A stretch of DNA of 64,000 nt from Methanotrichaceae archaeon (GCA_963803145.1 CAWDLW010000008.1:224001-288000), one strand, 5' to 3'; shown: positions 1-64,000, counted from the first letter of the stretch. Numbers and translations are program-made. The notes: generated from the sequence alone by a model not told the origin.

Positions 1-302
1 CACCCTGTCAGGATTACTCCACCGGTCTCTGCCTGTCTCTTCAGATCCTCAATTTTCTCCCTAGACCAGCTTGCATTTGCTTTATAGAATGATGGATTGG
101 GCCTGACGACTATGGCATCCTTTGGGCAGAAGATGACGCATCTCTGGCATCCGGCGCATTTGTATTCATCAGATATAAGCCTGTCATGAACTTCGTCATA
201 ACTATGCGTGCCGAAGGCGCACTGACGCTCGCATCCACGGCACTGGCCGCATTTTTCTTCGTCCCTTATGATCTGGAACTCAGGAAACAGGAATGACTTC
301 AT
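1..302 (-). CDS. gltB2: Glutamate synthase FMN-binding subunit (archaeal GltB2) with N-terminal 2x[4Fe-4S] ferredoxin domain; 5' part only, runs off window
   Basis: Manual translation from ATG 302: MKSFLFPEFQIIRDEEKCGQCRGCERQCAF...CAGCQRCVIFCP...KRQAETGGVILTG; two CxxCxxCxxxC motifs; overlaps the gltB1 stop. Confidence 0.85.
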   Translation of the reverse strand, partial: MKSFLFPEFQIIRDEEKCGQCRGCERQCAFGTHSYDEVHDRLISDEYKCAGCQRCVIFCPKDAIVVRPNPSFYKANASWSREKIEDLKRQAETGGVILTG

Positions 303-1425
303 CTTTTACCATCCTTCTGCTTTTTAGCTCACCTATTACAGGCTCTCCCCCATCGGGCGTCCAGACATTGTCAAGCTCCGGCGAAATGAGCCTTATTGGC
401 GCCTCCTCAGATGATAAGTAAAACATAGGGCCTTTAGTAGCAGCAGTGAGCGGCCGAAGCCTAATTCTATCCGTAAGACCAATCATTCTGCCGCGCTGAC
501 CAATGATTATTGAGAATGGACCATTCATAAGCAATGGCCCGTAGACCATTCGGAGTGTTGTAAATAGCTTCTTATCTTTATCGTTCATTCTGTCGATTGC
601 ATCCCAGATCGGCGGTGCCAGTATCTTCGAGGCCACCTCGATTGGAAGGTTTTGCCTCCTCATTAGAAGATCTACGGCGTAGGTTATGACCTCGGTATCA
701 GTCTGTAAGGTGCATGCATATCCGTACATCTCGAGATACCAGCGGTTCGTTCCATAGGATGAGATCTCGCCGTTATGAACGACGGTCTGATCCAGAAGCC
801 CAAAGGGATGGGCTCCTCCCCACCATGCCTGGGTGTTTGTGGGAAATCTGCCGTGAGCAGTCCAGATATAGCCTCGATAAAGCTTATCCAGCATGAAGTA
901 TTCCGCAATCTCCTCAGGATAACCGACGCCCTTGAAGCAGCCCATGTCCTTTCCTGAAGAGAAGACGTAAACGTTGTCAAGTTTTGTGTTAACCCACATC
1001 ACTTTGGCGACAACATAATCGTCATCCGGGATCAGTACGTCGTCTCCTTTCTTGTTAGGAGCGACGAAGTACCTCCAGGCAAGGGGTGGGTCCTTCACCC
1101 AGACACTATCATCGTGAGGTATCTCTTCATCATGGACTATATCGAAGCAGCTGCAAAGGAAGGCTTCAAGCTCAGTCTTGGCGCGTACCTTGTCCTCGTG
1201 GCTAATGGCCGTGAACATGACATGAAACGCGTAATAATCCCTGAAATCAGGATAAATTCCGTAGACTGCAAACCCACCACCTAGGCCGTTGCCGCGGACG
1301 TGCATGTTTGTGATTGCCTTGATGACGCCCTCGCCTGTGAACCTATCCCCGTCCCGGTTCATAGCCCCGAAGATGGAGCAGGAACAGATCTCCTTATTGT
1401 AGAGCTCCCTTCTTTTCCTAGGCAT
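280..1425 (-). CDS. gltB1: Glutamate synthase glutamine amidotransferase subunit (class II GATase, GltB1)
   Basis: N-terminal CSIFG, RGNGLGGG, AHGRFPTNT, HPF, VHNGEI, TDTEV and DRIRLRP motifs; lies between glnA and gltB2. Confidence 0.9.
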   Translation of the reverse strand: MPRKRRELYNKEICSCSIFGAMNRDGDRFTGEGVIKAITNMHVRGNGLGGGFAVYGIYPDFRDYYAFHVMFTAISHEDKVRAKTELEAFLCSCFDIVHDEEIPHDDSVWVKDPPLAWRYFVAPNKKGDDVLIPDDDYVVAKVMWVNTKLDNVYVFSSGKDMGCFKGVGYPEEIAEYFMLDKLYRGYIWTAHGRFPTNTQAWWGGAHPFGLLDQTVVHNGEISSYGTNRWYLEMYGYACTLQTDTEVITYAVDLLMRRQNLPIEVASKILAPPIWDAIDRMNDKDKKLFTTLRMVYGPLLMNGPFSIIIGQRGRMIGLTDRIRLRPLTAATKGPMFYLSSEEAPIRLISPELDNVWTPDGGEPVIGELKSRRMVKDEVIPVS

Positions 1426-1510
1426 AATAATCTTAAACTCCAGCCATCATCTGAACGACTACATAAATGCTTTCAAGCGTGATGCAAGCCTGAAAAGGCT
1501 GCGATAAACG

Positions 1511-1549
1511 TTTTATAGCTATTTAAGAAATATTCATAAATTGTATGAA
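1511..1549 (-). promoter_or_regulatory. Putative gltB promoter with palindrome TTCATA-N5-TATGAA (1533-1549) next to a TATA-like tract
   Basis: Perfect 6-bp inverted repeat; same motif and spacing to TTTATAG found upstream of glnA. Confidence 0.65.
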
Positions 1550-1647
1550 CAAACCGTATCTTTGAAGACAGCGCATTATTTGCCACTATGATACTCCTTA
1601 ACTCATAATATTAATAAAAATAAAAATGTGAGGGGCTGAGGATAGCC

Positions 1648-2982
1648 CTATAGTAGCGGCAGATACCTCTCCAGCTCCCACTGAGTGACGCTTGTTCTAT
1701 AGCTGTCCCACTCGGCCTTCTTGTTATTTATGAATGCATTGAATACGTGCTCTCCGAGGGCCTCCTTTACAAGCTCGCTCTTCTCAGTGATTCCTATTGC
1801 CTCATTCAGACTGCCCGGCAGAGATCCAATTCCTGCTGCCTTTCTCTCATCCTCCGTCATATGGAAGATATTCTGCTCCTGGGGTGCAGCCAGATCATAT
1901 TTGTTGGCCATTCCGGCCAAGCCTGCGGCGAGCATCACAGAGAACGCTAGGTACGGGTTGGCTCCTGGATCGGGGCTTCTGTACTCAAGCCTCGTAGCGG
2001 TCTCCTTTCCTGGCTTATACATCGGAACTCTGATGAGCGCGGACCTATTTCGCCTCGACCAGCAGATGTAAACAGGTGCCTCATATCCTGGAACGAGTCT
2101 CTTGTAGGAGTTTACCCACTGGTTTGTGACTGCAGTGATCTCTGGAGCATGCTTCAGAAGGCCTGCGATGTAGTACTTGGCTTCATCTGAGAGATGGTAT
2201 TGATCGCCAGCGTTGAACATGATATTCTTCTTGCCCTGGAAAAGGGACTGGTGGACGTGCATTCCTGAGCCGTTCTGGCCGAAGATTGGCTTCGGCATGA
2301 ATGTCGCATAGCAACCGTATTTCTGGGCGATCTCCTTCACTGTAATCCTGAAGGTCATTACCTGATCTGCCATTGACAAAGCATCGCTGTACCTCATATC
2401 GATCTCATGCTGTGAAGGAGCGACCTCGTGGTGGCTGAACTCAACATCGATTCCGAGCGCATCCAATGCGAGGACGGTATCGCGGCGGAGGTCGGATGCC
2501 GCATCCAGAGTTGTCAGGTCGAAGTATCCTCCCTTATCCAGTATCTCTGTGCCCTGATCGTTCTTGAAATAAAAGAACTCAGGCTCTGGACCGACATAGA
2601 AGGTATAACCCTTATCCTTGATGCGTGCGAGATTTTTCTTAAGGATCTGCCTCGGGTCACCCTCATATGGAGTACCATTAGGATTCTGGATGTCGCCGAA
2701 CAGCCTTGCTACAGCATTCTCCTGCTGTCTCCATGGGATGATCCTGAATGTGGTTGGATCGGGCTTTAAGATCATATCGCTCTCTTCGATTGATTGGAAT
2801 CCCGTGATGGATGAGCCATCAAATCCCATGCCCTCGGAAAACGCTCCATCAAGCTCATTGGTATTTATGGCAAAGCTCTTTGGAACTCCTAGGATATCTG
2901 TAAACCACAGTCTCACAAATCTTACATCATACTTATCTATTGCAGCAAAGACATCGTCTTTTGTCTTTATTTGCATGTCCAT
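1648..2982 (-). CDS. glnA: Glutamine synthetase type I
   Basis: FDGSSI, HHEVAPSQHEI, TFMPKP, NGSGMHVHQS, NSYKRLVPGYEAP and EYRSPD motifs. Confidence 0.98.
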   Translation of the reverse strand: MDMQIKTKDDVFAAIDKYDVRFVRLWFTDILGVPKSFAINTNELDGAFSEGMGFDGSSITGFQSIEESDMILKPDPTTFRIIPWRQQENAVARLFGDIQNPNGTPYEGDPRQILKKNLARIKDKGYTFYVGPEPEFFYFKNDQGTEILDKGGYFDLTTLDAASDLRRDTVLALDALGIDVEFSHHEVAPSQHEIDMRYSDALSMADQVMTFRITVKEIAQKYGCYATFMPKPIFGQNGSGMHVHQSLFQGKKNIMFNAGDQYHLSDEAKYYIAGLLKHAPEITAVTNQWVNSYKRLVPGYEAPVYICWSRRNRSALIRVPMYKPGKETATRLEYRSPDPGANPYLAFSVMLAAGLAGMANKYDLAAPQEQNIFHMTEDERKAAGIGSLPGSLNEAIGITEKSELVKEALGEHVFNAFINNKKAEWDSYRTSVTQWELERYLPLL

Positions 2983-3016
2983 ATTAATCCTCCTGAAACC
3001 ACTTTTTCTGTACGCA

Positions 3017-3055
3017 ATTTATAGATATTTGAGATCCCTTCATAATGTTTATGAA
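3017..3055 (-). promoter_or_regulatory. Putative glnA promoter with palindrome TTCATA-N5-TATGAA (3039-3055)
   Basis: Perfect 6-bp inverted repeat; 3017-3055 aligns without gaps to 1511-1549. Confidence 0.65.
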
Positions 3056-3371
3056 AAGTTATGAGCATAAAAAAAGTATTTATAACCTTAATTATTGTGG
3101 AAATAAACGACATATTAAGTATGGAAAATACCATAAAGCGAAGAGCTTAGGATGGAAAATGGCGATGTATTTAAAGCATGCGCTTATTCATGTGGAACGT
3201 GTTTTATGCAGTTTCTGACGGATTCTAATGCATCAAGATTTAGCGGTTTAATCAGTATAGGATTACTCGGAATATATAAGAGCAATTAGTATTAAACCAT
3301 CCTTATCCTAAACACAATAGAAAACCAAAATCTTTATCAGCTATGAAGGATGGCATTCACCTGGTGTTGAT

Positions 3372-3491
3372 ATGGATTTAGTAACAGCAGTTGAATTTCT
3401 CCAAGCCCTGATAGTGTTGGTAATCTTCATACTGATACTGGCTACTGGGTTTAAAGTCTGGCGCAAAAACTACTCGGTCCCACCCAGGTAA
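3372..3491 (+). CDS. Small single-pass membrane protein (39 aa), below ORF-track cutoff
   Basis: MDLVTAVEFLQALIVLVIFILILATGFKVWRKNYSVPPR; GGTG SD-like motif upstream, TTTATCA TATA-like at ~3333; hydrophobic helix followed by basic residues. Confidence 0.6.
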   Translation: MDLVTAVEFLQALIVLVIFILILATGFKVWRKNYSVPPR

Positions 3492-3699
3492 ACCATCGCG
3501 AACTCTCATAAACTGTTTTTAGGCTGTTAGCGTTGCTTGGGTTCGCCGCACATAGACGGCTGGGTTAAATTAGGACTTGATTATAACATTCCTATATACA
3601 AGATATTATTGGTATCATTATTACTAGAGTTTTGGATATAAAATGAAAATAGGATCTAATATTTAGCGCTTGTAGCGTCGTTGGATAATGGAGATTCTA

Positions 3700-4584
3700 T
3701 TATAATGGAGATCCTATTATATCCCTGGCAGCAGAAACCACACCTGCCCATGTGTTCGCTGTAGACTGGGTGAACCTGTATCCCGATTTCTCTGCGGTTA
3801 TAATGTAAAAGCCTGTAGCAACATCCATGCCGTAGTATCCGAATGCATCTGTCTTTGTGCTGAAGTATCCGCCTTCACCGCTTGACATTGTAATCTTCAC
3901 GCCAGGTACGCCGTTTCCATTTTGATCAATGACCCGACCTGTCAGGCTGTAGGATGTCGGATAGCCTCCGGAACCTACAGCGACTATAAGGCTATTGCTG
4001 AATAGACCTACTGAGGCAAACTGGTACTGGTGAGGATCAAGCGTATCAGAGAATAATCCCTCAATCTTGTACCAACCAGGCGTCAGGTAGCCCTGAGTCA
4101 ATATCGCTTGGCCGTGATCATATAATGCAAAGCTGCCACTGCCGATAACATGTGCCCACAGCACAAAAGGCTCTCCCAGCATAACACTGCCCTGAGACTG
4201 CAGTCCGGGTCCGCGCTGGAGATAGAGCTGATTCTGATATGGCACGTAGCCCTCGACCGCTAGTTTCTCCTCTGATGGGTCAGTCTGCTGCAGCCGTAGG
4301 CCGCCATTATATGATCCTGAAGCGTATGGATGATATCCCGGACCATAAGGGTCCCAATCAGGTCTTCCGAGTGTCGGCTGATATCCTGAACCGTACGGGT
4401 CCCAATCGGGCCTGCCTGCCGAATATGGATTTATCCAATCTTCTGCCTGCTGTTGCGCCTGGCTGCCGCTGATGACGGGTGTTCCCAGATAATCGTATCC
4501 TTTGCTGTCTCCCATACCTTGGGAGCATGCTGTTCCTATAAGAAGGAAAATCAGCATTAACACTACTGAGTACCTTACCCACAT
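3700..4584 (-). CDS. Secreted protein with C-terminal carboxypeptidase-regulatory-like (beta-sandwich) domain
   Basis: Signal peptide; duplicated GRPDWDPYG; YSLTGRVIDQNGNGVPGV...TDAFGYY...ITAEKSGY motif. Confidence 0.8.
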   Translation of the reverse strand: MWVRYSVVLMLIFLLIGTACSQGMGDSKGYDYLGTPVISGSQAQQQAEDWINPYSAGRPDWDPYGSGYQPTLGRPDWDPYGPGYHPYASGSYNGGLRLQQTDPSEEKLAVEGYVPYQNQLYLQRGPGLQSQGSVMLGEPFVLWAHVIGSGSFALYDHGQAILTQGYLTPGWYKIEGLFSDTLDPHQYQFASVGLFSNSLIVAVGSGGYPTSYSLTGRVIDQNGNGVPGVKITMSSGEGGYFSTKTDAFGYYGMDVATGFYIITAEKSGYRFTQSTANTWAGVVSAARDIIGSPL

Positions 4585-4832
4585 CCGAATTCCCCAATTA
4601 TCGGTATTATTCTATTGCACTTAAAGATTATGGGAGGAATGGCCAAAAAAACTACAGTTCAATCGCTCCTAGGAGTTTCTATAGGCTTTCAGTTAGACTT
4701 AGATACCTCAGCGGAAATAAAAGTAGAGAACGTGCTGAGTAATGGAACTTGGGATTAGGGCATGAAAGGTATAGGATAAAAGAACGAGAGATGCAATATA
4801 ATTTACATTAACCCTTAAAGGTTTGTACTTTC

Positions 4833-5561
4833 TCAACCCAAGACAATTGTTCTTGACCCAGTGAGATCGAAGTTCGTTGTATTTCCCGGAGTAATAAAGA
4901 CAACGCGCGGCGGGATGCCATAGCCCGACTTCTTGGGCTCAAGCGTATGCATCCCAGCGCTAAGGGCAAGATGATAGTTCCCCTGCACATCGGTAGATGC
5001 CGATGCTGGAGATCCGTCAACCCCTATGCTTGCAAAGGGTATGCCTGCTCCGCTTTGATCCACGATTCTGCCTTGAACCCATCCAGTGCCGCTTGCGCCT
5101 GTATAATATGCAGTTCCCGATGGATATGTAGATCCAGATGGGTACTGGTTGAAGGCATTAGGTGTTGTGACGTTAGTTGTCGTGACATTAGTCGTCGTGA
5201 TACCAGTTGCCGGATAGCCTATAATCCTCGGCGCAACAGCTTCTGTGTCTGGTCGGACCTGAGAAGCAGCTGATGTGAAGCTGAATCCCGGAAGCTCGGC
5301 GGTTATGGTATAATTGCCTGGAGGTATATTGAAACCGTAGTAGCCTGTGGCATTTGAAGTTGCATTAAATGCTTTGCTCTCGTTTCCAATTATCCAAACC
5401 GTGACTCCAGATATGCCGAACCCGGCTGCATCAACTACTTGTCCTGTTAAGTCGTAGCCCGTCAAGTTCCCGCCAGGTTCTGCTGGATTCTGAGAATATG
5501 CAGTTCCTATCAGAAGGAGAGCCAACGCCAACATTACTAAATACTTTACCGGCATCTGCAT
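4833..5561 (-). CDS. Secreted protein with two carboxypeptidase-regulatory-like domains (start corrected from 5702 to ATG 5561/5555)
   Basis: Signal peptide MPVKYLVMLALALLLIGTAYSQ; LTGQVVDAAG and VQGRIVDQSG domains with a Thr-rich linker. Confidence 0.8.
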   Translation of the reverse strand: MQMPVKYLVMLALALLLIGTAYSQNPAEPGGNLTGYDLTGQVVDAAGFGISGVTVWIIGNESKAFNATSNATGYYGFNIPPGNYTITAELPGFSFTSAASQVRPDTEAVAPRIIGYPATGITTTNVTTTNVTTPNAFNQYPSGSTYPSGTAYYTGASGTGWVQGRIVDQSGAGIPFASIGVDGSPASASTDVQGNYHLALSAGMHTLEPKKSGYGIPPRVVFITPGNTTNFDLTGSRTIVLG

Positions 5562-5640
5562 TCTTAGACTACTATTATCAGCTTTACACTTAAAGTTTAT
5601 GGGGGATGAGAGGCATTTTCGAATAACGGAAATTTTTGAG

Positions 5641-6861
5641 CTATTCAGCTCGCAAAGCCTCGATAGGGTCAAGCCTCGCGGCCCTATTTGCGGGGTAGAC
5701 ACCTGCGATTGTCGTCGTCAGCACCCCAAACAGCAATCCTATGGCAATAGACATCGGTGTTATAGCCGAGGGCATTCCTCCAAGTGATCCTATGGCTAGT
5801 GATACAAGTACTCCCAGAGCTATGCCGATGACGCTGCTTACAATGCCGAGGACTCCCGCTTCAAGCAGGTACTGAAGCCTGATATCCCTCATAGTCGCGC
5901 CCAGGGCCTTCATGACGCCTATTTCACGTATGCGCTCCTTAACTGTGAGCATCATGACATTGGCGATCCCTATTCCTCCCACGACCAGAGATATCGCGCC
6001 TATACCTCCCAGGGCATACTGGATCATGGTCAATATGCTCAGCAGCGACGAGAGCATGTCCCTGGCGGTCGTTGCATCATATGCCTCGTTCTTGTGATAC
6101 CTCTGGAGATCGGTTTTGATCCTATCGACCACACTGTCTGTTTGCGCAGGATCCTCAACCGTTACCAGGAAGGTCTCGTAATAATAATTCTCCCTGCCAA
6201 GCAGCTCCTTCATGGCCTTGTGAGTTATATACATCTGGGTATTAGGGTTGCTGCCAGGGCCTCCAAACGATGACTGCTGTTGATCCTGAAGGACACTAAC
6301 TACTTTGAAGTCCATGTAGCGGTCCTGATAGTATAATCGTATCCTGTTTCCAGGAGTTATCTTCATCCTGAAGAGCCCCTCTGAAACACCATTTCCGATA
6401 ACAATCGATTTATAATCGGAGTCCGTGAGGAACCGACCTAGCGCAACTTTGCTTTTGAGGTCATCCTCATTCTTCGGATCGATGCCTGTTAAGCTGGCGG
6501 AAGCATTCTTATCGCGGAAGGCTATCACTACTCCAGCAGATGTTTCTGGCGCAACATTCTTGACTCCAACTATATTTTCAAGAGCTTTGGTGTCTTTATC
6601 TGTGAACTTGGCAGGCTCTTCTGCAGGCTTGTTCAGCTGGTTGCCTGGTCCAAAGTTAAAAGTGCCCGGTATCACGCGTACTACGTCCAGATTGAACGCG
6701 CTGAACTGTGAGGATACGCCGGAGTACAGCCCCTGTCCTACAGAGAGCATCACCACTATGGCCATGACTCCAATGATGATTCCGAGGGAGGACATAAGCG
6801 TTTTAAACCTGTCGGCTTTGAAGCCGACGGCTATGAACTCCAGCATATCAGGTAGCTTCAT
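5641..6861 (-). CDS. ABC transporter permease, MacB/FtsX family
   Basis: LGIIIGV N-terminal TM, large extracellular domain, GGIGIANVM...KERIREIGVMKALGA and PANRAARLDPIEALR motifs. Confidence 0.95.
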   Translation of the reverse strand: MKLPDMLEFIAVGFKADRFKTLMSSLGIIIGVMAIVVMLSVGQGLYSGVSSQFSAFNLDVVRVIPGTFNFGPGNQLNKPAEEPAKFTDKDTKALENIVGVKNVAPETSAGVVIAFRDKNASASLTGIDPKNEDDLKSKVALGRFLTDSDYKSIVIGNGVSEGLFRMKITPGNRIRLYYQDRYMDFKVVSVLQDQQQSSFGGPGSNPNTQMYITHKAMKELLGRENYYYETFLVTVEDPAQTDSVVDRIKTDLQRYHKNEAYDATTARDMLSSLLSILTMIQYALGGIGAISLVVGGIGIANVMMLTVKERIREIGVMKALGATMRDIRLQYLLEAGVLGIVSSVIGIALGVLVSLAIGSLGGMPSAITPMSIAIGLLFGVLTTTIAGVYPANRAARLDPIEALRAE

Positions 6862-6896
6862 CTGTTCCTCCTGGCTTTATTTGAACCCGGAACATT

Positions 6897-7787
6897 TTAT
6901 ACCTGTTTTTTGGTTTTGGAGTTCTTCCGGCGCCTGTACAGGTAAAAGCCTCCACCTGCTATTATCAGCACAGCTGTTATGCTGGCGGGCAGCAGGAAGC
7001 CGCTTCGGTTTGAGCTGTTTGTAGGTGGCATATAGCTGGCAACGTATGCCCCTGAATGATGCCAGTTATCTCCGTTCTTGAACTCTGATACGAAGCTCAT
7101 GTTGGTGGGACCCAGGATCTGCTTCGATCCGTTGGAATCTATCCCAAAACTTATAGTGAAGACCTCGTCAGGGTCCATAGTGCCGATGTAATATTGGTCT
7201 GGCGAGAATCTGATGCCTGCAGCGGTTGGAACGATTGTGACTGCATTGAGAGTATTCTCTCTTGGGTTGGCAATATTCAGATCTATGCTCGGCTTGGTTG
7301 GCACATCTGCCCGAGCAATGTTCACAGCCGCGGAATCTACCTGGACAGGAATCTCGCGGTTGATCTGAATCATATCATCACCACCTTGTACATTAAAATC
7401 CAGGAAGTAAGTTCCACTTGGGGTATTCTCATTTGCCTTGATTTTGTAGTAGAGCGTGATCTTATCATCCGGTCCGATCATGCCCAGATCATTATAATCT
7501 GGGCTTACGACCTGAATTTCATTCGTTCCCTTTAGAGTCGTCTGGTTTATGGGCGTGGATAAGATAGTGCCTGTAGCTGAGGTGCCTGCTCCAGCCGATC
7601 CGCCTGCACCATAGGCTGCTGCACCGTTCTGAAGCTCGATTGCCACAACAGCCTCGTCTCCGGGCATGAGCACAGAAGGCGTGATCGTAGGCTGGATGTT
7701 AACAGGCATATGATACTCATAAGCTGCCGCTGATCCAATTATCAGGGCCAGCAGCATTGAAACTGAAATTAAAAAAGCTCGCTTCAT
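6897..7787 (-). CDS. COG1361-like S-layer/Ig-fold exported protein accompanying the MacB-type ABC system
   Basis: Signal peptide, PSVLMPGD motif, C-terminal TM plus basic tail; lies between ATPase and permease. Confidence 0.75.
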   Translation of the reverse strand: MKRAFLISVSMLLALIIGSAAAYEYHMPVNIQPTITPSVLMPGDEAVVAIELQNGAAAYGAGGSAGAGTSATGTILSTPINQTTLKGTNEIQVVSPDYNDLGMIGPDDKITLYYKIKANENTPSGTYFLDFNVQGGDDMIQINREIPVQVDSAAVNIARADVPTKPSIDLNIANPRENTLNAVTIVPTAAGIRFSPDQYYIGTMDPDEVFTISFGIDSNGSKQILGPTNMSFVSEFKNGDNWHHSGAYVASYMPPTNSSNRSGFLLPASITAVLIIAGGGFYLYRRRKNSKTKKQV

Positions 7788-8461
7788 GCTGAATCCTCAA
7801 GTATTCGCCCATCTCTGAGCCTGATGACTCTGTTGCAATCTTTAGTTATCTCAGGATTGTGTGTGACCATGATAATGGTTCTTCCTTCATTATGTAAATT
7901 TTTCATAATTTCCATAATCTCATCACTGCTTCTCAGATCGAGGTTGCCGGTAGGCTCGTCTGCAATAATGATCTTTGGATCGTTTGCGAGTGCCCGAGCA
8001 ATGGCTACCCTCTGACGCTCGCCACCGGATATTTTGAGTGGGCTGAAATCAGACCTGTGCTCAAGCCCTACGGCCTTAAGAAGCTGCAGGGCTCTGATGC
8101 GCCTTTCCTCACGTGGAACCTCGCTCAGCATCATTGGAACCTCGACGTTCTTCAGAACCGATATCCGGCCTATAAGGTTGAAGGTCTGAAATATAAATCC
8201 GAGCTCCTCTCTTCTGGCTCGCGCAAGCTCCTCGTCCGGCAGCTGGCTCACGTCTTTATCAAGAAGCAAATACTTCCCTCGAGTCGGCCTGTCCAGGCAG
8301 CCCACTATATTCATGAGCGTTGATTTGCCGCTGCCCGACGGACCCATGAGCGCTATGAACTCGCCCTGATCTATTCCGAGGTTGATACCCTTCAGAACTG
8401 CTATCTCGCTGTCTCCGATCAGGTAACTCTTCTCTATATCTACTAGATCTACTACCTTCAT
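7784..8461 (-). CDS. ABC transporter ATP-binding protein, LolD/MacB type
   Basis: GPSGSGKST, ISGGERQRVAIARAL, ADEPTGNLD. Confidence 0.96.
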   Translation of the reverse strand: MKVVDLVDIEKSYLIGDSEIAVLKGINLGIDQGEFIALMGPSGSGKSTLMNIVGCLDRPTRGKYLLLDKDVSQLPDEELARARREELGFIFQTFNLIGRISVLKNVEVPMMLSEVPREERRIRALQLLKAVGLEHRSDFSPLKISGGERQRVAIARALANDPKIIIADEPTGNLDLRSSDEIMEIMKNLHNEGRTIIMVTHNPEITKDCNRVIRLRDGRILEDSA

Positions 8462-8514
8462 GCCTTCCTGCCTTCAGATCTTCGTGCCTTCCAAGCTCGA
8501 TTCATTTCCCATGC

Positions 8515-9288
8515 TCACTTTATTTCGCTCGTCTCAAATAGGTACGCACCGAGGCCGAGCATCGCAGCGCAGACAACAACCAGCACTATGAAATCCAGAG
8601 CAATCGGAAAAGTGCCGACTCCGATCAGGCTGTGTCTAAGCCCATCTACTCCGTAGGTAAGGGGATTCAGGTAGGCTAGAGTCTTGATGACTGGTGGGAA
8701 TCTATCAAGAGGGAACAAGGCTCCTGAGAGGAAGAACAACGGGAATATGAGGAAGTTCATTATCAGGCTGAAGCCCGACATATCCTCCATCTTTGAGGCA
8801 AAAGCCAAACCTAATCCAATGAACGCAGTGGCTATGAGAAACATGAATACAAGAGATATTATGACGCCTTGTATGCTCGGTATGATCATGCCCAGCAGTA
8901 TCCCTGAAAATAATATGATGAGCGCTTGTATGATCGCCGTAGTGACACCGCCGACTGTGCGGCCAAGGACAATGGCGATTCTGCTGACAGGGGCGACCAT
9001 AATCTCCTTTAAGAAGCCGAACTGTCTATCCCAGAGGACAGAGAGCCCTGCAAATGTGGAGGAGAAGAGCAGAGTCATGCCAATAATTCCTGGAGTCAGG
9101 AAGCTGACGTAGCCAACTCCCTGAGGGATTCCTGGGAGTGCTGCTGCTGTTGACCCAAATCCAATCCCAAGAAATGCCAGGAAGAAAAATGGGGATGCCA
9201 GTGATCCTACCAGTCTACTCCTGAGCCTGACGAAGCGCAGCATTTCTCTAAGCCAGATGCTGTAAATTGCATTGAGATCCTGCTTCAT
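8515..9288 (-). CDS. ABC-2 type transporter permease (DrrB-like)
   Basis: Six hydrophobic segments, DRQFGFLKEIMVAP, NPLTYGVDGLR. Confidence 0.93.
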   Translation of the reverse strand: MKQDLNAIYSIWLREMLRFVRLRSRLVGSLASPFFFLAFLGIGFGSTAAALPGIPQGVGYVSFLTPGIIGMTLLFSSTFAGLSVLWDRQFGFLKEIMVAPVSRIAIVLGRTVGGVTTAIIQALIILFSGILLGMIIPSIQGVIISLVFMFLIATAFIGLGLAFASKMEDMSGFSLIMNFLIFPLFFLSGALFPLDRFPPVIKTLAYLNPLTYGVDGLRHSLIGVGTFPIALDFIVLVVVCAAMLGLGAYLFETSEIK

Positions 9289-10307
9289 CCTCTCCTCCTG
9301 GCAATCATCATTGCATGCATCATTCCGCCGGATGCCTCTGCTTCTCTCATCTTTTTGCCTGTAAATTTGAGAAACACGTCCTCTAGAGTGGGCTCATGGA
9401 GGCCGACGGATTTTATAGTTACGTTATTCTTGTATGCCTCTGCCATAACCTCCGGAACTCTAGCCTGGGCATGATCAACCATCAGCTCTATCGTCCCATT
9501 GAAGCTGTTTGTTGACTTAATCCAGTCTAAGGATTTTAATGATTTTATTAGCCTGTCCGCATCGCCTTGAGACTCCAAAGTAATAGTATCTGCTCCAATC
9601 ATGTCCTTGAGATTCTGGGGGTTATCCAAGGCGACGATCTTGCCATTATCTATGATGGCGACACGATCGCAGAGGTAATCCGCCTCTTCCATATAATGCG
9701 TCGTGAGGACGATCGTCACTCCTTCCTTCTCGTTCATATTCCTGACATATTGCCAGATATATCGTCTTGTCTGGGCATCCAGTCCGAGCGTGGGCTCATC
9801 CAGGAATAACACATTGGGATGATGCATAAGCCCACGGGCGATCTCTAGCCTCCGCTGCATACCGCCTGAGTAATCCTCCATTTTTATATCAGCCTTGTCG
9901 GTAAGGTCAACGAGGCTAAGAACCTCTTCGATCCTCTTCTTTCGCAGAGATCCATCCATGCCATACATCCTTCCGTGGAAATCCAAATTCTCTCTGCCTG
10001 TAAGCATAGTATCTATGCTAATATCCTGGAACACTACGCCTATGGATGATCTCACTGCATTTCTTTCCTTAGCTACATTATGGCCCCAGACCCATGCCTC
10101 GCCTTCGGTCGGTTTAAGCATGGTTGTGAGCATTTTGATGAGGGTGCTCTTGCCCGCCCCGTTAGGCCCAAGAAGTCCGAAAAGCTCTCCTTTCTTGATT
10201 TCTAGATCAACAGAGTTGACTGCCACTAGGCCATCGAATCTCTTAATCAGGCCTCGCAAGAGGATTGCAGCATCTTTGGTTGTTGTAGTTTGAAGTTCAT
10301 TCATCAA
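9285..10307 (-). CDS. ABC transporter ATP-binding protein (DrrA-like)
   Basis: GPNGAGKST, YSGGMQRRLEIA, LDEPTLGLD, TTHYMEEA, PTLEDVFL. Confidence 0.95.
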   Translation of the reverse strand: MMNELQTTTTKDAAILLRGLIKRFDGLVAVNSVDLEIKKGELFGLLGPNGAGKSTLIKMLTTMLKPTEGEAWVWGHNVAKERNAVRSSIGVVFQDISIDTMLTGRENLDFHGRMYGMDGSLRKKRIEEVLSLVDLTDKADIKMEDYSGGMQRRLEIARGLMHHPNVLFLDEPTLGLDAQTRRYIWQYVRNMNEKEGVTIVLTTHYMEEADYLCDRVAIIDNGKIVALDNPQNLKDMIGADTITLESQGDADRLIKSLKSLDWIKSTNSFNGTIELMVDHAQARVPEVMAEAYKNNVTIKSVGLHEPTLEDVFLKFTGKKMREAEASGGMMHAMMIARRRG

Positions 10308-10413
10308 TACTTCTCCTTTGAAAAGGCAACCATCTTCTTTACCAAGTTGATTTATTCTCCAAGTTGATTTATTCTAAGTCGGTTTTAATTCAGCCATCAT
10401 TTACTAAACATCC

Positions 10414-11070
10414 CTAAATCTGTAGGGAGAATTTGTAGTCGTGTACTCCAAGGGCCCTGCCCACGAGGTCTTCGAGGGCAGTTCGTATGTTCTCACGATT
10501 TACTTTATCGCCCTTCTCAGTTTCTTTTAGATCATTAGTGGTTTCAGATAAGGTAAATATATGGAGTGCAGACGCAAGCAATATTACCAGAAGATATGAT
10601 GTTTCCAGCGGGCAGCTCACATCGAAGCGACCTTTCTCAGCCCCTTTTGAGATCACTTCCGCCATTAGCGGGGCAATCCTTGAAAAGGACTTTATCTTCA
10701 TCAGCTTCTTATTTAGTGTGGCATTATTCTCCTGGTGAATGTAGTTGAGGATCTTCTTCCCTGAGGCGGTAAGGCTGATGAAATGATTTATCATTTCGTT
10801 GAGTTTAGCAGCTTCGTCAAGGTCGTCCCTGCCGGCGATCTTTCTTAGGGCCGCCTCCATACTCGCAATATTCCTTTCTAGTATGGCAACAAGAACATCC
10901 TCTTTTGAATCGAAGTAGTAGTAATAAGCCCCCTGAGATACATTGATCTCTCTCACTATATCGCTTATAGCGGTCTGGTCATATCCTGCGGTGACAAACA
11001 GGCGCTCAGCGGTGTCTATCAGCTCTTTTCTTCTCTCTTCTGGATCTTTTACTACTCTCTTCATCATCAC
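10414..11070 (-). CDS. TetR/AcrR family transcriptional regulator
   Basis: N-terminal HTH ERRKELIDTAERLF...GYDQTAISDI...GAYYYYFDSKED. Confidence 0.93.
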   Translation of the reverse strand: MMMKRVVKDPEERRKELIDTAERLFVTAGYDQTAISDIVREINVSQGAYYYYFDSKEDVLVAILERNIASMEAALRKIAGRDDLDEAAKLNEMINHFISLTASGKKILNYIHQENNATLNKKLMKIKSFSRIAPLMAEVISKGAEKGRFDVSCPLETSYLLVILLASALHIFTLSETTNDLKETEKGDKVNRENIRTALEDLVGRALGVHDYKFSLQI

Positions 11071-11074
11071 ATCA

Positions 11075-11095
11075 ACTGACTAACTATAAGTCAGT
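11075..11095. promoter_or_regulatory. Putative TetR operator ACTGACT-N7-AGTCAGT
   Basis: Perfect 7-bp inverted repeat between the tetR start codon and the minus-strand TATA-like TTTATAA (~11103-11109). Confidence 0.7.
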
Positions 11096-11467
11096 CATGT
11101 TATTATAAATACGCTTTGGCTGGTTAAGTGATATAGTGCCTGAAAAGAGGATGGCCCATATGGTAACCTATCATAGGCTTCTGCCCTCTTGGTACTTCGC
11201 GAAAGCCCCTGAATCTACAGATATCCCAAGCTTCTTCGAAACCGGGGTTCAACAAGGATAGCTAAGGCTGGAAATGGTTGCATGGATAGATCTTATTTAT
11301 GGCTCGACCAAGAGATCAGATTTATAAGCATAAAGTGCAATCATGGGGCAACGACATGATGGAGCAGATGCCGATAAACGGTCAGATAAAAAAAATGGAA
11401 AGTATACGCAAAGTATATATAGAGATATAAAGATGATAGTTCGTAAATATATTAGGACAGTCATAAG

Positions 11468-14400
11468 TTGGAGGAGATGATGTATCCTATCAGGATTACT
11501 GGGGTTTGCCTGCTTTTTTTGATAATAGCGGCAGCTATACCAATGGGGGGACTGGCTTCTAACGGCATAGCCGGTCCAGGTCTTAATTCAGAATACAGCA
11601 AAATACCAATTAAGGACTCATCGGCAGTGAGCGAGGTTCCGTCCGCTCTTGTGAGCCCAATACCTCTGCAGCTATATGCGGCTTCGGAGAATAATACTAC
11701 AAATACTTCTGCCAATCGGACAGAACTCAGTAATATAACAGCGGCCAGTACTCCGGCTATACCAGTGAGCAATGCAACGGAGCAGTCCACTCCGGCCCCA
11801 ACTGAATCCAACGTAACTTCAGCTCAGGTCAACATTACTCCGGATATGATACCTACTGCCAACGGAACATCTGCAAACGTGACACCCCCAGAAAATGTCA
11901 CAAGCAGCGTGGTGGCCAATGAGACTTCAAGCATGCCTGTGAATGCGACTGTCACAAATGCAACTGCTATAAACGCAACTGCTATAAACACCGCTAATAA
12001 TAGCACGGCCAATAGTTCGGTTAATATCACTGAAGCCAATAATACCATTGCTAATAATACCATTGCTAATAATACCATTGCTAATATTACTTCAGCACAA
12101 AATGCAACGAACGCAACTCTTCCGGGGAATGCTACAACATCCAGCAATGTTACAACTCCTGAGGTAGTACCCTCGACAAGTGGAGGAGCGTCTGAGATTG
12201 CTGCGCCTGCAGAGGCGACAGCAGTGTCTGGAAATGATCGCATCTGGAGGCAAGGGATAGACCCGCTCGATTATACATGGACTCCCCAGAGCTTCTCGGG
12301 ATTCTTCTATGATCTGAAGGATGAGGTTGGAGCAGAGACTCTGACAGTGCACCTCGGTGGAACTGCTAGCAATCCAAATAGAGCAGTTGATCAAAACAAC
12401 CTTGTATACAAGTCAAATGTGCAGTCTATAAAATATAAGTTCGAGAGTTGGGGAAGCTATAATGTCATGGGCTTCATGGCTGACAAGTACTTTGCAGGTT
12501 ACGGCAAAACAGAGGTAGTAGATAGCAATATCAGCCTTATAAATGATGGCCAGCTCAGGCAGGTCCTAATAGATAACGATGATGAGCACACAATAACATC
12601 CGGCTCAGTCCTGCCGCTTGAAGAGGGCTATGAGCTGCGCGTTAAAGAGGTCGATGTCAATGGAAACAAGGCCTATATGTCGCTTGCCAAGGATGGCAAG
12701 GAGATCGATAGCAAGGTGATAAGTCCTGATAGCCTCACATCATCAACCTATGAGTATAAAATATCGATAAGCGGGGAGGATGTGCCCATAATCATGGCGC
12801 ATATTGCCAATGTATTCGCCAGCGCAGAGTCCAACCTTGTAACTGTCGATGGGCTGTTCCAATTATCCGGAGATTACACTTCAATCGATAGCGGCGACAA
12901 ATACGGAAAGATGAAGGTTACCAGTTATGATGACAGCGGTATAACAATGAAGAACGAGGATACGCTCACACTAAGAAAGGCCGGGACTGTAAACATATTC
13001 GGAGATGTAGCTTTCCTCGTAGCTGATGCCGATGCGCTGAGATTTGCTCCAATAGTCCAGAGGACAGGAACCTATACAGTCAGAGGAACTATAATTAAGC
13101 CATCTGACTATAACGGCAAGCAGTTTACCTGGACCCCTTACAACTTTGAGGGATTCTACTATGATATCGATAACGATATAGGAACAGAGAACCTCACGGC
13201 CAAATTTACCAGCAACTCGATACAGGAGGGCGATCTGTTCTATGAGACCAAGCCAATGTCTATCAAGTTCAAGTTCGAGGACTGGGGAAAATACGATGTC
13301 ATAGGCTTCATGGCCGATAAGTACTTCGCAGGTTATAACAATGGTACTGTATTCACAGATCCCTTCAGCGTCATAAATGAGGGACAGCTCAGAAAGGTGC
13401 TGATTGACAGCGATGATCAACAGACGATAGCTACGGGATCGGTTCTGGCTCTGCAAGAAGGCTATGAGCTGCGCATCAAGCAGGTCGATATAAACGGCAA
13501 CAAAGTCTATCTGTCCCTTGCTAAGGACGGCAAGGAGGTCGACAGCAAAGTGGTTACTCCGTCATCCTCGATAACTGATAAGGCAGCGGACTATATGTAT
13601 AAGGTAACTGTCGGGTCCCAGAAGGATATCCCCATAATAGTTGCCCACGTTCAGAGCGTCTTCAGGGGCACAGAGACGGATCTTGCAACCATTGATGCCC
13701 TCTTCCAGGTTTCTGATAACCCTGAATCTGTAGAGGAGGGTCAGGTTTACGATAAGATGAAGATCACATCGCTATCCTCCGATAGCATAACGATGACGAA
13801 CCGTGATAATGCAATCAGCCTTGGGCAGAATAGGATTATCACAGTCATGGGCAATCTCCAGTTCCAGGTAGCAGATAATCCGAATAGGGATTTGGCGCCA
13901 ATAGCTCAGGAGACCACAGCAGGAAGCCTGATGACCCTCAGTGTTCCAGCAGCTATAGTAAGTACTCCAGTTCAAATCAGCGTCAAAGCAGGAACAGAGG
14001 CACTGAGCGGCGTCCAGGTCTTAGTATCAGGAGAGAATGTAGGCAACACAGATGTGACAGGGAATATAAGCTATACTCCAAACAGCACAGGCACCTTTGA
14101 TGTAGTTGCAAGGAAGATCGGATACAGCGATGCTACTGGATCACTCGTGGTCACCACATCTGCTGGAGCCGTTGCTTCTGCAGCTAAAGCGGCATTAAAC
14201 AATACCCTCACCATCAATGTGCCATCAGAAGTGATCAAAGGAGAGAGCTTCATAATAACGGTGGTAGGCGGTGCCAATCAGACGCCTGTGGCAAACGTCA
14301 GCATATTGTTCGATAATACCAGCTTAGGCATTACAAGCCCGGACGGAACGATCACCTACATAGCGAATGTGATAGGAGATCATACAGTGACGGCACAATT

Positions 14401-14830
14401 GACAGGCTACCAGAGTGTTACAAGGACTGTCTCAGTGATATCGCCTATAAAAGTAGTCGGTATCAGTGTGCCGCTAAAGGCGAATACAGGCCAAGCCGTC
14501 AAGGTTACAGCGAACGTTCAGAACACAGGAACTGCAAACGATACAGAAAAGCTGGATCTGATTGTAAACGGCAATGTTACCGATAGCAGGAACGTCACAC
14601 TCGGGCCTGGACAAAATACGACAGCAACCTTTAGCTACACTCCAAAGGACCCAGGAGTTTATAGGATCAATGTGGATGACCAAAGCGGAACTCTAACTGC
14701 GGAGAAGGCACAGACCAACTTTGCGCTGATAGCCTTGATCCTGGTTATCCTCATTGCGATAGGAGCAGGAGCCTACCTATATAAGACAGGAGAGCTTGAG
14801 AAGCTAAGACAACGCCTGCAAAACCGCTAA
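11468..14830 (+). CDS. S-layer protein with two Methanosarcinales-type S-layer (DUF1608-like) domains, N-terminal Asn/Thr-rich region, C-terminal Ig/CARDB-like domains and TM anchor
   Basis: Duplicated WTPxxFxGFxYD...GFMADKYFAGY...LxEGYELR domains; signal peptide; C-terminal hydrophobic helix. Confidence 0.9.
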   Translation: MEEMMYPIRITGVCLLFLIIAAAIPMGGLASNGIAGPGLNSEYSKIPIKDSSAVSEVPSALVSPIPLQLYAASENNTTNTSANRTELSNITAASTPAIPVSNATEQSTPAPTESNVTSAQVNITPDMIPTANGTSANVTPPENVTSSVVANETSSMPVNATVTNATAINATAINTANNSTANSSVNITEANNTIANNTIANNTIANITSAQNATNATLPGNATTSSNVTTPEVVPSTSGGASEIAAPAEATAVSGNDRIWRQGIDPLDYTWTPQSFSGFFYDLKDEVGAETLTVHLGGTASNPNRAVDQNNLVYKSNVQSIKYKFESWGSYNVMGFMADKYFAGYGKTEVVDSNISLINDGQLRQVLIDNDDEHTITSGSVLPLEEGYELRVKEVDVNGNKAYMSLAKDGKEIDSKVISPDSLTSSTYEYKISISGEDVPIIMAHIANVFASAESNLVTVDGLFQLSGDYTSIDSGDKYGKMKVTSYDDSGITMKNEDTLTLRKAGTVNIFGDVAFLVADADALRFAPIVQRTGTYTVRGTIIKPSDYNGKQFTWTPYNFEGFYYDIDNDIGTENLTAKFTSNSIQEGDLFYETKPMSIKFKFEDWGKYDVIGFMADKYFAGYNNGTVFTDPFSVINEGQLRKVLIDSDDQQTIATGSVLALQEGYELRIKQVDINGNKVYLSLAKDGKEVDSKVVTPSSSITDKAADYMYKVTVGSQKDIPIIVAHVQSVFRGTETDLATIDALFQVSDNPESVEEGQVYDKMKITSLSSDSITMTNRDNAISLGQNRIITVMGNLQFQVADNPNRDLAPIAQETTAGSLMTLSVPAAIVSTPVQISVKAGTEALSGVQVLVSGENVGNTDVTGNISYTPNSTGTFDVVARKIGYSDATGSLVVTTSAGAVASAAKAALNNTLTINVPSEVIKGESFIITVVGGANQTPVANVSILFDNTSLGITSPDGTITYIANVIGDHTVTAQLTGYQSVTRTVSVISPIKVVGISVPLKANTGQAVKVTANVQNTGTANDTEKLDLIVNGNVTDSRNVTLGPGQNTTATFSYTPKDPGVYRINVDDQSGTLTAEKAQTNFALIALILVILIAIGAGAYLYKTGELEKLRQRLQNR
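12038..12082 (+). repeat. Coding tandem repeat (AATAATACCATTGCT)x3 = NNTIA x3
   Basis: Read directly from sequence. Confidence 0.9.
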
Positions 14831-14862
14831 AAATTATCCTATGCCGATAATTTTTAGTAGTG

Positions 14863-14895
14863 GGGACCCAAAGGGTCCCTAATATTTTATTTAAT
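14863..14895 (+). terminator. Hairpin GGGACCC-AAA-GGGTCCC followed by T-rich tract after the S-layer gene
   Basis: Perfect 7-bp stem 33 nt after the stop, between convergent genes. Confidence 0.5.
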
Positions 14896-15096
14896 CCTTT
14901 CGAACAATCTTCTCTAGAACGTCGTTCTCTTAAATATATGATATATACATATAAATTTTTTAATTAAAATTACGGACTGCTAGTGCTTCTTATGTAGCCA
15001 AATGCTAAACATAGATGGCAAATGCATCGGACATAAGTAATCTAATAATCGCAAAAACAGTTTTGGGCAGGCTGCAGCCTGCCCTATTTTCCCGTA

Positions 15097-16479
15097 TCAA
15101 TAGCTCTTCTGGTTCCTGGTCCTTACATTATATGCAAGATATTTTTCTCTATCTTTATCCTGCAAGTAGACAAAACTGTATCTGCTATCTTCGATATGCT
15201 CCTTGTACTCCTCCATAGCATCCGTCTTGCAATTAGAGCATGCATGGCGAGGGATTGATACACAATAGGCTGTATTCAGGATGCCATAACCTCGCTGAGC
15301 CTGAGATGATATGGTCATGTAGCCGGAGCAATCAGGACAAAGCCGAACAGACTCCTCTTGGCTCTCGTTGATCATATCTGTATCGTAGAAGATCCGCTTG
15401 CGCCTGCGATAGAAGTCGCCTAGCTCAGCGAGAGCATTCTCTACCAGCGAGTCCCGCTCGTCCCAGATCTTTTGGACTTGAGCAACAGTGGATTCAATCG
15501 ATCTTTCCATCTCTGGAGATTGAACGAACTGTCCTGGAACATAATCCGGCTCTTTGACATGGGAGTAATCGAGACCAGCCATTGCCTGAATGATTCCTGT
15601 ATTGACGTAGGGCAGCGCAGTCTCTATGGCATATCCTCCCTCAAGCACACAGATATCTGGAGCAAGCTTCTCGTTCAGCCGGGCATATCCTTGTGCAGAG
15701 AATCGCATGTTAGCCAACGGATCCGTATAATGGTTATCCTGGCCCGCAGAGTTAAGCACAAGATCAGGCTTGAACTCCTCCAGAACAGGCATGATAAGGT
15801 TGTCCAGAACATAATGGATGCCGTCGTCTGTTGTCCCCGGCGGCAGGGGAATATTCAGAGTTCTTCCTAGTGCCTGAGGTCCGCCCATCTCATTGACGAA
15901 GCCTGAGCCGGGGTAGAGCGTCCTGCCGTCCTGGTGGAATGAGATACACAGCACATCGGGATCATGCCAGAAGATATCCTGAGTCCCATCTCCATGATGG
16001 ACATCTGTATCAACAACTGCTATTCTTTTGTGGCCATACTTTGACCGCAGGTACTCGACCAGGATGGCCATATTGTTGATGTTGCAGAAGCCACGGTTGC
16101 CGTGGACAACGTAACAAGAGTGATGACCTGGAGGCCTAACCAGTGCAAAGCCATTCCGAATATCGCCTTTCTCCATTGCATCGGCCAAAGTTAATGTGCT
16201 TCCGCTCGCGATTAAATGAGCCTCAGTAATCTGTGCTTCAACATCTGGAACACAGAAATGGGCTCGAGCTATGTCCTTCAGCTCTGCAAGCCTCGGCTTA
16301 TATTCCTCAATCTGCGGAAGGTCCATAAGCCCTTCCTCGAAGATCTGATCCCTAGTGTAAAGCAGGCGCTCCTCTCGTTCTGGATGTGTTGGCGATATGG
16401 CCCAATCGAAGGCAGGGAAGAATATCAGGCCGGTCTTTTCGGATTTGCTCTTAGAGGCAGCCATTTTCATCGCCTCCAT
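15097..16479 (-). CDS. Histone deacetylase/acetoin-utilization family hydrolase with C-terminal Cys-rich extension
   Basis: HPERxERL, RPPGHH, GFCxxNN, DTDVHHGDGTQ, SFHQ, YPGSG, SAGQD and LEGGY motifs. Confidence 0.92.
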   Translation of the reverse strand: MEAMKMAASKSKSEKTGLIFFPAFDWAISPTHPEREERLLYTRDQIFEEGLMDLPQIEEYKPRLAELKDIARAHFCVPDVEAQITEAHLIASGSTLTLADAMEKGDIRNGFALVRPPGHHSCYVVHGNRGFCNINNMAILVEYLRSKYGHKRIAVVDTDVHHGDGTQDIFWHDPDVLCISFHQDGRTLYPGSGFVNEMGGPQALGRTLNIPLPPGTTDDGIHYVLDNLIMPVLEEFKPDLVLNSAGQDNHYTDPLANMRFSAQGYARLNEKLAPDICVLEGGYAIETALPYVNTGIIQAMAGLDYSHVKEPDYVPGQFVQSPEMERSIESTVAQVQKIWDERDSLVENALAELGDFYRRRKRIFYDTDMINESQEESVRLCPDCSGYMTISSQAQRGYGILNTAYCVSIPRHACSNCKTDAMEEYKEHIEDSRYSFVYLQDKDREKYLAYNVRTRNQKSY

Positions 16480-18137
16480 TCTTCGAGAATTCCCGCAGGA
16501 ATCTCCATTCTAACATCCAGAAGCCTGCCGACTGTAGACCATCCCCGGACCATATTGAATATCTCGCTATAGGTCACTTCAGCTTCTTTTGCATATTCGC
16601 TTATTCCGAGCCTCTCAGTTCGCTCAGTAAGCAACTTTCTGGCCATCTCTTCGGCTTGATCGATATTCATGTTTCTTCCGGCTACTTTTCCAATAAGCCC
16701 TTCCTCTGAAACTGTGTATTCTTCTCGCTCTGTATCTATTCTCAAGTTCAAGGTCATAGTGGGGCGGGCAACTGCTGCACCGATTGCATTTGCTACGGGC
16801 GCGTATTCTGGAACTATTGCCTTTGCCCCAAGACGTTTGGCTACGAGTGGAACCAGCGGCGGCGCGCCACCGCCAACGCCGACAACGTTCTGCGCCTGCA
16901 GCTTCTCCTTCTTCACTATCTCCCAAACCCTGTATGCAGGTTCCTGTTCCCATTCCCAAAACATTGCATTCACTTCGGAGACTATCTTCTCAACGACAGC
17001 ATCCACGACCTTCTGTGCAGCCTCCTTAGGACTGACTCTGAGCTTGAGTGCAATATTCTCCATCGCCTTTTGTGCTAAGTCTTCATCTCCGATGGATGAC
17101 ATACCAAGAACTCTCATGGCATCGGTCGGCGTGGGTCCTGGGCCACCCAAGCATAGGGCAGGCCCATCTCTATGTGGTCCGACTGCGATGCAGTCGTTTG
17201 CAATATTAACAATGCTGTCTCCTCCAATGGCAACAGATTTCACGGCAAATGCACGGATATGGGTCAGAAGACTTTCGACCTTTGCACCTTTGGATGAGAG
17301 CAATGGTTTGCCTGAAAGGATCAGGGCTAGATCTGTAGTCGTTCCGCCAATATCAACGACTACTGAGGTCTGGCCAGGCGGTGTTAGGGCCATTACACCC
17401 ATAATGCTGGCAGCCGGCCCTGAGAAAATAGTTTCTACAGGCATTTCGATCGATTTATCCAACGGAAGAGTTCCGCCATCTGCCTTCAGGATATAGACAG
17501 GAGCATAGATCTTGCGCTGCTTTAGGGCTTTATCAATCTGGCTTGTAAACTCCTTGTACTTGTCCTTGGTAGCCACTGTGAGCATAGTAGTAGCTGCACG
17601 TCTTGGGAAGTTCAGCTGGCCGGAAACCTTATGGCCCATCTCTAACTGTGCACCTGGAACTGTGTTTGCTATAATTTCTCGGGCCTTCAGCTCGTGGGCA
17701 TGGTTCCGCTGTCCGAACTTCCCAACGATAGCTATTCTTCTGAAGCCCTTTACAGCTACATCCGAGGCAACATCCTTGATTTGGGATGGGTTCAGTTTAG
17801 CGATCTCTCTTCCTCTATAATCGATGGCTCCATCCAATATCCAAGTGTTCTGGCCGAGGTTGTAATCCTTCGGATTTGCGCCCGGACCCGGGATGAGCAG
17901 GAGTGCAACAGGATCTGTCTTGCCCTCTGCTATCATATTAGTGATAAGTGTGGTGCTCAAAACAACGCGCTCGATTCTGCCGGTATCGATGCCCTTGGTC
18001 AGCTCATCCAGGGCATTAAGTAGGCAGCTCAAAAGATCATTATGATTTGTAGGCACATAAGCCGTTTTGACAACCTTGCCGCCTTCCACTATAGCTGCAT
18101 CGGTTGTTGTTCCACCAACATCAATTCCAACAAGCAT
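16467..18137 (-). CDS. Hydantoinase A/oxoprolinase family protein
   Basis: GIDVGGTTTD, SGPAAS, DIGGTTTD, IGGDS, GPTPTDA, ANAIGAA. Confidence 0.92.
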   Translation of the reverse strand: MLVGIDVGGTTTDAAIVEGGKVVKTAYVPTNHNDLLSCLLNALDELTKGIDTGRIERVVLSTTLITNMIAEGKTDPVALLLIPGPGANPKDYNLGQNTWILDGAIDYRGREIAKLNPSQIKDVASDVAVKGFRRIAIVGKFGQRNHAHELKAREIIANTVPGAQLEMGHKVSGQLNFPRRAATTMLTVATKDKYKEFTSQIDKALKQRKIYAPVYILKADGGTLPLDKSIEMPVETIFSGPAASIMGVMALTPPGQTSVVVDIGGTTTDLALILSGKPLLSSKGAKVESLLTHIRAFAVKSVAIGGDSIVNIANDCIAVGPHRDGPALCLGGPGPTPTDAMRVLGMSSIGDEDLAQKAMENIALKLRVSPKEAAQKVVDAVVEKIVSEVNAMFWEWEQEPAYRVWEIVKKEKLQAQNVVGVGGGAPPLVPLVAKRLGAKAIVPEYAPVANAIGAAVARPTMTLNLRIDTEREEYTVSEEGLIGKVAGRNMNIDQAEEMARKLLTERTERLGISEYAKEAEVTYSEIFNMVRGWSTVGRLLDVRMEIPAGILEEWRR

Positions 18138-18401
18138 GTATTAATCGCCTTACAGCTCCCGCAATTGGAGTGGATGTATATCGGTCTTTTGGTCTTTAGA
18201 CTAAAAGCTGTTTTTAGAGTTCAAGGGGACACTGCAGATAAGGCGCTAGATGGTTTAGTTAACTTTTTCTTCTGACTAGCCTGGTGTAACTCTACTATCC
18301 TTACTATCTTTACTATCCATCTCAACGCCATGCTTATCAAGATCTCAATCTATTAAAGAAAATTATACAGAAGACTCTTCCTTTTAGGGAAAAGGAGGAA
18401 A

Positions 18402-18953
18402 TCACCTTTTTGCCAACTGCCTGATCTTATCCCACCCGGATCCTCCTGTTCTCAGAGGATAATCCAAAATCACATCTATGAAGCCGAAGATGACTGGAGC
18501 GTATACAGCATAAAATTCACGGGCAAACCGTATGGCCTCTTCAACATCGTGGAAATGTCTTATTTCTATCTCTTCTCCAGATGTGCCTTTCACAGAGCTG
18601 ATGCTGCTATCGGCAACGAAGCTTGAAAAACCGCATGATGCCTTTGCAGGCTGGACTGCGTCGATGTTGACAGGAACGCCTCCATAGCAGTCGTATACAT
18701 ATCGAATTAGTTCCTCTTTGCTATGGGCTCCCTCTTCTCTGGCCACCTCTGCGATCTTCTCATCGATATATTCGGGTTGTGGAATAAGATAAGCATCGAT
18801 CACAAAGGAGAACTCATCGCCCTTAGCTTCGCCGAGATCAATGGCCTCAAGGACAAGCCCAAGCTTTACTGGCGAACCGTATCCGAATTCGCATATCCAC
18901 CGATCACTCTCCACGTAAATGATGTTTTCATCAAGCTCCAGGATGTTCAGCAT
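18402..18953 (-). CDS. Hypothetical protein
   Basis: 183-aa ORF with normal composition and own intergenic flanks; no recognised motif. Confidence 0.7.
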   Translation of the reverse strand: MLNILELDENIIYVESDRWICEFGYGSPVKLGLVLEAIDLGEAKGDEFSFVIDAYLIPQPEYIDEKIAEVAREEGAHSKEELIRYVYDCYGGVPVNIDAVQPAKASCGFSSFVADSSISSVKGTSGEEIEIRHFHDVEEAIRFAREFYAVYAPVIFGFIDVILDYPLRTGGSGWDKIRQLAKR

Positions 18954-19164
18954 CGATGAATGTTAGTAATGTTATATGTCATAAACTCTTTTATTCTACA
19001 ATACTCTTGATGCCTTGTATTATATTTATATAATAATTTTTAATTTTATTGAAGCTCTAAACTGAATCTTTCAATAACCGTAAACGCTCTATACCGCAAA
19101 TTCAATTAAAAACTAGCAAGTTATTTAAACTTATAGAATAAGTTGGCAGAAAGGAGATTCTAAA

Positions 19165-19587
19165 ATGGATTTTAAAGATTACATCAATTTTGCAAATGAA
19201 AATCCTATCTGCTATATTGCTACAGATGACGGCAGCCAACCGAGAGTCAGAGCATTTCGAATGTGGTATGCTGATGAGAGCGGCTTCTACTTTCATACAG
19301 GCTCTACAAAAAACATCTACAGGCAGTTGCAGAGCAATCACAGGGTCGAGGTCTGCTTCTGCACGCCCAGGTTCGATAAAATGATGCGGGTAACCGGCGA
19401 AGTCGAGTTCATTGATAATCCTTCTCTTAAGAAGCGACTCGTTGAGGAGAGACCTTTCCTTAAAGCTATTATCAAGGGATTGGATGATCCATTGCTTACG
19501 ATCTTTCGCATAGCCAAGGGCGAGACGCATTTTTGGACCATGGCCGATAATCTAAAGGAATCCGAGATTCCTCGGGTACAATTTTAA
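19165..19587 (+). CDS. Pyridoxamine 5'-phosphate oxidase family (FMN-binding split barrel) protein
   Basis: IATDDGSQPRVR, FYFHTG..K..YRQL..N.RVEVCF, RVTGEV; AAGGAG SD. Confidence 0.88.
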   Translation: MDFKDYINFANENPICYIATDDGSQPRVRAFRMWYADESGFYFHTGSTKNIYRQLQSNHRVEVCFCTPRFDKMMRVTGEVEFIDNPSLKKRLVEERPFLKAIIKGLDDPLLTIFRIAKGETHFWTMADNLKESEIPRVQF

Positions 19588-19747
19588 GACTACTGGTGAT
19601 TGGCCATCGCTATACATCCTAAACTCTGGGGTTATTATAACCAGGGTTCCAACGATAACGAAAAATTCTCTTGCTAGTTATTAAAGAGCCCGGAGTTTAG
19701 GATACATCATCACGGTCCTCCAGAGCACTTCGAACATATGGGCGGGT

Positions 19748-21064
19748 TTATGCCTCCTGTGCCACCAGGACCTCCTGCGATGCTAGACTTTCACTGAATG
19801 TCTTTAGGGCAGGCTGGAAAGTCGTCCATAACGTTAACAGCAGAACTAGCGCTCCTGCTGAGACGAACAGAACATTAAGGTTCCATTTGATGACTGCACC
19901 TGAGATCGCCTGAGAAACGGGCATCAACCCATAACTGGAGAAAGCCAAAATGCTCATCATCCGCCCAATCATCTCTTTGGGGGCGCGCGATTGTACCCAT
20001 GAGAAAAGGATGATATAAATATAACCACTTCCGAGCCCAAGCGGGAGCATTAAGATGAAGTCCAGCCAGGTTGACTGAACAAAAGCAAGCGCCGCGAAGA
20101 CCACTCCAAAGGCGACCATTAGGGAGATTAAAATCACTCTCATGGCCTTTCCGCCTGGACGAGGCAGGAAACCGGCCATCAGGAAGCCGACCAGATTTCC
20201 CCCTGCATAAGCGGACATGAGAAGGCCGAAGGCCGTTGCACCCTCTGGAAGACGTTGATTTGCGAGAACTGGGATGCCGACCATGATTGGGCCAATGAGC
20301 GAGAAGTTTAATCCCGCTATGACCAGGATTATTAGCAGCAGGGCTTTGTCAGTCTTTATGTATTTCAACCCGGCCAAAACGGAGGTCCAGATGCTCTCAT
20401 TCTTTGGAGACTCATCGGAAAGCCGGCGCTTATTGCCAATGTGCATCAGCCACAGGCAAGCCGCTGAGGTTGCGAAGCCCACTGCGTCGATGGCATAGGC
20501 AAGAGATATGCCGAAGAGGGAATGTGAATATTGCCCTATCAGAATGCCGGCGACTGTTGGGCCCACGAACTGGGCCACCTGGGCGGTGCTCAGCATGACG
20601 GAGTTGCCTGCTTGCAAGTCATGCTTATTTACCAGCGTCGGCACAATGCTGCTTTCCGCAGGGATTTCGAACCCGGACATCAAGCCGAATCCCAGGCTGA
20701 ATGCAAAGAGCATCCAGATCTGGATAGTGCCTGTGAATACAGCAAATGCCATTAAGCACGTCAAAACAAAGCGGGTGACATCTGCGATGATCATCATGAT
20801 GCGCGGCGAGAAACGGTCTGTGATAGCACCGCCAAAGAGCATAATCATTGCGCGCGGAATGCCCTCCAGCGCCAGGACAAAACCCAACGCCAGTGGATCG
20901 CCGGTCAGTTGCAGTGTCAGCCAGGGGGTGGCGATGAGAGTGAATTGGTCTCCTAAGAGTGACATCGCAGTACCAATGAATAGAAGACGGAAGTCACGGA
21001 GCGACATCATTCGCAGCATCGGGTTTTTGGAAGCTGTTTGTACCACCGGGTTTTCGGGATCCAT
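19748..21064 (-). CDS. MFS transporter (EntS/DHA3-like)
   Basis: About 12 TM segments, GGAITDRFSPR motif A, FRLLFIG..SLLGD, GRMMS. Confidence 0.92.
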   Translation of the reverse strand: MDPENPVVQTASKNPMLRMMSLRDFRLLFIGTAMSLLGDQFTLIATPWLTLQLTGDPLALGFVLALEGIPRAMIMLFGGAITDRFSPRIMMIIADVTRFVLTCLMAFAVFTGTIQIWMLFAFSLGFGLMSGFEIPAESSIVPTLVNKHDLQAGNSVMLSTAQVAQFVGPTVAGILIGQYSHSLFGISLAYAIDAVGFATSAACLWLMHIGNKRRLSDESPKNESIWTSVLAGLKYIKTDKALLLIILVIAGLNFSLIGPIMVGIPVLANQRLPEGATAFGLLMSAYAGGNLVGFLMAGFLPRPGGKAMRVILISLMVAFGVVFAALAFVQSTWLDFILMLPLGLGSGYIYIILFSWVQSRAPKEMIGRMMSILAFSSYGLMPVSQAISGAVIKWNLNVLFVSAGALVLLLTLWTTFQPALKTFSESLASQEVLVAQEA

Positions 21065-21110
21065 TTACACCACCGAGTTTTTGGGAGGCAATGCGTCCAC
21101 CATTTAGCGA

Positions 21111-21968
21111 TCATTCTGGGTAAAGAGGTTGAGTGGTATTATCCTTATCCTGGACCTTCATGGTCTTCGCTCCCCATATCATAGTAATGGCTATCGCTGC
21201 CACAAACGTCAACACCACAAAATAGGTATACGCCCGCTCTGTTATGGAGAACACTTCAGCTGTGACATCGATCATGATATGGAACAATATCGCCGATAAT
21301 GTGCTGCGGCCATTGTTGTTGAAGATCCATGTGAATAGAAATGTTAGGGGAACGACACTAATCATGTACGTCCAGAACGCCAGAGATCCGACCCCCAGAC
21401 TGTACTGGTATGTACCTTTGATAAAGAAGATCGGCAGGTGCCAAAGTGCCCAAAAAAAGCCCAAAATCAGGCTAGAGACCAATGCGCTCCATCTCAATTG
21501 CAGTCGATCCAGAGCGTAGCCACGCCATCCAAACTCTTCGAAGGTAGGTGCGAAGACTGCGATTACAATCAGATAAACTGGATTAGCGGAAAACTGCATT
21601 ATTTGCTTTCCCCACTGCGCCCCGCTTCCGCCCATTAGGAAGTCCAGCAGTGCTCCGAGGCCAAAGAGAACGGCAGGAAGGAGCAAGATGACCAGGTACC
21701 ATCTGAGGCTGATTCTTCTTATGTCAATAATGCGCAGCCAGTAATCGCGTATGCTCTTTCTATCATGCGTAAGATAGGTAAGACTAATAGCTGCTGTCGC
21801 GGGGCCAAGTACGGCAAGAGATAGCAGTACTGATCCGGAAGCGGTCTGCATATTAACCCCCGATAATGCCAATGCTATCTCTATGAGCCAGGTTATGCCA
21901 AAGGCCACTGCAAAATAAATCCATACGCTTGACCATTTTGATCTGGATGATTCTGAATTGGTGTTCAT
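21111..21968 (-). CDS. CPBP family intramembrane metalloprotease (CAAX/Abi)
   Basis: EEFGWRG, WALWHLP and AILFH motifs. Confidence 0.92.
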   Translation of the reverse strand: MNTNSESSRSKWSSVWIYFAVAFGITWLIEIALALSGVNMQTASGSVLLSLAVLGPATAAISLTYLTHDRKSIRDYWLRIIDIRRISLRWYLVILLLPAVLFGLGALLDFLMGGSGAQWGKQIMQFSANPVYLIVIAVFAPTFEEFGWRGYALDRLQLRWSALVSSLILGFFWALWHLPIFFIKGTYQYSLGVGSLAFWTYMISVVPLTFLFTWIFNNNGRSTLSAILFHIMIDVTAEVFSITERAYTYFVVLTFVAAIAITMIWGAKTMKVQDKDNTTQPLYPE

Positions 21969-22723
21969 GTTAGAATCTCCCTCTTGTTTGTTTCAGTGGG
22001 GCCTGAGTTATGGTTACAGATTTTTTGTAGTAAGGGCGCTTCTTGGGCAATGGTGCTTGTGAATATCATTTGAAAAGAAAGGCTAGTAGAGGATGTAACC
22101 AGGGTTACCGCCTCTTTGAAGAATTTGCCGAAGCTATGTTCTGCTCCAGGGTTGCCTGGAATTTATTATCCCCCCCTTACTGACAGAATAAGTACCTCTT
22201 ATAAGCTTTAGGGCTCCTATCTCTCACTATCCAAAGCAAATAGATGTTTTTGTATTAAAAATTGATCCTAGATGACTAATAATACTCTAAATTTTTTAAA
22301 TCGTGTTTGATGATTGTGTTAGTTAAGCACTGGATAGAATCAGCAGTTTTGCGAAGCCAGGACTAGGCTCTTGCAATGTTTTCTCCAACATAGTAAGAAG
22401 TCGACTTGCGAATTCTCAGGAAGACTGGGTACTAGACTAATGCATTTACAAGTCGATTTGAACTATAGTGCTGGCATTAGAACGCCAGCTTCATCATGTA
22501 TTATCATGGCATTCTGATGTCAGAGATAGATGGTCTAAAATTGACCAAAAATCTAATTGATAAGTTCGGGCTAAGCCCATCCGATAAGAGATTGATAGAG
22601 GATTGAGTGCTTACTCATAAGTCGTTATAGAAATCTCGTACCCCACACCATTATACTGACCTGAATAGTGAAATACCTGACTTGAGAATGTGATATTTGA
22701 GATCAAAAAAGCTTTAGGGAGCG

Positions 22724-23260
22724 ATGATGAAGATTCTAGCATTGATCGGCAGCCCGAGGATTGGGGGCAATACTGATGTTCTTATAGGTCAGATCCTCAA
22801 AGGCTCTGAGGATAATGGCCACTTAACCGAGAAGCTCTATCTTTACGATTACGAGATTATGCCCTGCATAGATTGCCGAAGATGTAAGAAAGAAAATGGC
22901 ACATGTGCTCTGAAGGATGATATGCCGAAAATCTATAGAAAGCTTCAGGAGGCAGACATCATAATCTTCGGAACTCCTGTTTACTGGTATGGGCCTTCGG
23001 CTAAAATGAAGCTTTTAATCGATAGGCTGCGGCCTTTTATTGACAGCAAAGGACTGAAAGGCAAAAGGGGAATCGTTGTTGCGCCCTCGGAGGAAGGAAA
23101 AGATTGCTGCGGACCGCTGATGGAGATGTTCCGCATGTCTTTTAGCTATTTGGGCATGGAGCTTTCTGGATGCATACTTGCCAAAGCCTATGAACGCGGA
23201 GAAGTAAAAGGAAATCTCGATGAAGTGACAAGGGCATACGAGACGGGATTATCCTTTTAA
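22724..23260 (+). CDS. Flavodoxin-fold iron-sulfur flavoprotein / NADPH-dependent FMN reductase family
   Basis: GSPRIGGNT, CIDCRRC..C, GTPVYWY, MKLLIDR. Confidence 0.9.
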   Translation: MMKILALIGSPRIGGNTDVLIGQILKGSEDNGHLTEKLYLYDYEIMPCIDCRRCKKENGTCALKDDMPKIYRKLQEADIIIFGTPVYWYGPSAKMKLLIDRLRPFIDSKGLKGKRGIVVAPSEEGKDCCGPLMEMFRMSFSYLGMELSGCILAKAYERGEVKGNLDEVTRAYETGLSF

Positions 23261-23370
23261 TAGCTCCGTCTAAGCGGTCTCATTTTTGTTCGCCATTAAA
23301 GTGATTTTGTCTAATAGGTAGCTAGTGTGGATTGATACTGCATCCATAAGGAATAATTATAGTTAATCTC

Positions 23371-23804
23371 CTAGCTTTTTGCACTAAGAAATCGCTCCAC
23401 CCAGGACTTTGAATATCCATCCTTTTTGGAATAAAATATTTCTAAAGCGCAATCTTGGCTAGCTATAATAGCTTCATCGAAATCAGTGTATTTGGCGATC
23501 TCTCTTTTGAAATCCTTCCAACCGAATTCTATAGGATTCAAATCTGGTGAATAGGGGATATTATAAATTAAGTGAATATCGATTTCCTCAGCTAGTTTTC
23601 TAAATTTCTTGGCCAAATGAATTCTAGCATTATCTAAAAGTATACAAATTGGCCTCATAATATTATTATTTCTTATATTTTGAGCAAATGCCATCAACGC
23701 TTCCTTCTTAGAGGAGTTGGAAACCATAACCTCATCATTGCCATTTAATGCTATAAATCCAAAAATAGTTCTTGATCTAACCTTTCCAGGTTTATAATTT
23801 ATTA
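23371..23804 (-). pseudogene. IS630-A DDE transposase ORF, 3' fragment (5' part at 24888-~24985)
   Basis: LDNARIH, PYSPDLNPIE; split by the IS630-B insertion. Confidence 0.88.
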
Positions 23805-23870
23805 TAGTTAATCCACGTAATTTTTACCTCATAGATACCCTTAAATAATTAATATACGATATAGCCGTTC

Positions 23871-24344
23871 ATGGGCAGGAAACCTGTAATTGTAAGACAT
23901 ATCTCGAAGGTAGAATTAGATCAATTGTATAAAGATGAGAGAAACATAAGAATTAAAGAACGGCTACTAGCGATAATACATTTATACGAAGGAAAGAATG
24001 TATATATAGTAGCTGATATTCTTAAACGAAGTGAAAAGACAATAAAGAATTGGCTAAGCGATTGGAACAAACAAGGATATGATGGATTGATACCACAGAA
24101 TAGAAACGGCAAAGAACCAATGATATCTTTTGATGAATGGGATAAAATTATCGAAGAGATTGAGGACAAAGGAATGACTATAAAAGAGGTAATAAAATAT
24201 GCAAAAGACACAAGAGGCGTAGAATATTCGTATAAAGGTGGTTGGAAGATTTTAAGATCAATAAAGAAAGTCAAATATGGTAAACCATATATTAGAAATA
24301 ATAAGAGGCCTGTTAATGCAGAAAGTTTTCTAAAAAAAGGATAG
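23871..24344 (+). CDS. IS630-B transposase ORFA (HTH)
   Basis: HTH ERLLAIIHLYEG...TIKNWL..WNKQGYDGL; ends at an A7G slippery site. Confidence 0.9.
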   Translation: MGRKPVIVRHISKVELDQLYKDERNIRIKERLLAIIHLYEGKNVYIVADILKRSEKTIKNWLSDWNKQGYDGLIPQNRNGKEPMISFDEWDKIIEEIEDKGMTIKEVIKYAKDTRGVEYSYKGGWKILRSIKKVKYGKPYIRNNKRPVNAESFLKKG

Positions 24345-24400
24345 ATTCAGTAATAACAACAGTCAAAGAACCTATTATTGGATTCCTTGATGAAAGCTCT

Positions 24401-24868
24401 TTGCAACAGCGACCTAATACACGCAGGGTTTTAAACACCCATATGCTAAATTATCAACCTGGAAAAGTTAGGTCTAGAACTGTTTTTGGGTTCATTGCAT
24501 TGAATGGAAATGATGAAGTTATGGTCTCTCACTCATCCAAGAAAGAAGATTTAATGATCTTCGCCCAAAAATTGAGAAGTAACAATATTATGAGACCAAT
24601 ATGTATTGTCCTAGATAATGCTAGAATACATCTAGCTAAGAAGTTTAGGGCATTAGCCCACGAACTTGATATCCATTTAATATATAACGTGCCATATTCC
24701 CCTGATTTAAATCCTATAGAGTTCGGTTGGAAGGATTTTAAAAGAGAGATATCAAAATATACTGATTTTGATGAAGCTATTGAGGATGCCCAAGATTGCG
24801 CTTTACAAATATTTTATTCCAATAAAGATGGATACTCTAAGTCTTGGATAAAGCAGTTTATAAGGTAA
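24401..24868 (+). CDS. IS630-B transposase ORFB (DDE), probably fused to ORFA by -1 frameshift
   Basis: FLDES upstream in frame, LDNARIH, PYSPDLNPIE. Confidence 0.9.
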   Translation: MQQRPNTRRVLNTHMLNYQPGKVRSRTVFGFIALNGNDEVMVSHSSKKEDLMIFAQKLRSNNIMRPICIVLDNARIHLAKKFRALAHELDIHLIYNVPYSPDLNPIEFGWKDFKREISKYTDFDEAIEDAQDCALQIFYSNKDGYSKSWIKQFIR

Positions 24869-24963
24869 AAAGTTGGGAGAATGACTATAAATGAGTGTTT
24901 AAGACTCTACGTGTATTAGGGCGCTGTTGTAAAGAGCTTTCATCAAGAAATCCTATAACAGGA

Positions 24964-25461
24964 TCAGTAACAGTGGTCAGCACTGATTTTATCCTTTTTT
25001 AAAAAACTTTCTGCATCTGCAGGCCTCTTTTCATTTCTGATGTATGGTTTCCCATACTTAACTTTTTTCACTACTCTTAAAATTCGCCAGCCATATTTAT
25101 ATGAAAAATCTATACCTCTTGTATCCCTTACATATTTTAATACGTCTTTTATCGTCATTCCTTTGTCTTCAATTTCTTTAATAACTCTATCCCATTCATC
25201 AAGAGACATCTTTGGCTTTTTGCCATTTCTATTCTTTGGTGTCAATCCATTATAGCCTTGATTATTCCATCTGCTTAACCAATATTTTATTGTCCTCTCG
25301 CCCCTTTTTAAAATATCAGCTACCTCATATACGTTTTTCCCTTCATATAAATGTATTATTGCCAATAACCGTTCCTTAATCCTTAGATCAGTCTCTTTTT
25401 TATATAATTTATCAAGGTCTATCTTTGATATATGCCTAATTATTATAGGTTTTCTACCCAT
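24964..25461 (-). CDS. IS630-A transposase ORFA (HTH)
   Basis: Identical translation to 59708-60205. Confidence 0.9.
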   Translation of the reverse strand: MGRKPIIIRHISKIDLDKLYKKETDLRIKERLLAIIHLYEGKNVYEVADILKRGERTIKYWLSRWNNQGYNGLTPKNRNGKKPKMSLDEWDRVIKEIEDKGMTIKDVLKYVRDTRGIDFSYKYGWRILRVVKKVKYGKPYIRNEKRPADAESFLKKDKISADHCY

Positions 25462-25629
25462 GCCTATGTATTTTCACGCATTAATTATTAAATGTATCTA
25501 TAGGGCAATAAGCTCAATGATTAACTATAATTTCAATCATTCGTCCATAAAGCAGAACCCAATAAAGTTCTCCTATGAAAAACTCATAGATCATAAAGAA
25601 TTAAGAAAAAGAATGAGAAATTAGAGATC

Positions 25630-28482
25630 TTACTCAATATATATCGCCGGCCTCCCCGGCTCCGCCTGCTTGCTCTTCCCCATAGGATCGGCCCCCGGCT
25701 GGTCCGCCGAATATACTTCCACCGGCACACCAAGCACGCCCTGGAGGTAATCCTTCTCCCTGGAAAGCGTCTCGAACTCATCCAGCTTAAGATCCGTAAT
25801 GCTCAGCGAATGTGCAGACTTCGCCAGCTTCTGGGCATACTTCGGAGCATCCTTCTTGTGCTGAGATATCACAGGATCCGACATCGCAGACTTCATGAGC
25901 GCGCTCATGTCCAGCTTGCCGTTGCCATGCAGAGTGATATCGGTGGCCTTTGCAAGCAGCACACGCTTCCACTCGGGCGTTGTATATAGTGTGATCTTCT
26001 TCGGCACGCTCTTGGTCAGGCTCAGGATCTCCTCGATATCCTTCTGCGTCTTCTCCAAAAGCTCCTCCGCCTGCTCTGCCTGCTCGTCGATCAGGTTCTT
26101 GTCCACCGCAGGCCAGGGCGCAAGCGAAACATAGCCCTCTCCAAGCCCGGCTGACCAGATCTCTTCGCAGACGTGCGGCGTAAACGGTGACATCATCCTG
26201 ACCCAGGCATTGAGAACCTTTCGAAGCTGGTTATTGCCTCCACGGCGCTGATACCAGCGCAGATCGTTGTAGAGCAGATAGAAGGCATTCTGCAGCGCAT
26301 GGCGTGTCTGAATATTCTCCATGGCAGCCGTCGCATCCTGGATGTGCCTCTGAAGGCGTGACAGCATCCAGCGGTCGATGAGTGTAAGCTCTGCATTCTC
26401 ATCGATACTGCTATCGTCCAGGATTTCACGAGCAAGGTTGTAGAACCTCTCAAGCTGGCCTCGTGTGGATTCGACGCCCTCGTTCCTCCAATCGACATCC
26501 TGAGTGTATTCGGCGTTCGCAAGGATGTAGAGCCTTGTCACATCTGCGCCGTTATCGGCCACTGCCTGCCTCAGCGTGAGCAATGGCCCTTTGGACTTGG
26601 ACATCTTCTCGCCCTCGAGTGACACGAAGCCGTTGATCGCCATAGCCTTCGGCCAGAGCGATTCAGGGAAGATCGCAACGTGATGGTAGAGGAAGAACAG
26701 CAGGTGGTTTGCTACCAGGTCCTTACCGGATGTTCTGAGGTCTACCGGATACCAGTAGGCGAAGTCATTTCGGATCTGCTTGACTGTATCAAGAGGGATT
26801 CCCGTTATCTTTGCGACTTCCTCAGCCGTTCCGTGGTCTAGGAATATGAACTCGAAGAACTCAGGCGGGAGAGTATCTATCTTCATCCCTGCGTTCACAT
26901 ACTTCGCCAGGATGTAGTAGGCCATGTAAATTGTCGAGTCGCCCAGGGATTCAATAAGCCATTCTTTATCCCATGGCAGATGCGTGCCCAGTCCTTTTCT
27001 GCGGGCGCAGGCCTTGTCCTTCAGCCAGTCCACCTTGTTCTCGAACTCAACACGAATCTCGTCTGGGGTCAGCCTCATCTTTGCAAGGCAATCAAGAACT
27101 CTCTCCTTCCACTCAGGATCAGAGTACTCGAGGAACCACTGGTCTCGAACCATCATAATTACACAGCGTGTCCCGCAGCGGCAGATGACTGGAGTCTCGC
27201 TGAACTCATAAAAGATCTCGGCTATGCCATCCCTCATGAAATCCTTGAGAAGAACATCTTTGATCTTGCTTACCGCCATGCCGGCATACGCTCCTGTGTT
27301 CGCCTTGAGGACGCCGTTATGGAACTCTCGGCGGTAGACAAGCTTCGTTGCCTCCTCTGCTTTTGGATCATGCTGATTCTTTATGCCCAGCTCCTTTACT
27401 GCCTCAATGGCTGGGAACTCACCGTATCCCGGGACCTCAATGAGCGAAACGGGCTCAATTTTGAGCTTCTTGATGCCGTACTTGCTCAGCTCTTCGCCGG
27501 TGAGATCCTGCAATGCGAGATAATCGTAAGGTGCATGGGCAGGAACAGACATGACTATTCCTGAACCGCTGTCCGGATCGACGAAGCCTGCCGGAAGTAC
27601 GGGCACCTCTTTTCCTGTCAGCGGATTTGTGACCGTTTTACCAATCAGCTCTCTTCCTGAGATCTCTGCTCCACAGGCCACCTGCCGGTCGGTAAATGTC
27701 AGCTTATCGTAAGCCTCAGGCGATACGATCCATGTCTCGTCGTTGACGCGTATTATCTTATAGTTGATATCGGGGTTGACCCATAGGTTTGTAACGCCGA
27801 AAACAGTTTCTGGCCTCAGAGTTGCGCAGGGCAGCACATCCTTGCCCATCCTGAACTTTATCAGAGCAAAATCCAGAATGGTCGCATCCTCGCCCTTCAG
27901 GATATCGTGATCCTCAACCGGGTTTCTATCATGAGGGCACCAGCGAACAGGATGGCTTCCCTTTACGATATAGTCAAGTCTTCGAAGTATTCCGTACTGC
28001 CATTCGATGAACTTGCTGTATGCAGGATCGGTTGTTGTGAACTCGCGCCTCCAATCGATAGAATAGCCGATGCTCTGCATCGCGAGCTTAGCCTGCCTGC
28101 GGAAGTATATCACTATCTTCTCAGGCGTATTCAGTGTCTTCAGCTCATCCTCTGGTATTCCATGAAGCTTTATGTAAACGTTCCATATCAATGGATCTCG
28201 GTTGGCGATAAGCTCAGAGAGACCCACGATGGGTGTCCCTGTGGCATGAAATGCCATCGGAAAAAGAACGTTTTCTCCCAGCATCCGCCTGTATCTGGCC
28301 ACAGCATCGCCTATCGTAAATGTCCTTGTGTGGCCTGCATGCAAATTTCCGTTAAGATAAGGATAGGGTATGGTCAGCAAGAACTTTTTGCGTGAATCGG
28401 GCTCCGGCTGGAAGACACGGTTTTCCTCCCATGTCCTCTGCCACTTTGCCTCTATCTCATGAGCTGAATATTCTTTGAGCAA
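25630..28482 (-). CDS. leuS: Leucyl-tRNA synthetase, archaeal type (probable TTG start 28482; ORF extends to 28509)
   Basis: PYPYLNGNLHAGH (HIGH-like), KMSKS, ATLRPET, C-terminal AEPGRPAIYIE. Confidence 0.97.
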   Translation of the reverse strand: MLKEYSAHEIEAKWQRTWEENRVFQPEPDSRKKFLLTIPYPYLNGNLHAGHTRTFTIGDAVARYRRMLGENVLFPMAFHATGTPIVGLSELIANRDPLIWNVYIKLHGIPEDELKTLNTPEKIVIYFRRQAKLAMQSIGYSIDWRREFTTTDPAYSKFIEWQYGILRRLDYIVKGSHPVRWCPHDRNPVEDHDILKGEDATILDFALIKFRMGKDVLPCATLRPETVFGVTNLWVNPDINYKIIRVNDETWIVSPEAYDKLTFTDRQVACGAEISGRELIGKTVTNPLTGKEVPVLPAGFVDPDSGSGIVMSVPAHAPYDYLALQDLTGEELSKYGIKKLKIEPVSLIEVPGYGEFPAIEAVKELGIKNQHDPKAEEATKLVYRREFHNGVLKANTGAYAGMAVSKIKDVLLKDFMRDGIAEIFYEFSETPVICRCGTRCVIMMVRDQWFLEYSDPEWKERVLDCLAKMRLTPDEIRVEFENKVDWLKDKACARRKGLGTHLPWDKEWLIESLGDSTIYMAYYILAKYVNAGMKIDTLPPEFFEFIFLDHGTAEEVAKITGIPLDTVKQIRNDFAYWYPVDLRTSGKDLVANHLLFFLYHHVAIFPESLWPKAMAINGFVSLEGEKMSKSKGPLLTLRQAVADNGADVTRLYILANAEYTQDVDWRNEGVESTRGQLERFYNLAREILDDSSIDENAELTLIDRWMLSRLQRHIQDATAAMENIQTRHALQNAFYLLYNDLRWYQRRGGNNQLRKVLNAWVRMMSPFTPHVCEEIWSAGLGEGYVSLAPWPAVDKNLIDEQAEQAEELLEKTQKDIEEILSLTKSVPKKITLYTTPEWKRVLLAKATDITLHGNGKLDMSALMKSAMSDPVISQHKKDAPKYAQKLAKSAHSLSITDLKLDEFETLSREKDYLQGVLGVPVEVYSADQPGADPMGKSKQAEPGRPAIYIE

Positions 28483-28503
28483 GTTATCCCTCCAAAAGGG
28501 AAT

Positions 28504-28590
28504 TAGCAAATGACTATCAGATACTTAGCAGATACTTTTAGACTCAGCAGATGCTGTTGGACTTAGCAGATACCTTTATTAGCATATGCT
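28504..28590. repeat. Degenerate short repeats (consensus TTAGCAGATAC, ~6 copies) at the dapL/leuS junction
   Basis: ttagcaaatga, tatcagatac, ttagcagatac, tcagcagatgc, ttagcagatac, ttagcatatgc. Confidence 0.65.
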
Positions 28591-29745
28591 TTTGAGCGTC
28601 TTCATCTTCTCGAGCCTTGTGACAGCCGCTTCAATTCTATCAGTCGGCTGGGTAACTGAGAACCTTATGTAGCCTTCACCATACTGGCCGAAGCCCACGC
28701 CGGGGGTGGCTACTATTCCAGTCTCCTCAAGCAGGCGCTGGCAGAATGCTACAGAATCTCCTCCAACCCAAGCCCATAAATATAAAGTCGCCCTCGGCTT
28801 CTGGAGCTTCATGCCTAGATCCACCAGACATTTGTAGAGAACATCGATTCTGTGCTGGTAAACCAGGCGTATTCCTTCAACAATCTCTTTAGGGCTGTTA
28901 AGTGCTGCAATTCCTGCATCCTGAACAGCACCGAAGTTGCCGGAATCTATATTGCTTTTGATCTTGCCGATGCCTGCAACGATTTCGGCATTTCCGACAA
29001 CAGCTCCTGCTCTCCAGCCTGTCATGTTGTAGGTCTTTGATAGGGAATGGAACTCTACAGCCACATCCTTAGCTCCGTCGATCTCAAGGATGCTCATAGA
29101 TTTATTATCATCATAATATACTTCTGAATATGGATTATCGTGCATTACAATCAGATTATGTTCATGTGCAAATTCCACAAGCCTCTTAAAGAACGCCCTA
29201 TCGGCTGATGCAGCTGTCGGGTTGTTTGGATAGTTGAGGAAGATCAGCTTCGCTTTCCTGGCAATAGCAGGATCGATTGCATCCAGGTCCGGCAGGAATC
29301 CATTCTCCCTAAGAAGCGGCATTATGACAGGAATTCCTCCAGCAAACTGAACCGAGGTCCTGTATACAGGATAGGCCGGATCTGGAACCAGGGCTGTATC
29401 GCCCTGATTTATGAACGCCAGAGGCGCATGAGCAATGCCCTCCTTTGAGCCGATCAGAGTGAGCACCTCAGTCTCAGGATCGAGACTTACACCAAAGGTC
29501 TTTTTATACCAGTCTGCCACGGCGGTCCTGAAGGAGAGCTTTCCGGAATAGGATGGGTACTGATGGTTTATAGGGTCCCTGGCAGCCTGGTTTAACGCCT
29601 GGACTATATGAGATGGTGTGGGCATATCAGGATCGCCGACACTGAGATCGATCACATCCACACCTCTTCCTCTTGCCTCCTGTTTTGCCTTATCGATTGC
29701 TGCAAACAGATACGGTGGAAGGTGTTTTATCCGATCGGCATACAT
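28579..29745 (-). CDS. dapL: LL-diaminopimelate aminotransferase (class I PLP aminotransferase)
   Basis: LPPYLFA, IGSKEGIAH, LNYPNNPT, EFHSLSKTYNMTGWR, TPGVGFG..GEGYIR. Confidence 0.88.
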   Translation of the reverse strand: MYADRIKHLPPYLFAAIDKAKQEARGRGVDVIDLSVGDPDMPTPSHIVQALNQAARDPINHQYPSYSGKLSFRTAVADWYKKTFGVSLDPETEVLTLIGSKEGIAHAPLAFINQGDTALVPDPAYPVYRTSVQFAGGIPVIMPLLRENGFLPDLDAIDPAIARKAKLIFLNYPNNPTAASADRAFFKRLVEFAHEHNLIVMHDNPYSEVYYDDNKSMSILEIDGAKDVAVEFHSLSKTYNMTGWRAGAVVGNAEIVAGIGKIKSNIDSGNFGAVQDAGIAALNSPKEIVEGIRLVYQHRIDVLYKCLVDLGMKLQKPRATLYLWAWVGGDSVAFCQRLLEETGIVATPGVGFGQYGEGYIRFSVTQPTDRIEAAVTRLEKMKTLKSIC

Positions 29746-29854
29746 TTACATTCTCTCCATGGAAGACGCATATATACGATGGCACTCCATTTAAATACAG
29801 TTCAGCACTTCCGCAGTTTAGTATTGTCATGTAGTATTTAAGATTAGAGGAGCA

Positions 29855-31954
29855 ATGCTCGAAATAAAAGATCTGAAAACCTGGCTTCCCAAGGAAGTAA
29901 TTCAGCTTTATGAGGCGCGGGGCATAACTGAGCTCTACCCGCCCCAGGCGGAGGCCGTAGAGCGTGGCCTGCTGGATGGCAAGAGCATGCTTCTTGCGAT
30001 GCCTACGGCAGCAGGAAAGACACTCCTCGCTGAGCTGGCAATGCTTGTCTCAGCCCTTAAGGGAAAGAGGTCTCTGTACATAGTACCTCTGAGAGCATTG
30101 GCCTCTGAAAAGTATGATTCATTTCGAAGATTCAAGGATCTTGGAGTCGATGTTGGTATCAGCACTGGTGACTTCGATAAAAGGGATGAGCGGCTGGGGA
30201 AAAACCAGATAATAATAGCAACCTCAGAGAAGGCAGATTCTCTAATCAGAAACGGCGCAAGCTGGATTCGGGATATCGGAGTTTTGGTAGTAGATGAGAT
30301 TCACCTTCTCAACTCTGCCAATCGTGGCCCAACTTTGGAGATGACGATAACAAAGCTGCTGCGGCTGAATCCCAAAATGCAAGTTATCGGCCTCTCCGCG
30401 ACGGTCGCCAATGGACAGGAGATTGCTGATTGGCTCAATTCTGATCTAGTCTCAAGCGATTGGAGGCCCATAAAGCTTAGAGAAGGAGTCATCTGCAACG
30501 GAAAGCTTGTTTTCCCCGACGGAGAGTCAGAGCTCAAGGGCAAGGATGAGGCGTTGGCCTTAGTTAAGGATACGCTTTCTCAGGATGCACAGATATTAAT
30601 CTTCGAAAGCAGTAGGCGTAACGCAGAGGCGATGGCAATACGGCTATCAGGCGAAATATCAATCGCTGATCCAGAGCTCGAGAAGCTTTCTGAGAGCATT
30701 CTTGGAACAGGCGAGAGCGAGACCTGCCGAAGGCTCGCTAATTGCGTTTCCCGAGGCGTCGCATTTCATCATGCGGGTCTTTTGCCTGAGCAGAGGAGGC
30801 TCGTTGAGGCAGGGTTTAGAGAGGGAAATGTGAAGATCATCGCCAGCACTCCCACGCTTGCTGCCGGCCTGAACCTTCCGGCACGCCGAGTGCTGATAAA
30901 AAGCTATAAACGCTATGAATCAGGCCTTGGGATGGTTCCAATTCCAGTAATTGAGTACCGCCAGATGGCAGGGCGTGCAGGCAGGCCGGGGCTCGATCCC
31001 TTCGGAGAGTCGCTCCTCATAGCGAAAAATGACTCTGAACTTCAGGATGTGACTGAACGTTATATCTTCGGACAGCCTGAGGATATCTGGTCGAAGCTTG
31101 CATCCGAGAGCGCGCTTAGAACTCATCTGCTGGCCACAATCACAGCAGGCTTCGCTGAAAGCATTTCAGGGCTGAAAGACTTCATATCCACTACATTTTA
31201 TGCTTACCAGCAGGACCCGTGGCATCTTGATATAACCATTGAGAGGGTGTTAGCGTTTCTGGAAGATAACGGAATGATTGAAGGATATAACGGGGACAAG
31301 GGCCTGAAGGCTACACATCTCGGATCGCTTGTTTCAAGGCTCTATATCGATCCATTGAGCGCAGTCATAATGATTGGGAACCTGAAGGATAAAAAGAAGC
31401 CGGCAGATCTGACTTTAATTCACCTCATAACCATGACCCCTGACATGGAGCTTCTCTACGTCCAGGCTGCAGATCGCTGGATTGAGGAATTCATCGATGA
31501 CAATCAGGAGGTTCTGAATGAGGAGGAGAACTACGACTTTCTCCTTCGGGAGGCCAAGACAGCTGCTATGCTGATGGATTGGATCAGTGAGATTAAAGAA
31601 GAGGAGATCAGCGATAGATACCACATTGGCCCTGGCGACATCCGCAGATCTGCAGAAACTGCAGAGTGGTTAATGCATTCTCTATCAGAGCTATCGAAGC
31701 ATTTGAGCATCGGGTTAACTTACAAGGCTGAGCAGCTGGCTCTGCGGATTCACTATGGAGCAGGTCCTGATTTGCTTTCGCTGATCGATCTGAAGGGCAT
31801 CGGCAGGGTCCGTGCCAGAAAGCTTTACCAGGCCGGATACACGAATATTGAGAAGCTGAAGGCGGCAAAGCTCGAGGATATCAGTCAGATAATTGGACCG
31901 AAGATCGCTGAAAATGTCATGGCACAGCTTAAACGAGAGGAGATCACGCTTTGA
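29855..31954 (+). CDS. hel308: ATP-dependent DNA helicase Hel308 (Ski2-like)
   Basis: PTAAGKT, DEIH, LSAT, FHHAGL, QMAGRAGRP, IGRVRARKLY. Confidence 0.95.
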   Translation: MLEIKDLKTWLPKEVIQLYEARGITELYPPQAEAVERGLLDGKSMLLAMPTAAGKTLLAELAMLVSALKGKRSLYIVPLRALASEKYDSFRRFKDLGVDVGISTGDFDKRDERLGKNQIIIATSEKADSLIRNGASWIRDIGVLVVDEIHLLNSANRGPTLEMTITKLLRLNPKMQVIGLSATVANGQEIADWLNSDLVSSDWRPIKLREGVICNGKLVFPDGESELKGKDEALALVKDTLSQDAQILIFESSRRNAEAMAIRLSGEISIADPELEKLSESILGTGESETCRRLANCVSRGVAFHHAGLLPEQRRLVEAGFREGNVKIIASTPTLAAGLNLPARRVLIKSYKRYESGLGMVPIPVIEYRQMAGRAGRPGLDPFGESLLIAKNDSELQDVTERYIFGQPEDIWSKLASESALRTHLLATITAGFAESISGLKDFISTTFYAYQQDPWHLDITIERVLAFLEDNGMIEGYNGDKGLKATHLGSLVSRLYIDPLSAVIMIGNLKDKKKPADLTLIHLITMTPDMELLYVQAADRWIEEFIDDNQEVLNEEENYDFLLREAKTAAMLMDWISEIKEEEISDRYHIGPGDIRRSAETAEWLMHSLSELSKHLSIGLTYKAEQLALRIHYGAGPDLLSLIDLKGIGRVRARKLYQAGYTNIEKLKAAKLEDISQIIGPKIAENVMAQLKREEITL

Positions 31955-33210
31955 AGTGGCTAACGGATATTTTCCATAAGAAACCTTCTGATAAAGCAGG
32001 ATGTATTGGGCTGTCCGGTCTCGAAACGTGGCTTGATGAAAAAGGCAGCGACCCTGATGCCGATAAGAGGCTAAAGGGCATTTATACCCAAATAGAAAAA
32101 GTGGCCGGAGATCTGGCCGAAGATGTGACGGCTCTGAATGCAGCGAGTCCAGATAAGGAAGCTCCTCCCAGGCTTCAAAAGGCAGGTCTCGCAGCAAGAG
32201 ATGCAGTTGCCAGCCAGATAAATACTCTCTCTGGAAAGCTAACCCCGCCCGAGGAATTTGAAGCAGCAAATGCAGCCGAATATCACTCGAGCCTTGTCAA
32301 AACATTAGGAAAGACTGTTACGATGTTTGGGCGATCTCAGCAGTTTGTCGCAGCCCTCTTTCCTAAAGAGGCAGAAAGCATCAATGCGAGACTTAACACG
32401 CTAAGCCATCTGATTGTTGAACTCGATAAGGAGATAGGCAAAAGGCGTGAAATTGTAGACGAGGTCAAGACGTCCAAAGAACTCCTGCAAAGGCTCCGAA
32501 AGGAGTGCGCAAAAATAAACGATCTCAACAGCAGTATTCGCAGCAAGGAAGAAACGCTCGCAGAACTTCGGGATTCAGCCAGGCATCTTCAGGAAGAGCT
32601 GGAAATGCTGGCATCTAGCGACGAAGGTCGAGAAGCCCAGAACCTAAAGACGGAGCTAAGCGAAAGTAGAAATGAGCTAAGCCGGATAGAAGCACAAATG
32701 GCGGATTTGATTGCTCCTCTGAATAAGGCGATAGCCAGGATAGTGAAGCAAGATGCAAGCGATAGGCTTAGTCTCGATCATAGGAAGGCTTTCGAGCTGC
32801 TGTCTAAATCGCCGGCAGAGGCTCTGGATAATGATATCACTGAGCCACTCCGGGAGCTGAAATCCAAAATTGACCTTCTTGGGATAAAGGACAAAAAACG
32901 AGAGAAAATCGCTGAGCAAATCGATTGCCTTATCAGAGAGAAGCCGCTTGTTGCTCTCAAGGCAAAGCACTCTCTAGTCCAAAAGCAGATAAACAATTTG
33001 CAGGAAATGCTTCAAAAAAGCAGCCTGAAGACTTTTAAGCTTGAAGAGGAACAGAGGCGGATAAACGATCAGATCTCCAGGTTTGAAGCCGATCTTGCCC
33101 AGGAGAAGGGACACCTCGTAGCTTTGGAGGAGCGAGCCGCCGGAGATAAAGCCGAACTACTCGCAAAGATGGAAGAGCTGGCTGGCAGACCCGTTGAGAT
33201 TGATTTTTGA
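31951..33210 (+). CDS. Coiled-coil hypothetical protein
   Basis: Long heptad-rich ORF translationally coupled to hel308. Confidence 0.75.
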   Translation: MKWLTDIFHKKPSDKAGCIGLSGLETWLDEKGSDPDADKRLKGIYTQIEKVAGDLAEDVTALNAASPDKEAPPRLQKAGLAARDAVASQINTLSGKLTPPEEFEAANAAEYHSSLVKTLGKTVTMFGRSQQFVAALFPKEAESINARLNTLSHLIVELDKEIGKRREIVDEVKTSKELLQRLRKECAKINDLNSSIRSKEETLAELRDSARHLQEELEMLASSDEGREAQNLKTELSESRNELSRIEAQMADLIAPLNKAIARIVKQDASDRLSLDHRKAFELLSKSPAEALDNDITEPLRELKSKIDLLGIKDKKREKIAEQIDCLIREKPLVALKAKHSLVQKQINNLQEMLQKSSLKTFKLEEEQRRINDQISRFEADLAQEKGHLVALEERAAGDKAELLAKMEELAGRPVEIDF

Positions 33211-33228
33211 AGGAACCTTGAGGAACTA

Positions 33229-34059
33229 ATGCAGGTAAATCTGGGCGGAATTGTACACCTATCGACTGTCGACTGGCCAGGGAGAGCAGCGATGGTTATC
33301 TTCTTAAGGGGCTGTCCGCTTGCCTGTTCTCACTGCCATAACCGCGAGCTACAGATGGGAGAGACATTTGTCGAGCTATCCAAAGTTCTTGGCCATATCA
33401 AGGTTATAAAAGAGATCGAGCATATCGCAGATCAGCTGACCCTTGAAGAAGCCATCAGTATGACAGAGGCTGAACCATTTCTAAGTGCACTTGTGCTATC
33501 GGGTGGTGAGCCTTTGATGCAGTCTAATGCAGTAGCTGCTCTCGCGAACCTGGCAAGGGGCCTCGGCATGAATGTAGGTATAGAGACCTGCGGCTACTAT
33601 TATGATCACCTGCAGGGGATTTTGAACAAAGGCTTGGCCGATAGGATTTTCCTCGATATCAAAGCGCCTTTGAGGGAGCCAGAGTACCTTGCAGTAACAG
33701 GCAAAAAGGGCTCAGCCTTACGAGCCTTGAAGAGCCTCAAGATATGCATAAAGTCAGAAGTTCCTTTTGAGGTCAGGACAACGGTTTTTCCTGAAACGCA
33801 ATCCTTACGTGTGCAGGATATTGCAACTACATTGTCGGATCTGTTGGTTAAGTCCCCTGAAAATCAGTTTGATGCGCTTGTGCTCCAGCAGGGCCAACCA
33901 AGAGACCGGGAGTTTGAGCCTGTATCATTGGAGAGCTTAAAAACGCTTGCAGAATCGATTGGAGATTTGAGAGTCGAGGTAAGGGCTGCATCACTCGCGA
34001 AGGTTAATAAGGCAGATAATTCAGAGATTCCCAAGCCGACGGATGTGAGGACGGATTGA
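33229..34059 (+). CDS. Radical SAM protein, anaerobic ribonucleotide reductase activating enzyme (NrdG2)-like
   Basis: STVDWPG..A.VIFLRGCPLACSHCHN, LSGGEP, DIKAP, FEVRTT. Confidence 0.85.
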   Translation: MQVNLGGIVHLSTVDWPGRAAMVIFLRGCPLACSHCHNRELQMGETFVELSKVLGHIKVIKEIEHIADQLTLEEAISMTEAEPFLSALVLSGGEPLMQSNAVAALANLARGLGMNVGIETCGYYYDHLQGILNKGLADRIFLDIKAPLREPEYLAVTGKKGSALRALKSLKICIKSEVPFEVRTTVFPETQSLRVQDIATTLSDLLVKSPENQFDALVLQQGQPRDREFEPVSLESLKTLAESIGDLRVEVRAASLAKVNKADNSEIPKPTDVRTD

Positions 34060-34637
34060 AGATCATCGGATTTGTGGGCATGCCCGGCTCAGGCAAGGGT
34101 GAAGCTTCAGATGTGGCACGCAGCATGGGTCTTGTGGTAGTAGTAATGGGAGATATTATCCGCCTGGAGGCCGCTCGCCAGGGCCTTGAATTGACTGATG
34201 AGAACCTCGGAAAGGTCGGCAACCTGCTCAGATCCCAAGAAGGACCGGAGGCCGTTGCCAGAAGGACGCTGGATATAGCAGAGTCGTCCGGAAAGGATCT
34301 CGTAGTAGTAGACGGCATTAGAAGCAAGGCCGAGGTCGATTTCTTCAGAGAGCATGCTGAGGACTTTCACCTGATCGAGGTCTGGACCCCTCCTTATGCA
34401 AGATTAAATAGGGTAATAGCGCGTGGGCGATCTGATGATGCAGACGACGGCGGCATTGTTCTTCAAAAAAGAGACTGCAGGGAGCTTGGATGGGGAATGA
34501 ATGAAGCCATTTCGCAGGCTGATCTCAGGCTTAAGAACGATGGCGATCTTAAGATTTTTAAGGGATCTGTACAAAAGTTATTGGAAGATATTATATCCTG
34601 CAGCGCCGTTAATTTCAAAGAGCAATCTAAATCATGA
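34056..34637 (+). CDS. P-loop kinase, UPF0200 / dephospho-CoA kinase-like
   Basis: GMPGSGK, MGDIIR, VVDGIRS, RGRSDD, RD.RELGWG. Confidence 0.82.
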   Translation: MKIIGFVGMPGSGKGEASDVARSMGLVVVVMGDIIRLEAARQGLELTDENLGKVGNLLRSQEGPEAVARRTLDIAESSGKDLVVVDGIRSKAEVDFFREHAEDFHLIEVWTPPYARLNRVIARGRSDDADDGGIVLQKRDCRELGWGMNEAISQADLRLKNDGDLKIFKGSVQKLLEDIISCSAVNFKEQSKS

Positions 34638-34754
34638 GGCCATATATCGCTCATCCATCAAGGGGTGCAGGACTTATAAAATTTTAAATAGGTTTAGAGC
34701 CTAGTATCTCTTATCCTAAATAACGTTCAATATAATACTGAGAGAGGAAAAAAC

Positions 34755-35000
34755 ATGGAGGCGGATAAGATTCAGCAGTTTAAGGACAAGCTTGCCCTTG
34801 ATGAGATTGGGAATATGGAGATAACCTTGCCCTCAACGAATTTAGAGGAATATATGAGAGTTTTGAAGCTCGCAAGAAAGCCCGACTATGAGGAGTTCAT
34901 CAATATATCTCAAATCTCAATGGCTGGAATTGGCATCATCGGCGTAATAGGCTTTCTTTTATACGCCCTGCTGACGGAGCTTCCAAAAACTCTTAGATAA
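34755..35000 (+). CDS. secE: Protein translocase subunit SecE / Sec61-gamma
   Basis: EYMRVLKLARKPDYEEF followed by TM GIGIIGVIGFLLY. Confidence 0.88.
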   Translation: MEADKIQQFKDKLALDEIGNMEITLPSTNLEEYMRVLKLARKPDYEEFINISQISMAGIGIIGVIGFLLYALLTELPKTLR

Positions 35001-35073
35001 TGATCTTTAGATCTATCCCTTTGAAGTGGTTGCCGGTAGGATTTGGTTCCAAGCAATCCACCGCAAGATTTAT

Positions 35074-35102
35074 CTAACCCGAAGTTACTAACATAAAGTT
35101 TA
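35074..35102. promoter_or_regulatory. Tandem HSR1-type heat-shock operators CTAAC-N5-GTTAC and CTAAC-N5-GTTTA
   Basis: Near matches to the Archaeoglobus HSR1 motif CTAAC-N5-GTTAG, between TATA-like TTTATCT (~35069) and the arsR start. Confidence 0.72.
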
Positions 35103-35106
35103 TTGA

Positions 35107-37925
<2,819 letters not shown>

Positions 37926-37932
37926 TAGGGCC

Positions 37933-39933
37933 TTGACAAAATCAGAACAGGAGCTAAAGTACAATTTAAAGCATCAGCTATATGAGTCAGGAAAGCCAAA
38001 TGAAGATAAGAGGGCCGAAGACTTGACTATAGAAGATGAATCCAAAGAGCTGCTTGGCGATATTGATTTTAAGGATACGAGCAGCGTTAAAGTGCCTGAG
38101 AATCTTATCGATCAGGTGATCGGCCAGGATGAATCTGTTGAGGTTATAAAAAAGGCGGCCCGCCAAAGACGCCATGTCATGCTCATCGGATCTCCGGGAA
38201 CTGGTAAATCCATGCTCGGAAAAGCGATGGCAGAGCTGCTTCCAGTGGAAGAGCTGCAGGATGTTCTTGTTTACCATAATCCAGAGGATAACAACATTCC
38301 GCGTGTCAGGGTAGTGCCCGCCGGAAGAGGCAAGCAGATAGTCGATGCCCAGAAGATGGAGGCCAGGAAGAAGACGCAGACGCGCAACATGTTCTTCATG
38401 TTGATTGTGATGGCCTTGTTAGTCTACGCATATTACACGGGCCAGCTGCTCTTCGGCATAATAGCAGCAGCTCTTATATTTTTATCAATGCGCTATATGC
38501 TGCCTAAAGAGGATGCCATTGTTCCAAAGCTGCTTGTAGACAACAACGGCAAGAAAAAGGCTCCATATGTCGATGCAACGGGGGCACATGCAGGAGCACT
38601 ATTGGGCGATGTCAGGCATGATCCATTCCAGTCTGGCGGCCTTGAGACGCCTTCGCACGAAAGGGTTGAATCCGGTGCAATTCACAGAGCCCATAAAGGC
38701 GTCCTGTTTATAGATGAGGTCAATACGCTGAGGCTTGAGTCACAGCAGAGCCTGCTCACTGCCCTTCAAGAGGGAGAGTACCAGATCACAGGCCAAAGCG
38801 AGCGCTCCTCCGGCGCATTAGTAAGAACAGAGCCTGTTCCGTGCAGCTTCATTATGATTATCGCTGGAAACCTGGATGCAGTCCAGGGTATGCATCCTGC
38901 GCTCAGGTCGCGTATCAAAGGATATGGATACGAGGTCTATATGCGGGATACAATGGACGATACGCTCGAAAACCGCAACAAGCTCATAAGGTTCGTTGCC
39001 CAAGAGGTAGTCCGAGACGGAAAGATACCTCACTTCACTCACGATGCAGTAGCTGAGATTATGCGTGAGGCCAAGAGAAGAGCTGGCAGGAAAGGCCATC
39101 TGACGCTTATGCTCCGCGATCTGGGCGGTCTGATAAGAGTTTCCGGAGATATTGCTCGAGCAGAGGGAACATCCCTCACAGAGGTTAGCCATGTCCTGCA
39201 GGCCAAGAAGATGGCAAGATCTGTTGAGCAGCAGCTGGCAGACCGCTACCTCGAGAGGCGCAAGGATTACAGCATGTTCCACTCCACCGGCGATGAGATC
39301 GGGAGAGTCAACGGCCTGGCTGTCATGGGAGATTCAGGAATTGTCCTGCCGATCATGGCCGAGGTAACTCCTGCCCAGTCCAAAGAAGAGGGCAAGGTCA
39401 TAGCAACAGGCAAGCTGCAGGAGATCGCCAAGGAGGCGGTGACAAACGTTTCCGCCCTGATCAAGAAGTTCATGGGAGAGGACATCACAAGCAAGGATGT
39501 CCATATTCAGTTCATTGGAACCTACGAGGGCGTGGAAGGAGACAGCGCATCTATATCAATAGCAACAGCAGTGATCTCTGCTCTCGAGGGCGTTCCAGTC
39601 AGGCAAACAGTTGCAATGACGGGCTCTCTGTCAGTCCGCGGCGACGTCCTGCCTGTCGGCGGTGTGACCCAGAAGATTGAGGCAGCAGTGCAGGCGGGCA
39701 TTGGGACGGTGCTTATACCCAGATCGAACCTTGGCGATGTATTGATAGATGAATCCTTCAAGGATAAGGTGAAGATCATACCAGTCTCAACAATCGGCGA
39801 GGTATTCGAGTATGCAATGGTCGGCCAAAGGACGAGGCTGATCGAGAAGCTCAAGAAGTTCGCTGCCGAGAAGGCGATAGGCATAAGTCTTCCTGAACCT
39901 ATCACTTCTCCTTCAGGAGCCTTTGATATCTGA
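37933..39933 (+). CDS. lonB: ATP-dependent protease LonB (membrane-anchored)
   Basis: GSPGTGKS, TM insert, GDVRHDPFQSGGL, EGDSASI catalytic Ser, KIEAA. Confidence 0.96.
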   Translation: MTKSEQELKYNLKHQLYESGKPNEDKRAEDLTIEDESKELLGDIDFKDTSSVKVPENLIDQVIGQDESVEVIKKAARQRRHVMLIGSPGTGKSMLGKAMAELLPVEELQDVLVYHNPEDNNIPRVRVVPAGRGKQIVDAQKMEARKKTQTRNMFFMLIVMALLVYAYYTGQLLFGIIAAALIFLSMRYMLPKEDAIVPKLLVDNNGKKKAPYVDATGAHAGALLGDVRHDPFQSGGLETPSHERVESGAIHRAHKGVLFIDEVNTLRLESQQSLLTALQEGEYQITGQSERSSGALVRTEPVPCSFIMIIAGNLDAVQGMHPALRSRIKGYGYEVYMRDTMDDTLENRNKLIRFVAQEVVRDGKIPHFTHDAVAEIMREAKRRAGRKGHLTLMLRDLGGLIRVSGDIARAEGTSLTEVSHVLQAKKMARSVEQQLADRYLERRKDYSMFHSTGDEIGRVNGLAVMGDSGIVLPIMAEVTPAQSKEEGKVIATGKLQEIAKEAVTNVSALIKKFMGEDITSKDVHIQFIGTYEGVEGDSASISIATAVISALEGVPVRQTVAMTGSLSVRGDVLPVGGVTQKIEAAVQAGIGTVLIPRSNLGDVLIDESFKDKVKIIPVSTIGEVFEYAMVGQRTRLIEKLKKFAAEKAIGISLPEPITSPSGAFDI

Positions 39934-41252
39934 TGTCTGACTCTGATTTCTACGATGTCCGAGTTTTAAGGGGCAGTCTGACAAGGATAATATTAGATAA
40001 CGGCAAGCTCGATGAGATCTCTGAGGCACCTTTTCAGGGAGCATCTGTGCGTGCCCTGTCAGGTGGAGCCTGGGGTTTTGTTACCACAGATAATATTGAT
40101 GGGCTGGAGAAAGAGATCGATCTTGCGAAGAGGATGGCCCGGAAGATCGGCAAAAAGGAGCTGAAGCTTGCAGAGGCTCCATCCGGACGGAGCCAAACCA
40201 TTCCAGTTAAGAAGGACCCTAGGGATCTCTCTCTTGAAGAGAAGGTCGAGCTTCTGAGGGAGATCGAAAACGCGGCGAAGATTAAGGGAATATCAAGTAC
40301 CCAAGCGGTCTACTCTGAGGTCGAGATAAATGCCCATTACATGAATTCAGAGAGTTTGGATCTGGACTGCGAAATAACAAGGATGGGCTATGTAATAAGT
40401 GCCGTCGCCAATCGCGACGGCCTTTACCAGGCCAGCGGCGAAGGCAGGGCAGGTATCGGCGGCCTAGAGATTTTTGATAAAGAGGATCCTATTGCCCTTG
40501 CAAAGCAGGTAGGCCAGATGGCAGTGGCTCTTTTGGATGCCGAGGCTCCGAAAGGAGGAAGCTTCCCGGTTGTTCTTGATCAGGAGCTTGCAGGTGTGTT
40601 CGCCCATGAGGCAGTGGGACATGCAACCGAGGCTGACATAATCCTGGAGGGCGGATCGTGCTTTGAGGGAATGCTGGGGCAACAAATCGGCTCAGAGCTT
40701 GTAACAGTCAAGGATGATCCAAGCATGATGCAGAACGGCTATTATCCGTTCGATGATGAGGGAAGCCTTTCTCAGGAGACTGTTCTTGTTAAAAATGGAA
40801 TCCTGAACTCGTACCTCCACTCTCGTGAGACTGCAGGGAGAATGGGCGGTGTGCCGAGAAACGCACGGGCTCAAGGAACGGACAGGCCGATTGTACGCAT
40901 GAGCAACACCTATATCGCCAACGGCGACTGGAAGCTCGACGAGATCTTCGAGGATCTTGGGGATGGGGTTTACCTGATGGGAAGCCGTGGCGGCCAGGTG
41001 AACACTGCAGAGGGCGTTTTCCAGTTCAATGCCAAGCGCGGCTATCTCGTGGAGAACGGCGAGAAGACCAAGCTGCTCAGAGACGTTTCGCTTTCAGGAA
41101 AGATTATGGAGATCCTGAAAGAAGTGAAGGCAGTTGGGAGCGACCTTAAGTTCAACTCCGGCAGATGCGGCAAAGGCGGGCAGCTCGTGCCAGTGAGCGA
41201 TGGGTCGCCACACTTGCTGATTGGGAAGGCGACGGTGGGCGGGGCAGGATAA
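39933..41252 (+). CDS. tldD: TldD/PmbA family metalloprotease (TldD)
   Basis: HEAVGH, FDDEG, RMSNT, CGKGGQ.VPVSDGSP. Confidence 0.92.
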   Translation: MSDSDFYDVRVLRGSLTRIILDNGKLDEISEAPFQGASVRALSGGAWGFVTTDNIDGLEKEIDLAKRMARKIGKKELKLAEAPSGRSQTIPVKKDPRDLSLEEKVELLREIENAAKIKGISSTQAVYSEVEINAHYMNSESLDLDCEITRMGYVISAVANRDGLYQASGEGRAGIGGLEIFDKEDPIALAKQVGQMAVALLDAEAPKGGSFPVVLDQELAGVFAHEAVGHATEADIILEGGSCFEGMLGQQIGSELVTVKDDPSMMQNGYYPFDDEGSLSQETVLVKNGILNSYLHSRETAGRMGGVPRNARAQGTDRPIVRMSNTYIANGDWKLDEIFEDLGDGVYLMGSRGGQVNTAEGVFQFNAKRGYLVENGEKTKLLRDVSLSGKIMEILKEVKAVGSDLKFNSGRCGKGGQLVPVSDGSPHLLIGKATVGGAG

Positions 41253-41371
41253 ATTAATTTTTCTTCATTTCTTAATCATCCGACAAGCGATTTCGTTCCA
41301 AATGATAGCAATATTTTTAATCTACAATTGTTTAGCAGCTTTGCAGAGAATGATTTTAAGCATAGACAGCA

Positions 41372-42547
41372 ATGACGATCTCTGTGAAAGATAAGTCCCT
41401 TGCAGTTCTGGCAGATACATATGCTTCACCTCTATTTCTGAATACATTGGTCAGAGAGGGCATACCAGCTTTTGCCCAAGGTGATAGACTTAAAGAAGAG
41501 TTCAAAAGATACCGCCGTGATCTGCTGCTACTGGATAAAGCTGATGCTTTGAATATAATCGCTCAGCCTGATAGCCAATTATTATTAAACTCTGAGATCT
41601 TCTTGCCGTGCCTGATCGATCATGGAGATTCCTCAAAGGCAGAAGCCATCAGAACCTTCAAGGACAAGCCCGAATTCAGGCAGCTTTTAAGCAAGTCTTT
41701 TCCAGATTACTTCTTCACTGAAGCCAAGGCGGATGAGCTTAAAAATATCGATCTACCTTCTGGAAGGGATTATGTAATCAAGCCGTCATCCGGCTTTTCA
41801 GGAGCAGGAGTAGCGAGGATAAAAGGCTCGAAAGATCTGCGTGAAAAGGCAGATGATCTGCTCAGCGAGGTCGGGCAAAATACGGGATCGATCAGCTCTG
41901 ATCTCCTAAGCTCAGACAGGTTTCTGATAGAAGAGCACATAAAAGGCGAAGAGATAGCATGCGATGCATATTTCAATTCTAAAGGAGAGCCGGTTATTTT
42001 AGGAATCTATGATCATCCTCTGATGGATGAAGATGATTTCAGGGATATCCTCTATTATACTAGCCCCGATTTGGTCAAAAAAATGCATCCTGGAATAGAG
42101 GATTTTCTGCGAAGGCTATCTTCACAGATGGCTGTTAAAAACTTCCCTGTACATGCCGAATTCAGACTTCAGAAAAATAGGCTCATGCCAATAGAGATCA
42201 ATCCCATGAAGTTCGGCAGCTTCAGCCTGCCGGATTTGACCTTCTTTGCCTTCATGCTGAACCCTTACAAATACTATTATAATGAACAGAAGCCCGACTG
42301 GGAGGAGTTTCTTCCTAAGGCTCAGGGCAAGATCTTCTATCGCGTGCTCAGCAGAATGAAAGCTCCACTTGCGGAGGGCGTTAAACCCGATCATGACGAA
42401 TTCGCTTCTGACTTTCCGGATCTAGTTGGCTATTGCAAGCTGGATCCAAAGAGATATCCGGCCTTCTCCATTGCCTTCGGCCGAGCCGATAATGCCGATG
42501 AGTTAAAAAGGTATCTGAAGGTCGATTTCCATGACTATATCTCATGA
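41372..42547 (+). CDS. ATP-grasp domain protein of unknown substrate
   Basis: FKDK..FR, VIKPSSGFSG.GV, LIEEHI.G.E...D, HAEFR, PIEINP. Confidence 0.8.
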   Translation: MTISVKDKSLAVLADTYASPLFLNTLVREGIPAFAQGDRLKEEFKRYRRDLLLLDKADALNIIAQPDSQLLLNSEIFLPCLIDHGDSSKAEAIRTFKDKPEFRQLLSKSFPDYFFTEAKADELKNIDLPSGRDYVIKPSSGFSGAGVARIKGSKDLREKADDLLSEVGQNTGSISSDLLSSDRFLIEEHIKGEEIACDAYFNSKGEPVILGIYDHPLMDEDDFRDILYYTSPDLVKKMHPGIEDFLRRLSSQMAVKNFPVHAEFRLQKNRLMPIEINPMKFGSFSLPDLTFFAFMLNPYKYYYNEQKPDWEEFLPKAQGKIFYRVLSRMKAPLAEGVKPDHDEFASDFPDLVGYCKLDPKRYPAFSIAFGRADNADELKRYLKVDFHDYIS

Positions 42548-42621
42548 TCTGAAATTATCATCTGAAATAATGATCTTAGGTTATTATCTGAAACAATGAT
42601 CTAAGGTTATGATCTTAACAT
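42544..42621 (+). repeat. Degenerate 13-bp tandem repeat x6 (ATGATCTGAAATT-like)
   Basis: atgatctgaaatt/atcatctgaaata/atgatcttaggtt/attatctgaaaca/atgatctaaggtt/atgatcttaacat. Confidence 0.8.
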
Positions 42622-42678
42622 TAATATTTCAAGGGAAAACTAAATAAGCCTGATGGATAATTAAGACTGGGATGTAAG

Positions 42679-43041
42679 ATGCCTGGTATAATCTTTTTTG
42701 AGGTGCCTGCTGACGATGTTGACAGGGCAAAGGGCTTCTATTCGGACATCTTCGATTGGAGGATTAACTGCAAACCGGAAAGGGATTACTGTGAGATCAA
42801 TACCAATGACAGCACCGGCATGACCTGTGGCGGCATGCTGAGGAGGGTGCATCCGGAGCAGAGAATAACAAACTATATCGATGTCCCTTCGGTTGATGAG
42901 TACTCTGAAAAAGTAGAGGAATTGGGGGGCAAGGTAATCCTTCCCAAGAAGGCTGTGCCTGCGATGGGATATTTCGCGATCTGTCAGGATACGGAAGGAA
43001 ATGCCTTCATACTCTGGGAAAGCGATGATCAGGCTCGATGA
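42679..43041 (+). CDS. VOC (glyoxalase/bleomycin resistance) family protein
   Basis: FEVPADDVDRAKGFYSDIFDW, GGKVI.PK, DTEGN.F.LWE. Confidence 0.9.
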   Translation: MPGIIFFEVPADDVDRAKGFYSDIFDWRINCKPERDYCEINTNDSTGMTCGGMLRRVHPEQRITNYIDVPSVDEYSEKVEELGGKVILPKKAVPAMGYFAICQDTEGNAFILWESDDQAR

Positions 43042-43181
43042 GCGACAATTTATTTTTCAATTAAAAAATAGTGCTATTTGAGAATATAATATAGTGATTT
43101 TAGTATGTATTTAAAAAGCATTTTGTAAGTTAACGCTAAATATGTAAACGTTATAGAACAGGTAGTAAGAAAATCTCAGTA

Positions 43182-43859
43182 TTGGGGAGGATTATGAAGA
43201 TGAAGTTAAGCCTAAGAATCGCACTCTGCTTGTTGATTATGAGTATTGGTGCGATCTTCGTTTCTTCCGCTGAACTGCAGAATAGCGGTATATCTAAGGG
43301 TAAACTATTGTACGAAGATAATTTTTCGAGCAGCAAATTTGGCGCATTTGTAGGAGGACAGCAAGACAATAATGTTAGCGTTTATTTTGGAGACGGAAGA
43401 TATCACATTGAAGTAGTGCCACTCGATATGAGTTATACAGCATCTTACGGTTCAGAATATAATAATACCATTTTTGAGGTCGAGGCTACGCAGGAATCAG
43501 GTCCTGATGATAACTTCTATGGCGTCGCATTTAGGAAGGTTGACTGGAATAACTACTACCAATTCCTTATTTCCGGGGATGGCTATTATCGGATTGAGAA
43601 GAAACAAGACAGTAAGTGGGTCTTCGCAACACCTTGGAAAAAGTCTAGCGCAATTCATACGGGTAGTGTCACCAATATAATAGATACCGTATGCAATGGA
43701 GAGAAGTTCTCCTTCTATGTGAATAATATTAAGGTGGATGATTATACCGATAGCAGCTTTGGATCTGGTATGATTGGCTTTGTAGCTGGATCTGAGTATT
43801 CCAAGGGTCCTGTTATAATAGGCTTTGATAACCTGAAGATCTGGCAGATTGCCCAATGA
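43182..43859 (+). CDS. Secreted concanavalin-like beta-sandwich protein (DUF1080-like); ATG start likely 43194
   Basis: Signal peptide; LLYEDNFS, YGVAFR, YYQFLISGDG, FYVN...D..F.SG.IG, FDNLKIW. Confidence 0.72.
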   Translation: MGRIMKMKLSLRIALCLLIMSIGAIFVSSAELQNSGISKGKLLYEDNFSSSKFGAFVGGQQDNNVSVYFGDGRYHIEVVPLDMSYTASYGSEYNNTIFEVEATQESGPDDNFYGVAFRKVDWNNYYQFLISGDGYYRIEKKQDSKWVFATPWKKSSAIHTGSVTNIIDTVCNGEKFSFYVNNIKVDDYTDSSFGSGMIGFVAGSEYSKGPVIIGFDNLKIWQIAQ

Positions 43860-43952
43860 TAGATATTTCCAGATGCAGATGATGGTTATTCAAGTGGTAC
43901 AATGCGAGAGGCAGCAAAGAAAATCCTTCTCAGTAATCCTGCCTTCTCGCTA

Positions 43953-44210
43953 TCATTCTTTCAATTTAGATCTAAGTTTTTTTAGCGCTTCTATCTCAAT
44001 GCCGATTTCCATCCAGGCCCAGGCCCAGATCACAGCTTCAAAGGCCCTTATCAAATCTCCCTTCTCAAGAAAATATTTAGAATCGGATATATAAGCCGAT
44101 ATATTATCTATAAACTGCTCCTTCCCCGATACCTCTGAGAATAAATTCTCTGCCCTTTCTAACCATTTCAGCGTCTCTGCTCGCAGATCTATCTCCAGAT
44201 TACTGCTCAT
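43953..44210 (-). CDS. DUF357 family protein
   Basis: NISAYISDSKYFLEKGDLIRAFEAVIWAWAW. Confidence 0.85.
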   Translation of the reverse strand: MSSNLEIDLRAETLKWLERAENLFSEVSGKEQFIDNISAYISDSKYFLEKGDLIRAFEAVIWAWAWMEIGIEIEALKKLRSKLKE

Positions 44211-44229
44211 TCTATCTTCTCATACTGCT

Positions 44230-44850
44230 TTATACAGCCTTACCTGAGCTTGTGGCGTTATGAGCAGGGGATGACTCAATCACTTTTGTCACGCGCTTCT
44301 CATCAACCTCAACCTGAACCATCGTCTTGACATCATAGCCCTCAGCCTTGAGCCTCTTCACTCCCTCGCCTCGCTCTATCACAGTTACGATGTCCATTAC
44401 CTCTGCACCAGCTGCCTTAAGTGACTGAAGCGTTGCCAGAAGGGTTCCGCCTGTGCTGATAACATCATCAACGACTATTACTCGATCGCCTTTCTTAATT
44501 CCGTTCAGGAAGAGCTGAGATTTGGAATAGCCTGTGACCTGGGCGACCTCAATCTCTCCAGGCAGTCCATACTTTCTTTTCCTGATTATCACCAGGGGTA
44601 TATCGGTTATGATTGATAGGGCTATGCCTATGGGAATGCCCATTGCCTCGATGGTTACAATCTTATCTACATCAAGGCAGGCTATCCTGATAATATGGCT
44701 GACAACCTCCCTAATGAGATCCGGCTTTACCTCGGGAACTCCATCGGTAATGGGATGAATAAAGTAGTTGTATTCGCCTCTCTTGAATATGGGCGCTTCC
44801 AGCAGCGAGCTTTTTAGCCTATCAAGCAAATTCTTTGCCTCCTTAGCCAT
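44230..44850 (-). CDS. hpt: Archaeal hypoxanthine/guanine phosphoribosyltransferase (start shortened from 44940)
   Basis: [23 protein letters not shown] loop [11 protein letters not shown]. Confidence 0.9.
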
Positions 44851-45145
44851 TCTACACTGGATATCTTGAACCTTAAAGGTATTGGCCTTTGTCAAGCAAT
44901 AGGCATGAGCGTCGGCACGATTGTGCTGCATACTTTTCAAGCAAATCTAAGAGTTTTATAAATTCTGCAATCGATATTGTTAAAGGCATTGCTTCTGGCG
45001 TTTTCAGAGGCAGAGCAATTTGGATTTTTCAATAACAATGCTCCCAAGCTTTTTCAGGGGCAATGTTTTTAGGTTTCCTTAATTAAAGAAGACAAGGTTA
45101 AAGGTAAAGGTAAAGGTAATGGTCATCTAGACCTGGTGGTTGTAA

Positions 45146-46384
45146 ATGGACCTAGGGGATCGGGTATCTGTAGAGAAGGGCGGCATGGCCTACGAAGGCG
45201 TACTTATGCCGTCGCGTCGCAAGGATCACATAGTTATAAAGCTGGATAATGGCTATAACATCGGGCTCCGAGTGCCTGAATCGGATTTGAAGCTGGTTGA
45301 GAAGGGGCATGAACTTAAAGTACCACCGCTGCCGCCACTGTGCGCCAGAGAAGGACTGCCCCAGGTCTCTATTTTGTCCACAGGAGGGACCATCGCCAGC
45401 AAAGTTGATTATAGAACTGGAGCTGTGACGAGCCAGTTTTCCGCTGGCGAAATCGCAGCAGCGATCCCTGAGCTTGGGGAGATTGCCAACTACAATGCAC
45501 GCATAATCTATCAGATATTGAGCGAGAACATGCGTGCAGATTACTGGATGGAACTTGCAAGAGCCGTTGCCGAAGAGATCCGCGGCGGAGCCGAGGGCGT
45601 GATAATAACTCATGGAACTGACACCATGATGTATACTGCTGCGGCTCTATCATTCATGCTTCATACACCAGTTCCCGTTGTTATAGTAGGATCTCAGAGA
45701 AGCTCGGACCGACCAAGCAGCGATGCGAGCATGAACGCCATATGTGCAGCTACAGTCGCCATTAGCGATATAGCTGAGGTATGCGTTGTGATGCATGGCA
45801 CTCCAAGTGATAGCTATTGTTCGATTCACCGAGGTACCCGCGTTAGGAAGATGCATACCTCCAGGAGAGATGCTTTCGGAAGCATTAACCAGCATCCGAT
45901 TGGAAAAGTGGACTATCTTACCAGAGGCATAGAGACGTTCATACCCTACCGCCGCCGAAATGAGATAGCGCTGGAGGTCATGGATAAGCTTGAGCCGAGG
46001 TGCGCACTTGTAAAGTACACGCCAGGAGCGTCATCTGATATCATGGGTTACTATATCGATAAGAACTATAAGGGCATCGTTATTGAAGGCACAGGACTTG
46101 GGCACGTGGCCTCGAACTGGATAGAATCAATCAAGCGTGCCACTGATGCTGGCATACCCGTTGTAATAACATCTCAATGCCTCAGAGGCAGGATCTGTGA
46201 CCGCGTTTACGATACAGGACGCTATATGCTTGATGCAGGCGCAATTGAGGGCGAAGATATGCTGCCCGAGGTGGCTCTCGTGAAGATGATGTGGGTTCTG
46301 GCAAATCACCCGACAGAAGTTGAATCATTGATGAGAACGCCCATTGCTGGCGAGATCTCTCCGTCCACGCTTATGACCGTTTGA
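45146..46384 (+). CDS. gatD: Glutamyl-tRNA(Gln) amidotransferase subunit D
   Basis: [56 protein letters not shown]. Confidence 0.96.
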
Positions 46385-46498
46385 GTGCGGTATCTAATAA
46401 AAAAATGGCCCATTAGGAGCTTATGGGAACGATCGAGGCCAAGCCTTATAAACTAGTTGAATAGAGCACTAATCTCAGGATTATTGGAGGAATTCGTT

Positions 46499-47011
46499 TT
46501 GACACGTAAGCCAGGAAGCATGTACAGAAAGATCGAGCGCCCCTACACACGCAGAGAGTATATGGGCGGCGTTCCAGGAAGCAAAGTAGTTCATTACGAT
46601 ATGGGAAACCTGCAGGAAACCTTCTCCATCAACCTCACTCTTGTGGCCAGAGAGCCATGCCAAATCAGGCATACATCTCTTGAGGCGGCAAGGGTTGCAG
46701 CTAACCGTTTCCTGCTGAAGCAGGCAGGCAGGACCAACTTCCATCTGAAGCTCAGAGTCTATCCGCATCATGTCATAAGAGAGAACAAGCAGGCGACAGG
46801 TGCAGGTGCGGACCGAGTCTCAAGTGGAATGAGGCGCGCCTTCGGCAAGGCCGTGGGGACTGCGGCTCAGGTGCAGGCAGGTCAGAAGATATTCACCCTT
46901 GGAGTCACACCAGAATTTCTGAACGATGCCAAGACCGCATTGAAGAGAGCAGGGCACAAGCTCCCGACCCCGATTCAAATCATCACTGAATCAGGCAATG
47001 GGCTCTCCTAA
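46499..47011 (+). CDS. rpl10e: 50S ribosomal protein L10e (uL16); TTG start 46499 after GGAGG
   Basis: RKPGSMYR...[43 protein letters not shown]. Confidence 0.96.
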
Positions 47012-47021
47012 GGTAATCTAG

Positions 47022-47651
47022 ATGGATGATTACATCTCAGGCCTAGAGCGGGCAATGAAGAAGATGCCCGCCACGCAGGGCACCAAGGAACGGTTTGTAT
47101 TGCCTTCCCCCAAGGTATTCTATGAGGGCAAGACAACAGTCCTTGAGAACTTCGGTGCAATAGCTGATACACTGAACAGAGATCCAGACCACTTGATGAA
47201 ATATCTCCTTCAAGAGCTCGGAACTGCTGGCAAGATCGAGGGCGGACGTGGCATCTTCCAGGGAAAGTTCGGCGAGCAGGCCATAGCCAGACAGATTGAG
47301 TCCTACTTCGAGGAATACGTAGTCTGCACTGAATGCAGGCTGCCCGATACTCACCTTACCAAGAACGATCGCATTCTGATGCTGAAGTGCGATGCATGCG
47401 GCGCACATCGGCCGGTTCGGAGAAGAAAGGCTGCAACAACGATTCAGAAGGAAATGATTGAAGAGGGCGAGACCTATGAGCTACGCGTTGAATCTGTCGG
47501 CAATAAGGGCGACGGCATAGCCAAGGTGGACAAGTACCTTATCTTCATCCCCAGCACTGTTAAAGGCGAGGTTGTAAGGGCCAAGATCAAGAAGGTCAGC
47601 GGTACCTTGGCCTTTGCGGAGGTCGTGGAGAGAAAGAGCAAGGCCCCTTAA
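47022..47651 (+). CDS. eif2b: Translation initiation factor 2 subunit beta with C-terminal TRAM domain
   Basis: [24 protein letters not shown] / C.ACGA zinc ribbon, GDGIAKV TRAM. Confidence 0.95.
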
Positions 47652-47744
47652 AACCTTCTGAAGACATCACTTGATCACATAGAATTGCATTGTTGGTATA
47701 GGGCAGGCCACAGGTAGGCACTAGGCACTAAGCTTGAGGAAGAG

Positions 47745-47978
47745 ATGGATGAGAAGATCTCGTTGACCTTTACGGAGAAGCACCAGTATCAGCTTGAGTT
47801 CTATCCACCAAATTTTTGGAGACATTTTGCAGAGGGTTATGATGCTCTGCCCTGGTCTGAGATAAGCGATAATCGAGTGGCTGTGACTGCCGAGAGTTAC
47901 TCATATCTTTTAGATATGCTGGTGCAGGCAAGGCTCTATTACCTCAGCACTATGCCTGTGGATGAGCGGTTCAAGTGA
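47745..47978 (+). CDS. Hypothetical protein (77 aa)
   Basis: GAGG SD, in operon orientation, natural composition. Confidence 0.65.
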   Translation: MDEKISLTFTEKHQYQLEFYPPNFWRHFAEGYDALPWSEISDNRVAVTAESYSYLLDMLVQARLYYLSTMPVDERFK

Positions 47979-48011
47979 CGGCACAAGATATTGCATAAGA
48001 TGGCATAAGCT

Positions 48012-48761
48012 ATGTCGGAAACATCCTCTATAGCGCCCTCAATGCAGGGTTTCTTAATATATGGCTTACCAGTGATCAAAGAGGGCGACGACCTGGCCTC
48101 GCTTATAGAGTCCCGTTTCGAGCTTCAGGACGGAGATATCCTCTGCATTGCGAGCACTGTGGTCGCCAAATCAGAGGATCGTTTCAGAAGGCTCGAAGAC
48201 TATGAGCCGAGCCTAAGGGCGAAAAGCATAGCACAAACCATCTCCAAGGACCCAAGGTTCGTCCAGGCAGTTCTGACAGAATCTGAAGATATCCTTCTTG
48301 AATATCCTTTTCTGCTTTCCGTCACTAAGTTTGGCCACATCGGCGTAAATGCCGGAATTGATCAATCCAATGTCGGCGAAGGCAGAATATTGCTATTACC
48401 CGAAAACCCAACTGCCAGTGCCGAGATGCTAAGGAAAAAGCTCAGCAAGGATTGTGCAGTGATAATTACTGATACTTGCGGCAGGCCATTCCGTTGCGGA
48501 GTCGCAGGAACTGCAGTGGGCTGGTCCGGCATCGCGGCACTACGCGATTGGCGAGGCGAGCCGGATATTCACGGCAGAAAGCTGGAGATCACCCTTGAGG
48601 CCACTGTAGATGAGATCGCGGGGATGGCAAATATGCTTATGGGTGAGGCTAGCGATGCTACTCCTGTGGCAGTTTTTAGAGGATTAAAATACTCTCGATC
48701 AGGAGGAAGCCTATTTAGGCCCAAGGGCCTTGATGTAATTCGCCATCATCTTAAGCCCTAA
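48012..48761 (+). CDS. cofE: Coenzyme F420-0:L-glutamate ligase
   Basis: LP.IKEGDDL, NAGIDQSN, LLPENP..SA, IITDTCGRPFR, DEIA. Confidence 0.94.
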   Translation: MSETSSIAPSMQGFLIYGLPVIKEGDDLASLIESRFELQDGDILCIASTVVAKSEDRFRRLEDYEPSLRAKSIAQTISKDPRFVQAVLTESEDILLEYPFLLSVTKFGHIGVNAGIDQSNVGEGRILLLPENPTASAEMLRKKLSKDCAVIITDTCGRPFRCGVAGTAVGWSGIAALRDWRGEPDIHGRKLEITLEATVDEIAGMANMLMGEASDATPVAVFRGLKYSRSGGSLFRPKGLDVIRHHLKP

Positions 48762-48799
48762 CGCAACTATTTTATCCTTAGGCCAGTAGCACCTCGCTA

Positions 48800-49456
48800 A
48801 TGCAAAGGCCAGTTCATGTCATCATTCCCTTCAAGCTGAATGGAGCAAAGTCACGTCTAGGAGCCGTCCTTTCGCCTGATGAGCGCAGGCTCTTTGCGCT
48901 GGCAATGCTTCAAGATGTCGTGAAAGCAGTATCATCTGCCGGTCCGACTACTATTCTTGCAAAACCAGGGTTTGATAAATCAGACGAGTATGGTAGTTTC
49001 AGTGTCCTTACATGCGACCTAGATCTGAACGACGCCATCAATGCAACTATTTCGCATCAGCAGAGTGAAGGCTGGCCTGAGGATATCCTGATAGTTATGG
49101 CAGATTTGGCCCTTTTAACCTCTGAGGATGTGAGGAGCATACTCCAAATGGAGGGCGATGTTGTATTTTCGCCGGGACGTGGCGGCGGCACTAACATGAT
49201 TCTGATCAGGAATCCTGTATTCAGAGCCCAGTACCGAGGGTTAAGCTTTCTGAAGCATATAGAATTTGTCAGAACTATGGGATTTAAGGCTGGAATCTAT
49301 GCCTCGTATTATGCGTGTTGCGATATTGACGAGCCGTCGGATCTTGCTGAGATTTTGATCCATGGGAAAGGCAAAAGCAGATCCTTTCTGGAATCAATAG
49401 GCATAGAGTTGTCCGAAAGGGGTCGGGCTATCATCACAAGGAAAAGCTACGAGTAA
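48800..49456 (+). CDS. cofC: 2-phospho-L-lactate (PEP) guanylyltransferase
   Basis: IPFK...AKSRL..VLS..ER, MADLAL, PGRGGGTN, DIDEPSDL. Confidence 0.94.
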   Translation: MQRPVHVIIPFKLNGAKSRLGAVLSPDERRLFALAMLQDVVKAVSSAGPTTILAKPGFDKSDEYGSFSVLTCDLDLNDAINATISHQQSEGWPEDILIVMADLALLTSEDVRSILQMEGDVVFSPGRGGGTNMILIRNPVFRAQYRGLSFLKHIEFVRTMGFKAGIYASYYACCDIDEPSDLAEILIHGKGKSRSFLESIGIELSERGRAIITRKSYE

Positions 49457-49497
49457 TAAAATAAGAGTAAAACTAATACTAATATACTATAACAATA

Positions 49498-50001
49498 TTA
49501 GTATACGGTAACTCTTCTCACGCCTTCGATTTCCATCAGCATCCTGACAAGATCACCCGGAATTTTGCCATCGGTAATTATTGTCAGCTTTGGGTTCTCG
49601 GTGAATTGGGGATCATCCGATACGGCCTGGCGTATGCTTAAACCATATTTCGCGACAGCGCTTGCAACGTTCCCAAGAATCCCCGTCTGCGTAGCGTTTA
49701 CAGGAGTTATCTCTATTACTCCTAGGCCCAAAACTGGCGCTACCTCGCCTAGGAATATCATAGATCGAACGTTTCGAAATACCTTCCATAAGGTCTCATC
49801 TTCGCGAACTGCCATGGCTGTCGTATCCACGACCCTGCGGTCTACGCCCAGCTCCTTCGCAATCTGCGCGTGAGGTATCTCAATGTTGCCTGAAACTACT
49901 CGGCCATGCTCATTGATTTGGAACCCTCTCTGCAGAATGAGCCTGATGACCTTTTCCTGCGCTGGGAATCTTTTGAATTTGTTTAAAATCTCCTGCCACA
50001 T
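49498..50001 (-). CDS. ACT-domain regulator of amino-acid metabolism (COG2150-like)
   Basis: FPAQEKV, IAKELGVDRRVV HTH, C-terminal ACT GIL..VA..VA..GLSIRQ. Confidence 0.85.
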   Translation of the reverse strand: MWQEILNKFKRFPAQEKVIRLILQRGFQINEHGRVVSGNIEIPHAQIAKELGVDRRVVDTTAMAVREDETLWKVFRNVRSMIFLGEVAPVLGLGVIEITPVNATQTGILGNVASAVAKYGLSIRQAVSDDPQFTENPKLTIITDGKIPGDLVRMLMEIEGVRRVTVY

Positions 50002-50019
50002 GATGCCTCTCTGCCGGTT

Positions 50020-51117
50020 TTAGGTGAACATCTCCTTCGGAGGCTCTTTGTAATCTTTCTTGGCTTTGGAAATTGCGTCTTCCAGGAGTTTTATGGTTAT
50101 TTTGCTGTCATCCATGATAGCGTGGTGGAGCGAAACCTTCAGCACCTTCTCCACAATGTCCCTCCCGGAAAAACCTTCAGTTTCCTTTGCTACATCTTTG
50201 AGATTGACGCCTTCCATCTCTAGAGGCAAGGTAGCTGCGTTTTTCTCGAGTATTGCCAGCCGCTCCTTTATATTTGGCAGCTTGAACTCTATCTCTTCCT
50301 CGAACCTAGAGCGAACTGAGCTATCTATAAACTCTATCTTGTTAGTGGCAGCTATGGTGCAGACTCCATTCCTTTTATGGATGCCATCCATCTCTGTGAG
50401 CAGTGAGTTGACGATTTCGGATACATCTCCACGCAGGTCCTGATAATGCCTGTCTAGGGCGATTGCATCCAGTTCGTCGATGAAAATTATACAAGGCGAG
50501 ATCTCCTCAGCCTTCTCATAAAGGCTATGTATCTGGCGGGCTCCTTCACCCACGAACTCACCTATCAGACTTGTAGCCTTCACAGGCAGCATCGGCACTT
50601 TGGCTTCTGTTGAGAGAGCCCTGGCGATCATAGTTTTACCTGTGCCTGAGAGTCCGTAGAAGAGAATATTTCTTGGCGCCCATTTTCCAAACTTCCCGGG
50701 CTCTGCAAGGAACTTTTCAATGATCTTGACCTTTCTCTTTGCTGTTTCCTGGCCAACTATATCCTCGAACCTGACATCACATTCGGCCTTCTTGGGGTCG
50801 GCCTGCCGCTCGACCTCTATCATTGTCTCTGCGCCGACAACTGAGTATGGCGGACGAACTTTGAGAACTTTGAAGGCGAAATCCGGGTAAAGCCTGCGGT
50901 CGAAGAGAAAGCATCCAGGCTTAACAGGTTCACCGTACCACTGTTCTCTGGCATATAGCTCAAAGAGCTTGGCATCGGATACAACAGGGTACTCTTGAAA
51001 TACACTCTTCAGGGGATATCCAGCAGGCCGAAGAAGAATATATTTCGCGCCTGTTGCTTTATTCCTTTCAAGCTTGCTCCCTTGTACCTTTGTTCCGCTT
51101 TTCTGGACAGATCGCAC
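50020..51117 (-). CDS. AAA family ATPase (COG1223-like)
   Basis: RPAGYP, YAREQW, WAPRNILFYG.SGTGKT, FIDELDAI, RSRFEEEIEF. Confidence 0.9.
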   Translation of the reverse strand: MRSVQKSGTKVQGSKLERNKATGAKYILLRPAGYPLKSVFQEYPVVSDAKLFELYAREQWYGEPVKPGCFLFDRRLYPDFAFKVLKVRPPYSVVGAETMIEVERQADPKKAECDVRFEDIVGQETAKRKVKIIEKFLAEPGKFGKWAPRNILFYGLSGTGKTMIARALSTEAKVPMLPVKATSLIGEFVGEGARQIHSLYEKAEEISPCIIFIDELDAIALDRHYQDLRGDVSEIVNSLLTEMDGIHKRNGVCTIAATNKIEFIDSSVRSRFEEEIEFKLPNIKERLAILEKNAATLPLEMEGVNLKDVAKETEGFSGRDIVEKVLKVSLHHAIMDDSKITIKLLEDAISKAKKDYKEPPKEMFT

Positions 51118-51250
51118 GTAAAAATGGTCTCTTTCCGAGAAGTTAAATGTATTGGCTTTGGATACAATGGATATACTTCGGCAGAGTTGACGTTCCGATA
51201 GTGATTAATATTACCTATTACAAGCTTGATCCAAGCATAGGAGGATCATT

Positions 51251-51343
51251 ATGGGAAATGATGCTGTGGCGATAGTTCTGATGGTTATAGGGTTTATAAT
51301 AACGTTCATGGTTCCGATATTTTTCCTATCTACAATGTTCTGA
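51251..51343 (+). CDS. Small hydrophobic protein (30 aa), below ORF-track cutoff
   Basis: MGNDAVAIVLMVIGFIITFMVPIFFLSTMF; strong GAGGAT SD directly upstream; GATAG-N5-CTATC hairpin and T-run downstream. Confidence 0.6.
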   Translation: MGNDAVAIVLMVIGFIITFMVPIFFLSTMF

Positions 51344-51447
51344 GCTGTCGATAGGAAAGCTATCTCTAAAAGCTATTTTTTGCACTGTCAATTGGATTAA
51401 TATACTTTAAATTATCATTGCTAGCTGTTATTGCTTTTTATGGTATA

Positions 51448-51924
51448 TTACAGCTGCGCCTCTTTTTTTATGAGTTCGGCGTTCATCACTATACCCTTGC
51501 AGGTATGCAAATTCATTGAAAGCAGCATGCCGACAACTTTGCCGTCCTGTACGACAGGTGTTCCGCTGTCCCCGGGCCCTGGCAGGTTTCTGGGCTGAAG
51601 TGCAACGTAGGCGATAGACCAGGACACATCGGTTACTCTGCAACCCATGCTGTCCCTTGCATTCACGAGCATTGCATCTCCAAAATGGGGCTTGCCAATC
51701 TGTGAGGGCTCGCAGGCACTTAGCACGGGAAATAATGCAAGGTCTATATCACTGGCGAAATGTGCCACTCGCGTTTGCTGGTTTCCGATCCTCAAAATAT
51801 CAGTTCCAGAATACTGGAATATATGTGCTGGTGTGGCTCCGACGTAGGCTTTTCCCCATGGAACAAAGGCGCATACTACTCCTCCGGTGTTACCTGATAG
51901 GAAGAAATCGCCTGCTTTGAGCAT
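51448..51924 (-). CDS. Small trypsin-like serine protease
   Basis: Catalytic triad motifs TPAH, DLAL, PGDSGTPV. Confidence 0.72.
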   Translation of the reverse strand: MLKAGDFFLSGNTGGVVCAFVPWGKAYVGATPAHIFQYSGTDILRIGNQQTRVAHFASDIDLALFPVLSACEPSQIGKPHFGDAMLVNARDSMGCRVTDVSWSIAYVALQPRNLPGPGDSGTPVVQDGKVVGMLLSMNLHTCKGIVMNAELIKKEAQL

Positions 51925-52004
51925 GTTTTAATGAATGCCCTGCCAGATAATTAGGTTTCTGCTCATTTAGCCAAAGCTTTTATCCTTTCTAGAGCATTTT
52001 CATA

Positions 52005-52487
52005 ATGTTGTTGAACACTGATACCAAAGAGGAGCACCTAATTGGCGTCATATCGGACACACACGGCCTGATTCGGCGTGAAGCCCTTGAAAGGCTTGAA
52101 GGCTCTGAGATGATAATTCATGCAGGCGATATAGGAGGGCCAGAGGTTCTTGAAGTCTTTAAAGTCGTGGCCCCTGTTGTGGCTGTCAGTGGGAACAATG
52201 ATCATGGGAGTTGGGCCCGCAGGCTGCCAAAAGTGAAAGTCGTTGAGTTTGAAGGCTCTCGGATTGCAGTTGTTCACATCCTTAGAGATCTAAAACTGGA
52301 TGTAACAAGCCTGGATTGCATAATCAGCGGCCATTCGCATAGGGCATCTGTAAAGAGATGGAATGGAGTGCTCTATCTGAACCCTGGGACTGCTGGGCCA
52401 AGGAGGTTCGGGCAGCCTGCGACCATTGCTCTTCTGCGAATTCAGGGGCATGAGCTGAACGCAGAGTTAATAAAACTTGTGACATAA
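52005..52487 (+). CDS. Metallophosphoesterase, YfcE/MJ0936 family
   Basis: SDTHG, HAGD, GNND, GHSH, NPG motifs. Confidence 0.92.
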   Translation: MLLNTDTKEEHLIGVISDTHGLIRREALERLEGSEMIIHAGDIGGPEVLEVFKVVAPVVAVSGNNDHGSWARRLPKVKVVEFEGSRIAVVHILRDLKLDVTSLDCIISGHSHRASVKRWNGVLYLNPGTAGPRRFGQPATIALLRIQGHELNAELIKLVT

Positions 52488-52520
52488 AGATTTTTATCTT
52501 CGCTTGACGATTCCAAAGCT

Positions 52521-53420
52521 ATGCCATCCCTAACAGTTGATGCAGGCGGCCTGACACTGCAAAACCCTGTCATCCTTGCAGCGGGAATCCTTGGCACAAC
52601 CGGTGCATCCCTGCGACGTGCAGCCCTGGCAGGCGCAGGCTGTGTGGTCACTAAGTCATTGGGCTCTGAGCCCAGATCAGGACATCCGGGCCCCACAATC
52701 GTTCAAGTTGAGTGCGGTCTCTTAAATGCAATGGGGCTGCCCAATCCTTCTTATAAGGTCTTTCAGGATGAGATCGATTTTGCGAAGAAAAGCGGCACGC
52801 CTGTCGTTGCAAGCATCTTTGGATCAAGCGCCGAGGAGTTTGCAAGAATCTCCAGGGGTCTTAGGGCAGATGCCTTCGAGCTGAATCTATCGTGTCCGCA
52901 TGCTGAAAGGTATGGATCTGAGCTCGGGCGCTATCCTGATCTAGTAGAGGCGGTCACGGGAGCGGTCAAGGCATCAGTGGACGTGCCTGTCTGGGTCAAG
53001 CTGACACCGAATACGGCCGATATAGTAGAGCTCGGATTGGCAGCGCAGAGAGGCGGCGCAGATGCAGTTGTGGCAATCAATACTCTCAAGGCAATGGCTA
53101 TCGATATTGAGACTGGTTATCCAATTTTGGGCAACAAATTCGGAGGCTTATCAGGCGCTGCTACCAAGCCCGTGGCAGTCAGGTGCGTCTTCGAGCTCTC
53201 TACACAGCTGGAGATCCCTGTGATCGGAGTTGGCGGTGTGAGCACCTGGGAAGATGCAGTGGAGATGATCATGGCTGGTGCCTGCGCTGTTCAGGTAGGA
53301 ACTGCTCTTCAAAGAGGTTATGAGGTTTTCAAAGAGATAACGGAAGGATTGTCCGGCTATCTTGAAAGGAAGAAAATGACTTTGGAAGAGCTAAAGGGCA
53401 TAGCCGGGAGGCGATCATGA
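52521..53420 (+). CDS. pyrD: Dihydroorotate dehydrogenase (family 1B) catalytic subunit
   Basis: NAMGLPNP, ELNLSCPH, VKLTPN, INTL, GGLSG, IGVGG. Confidence 0.96.
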   Translation: MPSLTVDAGGLTLQNPVILAAGILGTTGASLRRAALAGAGCVVTKSLGSEPRSGHPGPTIVQVECGLLNAMGLPNPSYKVFQDEIDFAKKSGTPVVASIFGSSAEEFARISRGLRADAFELNLSCPHAERYGSELGRYPDLVEAVTGAVKASVDVPVWVKLTPNTADIVELGLAAQRGGADAVVAINTLKAMAIDIETGYPILGNKFGGLSGAATKPVAVRCVFELSTQLEIPVIGVGGVSTWEDAVEMIMAGACAVQVGTALQRGYEVFKEITEGLSGYLERKKMTLEELKGIAGRRS

Positions 53421-54187
53421 GGCCGATTAATGCTACCGTCATCTCTGTTGAGAATGAGACCCCGATTATTAAAACCATAAAGTTTGATAAATTCATTGGC
53501 CCAATTCCGGGCCAGTATGCAATGGTATGGATTCGAGGGATGGATGAGATTCCTATGAGCTTCTCCGATCCTGAGAAGATAACAGTTCATGCCGTTGGCG
53601 AGGCGACAAGGGCTTTGATCGGCCTCCAGCCCGGAGATAGCTTCGGCCTGAGAGGACCGCTTGGGAGCGGCTTTAGCCTTATTGGTAAGAATATTTTGCT
53701 CATTGGCGGAGGCGTTGGCGTAGCGCCGCTGGCGTTTTTGGGTGAGCGGGCAAAGAGAGCTGGCATAGAGGTAACATCGCTGATAGGTTTCAGGTCTTCT
53801 GAGGATATGATCTTCGGGAACAGATTCAAGAGTATTGGGAATTCAATTATTACTACAGATGATGGCTCACTGGGGATTCCCGGCCACGTTGCAGCAGGTC
53901 TAAACGAGCTGAGCTTGGATGAGTTCAGCCAGATCTATCTCTGTGGCCCTGAGCTAATGATGTGGGATATAATCTCGAGAACTAAGGAGTATGCTGGAAA
54001 GACTCAAGCATGCATCAACAGGCACTTCAAATGCGCCGTCGGAGTCTGTGGGTCATGCTGCCTTGATCCAGAGGGAATCAGGGTATGTGTCGAGGGGCCT
54101 GTGATCATGGCTGATAGACTTTTGAACAGTGAATTTGGCAGGTATAGACGAGGGCCTGACGGCGGCATTGGGCCATGCAAGGGATGA
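53417..54187 (+). CDS. pyrK: Dihydroorotate dehydrogenase electron transfer subunit
   Basis: PGQY.MVW, RGPLG, GGGVG.AP, CGPE.MM, C.VG.CGSC...C.EGP. Confidence 0.94.
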   Translation: MRPINATVISVENETPIIKTIKFDKFIGPIPGQYAMVWIRGMDEIPMSFSDPEKITVHAVGEATRALIGLQPGDSFGLRGPLGSGFSLIGKNILLIGGGVGVAPLAFLGERAKRAGIEVTSLIGFRSSEDMIFGNRFKSIGNSIITTDDGSLGIPGHVAAGLNELSLDEFSQIYLCGPELMMWDIISRTKEYAGKTQACINRHFKCAVGVCGSCCLDPEGIRVCVEGPVIMADRLLNSEFGRYRRGPDGGIGPCKG

Positions 54188-54193
54188 TTAGCA

Positions 54194-54919
54194 GTGATAG
54201 TAAGATTTAGATTAGACGGAAAAGTTTGCGGTGGATCTCTGAGCGGAGAGCGGATTGTCTCAGGCGGCGAGATATACAACCTTCAGGATGTAGAGCTGCT
54301 TGCGCCTTCTTCGCCTAGCAAAGTCGTTTGCATTGGGCTCAACTATAGAGAGCACGCAAATGAGCTCAATATGAAGCTTCCCGACGAGCCGATAATATTT
54401 CTCAAACCGCCATCAGCGGTTCTTGATCCGGGGAAGGATATCATCTATCCCAAATCCAGCAGTCAAGTAGATTATGAGGGCGAACTTGGCGTGGTGATCG
54501 GGAAGAGGTGTAAGAACGCCAAGGCAGAGGATTATGCTGAATACATTTTAGGTTATACTTGCTTCAATGATGTTACAGCACGCGATCTGCAGAAAAAGGA
54601 TGGCCAGTGGACACGTGCGAAAAGCTTCGATACCTTTGCGCCCTTCGGCCCATGGATCGCTGAGATTGATCCCTTAGACGCAAAAATTCAGACGCGCGTC
54701 AATGGAAGCGTTAAGCAGAAATCAAACACGTCCGATTTGATCTTTAATGTGCCAAAGCTGATCGAGTTCATCAGCGGAATCATGACGCTGCAGCCTGGAG
54801 ATGTTATTGCTACAGGAACCCCGCCAGGGGTCGGACCACTTCAAAAGGGTGATGTGGTTGAGGTGGAGATAGAGGGAATAGGAGTTTTGAAAAATTCTGT
54901 TGCTCTTGTTGCTCTTTGA
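54194..54919 (+). CDS. Fumarylacetoacetate hydrolase family protein
   Basis: CIGLNY.EH, DYEGEL, NDVTARD, AKSFDTF, TGTP.GVG. Confidence 0.93.
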   Translation: MIVRFRLDGKVCGGSLSGERIVSGGEIYNLQDVELLAPSSPSKVVCIGLNYREHANELNMKLPDEPIIFLKPPSAVLDPGKDIIYPKSSSQVDYEGELGVVIGKRCKNAKAEDYAEYILGYTCFNDVTARDLQKKDGQWTRAKSFDTFAPFGPWIAEIDPLDAKIQTRVNGSVKQKSNTSDLIFNVPKLIEFISGIMTLQPGDVIATGTPPGVGPLQKGDVVEVEIEGIGVLKNSVALVAL

Positions 54920-55041
54920 TTGCTTTCTTTTTCTATAGTTTTCAGATCGCTTCGAAATATCCATCGCTTCTATTTCCTGCCCTATGGACTATTATCAGCT
55001 CTCCAATCAGCTCTCCAAATTTGTAATACTTTGATATACAA

Positions 55042-55054
55042 GTAATACTATTAC
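55042..55054. promoter_or_regulatory. Possible relBE autoregulatory operator GTAATA-C-TATTAC
   Basis: Perfect palindrome just upstream of the antitoxin; extra GTAATAC half-site at 55023. Confidence 0.45.
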
Positions 55055-55071
55055 GGTTTTGGTGGTTAATT

Positions 55072-55296
55072 ATCACTACATCTGTTTCCATAAGAATCCC
55101 AGATGATCTAGCACGTAGCTTAGAAAACCTTGCTAAAACGATAGAGCGTCCCAAAACCTACATAATTCGAAAGGCTATTGAGGAATATCTGGAGGAGTAT
55201 GCGGATTACCTGATAGCTCTGGAGAGGTTAAATGATAAGAATGACAGGATAGTCTCTAGCGATGAGATGAGGGACCTCCTTGGCATACAGGATTGA
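55072..55296 (+). CDS. RelB/CopG-like ribbon-helix-helix antitoxin with no canonical start codon (ATC/ATT); missed by ORF track
   Basis: (I)TTSVSIRIPDDLARSLENLAKTIERPKTYIIRKAIEEYLEEYADYLIALERLNDKNDRIVSSDEMRDLLGIQD; GGTGG SD upstream; overlaps the relE start. Confidence 0.82.
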   Translation: MTTSVSIRIPDDLARSLENLAKTIERPKTYIIRKAIEEYLEEYADYLIALERLNDKNDRIVSSDEMRDLLGIQD

Positions 55297-55298
55297 AT

Positions 55299-55540
55299 GT
55301 GACTTCCTCCCTTTCCCCTAAAGGGGAAGGGCTTCCTGCTTCAACGATTGGCTATTGCCATATCTCGACAGGCTCACCCCCTCAGTCCGAGGGTGCGGTT
55401 CCCGTTCTTAGAACGGTTAAGGTCGTCACTCAGCGTTCCAGGTTTTACATATAGGGCTTCCCTATACAACCAGATACCGTGAGTTCAGAGCAACTCTGCA
55501 AAGTAGCATTTTCAGCTTCCAGCGCAGACTTGACCTGATT
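55299..55540 (-). ncRNA. Putative TnpB omegaRNA (reRNA) scaffold at the element's right end; 5' boundary uncertain
   Basis: Structured non-coding stretch ending GTTGAAGCAGGAAGCCC-hairpin-GGAGGAAGTCAC, typical of IS605/TnpB right ends. Confidence 0.5.
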
Positions 55541-55654
55541 AGGAGATTATCATGATCAAATATATAGCTAATCCTGACAGCGAAAGTAATTCTGGAAAGC
55601 GTATGTCATTCGTCCCGTCCCTTGAAAGGGATGGGTCTTCTGCCTGCTTTCCCT
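55299..55654 (-). mobile_element. Non-autonomous IS200/IS605-family element (356 bp, MITE/PATE-like)
   Basis: Subterminal hairpins at both ends, right end ...GGAGGAAGTCAC, inserted 3' of TTAT on the minus strand, no target duplication, no transposase ORF. Confidence 0.85.
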
Positions 55655-55895
55655 ATAAGTACTCTGTCTCCTACGATCTAAAACATTTGGATAAGAGCAT
55701 TGCCAAGAGACTTATAAAAGATCTGGAGACTGCTTTATCCAGCAACCCACACTGCGGCGAATCTCTCTCGGGCCAGTTTAAAGGTATGTTTAAGCTACGC
55801 ATAGGAGATTATCGAGTCATTTATTCAAAAACCAAGGAAGGCGTTTTGATACTTCGGATAAGGCATCGCAGTGCCGTATATGAAAGATAACAAAT

Positions 55896-55970
55896 ATAAT
55901 TCAAAACCTACACTTTCATCTGGCGCTAAAACTATTGGCCTTATTAGCGCGCTCAGTCGCTGCGCGGACT
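55896..55970 (-). repeat. Island repeat copy R1 (partial), core 55923-55950
   Basis: GCGCTAA-N14-TTAGCGC; flanks match R2, R4 and R5. Confidence 0.8.
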
Positions 55971-56035
55971 TAAAGGGATTGCAATTTTAGGGATTATGAA
56001 TCGGATCCACTGTTACATTGCTTTTTGCGCCGACT

Positions 56036-56155
56036 AATAATTCAAAGCCCGCATTTGCTTCTGGGGCTAACACTAGCGGTTTTCCTAGCGCCCTCAGTCG
56101 CCGGGCGGGCTACCCCTAACCCCTCGCTGGGGGAAGGCTTTGGAGAACGCATGCT
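56036..56155 (-). repeat. Island repeat copy R2, core 56064-56091
   Basis: 65/69 nt identical (by eye) to inverted copy R4; outer flank resembles R1 and R5. Confidence 0.88.
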
Positions 56156-56598
56156 AAAAGGTTGAAGGGGATAAGATTAACTAATCCCTTAATCTGTTAT
56201 GCCGAGGCGCTAAGGAATTCATTAATATTTAGGAAATCCCCGGGATTCTTATAAATTAATATTTGATTATATTTCAAATCTCGGGTGTGAAATATATACC
56301 TGAAAAGGCAGAAAATTATATTACTAATATAATTAATAATGTGGATGGAGAAGGAAAAAGCACTTGGTCATTATATATCTTCCAAAAGCAATTAAATAAG
56401 CATTTTCATCGAAAATACGAAAAGACCGAGAAAAGATTATTTTGACTTAATTTCTTCGGGGATTTGCCCAAGCCGATCGACATATGCTTCTGCAAGCACG
56501 AATGCCACTGAAAATAGAATACTCCTTATTTATAGTTAATCCACGTAATTTTTACCTCATAGATACCCTTAAATAATTAATATACGATATAGCCGTTC

Positions 56599-57072
56599 AT
56601 GGGCAGGAAACCTGTAATTGTAAGACATATCTCGAAGGTAGAATTAGATCAATTGTATAAAGATGAGAGAAACATAAGAATTAAAGAACGGCTACTAGCG
56701 ATAATACATTTATACGAAGGAAAGAATGTATATATAGTAGCTGATATTCTTAAACGAAGTGAAAAGACAATAAAGAATTGGCTAAGCGATTGGAACAAAC
56801 AAGGATATGATGGATTGATACCACAGAATAGAAACGGCAAAGAACCAATGATATCTTTTGATGAATGGGATAAAATTATCGAAGAGATTGAGGACAAAGG
56901 AATGACTATAAAAGAGGTAATAAAATATGCAAAAGACACAAGAGGCGTAGAATATTCGTATAAAGGTGGTTGGAAGATTTTAAGATCAATAAAGAAAGTC
57001 AAATATGGTAAACCATATATTAGAAATAATAAGAGGCCTGTTAATGCAGAAAGTTTTCTAAAAAAAGGATAG
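56599..57072 (+). CDS. IS630-B transposase ORFA (HTH)
   Basis: Identical translation to 23871-24344. Confidence 0.9.
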   Translation: MGRKPVIVRHISKVELDQLYKDERNIRIKERLLAIIHLYEGKNVYIVADILKRSEKTIKNWLSDWNKQGYDGLIPQNRNGKEPMISFDEWDKIIEEIEDKGMTIKEVIKYAKDTRGVEYSYKGGWKILRSIKKVKYGKPYIRNNKRPVNAESFLKKG

Positions 57073-57128
57073 ATTCAGTAATAACAACAGTCAAAGAACC
57101 TATTATTGGATTCCTTGATGAAAGCTCT

Positions 57129-57596
57129 TTGCAACAGCGACCTAATACACGCAGGGTTTTAAACACCCATATGCTAAATTATCAACCTGGAAAAGTTAGG
57201 TCTAGAACTGTTTTTGGGTTCATTGCATTGAATGGAAATGATGAAGTTATGGTCTCTCACTCATCCAAGAAAGAAGATTTAATGATCTTCGCCCAAAAAT
57301 TGAGAAGTAACAATATTATGAGACCAATATGTATTGTCCTAGATAATGCTAGAATACATCTAGCTAAGAAGTTTAGGGCATTAGCCCACGAACTTGATAT
57401 CCATTTAATATATAACGTGCCATATTCCCCTGATTTAAATCCTATAGAGTTCGGTTGGAAGGATTTTAAAAGAGAGATATCAAAATATACTGATTTTGAT
57501 GAAGCTATTGAGGATGCCCAAGATTGCGCTTTACAAATATTTTATTCCAATAAAGATGGATACTCTAAGTCTTGGATAAAGCAGTTTATAAGGTAA
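57129..57596 (+). CDS. IS630-B transposase ORFB (DDE)
   Basis: Identical translation to 24401-24868. Confidence 0.9.
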   Translation: MQQRPNTRRVLNTHMLNYQPGKVRSRTVFGFIALNGNDEVMVSHSSKKEDLMIFAQKLRSNNIMRPICIVLDNARIHLAKKFRALAHELDIHLIYNVPYSPDLNPIEFGWKDFKREISKYTDFDEAIEDAQDCALQIFYSNKDGYSKSWIKQFIR

Positions 57597-57665
57597 AAAG
57601 TTGGGAGAATGACTATAAAATCTCCAGCCAAAAAGTTTTTGGTTAGTTGCAATAATCCAATTTGT

Positions 57666-59033
57666 ATGCAGCTCGAAGAGCCTTGTATTGAGCTAGGGCA
57701 ACGAATGGAAACACCAAATCAACCAATTGAAATATACCGTGGAGGACTAAAGGTCGAATATAAAGGAGTAGCTGTTCATGGGAAAGGGAGGATTTTCGTT
57801 AGGTGGCTACCCATGCCCGAATTATGGTTCGAGATGCAATTTTGCTATAAGTGTGGGCTTACATATCCAGCAACCATATCATCTGGTGAAGCCGTTGATT
57901 ATCTCATGAAAACAGGACCTAACCAATCTAGCAATTGGTTAAAAATCACTGGAATTCCTGAATTTGCCGCAAAAAGTAATGATCACTTATTTCCTAGCAA
58001 AGCTAAATTCCGTTCTATGCTGCGTAGCATTCGAGACCCCGATATCTTTGCCGGTAACATATACTTCCCACAGTCAAATAGGACTTGCGATTACATCAAA
58101 TTTTATCTAACAAATTTTAGGAGATTCAGAGATTTGAAATTAGAGGAAACGGCTTGGAGGTTAAAACTCGATGAGATCGATTTCACTAAACACCCCGATG
58201 ATGAATCGGATATCCTAGAAGGGAGGATGAAAAAGACCGGCGGGTTCATAATAACGCATGCTTGCACATTGGAACAATTAGATAAATCTACCTTTTCTCT
58301 TTCTGATGCTATAAATTACCTAAATGCTATTTATTTTTTCACCTCTTTTCTGAGTGGTACATGGTGTGGCCCAGCCCTTGCCAGAGGAATTATGTCTGAA
58401 CAAACAGTTTGGCAGGGTGGCATTCCTGATCGTTTGACTATGTGGACTTACCAAGGTGGATGCATCAGAGGATGGATGGGGGACATTGAAGAATTGTTTA
58501 AAAATTTCATGGTAGAATGGAGAGACAGAGAAAAACAAGATGCAATAAAGAGTTTAATACAGTGGTACGTGGAAGCAAATTTAAACGCAGGAGGAACAGA
58601 AGGGTCAATAATCCTCGTTCACTCTGCCTTAGAGCTATGTACTAACCTGAACGGGTATGAGGAGGAACGCCCAGCATACTGCATGATACGTAAGCTTATC
58701 AAAGATCTTAAAGTCAATTCTGATATAACTAGCAAACAGGCGAACTTGAGATTAGTATATGATGATAATAACTACAAATTAAGAAGAAAGGGCAATCTCG
58801 ACATATGGGACGGCCCGAGCATCTTTTCAGAACTAAGAAACGCAATTGTCCATACTAGAAGTACAAAGAACTATAGGCCGCCACTTCATCAGGTTCCAAA
58901 GGAAGCGAGGGATGAGGCGCTAGATTTAGGACTATGGTATCTCGAATTGTGTATCCTAAAAATGCTGGGGTACAAAGGGCAATATCTAAATCGTGTCAAT
59001 ATAGAATATGAAAAAGTCCCTTGGTGTTCCTAA
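57666..59033 (+). CDS. ApeA/YopA-like protein with C-terminal HEPN RNase motif (putative defence protein); native start likely 57666 or downstream
   Basis: Rx4H motif ELRNAIVH preceded by SALEL helix; ends with YLELCILKMLGYKGQY.NR; low GC. Confidence 0.68.
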   Translation: MQLEEPCIELGQRMETPNQPIEIYRGGLKVEYKGVAVHGKGRIFVRWLPMPELWFEMQFCYKCGLTYPATISSGEAVDYLMKTGPNQSSNWLKITGIPEFAAKSNDHLFPSKAKFRSMLRSIRDPDIFAGNIYFPQSNRTCDYIKFYLTNFRRFRDLKLEETAWRLKLDEIDFTKHPDDESDILEGRMKKTGGFIITHACTLEQLDKSTFSLSDAINYLNAIYFFTSFLSGTWCGPALARGIMSEQTVWQGGIPDRLTMWTYQGGCIRGWMGDIEELFKNFMVEWRDREKQDAIKSLIQWYVEANLNAGGTEGSIILVHSALELCTNLNGYEEERPAYCMIRKLIKDLKVNSDITSKQANLRLVYDDNNYKLRRKGNLDIWDGPSIFSELRNAIVHTRSTKNYRPPLHQVPKEARDEALDLGLWYLELCILKMLGYKGQYLNRVNIEYEKVPWCS

Positions 59034-59148
59034 AATGGTAATATAGATTAGGTCTATATTCAATGCCTATGCCCTCTAAAGATCAGGCTTTCCAGGTTTT
59101 TTATATTCGCGGATTGAGTAGGATACCATACCTGAAGTGGACTCAGGT

Positions 59149-59205
59149 GGAGCGCGCTAATATAGCCATTAGCTCTAGCCCAAAAAGAAGTTTAAGATTC
59201 TTAAA
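59149..59205 (+). repeat. Island repeat copy R3 (partial), core 59154-59181
   Basis: GAGC-GCGCTAA-TATAGCCATTAGCT-CTAGCCC; most similar to R1. Confidence 0.68.
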
Positions 59206-59223
59206 TAAAAATACTAGGGTCAA

Positions 59224-59496
59224 ATGAGTTCTAGTTCCCATGATTGCTGCTGTTACGCAGGCAAGATGCGTGAGGGCAAGCATGAATTTATGGCAAGAGT
59301 TGGAGATGAGATAGTAGTCATCAAGGATGTTCCGGCGCTTATCTGCGATATCTGCGGCGAGGTCGAATACACGCCTGAGGTGTCAGAAGAGATCGATGTG
59401 ATTATGGAGGAATTCTTTGCTGGGCGGCTGCTGGCTAGGCCACTGTCGGCGGGGGAGGTTGTGTTTGGGCAGCAAGATGCGGGGTCTATGGGATGA
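59224..59496 (+). CDS. YgiT-type zinc finger protein (MqsA N-terminal-like)
   Basis: IVVIKDVPALICDICGEVEYTPEV motif. Confidence 0.85.
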   Translation: MSSSSHDCCCYAGKMREGKHEFMARVGDEIVVIKDVPALICDICGEVEYTPEVSEEIDVIMEEFFAGRLLARPLSAGEVVFGQQDAGSMG

Positions 59497-59707
59497 GCGT
59501 CGCATATATGGCTCTAGAATCATTGTGGGATGAACTGAAAGTGTGGAATGTAGCTGTAAAGATGAATGCAAGGCAGGAACACATGCTCACTGCCTGTTCC
59601 AGAACCACCTGTAGAATCCTTTTGGCGCAGGTCCGCTATTATAGTTAATCATTGAGCTTATTGCCCTATAGATACATTTAATAATTAATGCGTGAAAATA
59701 CATAGGC

Positions 59708-60205
59708 ATGGGTAGAAAACCTATAATAATTAGGCATATATCAAAGATAGACCTTGATAAATTATATAAAAAAGAGACTGATCTAAGGATTAAGGAACGG
59801 TTATTGGCAATAATACATTTATATGAAGGGAAAAACGTATATGAGGTAGCTGATATTTTAAAAAGGGGCGAGAGGACAATAAAATATTGGTTAAGCAGAT
59901 GGAATAATCAAGGCTATAATGGATTGACACCAAAGAATAGAAATGGCAAAAAGCCAAAGATGTCTCTTGATGAATGGGATAGAGTTATTAAAGAAATTGA
60001 AGACAAAGGAATGACGATAAAAGACGTATTAAAATATGTAAGGGATACAAGAGGTATAGATTTTTCATATAAATATGGCTGGCGAATTTTAAGAGTAGTG
60101 AAAAAAGTTAAGTATGGGAAACCATACATCAGAAATGAAAAGAGGCCTGCAGATGCAGAAAGTTTTTTAAAAAAGGATAAAATCAGTGCTGACCACTGTT
60201 ACTGA
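59708..60205 (+). CDS. IS630-A transposase ORFA (HTH)
   Basis: Homologous to IS630-B ORFA. Confidence 0.9.
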   Translation: MGRKPIIIRHISKIDLDKLYKKETDLRIKERLLAIIHLYEGKNVYEVADILKRGERTIKYWLSRWNNQGYNGLTPKNRNGKKPKMSLDEWDRVIKEIEDKGMTIKDVLKYVRDTRGIDFSYKYGWRILRVVKKVKYGKPYIRNEKRPADAESFLKKDKISADHCY

Positions 60206-60713
60206 TCCTGTTATAGGATTTCTTGATGAAAGCTCTTTACAACAGCGCCCTAATACACGTAGAGTCTTAAACACTCATTTAATAAATTATAAACCTGGAA
60301 AGGTTAGATCAAGAACTATTTTTGGATTTATAGCATTAAATGGCAATGATGAGGTTATGGTTTCCAACTCCTCTAAGAAGGAAGCGTTGATGGCATTTGC
60401 TCAAAATATAAGAAATAATAATATTATGAGGCCAATTTGTATACTTTTAGATAATGCTAGAATTCATTTGGCCAAGAAATTTAGAAAACTAGCTGAGGAA
60501 ATCGATATTCACTTAATTTATAATATCCCCTATTCACCAGATTTGAATCCTATAGAATTCGGTTGGAAGGATTTCAAAAGAGAGATCGCCAAATACACTG
60601 ATTTCGATGAAGCTATTATAGCTAGCCAAGATTGCGCTTTAGAAATATTTTATTCCAAAAAGGATGGATATTCAAAGTCCTGGGTGGAGCGATTTCTTAG
60701 TGCAAAAAGCTAG
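60186..60713 (+). CDS. IS630-A transposase ORFB (DDE), in +1 frame relative to ORFA
   Basis: FLDES, LDNARIH, PYSPDLNPIE. Confidence 0.9.
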   Translation: MLTTVTDPVIGFLDESSLQQRPNTRRVLNTHLINYKPGKVRSRTIFGFIALNGNDEVMVSNSSKKEALMAFAQNIRNNNIMRPICILLDNARIHLAKKFRKLAEEIDIHLIYNIPYSPDLNPIEFGWKDFKREIAKYTDFDEAIIASQDCALEIFYSKKDGYSKSWVERFLSAKS

Positions 60714-61784
60714 GAGATTAACTATAATAGTGTTTGCTACAAAATCCCGCTTCGTCTTCTCTGTCTGTCCTCTTCTAGAGTCGATGTAATTGGTATAAGT
60801 AGCCATGCCATCGAGCCCAGGCAGCACGATCACTTGAACGTACTTCTCATCATAGAAGCAAGGCAAAAAAGCCGCAAGGGATTTGATATCTTCAGGCTTC
60901 CTAATGACACCAACCGATGGTGCATGCATTTCAGGGACGTTTCTGCTGCGGCCTTCCATGTAGTTCAAAGACCAGGGAGCTTTGCCTTCATTGATGATCT
61001 TCCTCACGAAGTCCGCTTCTGGCGACAAGATGTACTCATACCCAAAACAGTAAAACATCATTAAGAATGCAGCGTGTACAGCAGACAAGACCCTATTATT
61101 CAAGGCCGAGTGGGTATCGAATGAATAGCCCATCTTAAGCTCACTAGGATTGGATGCATGAGCTTCAAACTCTTCATTAACGGCTTGGTAGTTTGGATCA
61201 GCCCAATTCGTGGCTTTGAGCACTGCTGTAGGGCCGTCTTCATAAGAGATAATAGCGGCAGATGATTTATCATTAGCCCTAAAACGCACGAGTCTCTCAG
61301 TGCCAACTTTCCTGTGCGCCCAAGCAATGGCCTCTCTCATGTTAGCCACGTGGGAATCGTACTTCGAGCCTATCTTGGAATTGCAGTCACCACATTCGAG
61401 CGTGGTCATATGGCCCCCTGCGTTTTTAGGAGCAATGTGGCCGAGGGTTAATGCCTGATCAACGGCCAGCGCAGATCTATCGAAATCTTTGAGGCACACA
61501 GGGCACCTGAAGGTATCAATAGTTTCAGGTTCCACTTCCGATAGGTTCTGAGAATATATGTTGAAAAGAAGCTCTCGGTGTTCCTGAGCATTGAGGCACA
61601 TGGGATCTAAATTGTAAGCTCCGAGATATTTAATGCTTCGAGCATATCGAAGCTAGTACTTTAGCAAAAAAGTAGTGCAGCATAACCAGTGCTGTCAGCC
61701 TCAAGCGGTATCTATGGGATAGTAGTTACTGGTTTTCTTTACAGACAATTCTACTATCAGCCCATTCGTGCGAGGGCTTACTAC

Positions 61785-61898
61785 AGCATGCGTTTTCCAA
61801 AGCCTTCCCCCAGCGAGGGGTTAGGGGCAGCCCGCGCGGCGACTGAGCGCGCTGTAGTCACCGTTATTGTTAGCCCCAAAACGCCCATGACCTTTAAG
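61785..61898 (+). repeat. Island repeat copy R4, core 61849-61876
   Basis: Inverted near-identical copy of R2. Confidence 0.88.
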
Positions 61899-62012
61899 GC
61901 TCATACATGGCCAATGAAAAACTTGGCATCAACAAAGGTTTTTCATGGGAAAGTAAATATAAGGCAGTTAAATTGTATTAGCAGGTGCAAATGCTACGAG
62001 AAACAAAAGAAG

Positions 62013-62222
62013 TCATTCGAGCCTCTCTCCGTCCATTGGGGGCTCCTTTTTAACGGGCTCTATTTTGATATAGATTCCTTTTTTATCTGTTTCGAATCGC
62101 CAAATCAGCTTATCACCTTCCTTTAAATCAAATTGTCTGATAACGCTGGATGGTACTGTAGTGCGTAGGGATTCGCTGTTCCTATTTGCTTTGGTCAAGC
62201 TGGTGATTTGACCACGTGGCAT
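62013..62222 (-). CDS. AbrB/MazE/SpoVT family DNA-binding protein
   Basis: SLRTTVPSSVIRQFDLKEGDKLIW motif. Confidence 0.85.
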   Translation of the reverse strand: MPRGQITSLTKANRNSESLRTTVPSSVIRQFDLKEGDKLIWRFETDKKGIYIKIEPVKKEPPMDGERLE

Positions 62223-62369
62223 GCCTAGTCCATTGCCCGGTTATATTATATAACATTACCGAAATATCTGCCAAAATTTCTATCTAAATAGTTTGGATTA
62301 CTTGCGCTCCTTGCCAGTTAGCTTTAAATATCTTTAGCCCATTTATAGGTAACTTAAGAGGTAATATAA

Positions 62370-62591
62370 GTGGCTCAGGATAAGGCTTCCAAAAGCGATA
62401 TAACCTCACGCAAGCGGTATGTTGGACCAATAGCTAACTGTGGTAGTCAAATCGAGAGGATTAGCGATCATGCCTATAAGATAAAGTCGCAATCAGGCGA
62501 GGAATTCTATGAAGTTATAGAGACTGAGGATGGGATAACTTGCATTTGTTCGGATTTTGTTTATCACGGCGATCAAACGGAGGCGATCTGA
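62370..62591 (+). pseudogene. Truncated SWIM zinc-finger protein (possible 5' remnant of a SWIM-DDE transposase-like gene)
   Basis: YKIKSQSG..FYEV......CICSDF is the first half of a SWIM finger; the distal CxH is missing; GAGGT SD. Confidence 0.6.
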
Positions 62592-63173
62592 ATGCCCCCC
62601 ACAAACCACCCCGAAAACGCCGATCTGGTAGCGACCGATCCCGCAATCGCAGATGATTCAGCAACCACAGACACGCTATCAGAGCTAAACACAACACTAG
62701 CCGAGCTCCAACCCCTAGCCTCCAAGATCTCCGATCTGCAAAAGGAAACCCTTGAAAAAGAATCCTCAATCCTAAAAGCGATCCTGGAGAAGCTCAAGCC
62801 TCTGGTGCCTCTGCTGAGTGAAGACTGCGAGCAATGTTACCGCCGTGAGATTATCCTTCTGACCCGCGAGGAGAGAGTACAGCTTGAGGAGGGTTTAGGC
62901 TTTTTCAGTGAGTACAGGCTGATTCTCTATGAGAATGGTCTGCTGGTAAGGGCACATCGCTATGGCCAATCAATGGAAGGTCTGCACTTAGGATGGGAGA
63001 ATACAGATGAGGATGTGCTTACACCCGAGGCTGCAATAACTGCATTCGGTTTCACGGCAATTTCAAAGGGCTTGATGAAGGCTCTTGGTGAGGTGTCATC
63101 GATGGCCATTCTTAAAGAAGAGCTTGAGGGCAGGATCGCTGCATTAACTAATGCTCTCGAGACTCTATTATGA
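62592..63173 (+). CDS. Hypothetical protein with N- and C-terminal coiled coils
   Basis: 193-aa ORF with natural composition; no recognised motif. Confidence 0.7.
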   Translation: MPPTNHPENADLVATDPAIADDSATTDTLSELNTTLAELQPLASKISDLQKETLEKESSILKAILEKLKPLVPLLSEDCEQCYRREIILLTREERVQLEEGLGFFSEYRLILYENGLLVRAHRYGQSMEGLHLGWENTDEDVLTPEAAITAFGFTAISKGLMKALGEVSSMAILKEELEGRIAALTNALETLL

Positions 63174-63262
63174 GGCAACAGCGAGCATGCTAGCGGAAAA
63201 GTTGCAAAAGGCTGCACGAGATAATGGTGATGGATTATTTGATCTTAGGTTGGATTCAAAAT

Positions 63263-63368
63263 TCCAGATCCTTTCCCCAGCGAAGGGTCAGGGGCAGCCT
63301 GCACAGGCGTTGGAGCGCTAGCAAACCCGCAAGTATTAGCCCAGAAGAAAGTGTAGGTTTTAAGTTAT
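63263..63368 (+). repeat. Island repeat copy R5 (diverged), core 63315-63342
   Basis: TTCCCCAGCGAAGGGTCAGGGGCAGCC...GCGCTAG-N14-TTAGCCC-AGAAGAAAGTGTAGGTTTTAAGTTAT. Confidence 0.82.
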
Positions 63369-63648
63369 CGTAGTCTTGCCCTTCTTCATCCCGAAGACCG
63401 CATGAGCTACAATATCTTTTCATGAAAAATCCTTCAAAAAGGATTAAGCCTCGTATTTTTGCCAGAAATATCAGGATTCTTGCCAGCAATGCCGCTTCAT
63501 AAGCTTGACCTCATAGAAGGTTCACAAAGATTTTAGATCGATATCTGGTTGAAAAAAAAGAAAAGAAAGCTGCCCCTACATAGGGGCATTTCGTTTTCGA
63601 GGTTCTTGAGAGTTGCCTAGCTTTGTCTGCTCTTTGTCTAACGTTTCC

Positions 63649-63999
63649 CTAGCTTTGTTGGGGATAAGGTACCGCCTTGAGGGGGAAAGTGATTGTATCC
63701 TCGATGACTGGCGGGTTGTAGAGTTGAGGTTCGTCATTGCATTGCCCACATGTGAGCTTGGCCACAATAATCTCCTGCGCAGTTGCAGTATTGTTTTCTG
63801 GATCGACAGTGACCTTTAGATACCCCAGCGCCATTGGCAAAACCGCCTGTTTCCCGACGGCATATATGGTAGAGTTGGGGATTTCACCAGTCGGAGCCCC
63901 CCCGTTGCCGACTACGAAATATGGTATCCCGCTTATGTTATATCTCTGGTAATTGTGGGTATGGCCTGCGAAATTCGCGCTGATTCCGTATTTGTGATA
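63649..63999 (-). CDS. Metallophosphoesterase (purple acid phosphatase-like), 3' part only; runs off window
   Basis: Manual translation YHKYGISANFAGHTHNYQRY..SGIPYFVVGNGGAP...LGYLKVTVDP. Confidence 0.8.
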   Translation of the reverse strand, partial: YHKYGISANFAGHTHNYQRYNISGIPYFVVGNGGAPTGEIPNSTIYAVGKQAVLPMALGYLKVTVDPENNTATAQEIIVAKLTCGQCNDEPQLYNPPVIEDTITFPLKAVPYPQQS

Positions 64000-64000
64000 C

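Follow-up and report, generated by a model that had tools for sequence, protein, structure and literature searches.

Structured intergenic repeats between toxin–antitoxin and defence modules of a Methanotrichaceae genome are probable recombination points and do not look like Xer/dif sites

About 100 structured repeats lie between toxin–antitoxin (TA) and defence modules in the genome of a Methanotrichaceae archaeon, where they probably act as recombination points; they do not look like Xer/dif sites. Five copies (R1 to R5) are located in the window, the whole stretch of 64,000 nucleotides that was analysed, and we lean towards regarding them as high-copy, modular, hairpin-forming intergenic repeats, similar to REP, BIME and BOX elements, that drive the accretion of cassettes by recombination. 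Among acetate-using methanogens the Methanotrichaceae are a major group, and how their accessory genomes change is poorly understood. The repeat family marks most variable TA/defence islands in three same-genus genomes, with cassette exchange at these sites, and offers a concrete handle on how archaeal defence repertoires are assembled. No account of the family was found in the literature, in a search that covered main texts and reached few subscription journals. A Helitron paper that names Methanothrix (PMC8788227) deals with a probably misassigned TraA gene and is irrelevant here.

Copies R1 to R5 and the surrounding genes

An earlier note described five 28-bp cores in the window, and all five (5/5) occupy exactly the positions and strands that it gave. 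The pattern GCGCT-N16-YTAGCSC matches six times at five sites, because R1 matches on both strands; the chance expectation is 0.02 matches, none of 100 shuffles reaches six, and there is no further match in the window outside R1 to R5. The impression that the first 55 kb are free of copies was also correct (zero nhmmer hits in 1-55,890), while a sixth copy was detected by nhmmer 1.5 kb past the window end (contig position 289485-289605). The repeats and neighbouring features are as follows (window coordinates).

55552..55890, plus strand: RelE/ParE-family toxin gene
55891..55986, minus strand: R1 (nhmmer E 1.1e-20; composite alignment)
56033..56156, minus strand: R2, full copy (nhmmer E 1.4e-34; alignments)
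56178..59220, no strand assigned: module (IS630 copy, 474-aa gene, R3), present here and absent from genome G001 and the run X4 strain
56529..57619, plus strand: IS630-like element copy 1, with HTH and DDE_3 ORFs and terminal inverted repeats
59120..59210, plus strand: R3, diverged copy (nhmmer E 2.4e-15)
59224..59496, plus strand: YgiT/MqsA-type zinc-finger antitoxin-like gene, starting 14 nt after R3
59636..60730, plus strand: IS630-like element copy 2
61784..61878, plus strand: R4, full core (nhmmer E 3.7e-30)
61879..61949, minus strand: 71-nt miniature derivative of an IS110-family element
62592..63173, plus strand: p193, belonging to a 21-locus paralogous family
63251..63372, plus strand: R5, full copy (nhmmer E 4.2e-30)

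The extensions reported to be shared among copies were confirmed: R2 and R4 show 87% complementarity across 97 nt, and R1 and R5 have a common 28-nt 3' end (89% alike). R1 is a partial tandem copy comprising module B only, without the GC-rich 5' hairpin A; its 3' end abuts the stop codon of the RelE/ParE toxin gene, and, read in the direction of the repeat, it follows R2 after 47 nt, an arrangement found at 9 places in the genome. The 5' ‘U’ extension of R2 continues to ~56200. R4 does appear to be without a 3' extension, as the note had it, but this is because the 71-nt IS110-family miniature occupies 61879-61949, directly after R4, and has displaced the extension; 44 nt of the miniature match one end of the IS110-family element at 86% identity, and 15 nt match its opposite end at 100%. 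The spacer between the arms, said always to be 14 nt, has that length in R1 to R5 but not throughout the family; a loose pattern was matched by 62 of the 86 copies inspected, and the spacer is 14 nt in 46 of these, 13 nt in 14, 15 nt in 1 and 9 nt in 1.

Some of the gene labels proposed for this region were confirmed (RelE/ParE, the YgiT finger and the AbrB/MazE fold), but the HNH assignment is weak (E 9.7e-6, failing the cut-off) and the proteins labelled HEPN and SWIM lack a family match. The 474-aa ‘HEPN’ protein matches nothing in Pfam, NCBIfam or PADLOC; the 73-aa ‘SWIM’ protein matches nothing in Pfam or NCBIfam, with only a weak AbiEi match, unrelated to AbrB, in PADLOC (E 0.0038). The two IS630-like copies (56529-57619 and 59636-60730) had been overlooked. 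No tRNA or tmRNA fragments that could be attachment sites were found in the window.

Structure and genomic distribution of the element

The 28-bp unit holds up as the centre of the repeat, but the real element is larger and modular, ~110-270 nt as a whole with a core of ~85-110 nt. The core contains hairpin A (CCCC/GGGG), followed by hairpin B, whose 5-bp stem covaries and whose 9-nt loop (GGCGAYTGA) is invariant, and then by hairpin C, which is short and of CTAG type; a closing stem (GGGGY/RCCCC) encloses hairpins B and C. Optional parts include a 5' ‘U’ module, a 3' extension with linker, and one or two additional half-copies in tandem. An HMM of the ‘U’ module, a short model of little power, gave 25 matches, every one beside a core. 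The core is preceded, at a distance of ~25 nt, by a conserved CTTATAG-like box and followed on its 3' side by a short T run.

The evidence for structure rests on one covarying hairpin and an excess of wobbles on the plus strand (39 vs 15). Among 33 copies, hairpin B shows compensatory changes from CG to UA in 8 and from CG to GC in 11; 93.9% of cells pair, versus 30-48% with slid partners, and none of 500 shuffles reaches the observed score. The covariation and the fixed loop would imply that some putative factor recognises a single-stranded form of the repeat, either RNA or ssDNA. The left arm of the 28-bp unit (GCGC) is part of a hairpin that covaries with bases 15 nt upstream; its pairing with the right arm shows zero compensatory changes in the 33 copies, and is broken in 8 of them at column 82, the position whose changes track those of the base upstream. 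The predicted folding energy of the core lies in the ordinary range (mean z -0.57 versus mononucleotide shuffles), with no difference between strands under RNA or DNA parameters. A match to a known family, which according to the note would count against its reading, was not obtained from Rfam 15 (0 matches at E up to 1, window positions 55000-64000).

The 4.13-Mb assembly contains 108 copies of the repeat (nhmmer, E<1e-5), a count that may be somewhat inflated, the assembly being a metagenome bin with 6.77% contamination. These copies form 54 clusters, of which twenty have at least 2 copies (sizes 10, 9, 8, 7, 6, 4, 3 and 3, plus twelve pairs) and 34 are singletons. The family occurs in a few Methanotrichaceae genera: both same-genus genomes, one of them in 7 contigs, carry many copies, and three other genera have a shorter core. 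What is conserved between genera is the GC-rich 5' extension rather than the 28-bp unit. Copies are 80-90% alike, with recognisable subfamilies. Neighbouring copies 0.2-5 kb apart are predominantly direct (38 direct vs 7 inverted, 38/45; p=3e-6), while those >5 kb apart are not (17 direct vs 15 inverted), and median spacing is 1.35 kb. With respect to flanking ORFs in co-directional contexts, orientation is near random (28 sense vs 36 antisense), a statistic that rests on crude ORF calls. A dependence of orientation on the replication strand was rejected: agreement with GC skew was 46/108, 54/103 and 47/85 copies at three window sizes, and agreement with the gene-strand majority was 41, 51 and 42 at three window sizes.

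Cassettes, arrays and comparison with relatives

As the note proposed, the repeats partition accessory TA and defence genes into modules; in accessory islands the copies lie between TA/defence operons, which they bracket as directly oriented arrays. The arrays contain TA and defence genes, IS elements and gene fragments, gene orientation inside the cassettes is mixed, and the stems of the repeats show array-specific variants. A repeat together with an epimerase fragment is tandemly duplicated in an array.

Gain, loss and reshuffling of modules between genomes, also part of the earlier proposal, was likewise observed. The module of which R3 forms the right end is missing from the same-genus genome G001 and from a sediment strain (run X4), where the contigs skip 3,043 nt; its left edge is really at ~56300, since homology with G001 fades only there. 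Cross-alignment of repeats or paralogues best accounts for the remaining joints in the sediment contigs, which were not used: two at repeats (‘opposite strands’), one that links two p193 paralogues (‘goes back’) and one that skips 633 nt and has a 26-nt side. In the relatives, cassettes occur elsewhere: for 10 of 36 repeat copies in the relatives' loci both flanks could be mapped in this genome, and while 3 of these have flanks <1 kb from each other, the other 7 (5 distinct loci) have flanks on separate contigs or with at least 2 kb between them. Genome G002 shares a 95%-identical cassette, the sole one aligned in full, and homology stops inside both flanking repeats. The cassette idea is supported with respect to module variation and, for this one cassette, to homology ending in both repeats, but not with respect to Xer/dif sites. 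Breakpoints fall at several positions along the repeat, and the likeness of the copies (80-90%) limits the precision of each to tens of bases; differences in the hairpin A-B region between orthologous sides are patchy, as gene conversion would give.

Single repeats are also gained or lost alone in intergenic DNA between conserved genes. The note took scatter away from accessory genes to speak against its reading, and some was found: 34 of the 108 copies are singletons, and the three singleton loci examined are all between genes conserved in a same-genus genome. Neither a terminal inverted repeat nor a target duplication was seen at two clean empty/filled-site pairs. In 8 copies an IS110-family element is inserted at one fixed point in the core, and the non-coding 5' region of this IS has a 10-nt match to its target; the repeat naturally provides many copies of a landing site for an element of the IS110 family (bridge-RNA type).

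Nature of the repeat and the engine of cassette accretion

REP and BIME elements of enterobacteria and pseudomonads are extragenic, high-copy hairpin mosaics that serve as IS110 targets and recombination substrates. The repeats described here resemble them (REPIN/RAYT included) in being high-copy, extragenic, mosaic and hairpin-forming, with linkers and tandem half-copies among the 108 copies, in being favoured by IS110-family elements, and as substrates of recombination. They differ in the size of the unit (85-110 nt with three or four hairpins, compared to a 20-40-nt palindrome with a conserved 5' tetranucleotide for REP), in forming direct arrays around cassettes rather than alternating pairs, and in having an archaeal host; no RAYT-like gene flanked by copies was found in the genome. 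BOX elements are modular (A-B-C, with a variable number of middle units), intergenic, present in ~100 copies and predicted to fold as RNA. The likeness of the archaeal repeats to BOX (Streptococcus pneumoniae), Correia and ERIC elements extends to these features, but there is no sequence relation, and none of the three is known to delimit arrays of TA/defence cassettes.

If the repeats work in this REP/BIME/BOX-like manner, recombination between directly oriented copies would loop out a cassette and one repeat as a circle, and recombination of the circle with any other copy would re-insert the cassette, maintaining direct orientation and allowing arrays to grow. Unequal exchange and gene conversion among copies would generate duplications, deletions and patchy variants. 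The engine is most likely general homologous recombination over the ~100-nt repeats, ahead of a recombinase in trans, although a dedicated enzyme acting in trans could be the alternative. Without a dedicated recombinase, the family would be a clear counterpart in archaea, where such repeats are poorly documented, of the REP/BIME/BOX elements of bacteria; with one, it would mean that integron-like gene capture had been invented a second time, independently.

We consider this second option, an integron-like accretion system in archaea, rather unlikely. The ~100-nt multi-hairpin repeat would be an attC-like site, and an unlinked enzyme (a XerA-like paralogue acting in trans, or another recombinase) would move cassettes by site-specific recombination on a folded strand, reshuffling TA/defence arrays across the Methanotrichaceae. 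Several features are shared with attC arrays and CALINs, including the Vibrio superintegron: direct arrays (38/45 neighbours, median spacing 1.35 kb) of ~1-kb cassettes rich in TA pairs, the importance of single-strand structure (here strand-biased, with a conserved loop), and targeting of the site by IS110-family elements, as the IS1111-attC group is understood to target attC. The cassettes occur in other contexts among relatives, the repeats are genus-specific and homogeneous, like those of sedentary chromosomal integrons, and arrays of 10, 9, 8, 7 and 6 copies have the arrangement that defines a CALIN (at least 2 sites, <4 kb apart, one orientation). According to the main text of Ghaly et al. 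2022 (PMC9668308), most archaeal integrons reported are integrase-less attC clusters; Methanothrix, Methanosaeta and Halobacteriota are not mentioned in that text. Against an integron, the single long imperfect palindrome of attC (R''-L''...L'-R', with RYYYAAC/GTTRRRY boxes) is absent, there being no R''/R' boxes but several local hairpins in a short closing stem, and no integron integrase is linked. The genome encodes at least six XerA-like recombinases (six full-length genes), all of them below the curated cut-off (best 162.7 bits vs 220) and of putative activity, and the best score with the integron-integrase model is 84 bits, versus a cut-off of 265. The clustering near a tyrosine-recombinase gene that the note envisaged was not observed: no such gene is within 4 kb of any copy, the two nearest are at distances of 4.4 and 5.7 kb, and the others are at least 20 kb away. 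The 34 singletons, the gain and loss of single repeats between conserved genes, the scattered breakpoints with patchy conversion tracts, the mixed orientation of cassette genes, and the gene fragments and tandem duplications also argue against this reading.

It is somewhat less probable that the repeat is chiefly RNA, with its position between cassettes being secondary. It would then be a small RNA gene that carries a promoter of its own, or else a cis-acting module for processing, stability or termination to which a protein binds. Such a role would fit the compensatory changes and invariant loop of hairpin B, the plus-strand wobbles (39 vs 15), the upstream CTTATAG-like box and 3' T run, and conservation of the 5' core across genera; the predicted layout of the hairpin-B loop (stem-GGC-GA-YU-GA-stem) resembles that of a kink-turn or K-loop, a motif in which a canonical stem adjoins a 3-nt bulge and tandem G.A pairs and which L7Ae binds. 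However, the near-random orientation relative to ORFs speaks against a UTR role, folding energy is unremarkable, Rfam offers no match at E up to 1, and an RNA role alone leaves the direct orientation of the arrays unexplained.

Movement of the repeat as a non-autonomous transposon (a MITE or an IS200/IS605-type palindrome) by a resident transposase, with arrays arising through tolerated insertions, appears quite improbable. Single-repeat indels between conserved genes, high copy number and subfamilies could be accounted for in this way, and hairpins without terminal inverted repeats or target duplications would fit single-strand (HUH) transposition, for which three identical Y1 genes exist. 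Yet the surroundings of Y1 transposase and TnpB genes have no similarity to the repeat, and none of these genes is near a repeat except by chance; the Y1 genes (three identical IS200-type, one broken, one weak fragment) have no repeat nearby, and the Y1 copy on a repeat-bearing stretch (contig C33) is ~14 kb from the nearest one. Moreover, copies are 80-90% alike rather than near-identical, as they would be after recent bursts, independent insertion would not yield 38/45 direct neighbours, and orientation follows neither GC skew nor gene-strand bias. An origin from TnpB/omega-RNA was also rejected: the 17 TnpB-domain hits are not consistently adjacent to repeats.

pdif sites, known from Acinetobacter plasmids, are duplex sites 28 bp long (11-6-11) whose arms are protein-binding half-sites related by inversion; they alternate in orientation, have fixed spacing and bracket small accessory modules, including TA modules. 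That the repeats are Xer/dif-like 11-6-11 sites flanking pdif-type modules, as the note suggested from the 28-bp length and partly inverted arms, is highly improbable even with XerA-like genes in the genome and modules that vary between genomes: the model is already contradicted on three defining features. Against it are a left arm that covaries with upstream bases and not with the right arm, arm spacing of 13-15 nt, neighbours that are mostly direct (38/45) rather than alternating, a 28-bp core that is not the part conserved across genera, and the lack of a recombinase gene within 4 kb of any copy.

The gene upstream of R5 was considered as a protein of the element itself and set aside: p193 has no Pfam, NCBIfam or PADLOC family, its structural model has a pLDDT of 67.8, the best Foldseek E is 0.12, the best VIA Z (6.8) is below a meaningful level, and its Atlas matches are unnamed clusters. 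R5 begins 78 nt downstream of this gene on the same strand, and 9 of the 21 p193-family loci have a repeat in the gene's own orientation no more than 144 nt downstream.

Anatomy, copy number and spread of the repeat

The five 28-bp cores that the earlier note reported in the TA/defence island, each composed of two arms and a spacer, are present on the strands and at the positions described:

R1, 55923-55950, minus strand
R2, 56064-56091, minus strand
R3, 59154-59181, plus strand
R4, 61849-61876, plus strand
R5, 63315-63342, plus strand

The pattern GCGCT-N16-YTAGCSC has 6 matches at these 5 sites, because R1 is symmetric, and none in the rest of the window (0.02 expected; 6 or more in 0 of 100 shuffles). 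A profile search likewise found no copy in the first 55.8 kb, as had been noted for the first 55 kb, and placed a sixth copy 1.5 kb beyond the window end. A repeat search recovered the extensions described as shared: 97 nt of R2 and R4 are complementary at 87%, 75 nt of R1 match R2 at 76% identity, and a 28-nt stretch is common to R1 and R5 at 89%.

While the core itself is real, it is not the whole unit. Alignment of 52 near-full copies with their flanks revealed a larger, modular repeat with the following parts:

'U' module, optional, at the 5' end, ~45 nt
Hairpin A, the GC-rich part, CCCC-loop-GGGG
Module with hairpin B, the 28-bp core and the 3' extension
Linker, ~65 nt
One or two additional half-copies, without hairpin A

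R2 and the R1 that follows it form such a composite of a full repeat and a half-copy. All nine tandem pairs are direct.

The assembly (4.13 Mb, 51 contigs; a metagenome bin with 6.77% contamination), in which the window corresponds to contig C8:224001-288000, was scanned with a profile made from the five window copies, giving 127 matches at E up to 1 and 108 at E<1e-5. When copies were chained at ≤5 kb they formed 54 clusters, with sizes of 10, 9, 8, 7, 6 (the window island), 4, 3 and 3, together with 12 pairs and 34 singletons. By BLAST, the repeat is in 7 of 41 related genomes (the genome of the window, both same-genus relatives and four genomes in three other genera). Of 101 genomes in the family, 15 (that of the window among them) gave covariance-model matches, and the repeat is multi-copy in only four of the 16 genera sampled; the records bearing a repeat-linked gene family are MAGs with the title Methanotrichaceae archaeon. 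In the other genera the conserved part is the first ~50 nt (hairpins A and B) and not the 28-bp core. A second subfamily in the genome of the window has its 5' part in common with the main family and is divergent beyond it.

Arrays, cassettes and comparison with relatives

Most copies within arrays share an orientation. Among pairs separated by 0.2-5 kb, 38 are direct and 7 inverted (binomial p = 3e-6), while those >5 kb apart are 17 direct and 15 inverted; the median copy spacing is 1.35 kb. Repeat orientation agrees with neither GC skew nor the gene-strand majority, and gene orientation relative to the repeat varies from array to array (by crude ORF calls, 28 sense and 36 antisense in co-directional settings, plus 28 convergent and 13 divergent). 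Variants of the hairpin B stem are array-specific. Pfam searches of four arrays, three other repeat-bearing stretches and the window identified TA pairs, defence components and mobile elements:

TA pairs in arrays: UPF0175/DUF3368, PIN/MazE, ParE, HicA, MazF, HepT/MNT, MqsA-like, DUF4258/DUF2283
Other array genes: ABC-3C components, YhcG nucleases, acylphosphatase-domain proteins
Mobile elements in arrays: IS630, IS110, IS1, TnpB

Gene fragments also occur in arrays, such as an epimerase in 63-, 118- and 309-aa versions, every one adjoining a repeat. At this locus (L001; contig C8, 432000-435300) there are three ~1-kb tandem units, each with a repeat and, after it, the 5' portion of the NAD-dependent epimerase gene, which looks like unequal exchange between repeats.

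Several other genes of the window were characterized. Two IS630-like copies (56529-57619 and 59636-60730; ~80% identical, with terminal inverted repeats) lie within two of the modules delimited in the earlier note; the HTH and DDE_3 ORFs are split in both, probably by a programmed frameshift. The 474-aa protein (57609-59033), which the note had called HEPN, has no match in Pfam, NCBIfam or PADLOC, an Rx4H-like motif (RNAIVH) near its C-terminus being the sole hint of that assignment. The gene p193 (62592-63173) belongs to a paralogous family with 20 more loci in the same genome and at least 17 matches in the same-genus relative G002. Its ~190-aa products (50-80% identical), comprising a long helix, a beta-sheet domain and helices in that order, could be assigned to no family and matched no fold; a co-oriented repeat lies ≤144 nt downstream at 9 of the 21 loci. 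On a contig of a sediment strain (run X4; L037, 13736 to 9962), the 5' portion of one p193 paralogue continues into the 3' portion of a second one located 3.8 kb off, by either paralogue recombination or assembly chimera.

Parts of the two same-genus genomes, G001 and G002, were compared with that of the window, with breakpoints resolved to tens of bases. The G001 counterpart of the window locus carries, in order, relE, three repeat modules, ~150 nt and the YgiT gene, and lacks the stretch from ~56300 to 59220 (an IS630 copy, the 474-aa gene and R3). An X4 contig skips it likewise, with 122 letters in place of 3,043 nt (56177 to 59221). The right edge is ~10 nt past R3; the left edge coincides with no repeat. 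Among 36 repeat copies in G001 and G002 loci, 10 have both flanks mappable in the genome of the window; three of these flank pairs are <1 kb apart, and seven (5 distinct loci) are split between contigs or separated by 2 kb or more. An MqsA-like cassette, ~95% identical between G002 and the genome of the window, is repeat-flanked in both, and homology stops inside both repeats. At another locus the whole repeat moves with its 5' flank, and hairpins A-B differ though both sides are orthologous, a pattern that gene conversion would give.

Repeats also come and go alone. Between two convergent genes, G001 has a ~285-nt insert with a full element where the genome of the window has 9 nt; at a copy on contig C17, G001 is ~160-200 nt shorter but retains the U module; and a convergent spacer on C26 is entirely repeat in the genome of the window and unrelated AT-rich DNA in G002. 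A copy on C34 is common to these last two genomes. Terminal inverted repeats and target duplications were not seen at the repeat-only indel sites examined, and neither the Y1 transposase genes (three, all identical) nor the TnpB copies showed any association with repeats.

Proposed recombination between copies and rival readings

We lean, a little beyond even, towards a mosaic family like REP, BIME and BOX elements whose copies exchange cassettes by homologous recombination. Like those elements, the repeat is extragenic and modular and occurs in many copies, its structured core is conserved, it is gained or lost alone and it is a favoured IS110 target; unlike them, it forms direct arrays in accessory islands that bracket TA/defence cassettes swapped between contexts. 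Direct copies would recombine to loop out a cassette with one repeat, which could re-insert by recombining with any other copy. Such a cycle keeps orientation direct whatever the enzyme. Homologous recombination is favoured on four grounds: breakpoints that scatter over several positions, accompanied by patchy conversion tracts; the tandem duplications and gene fragments seen in arrays; the homogenisation of repeat variants inside an array; and the lack of a recombinase gene linked to the repeats.

An integron-like, site-specific system with an enzyme acting in trans would equally keep copies direct, and we consider it unlikely. The genome encodes at least six full-length tyrosine recombinases that are XerA-like paralogues (L056-L061), none of them near a repeat; all score below curated cut-offs, including that of the XerA equivalog, and far under that for integron integrases. 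The main text of a paper on archaeal integrons in 75 genomes (PMC9668308) does not name Methanotrichaceae.

A role of the repeat at the RNA level, suggested by covariation in the alignment, appears more doubtful still, although the three readings are not mutually exclusive and may coexist.

Two alternative structures were compared on 33 copies. In the four-helix structure (hairpins A, B and C and a closing stem) 93.9% of cells pair, versus 30-48% with partners slid, and its covariation score was matched by 0 of 500 shuffles. Hairpin B (columns 64-68 with 80-84) has compensatory changes from CG to UA in 8 copies and from CG to GC in 11, and its 9-nt loop is nearly invariant. The arm-to-arm pairing of the earlier note has zero compensatory changes and is broken in 8 of the 33 copies at column 82, which covaries with column 66. 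Helices A-D hold 39 G-T wobbles versus 15 A-C mismatches, so the strand written GCGCTAG...TTAGCCC is more likely the folding strand. Folding energy is unremarkable (mean z -0.57) and the same for both strands; the case for structure thus comes from hairpin B and the bias in wobbles. The repeat matches no Rfam family.

The Xer/dif-like (11-6-11) sites and pdif-type modules first proposed are not supported, since one arm is part of hairpin B, the supposedly constant spacer has 14 nt in 46 copies but also 13 nt (14 copies), 15 nt (1) or 9 nt (1) among the 62 of 86 copies fitting a loose pattern, neighbouring copies are mostly direct while pdif sites alternate in orientation, the nearest of 13 Phage_integrase matches in the genome (11 above cut-off) are 4.4 and 5.7 kb from any repeat, the others at least 20 kb, and the six full-length XerA-like recombinases fall short of the curated cut-offs.

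An IS110-family element at the repeat

A 1,536-bp IS110-family element encoding a 419-aa transposase (Pfam) has at least 8 copies, 97.4-100% identical (C8:490325-491860 and one each on C34, C23, C27, C18, C42, C9 and C15). All 8 copies examined are inserted in a repeat at one point, between ...TAGTTT and TAGCCCC..., within the 28-bp core. The 238-nt 5' non-coding region holds a 10-mer with the same sequence as the target, spanning the insertion point (chance probability ~0.02), as expected of a candidate bridge-RNA-type guide. Directly after TAGCCCCA of R4 lies a 71-nt miniature with both ends of the element (window 61879-61949), which accounts for the odd 3' flank of R4, and a G002 copy (locus L011) has a 140-nt relative of this miniature at the same position.
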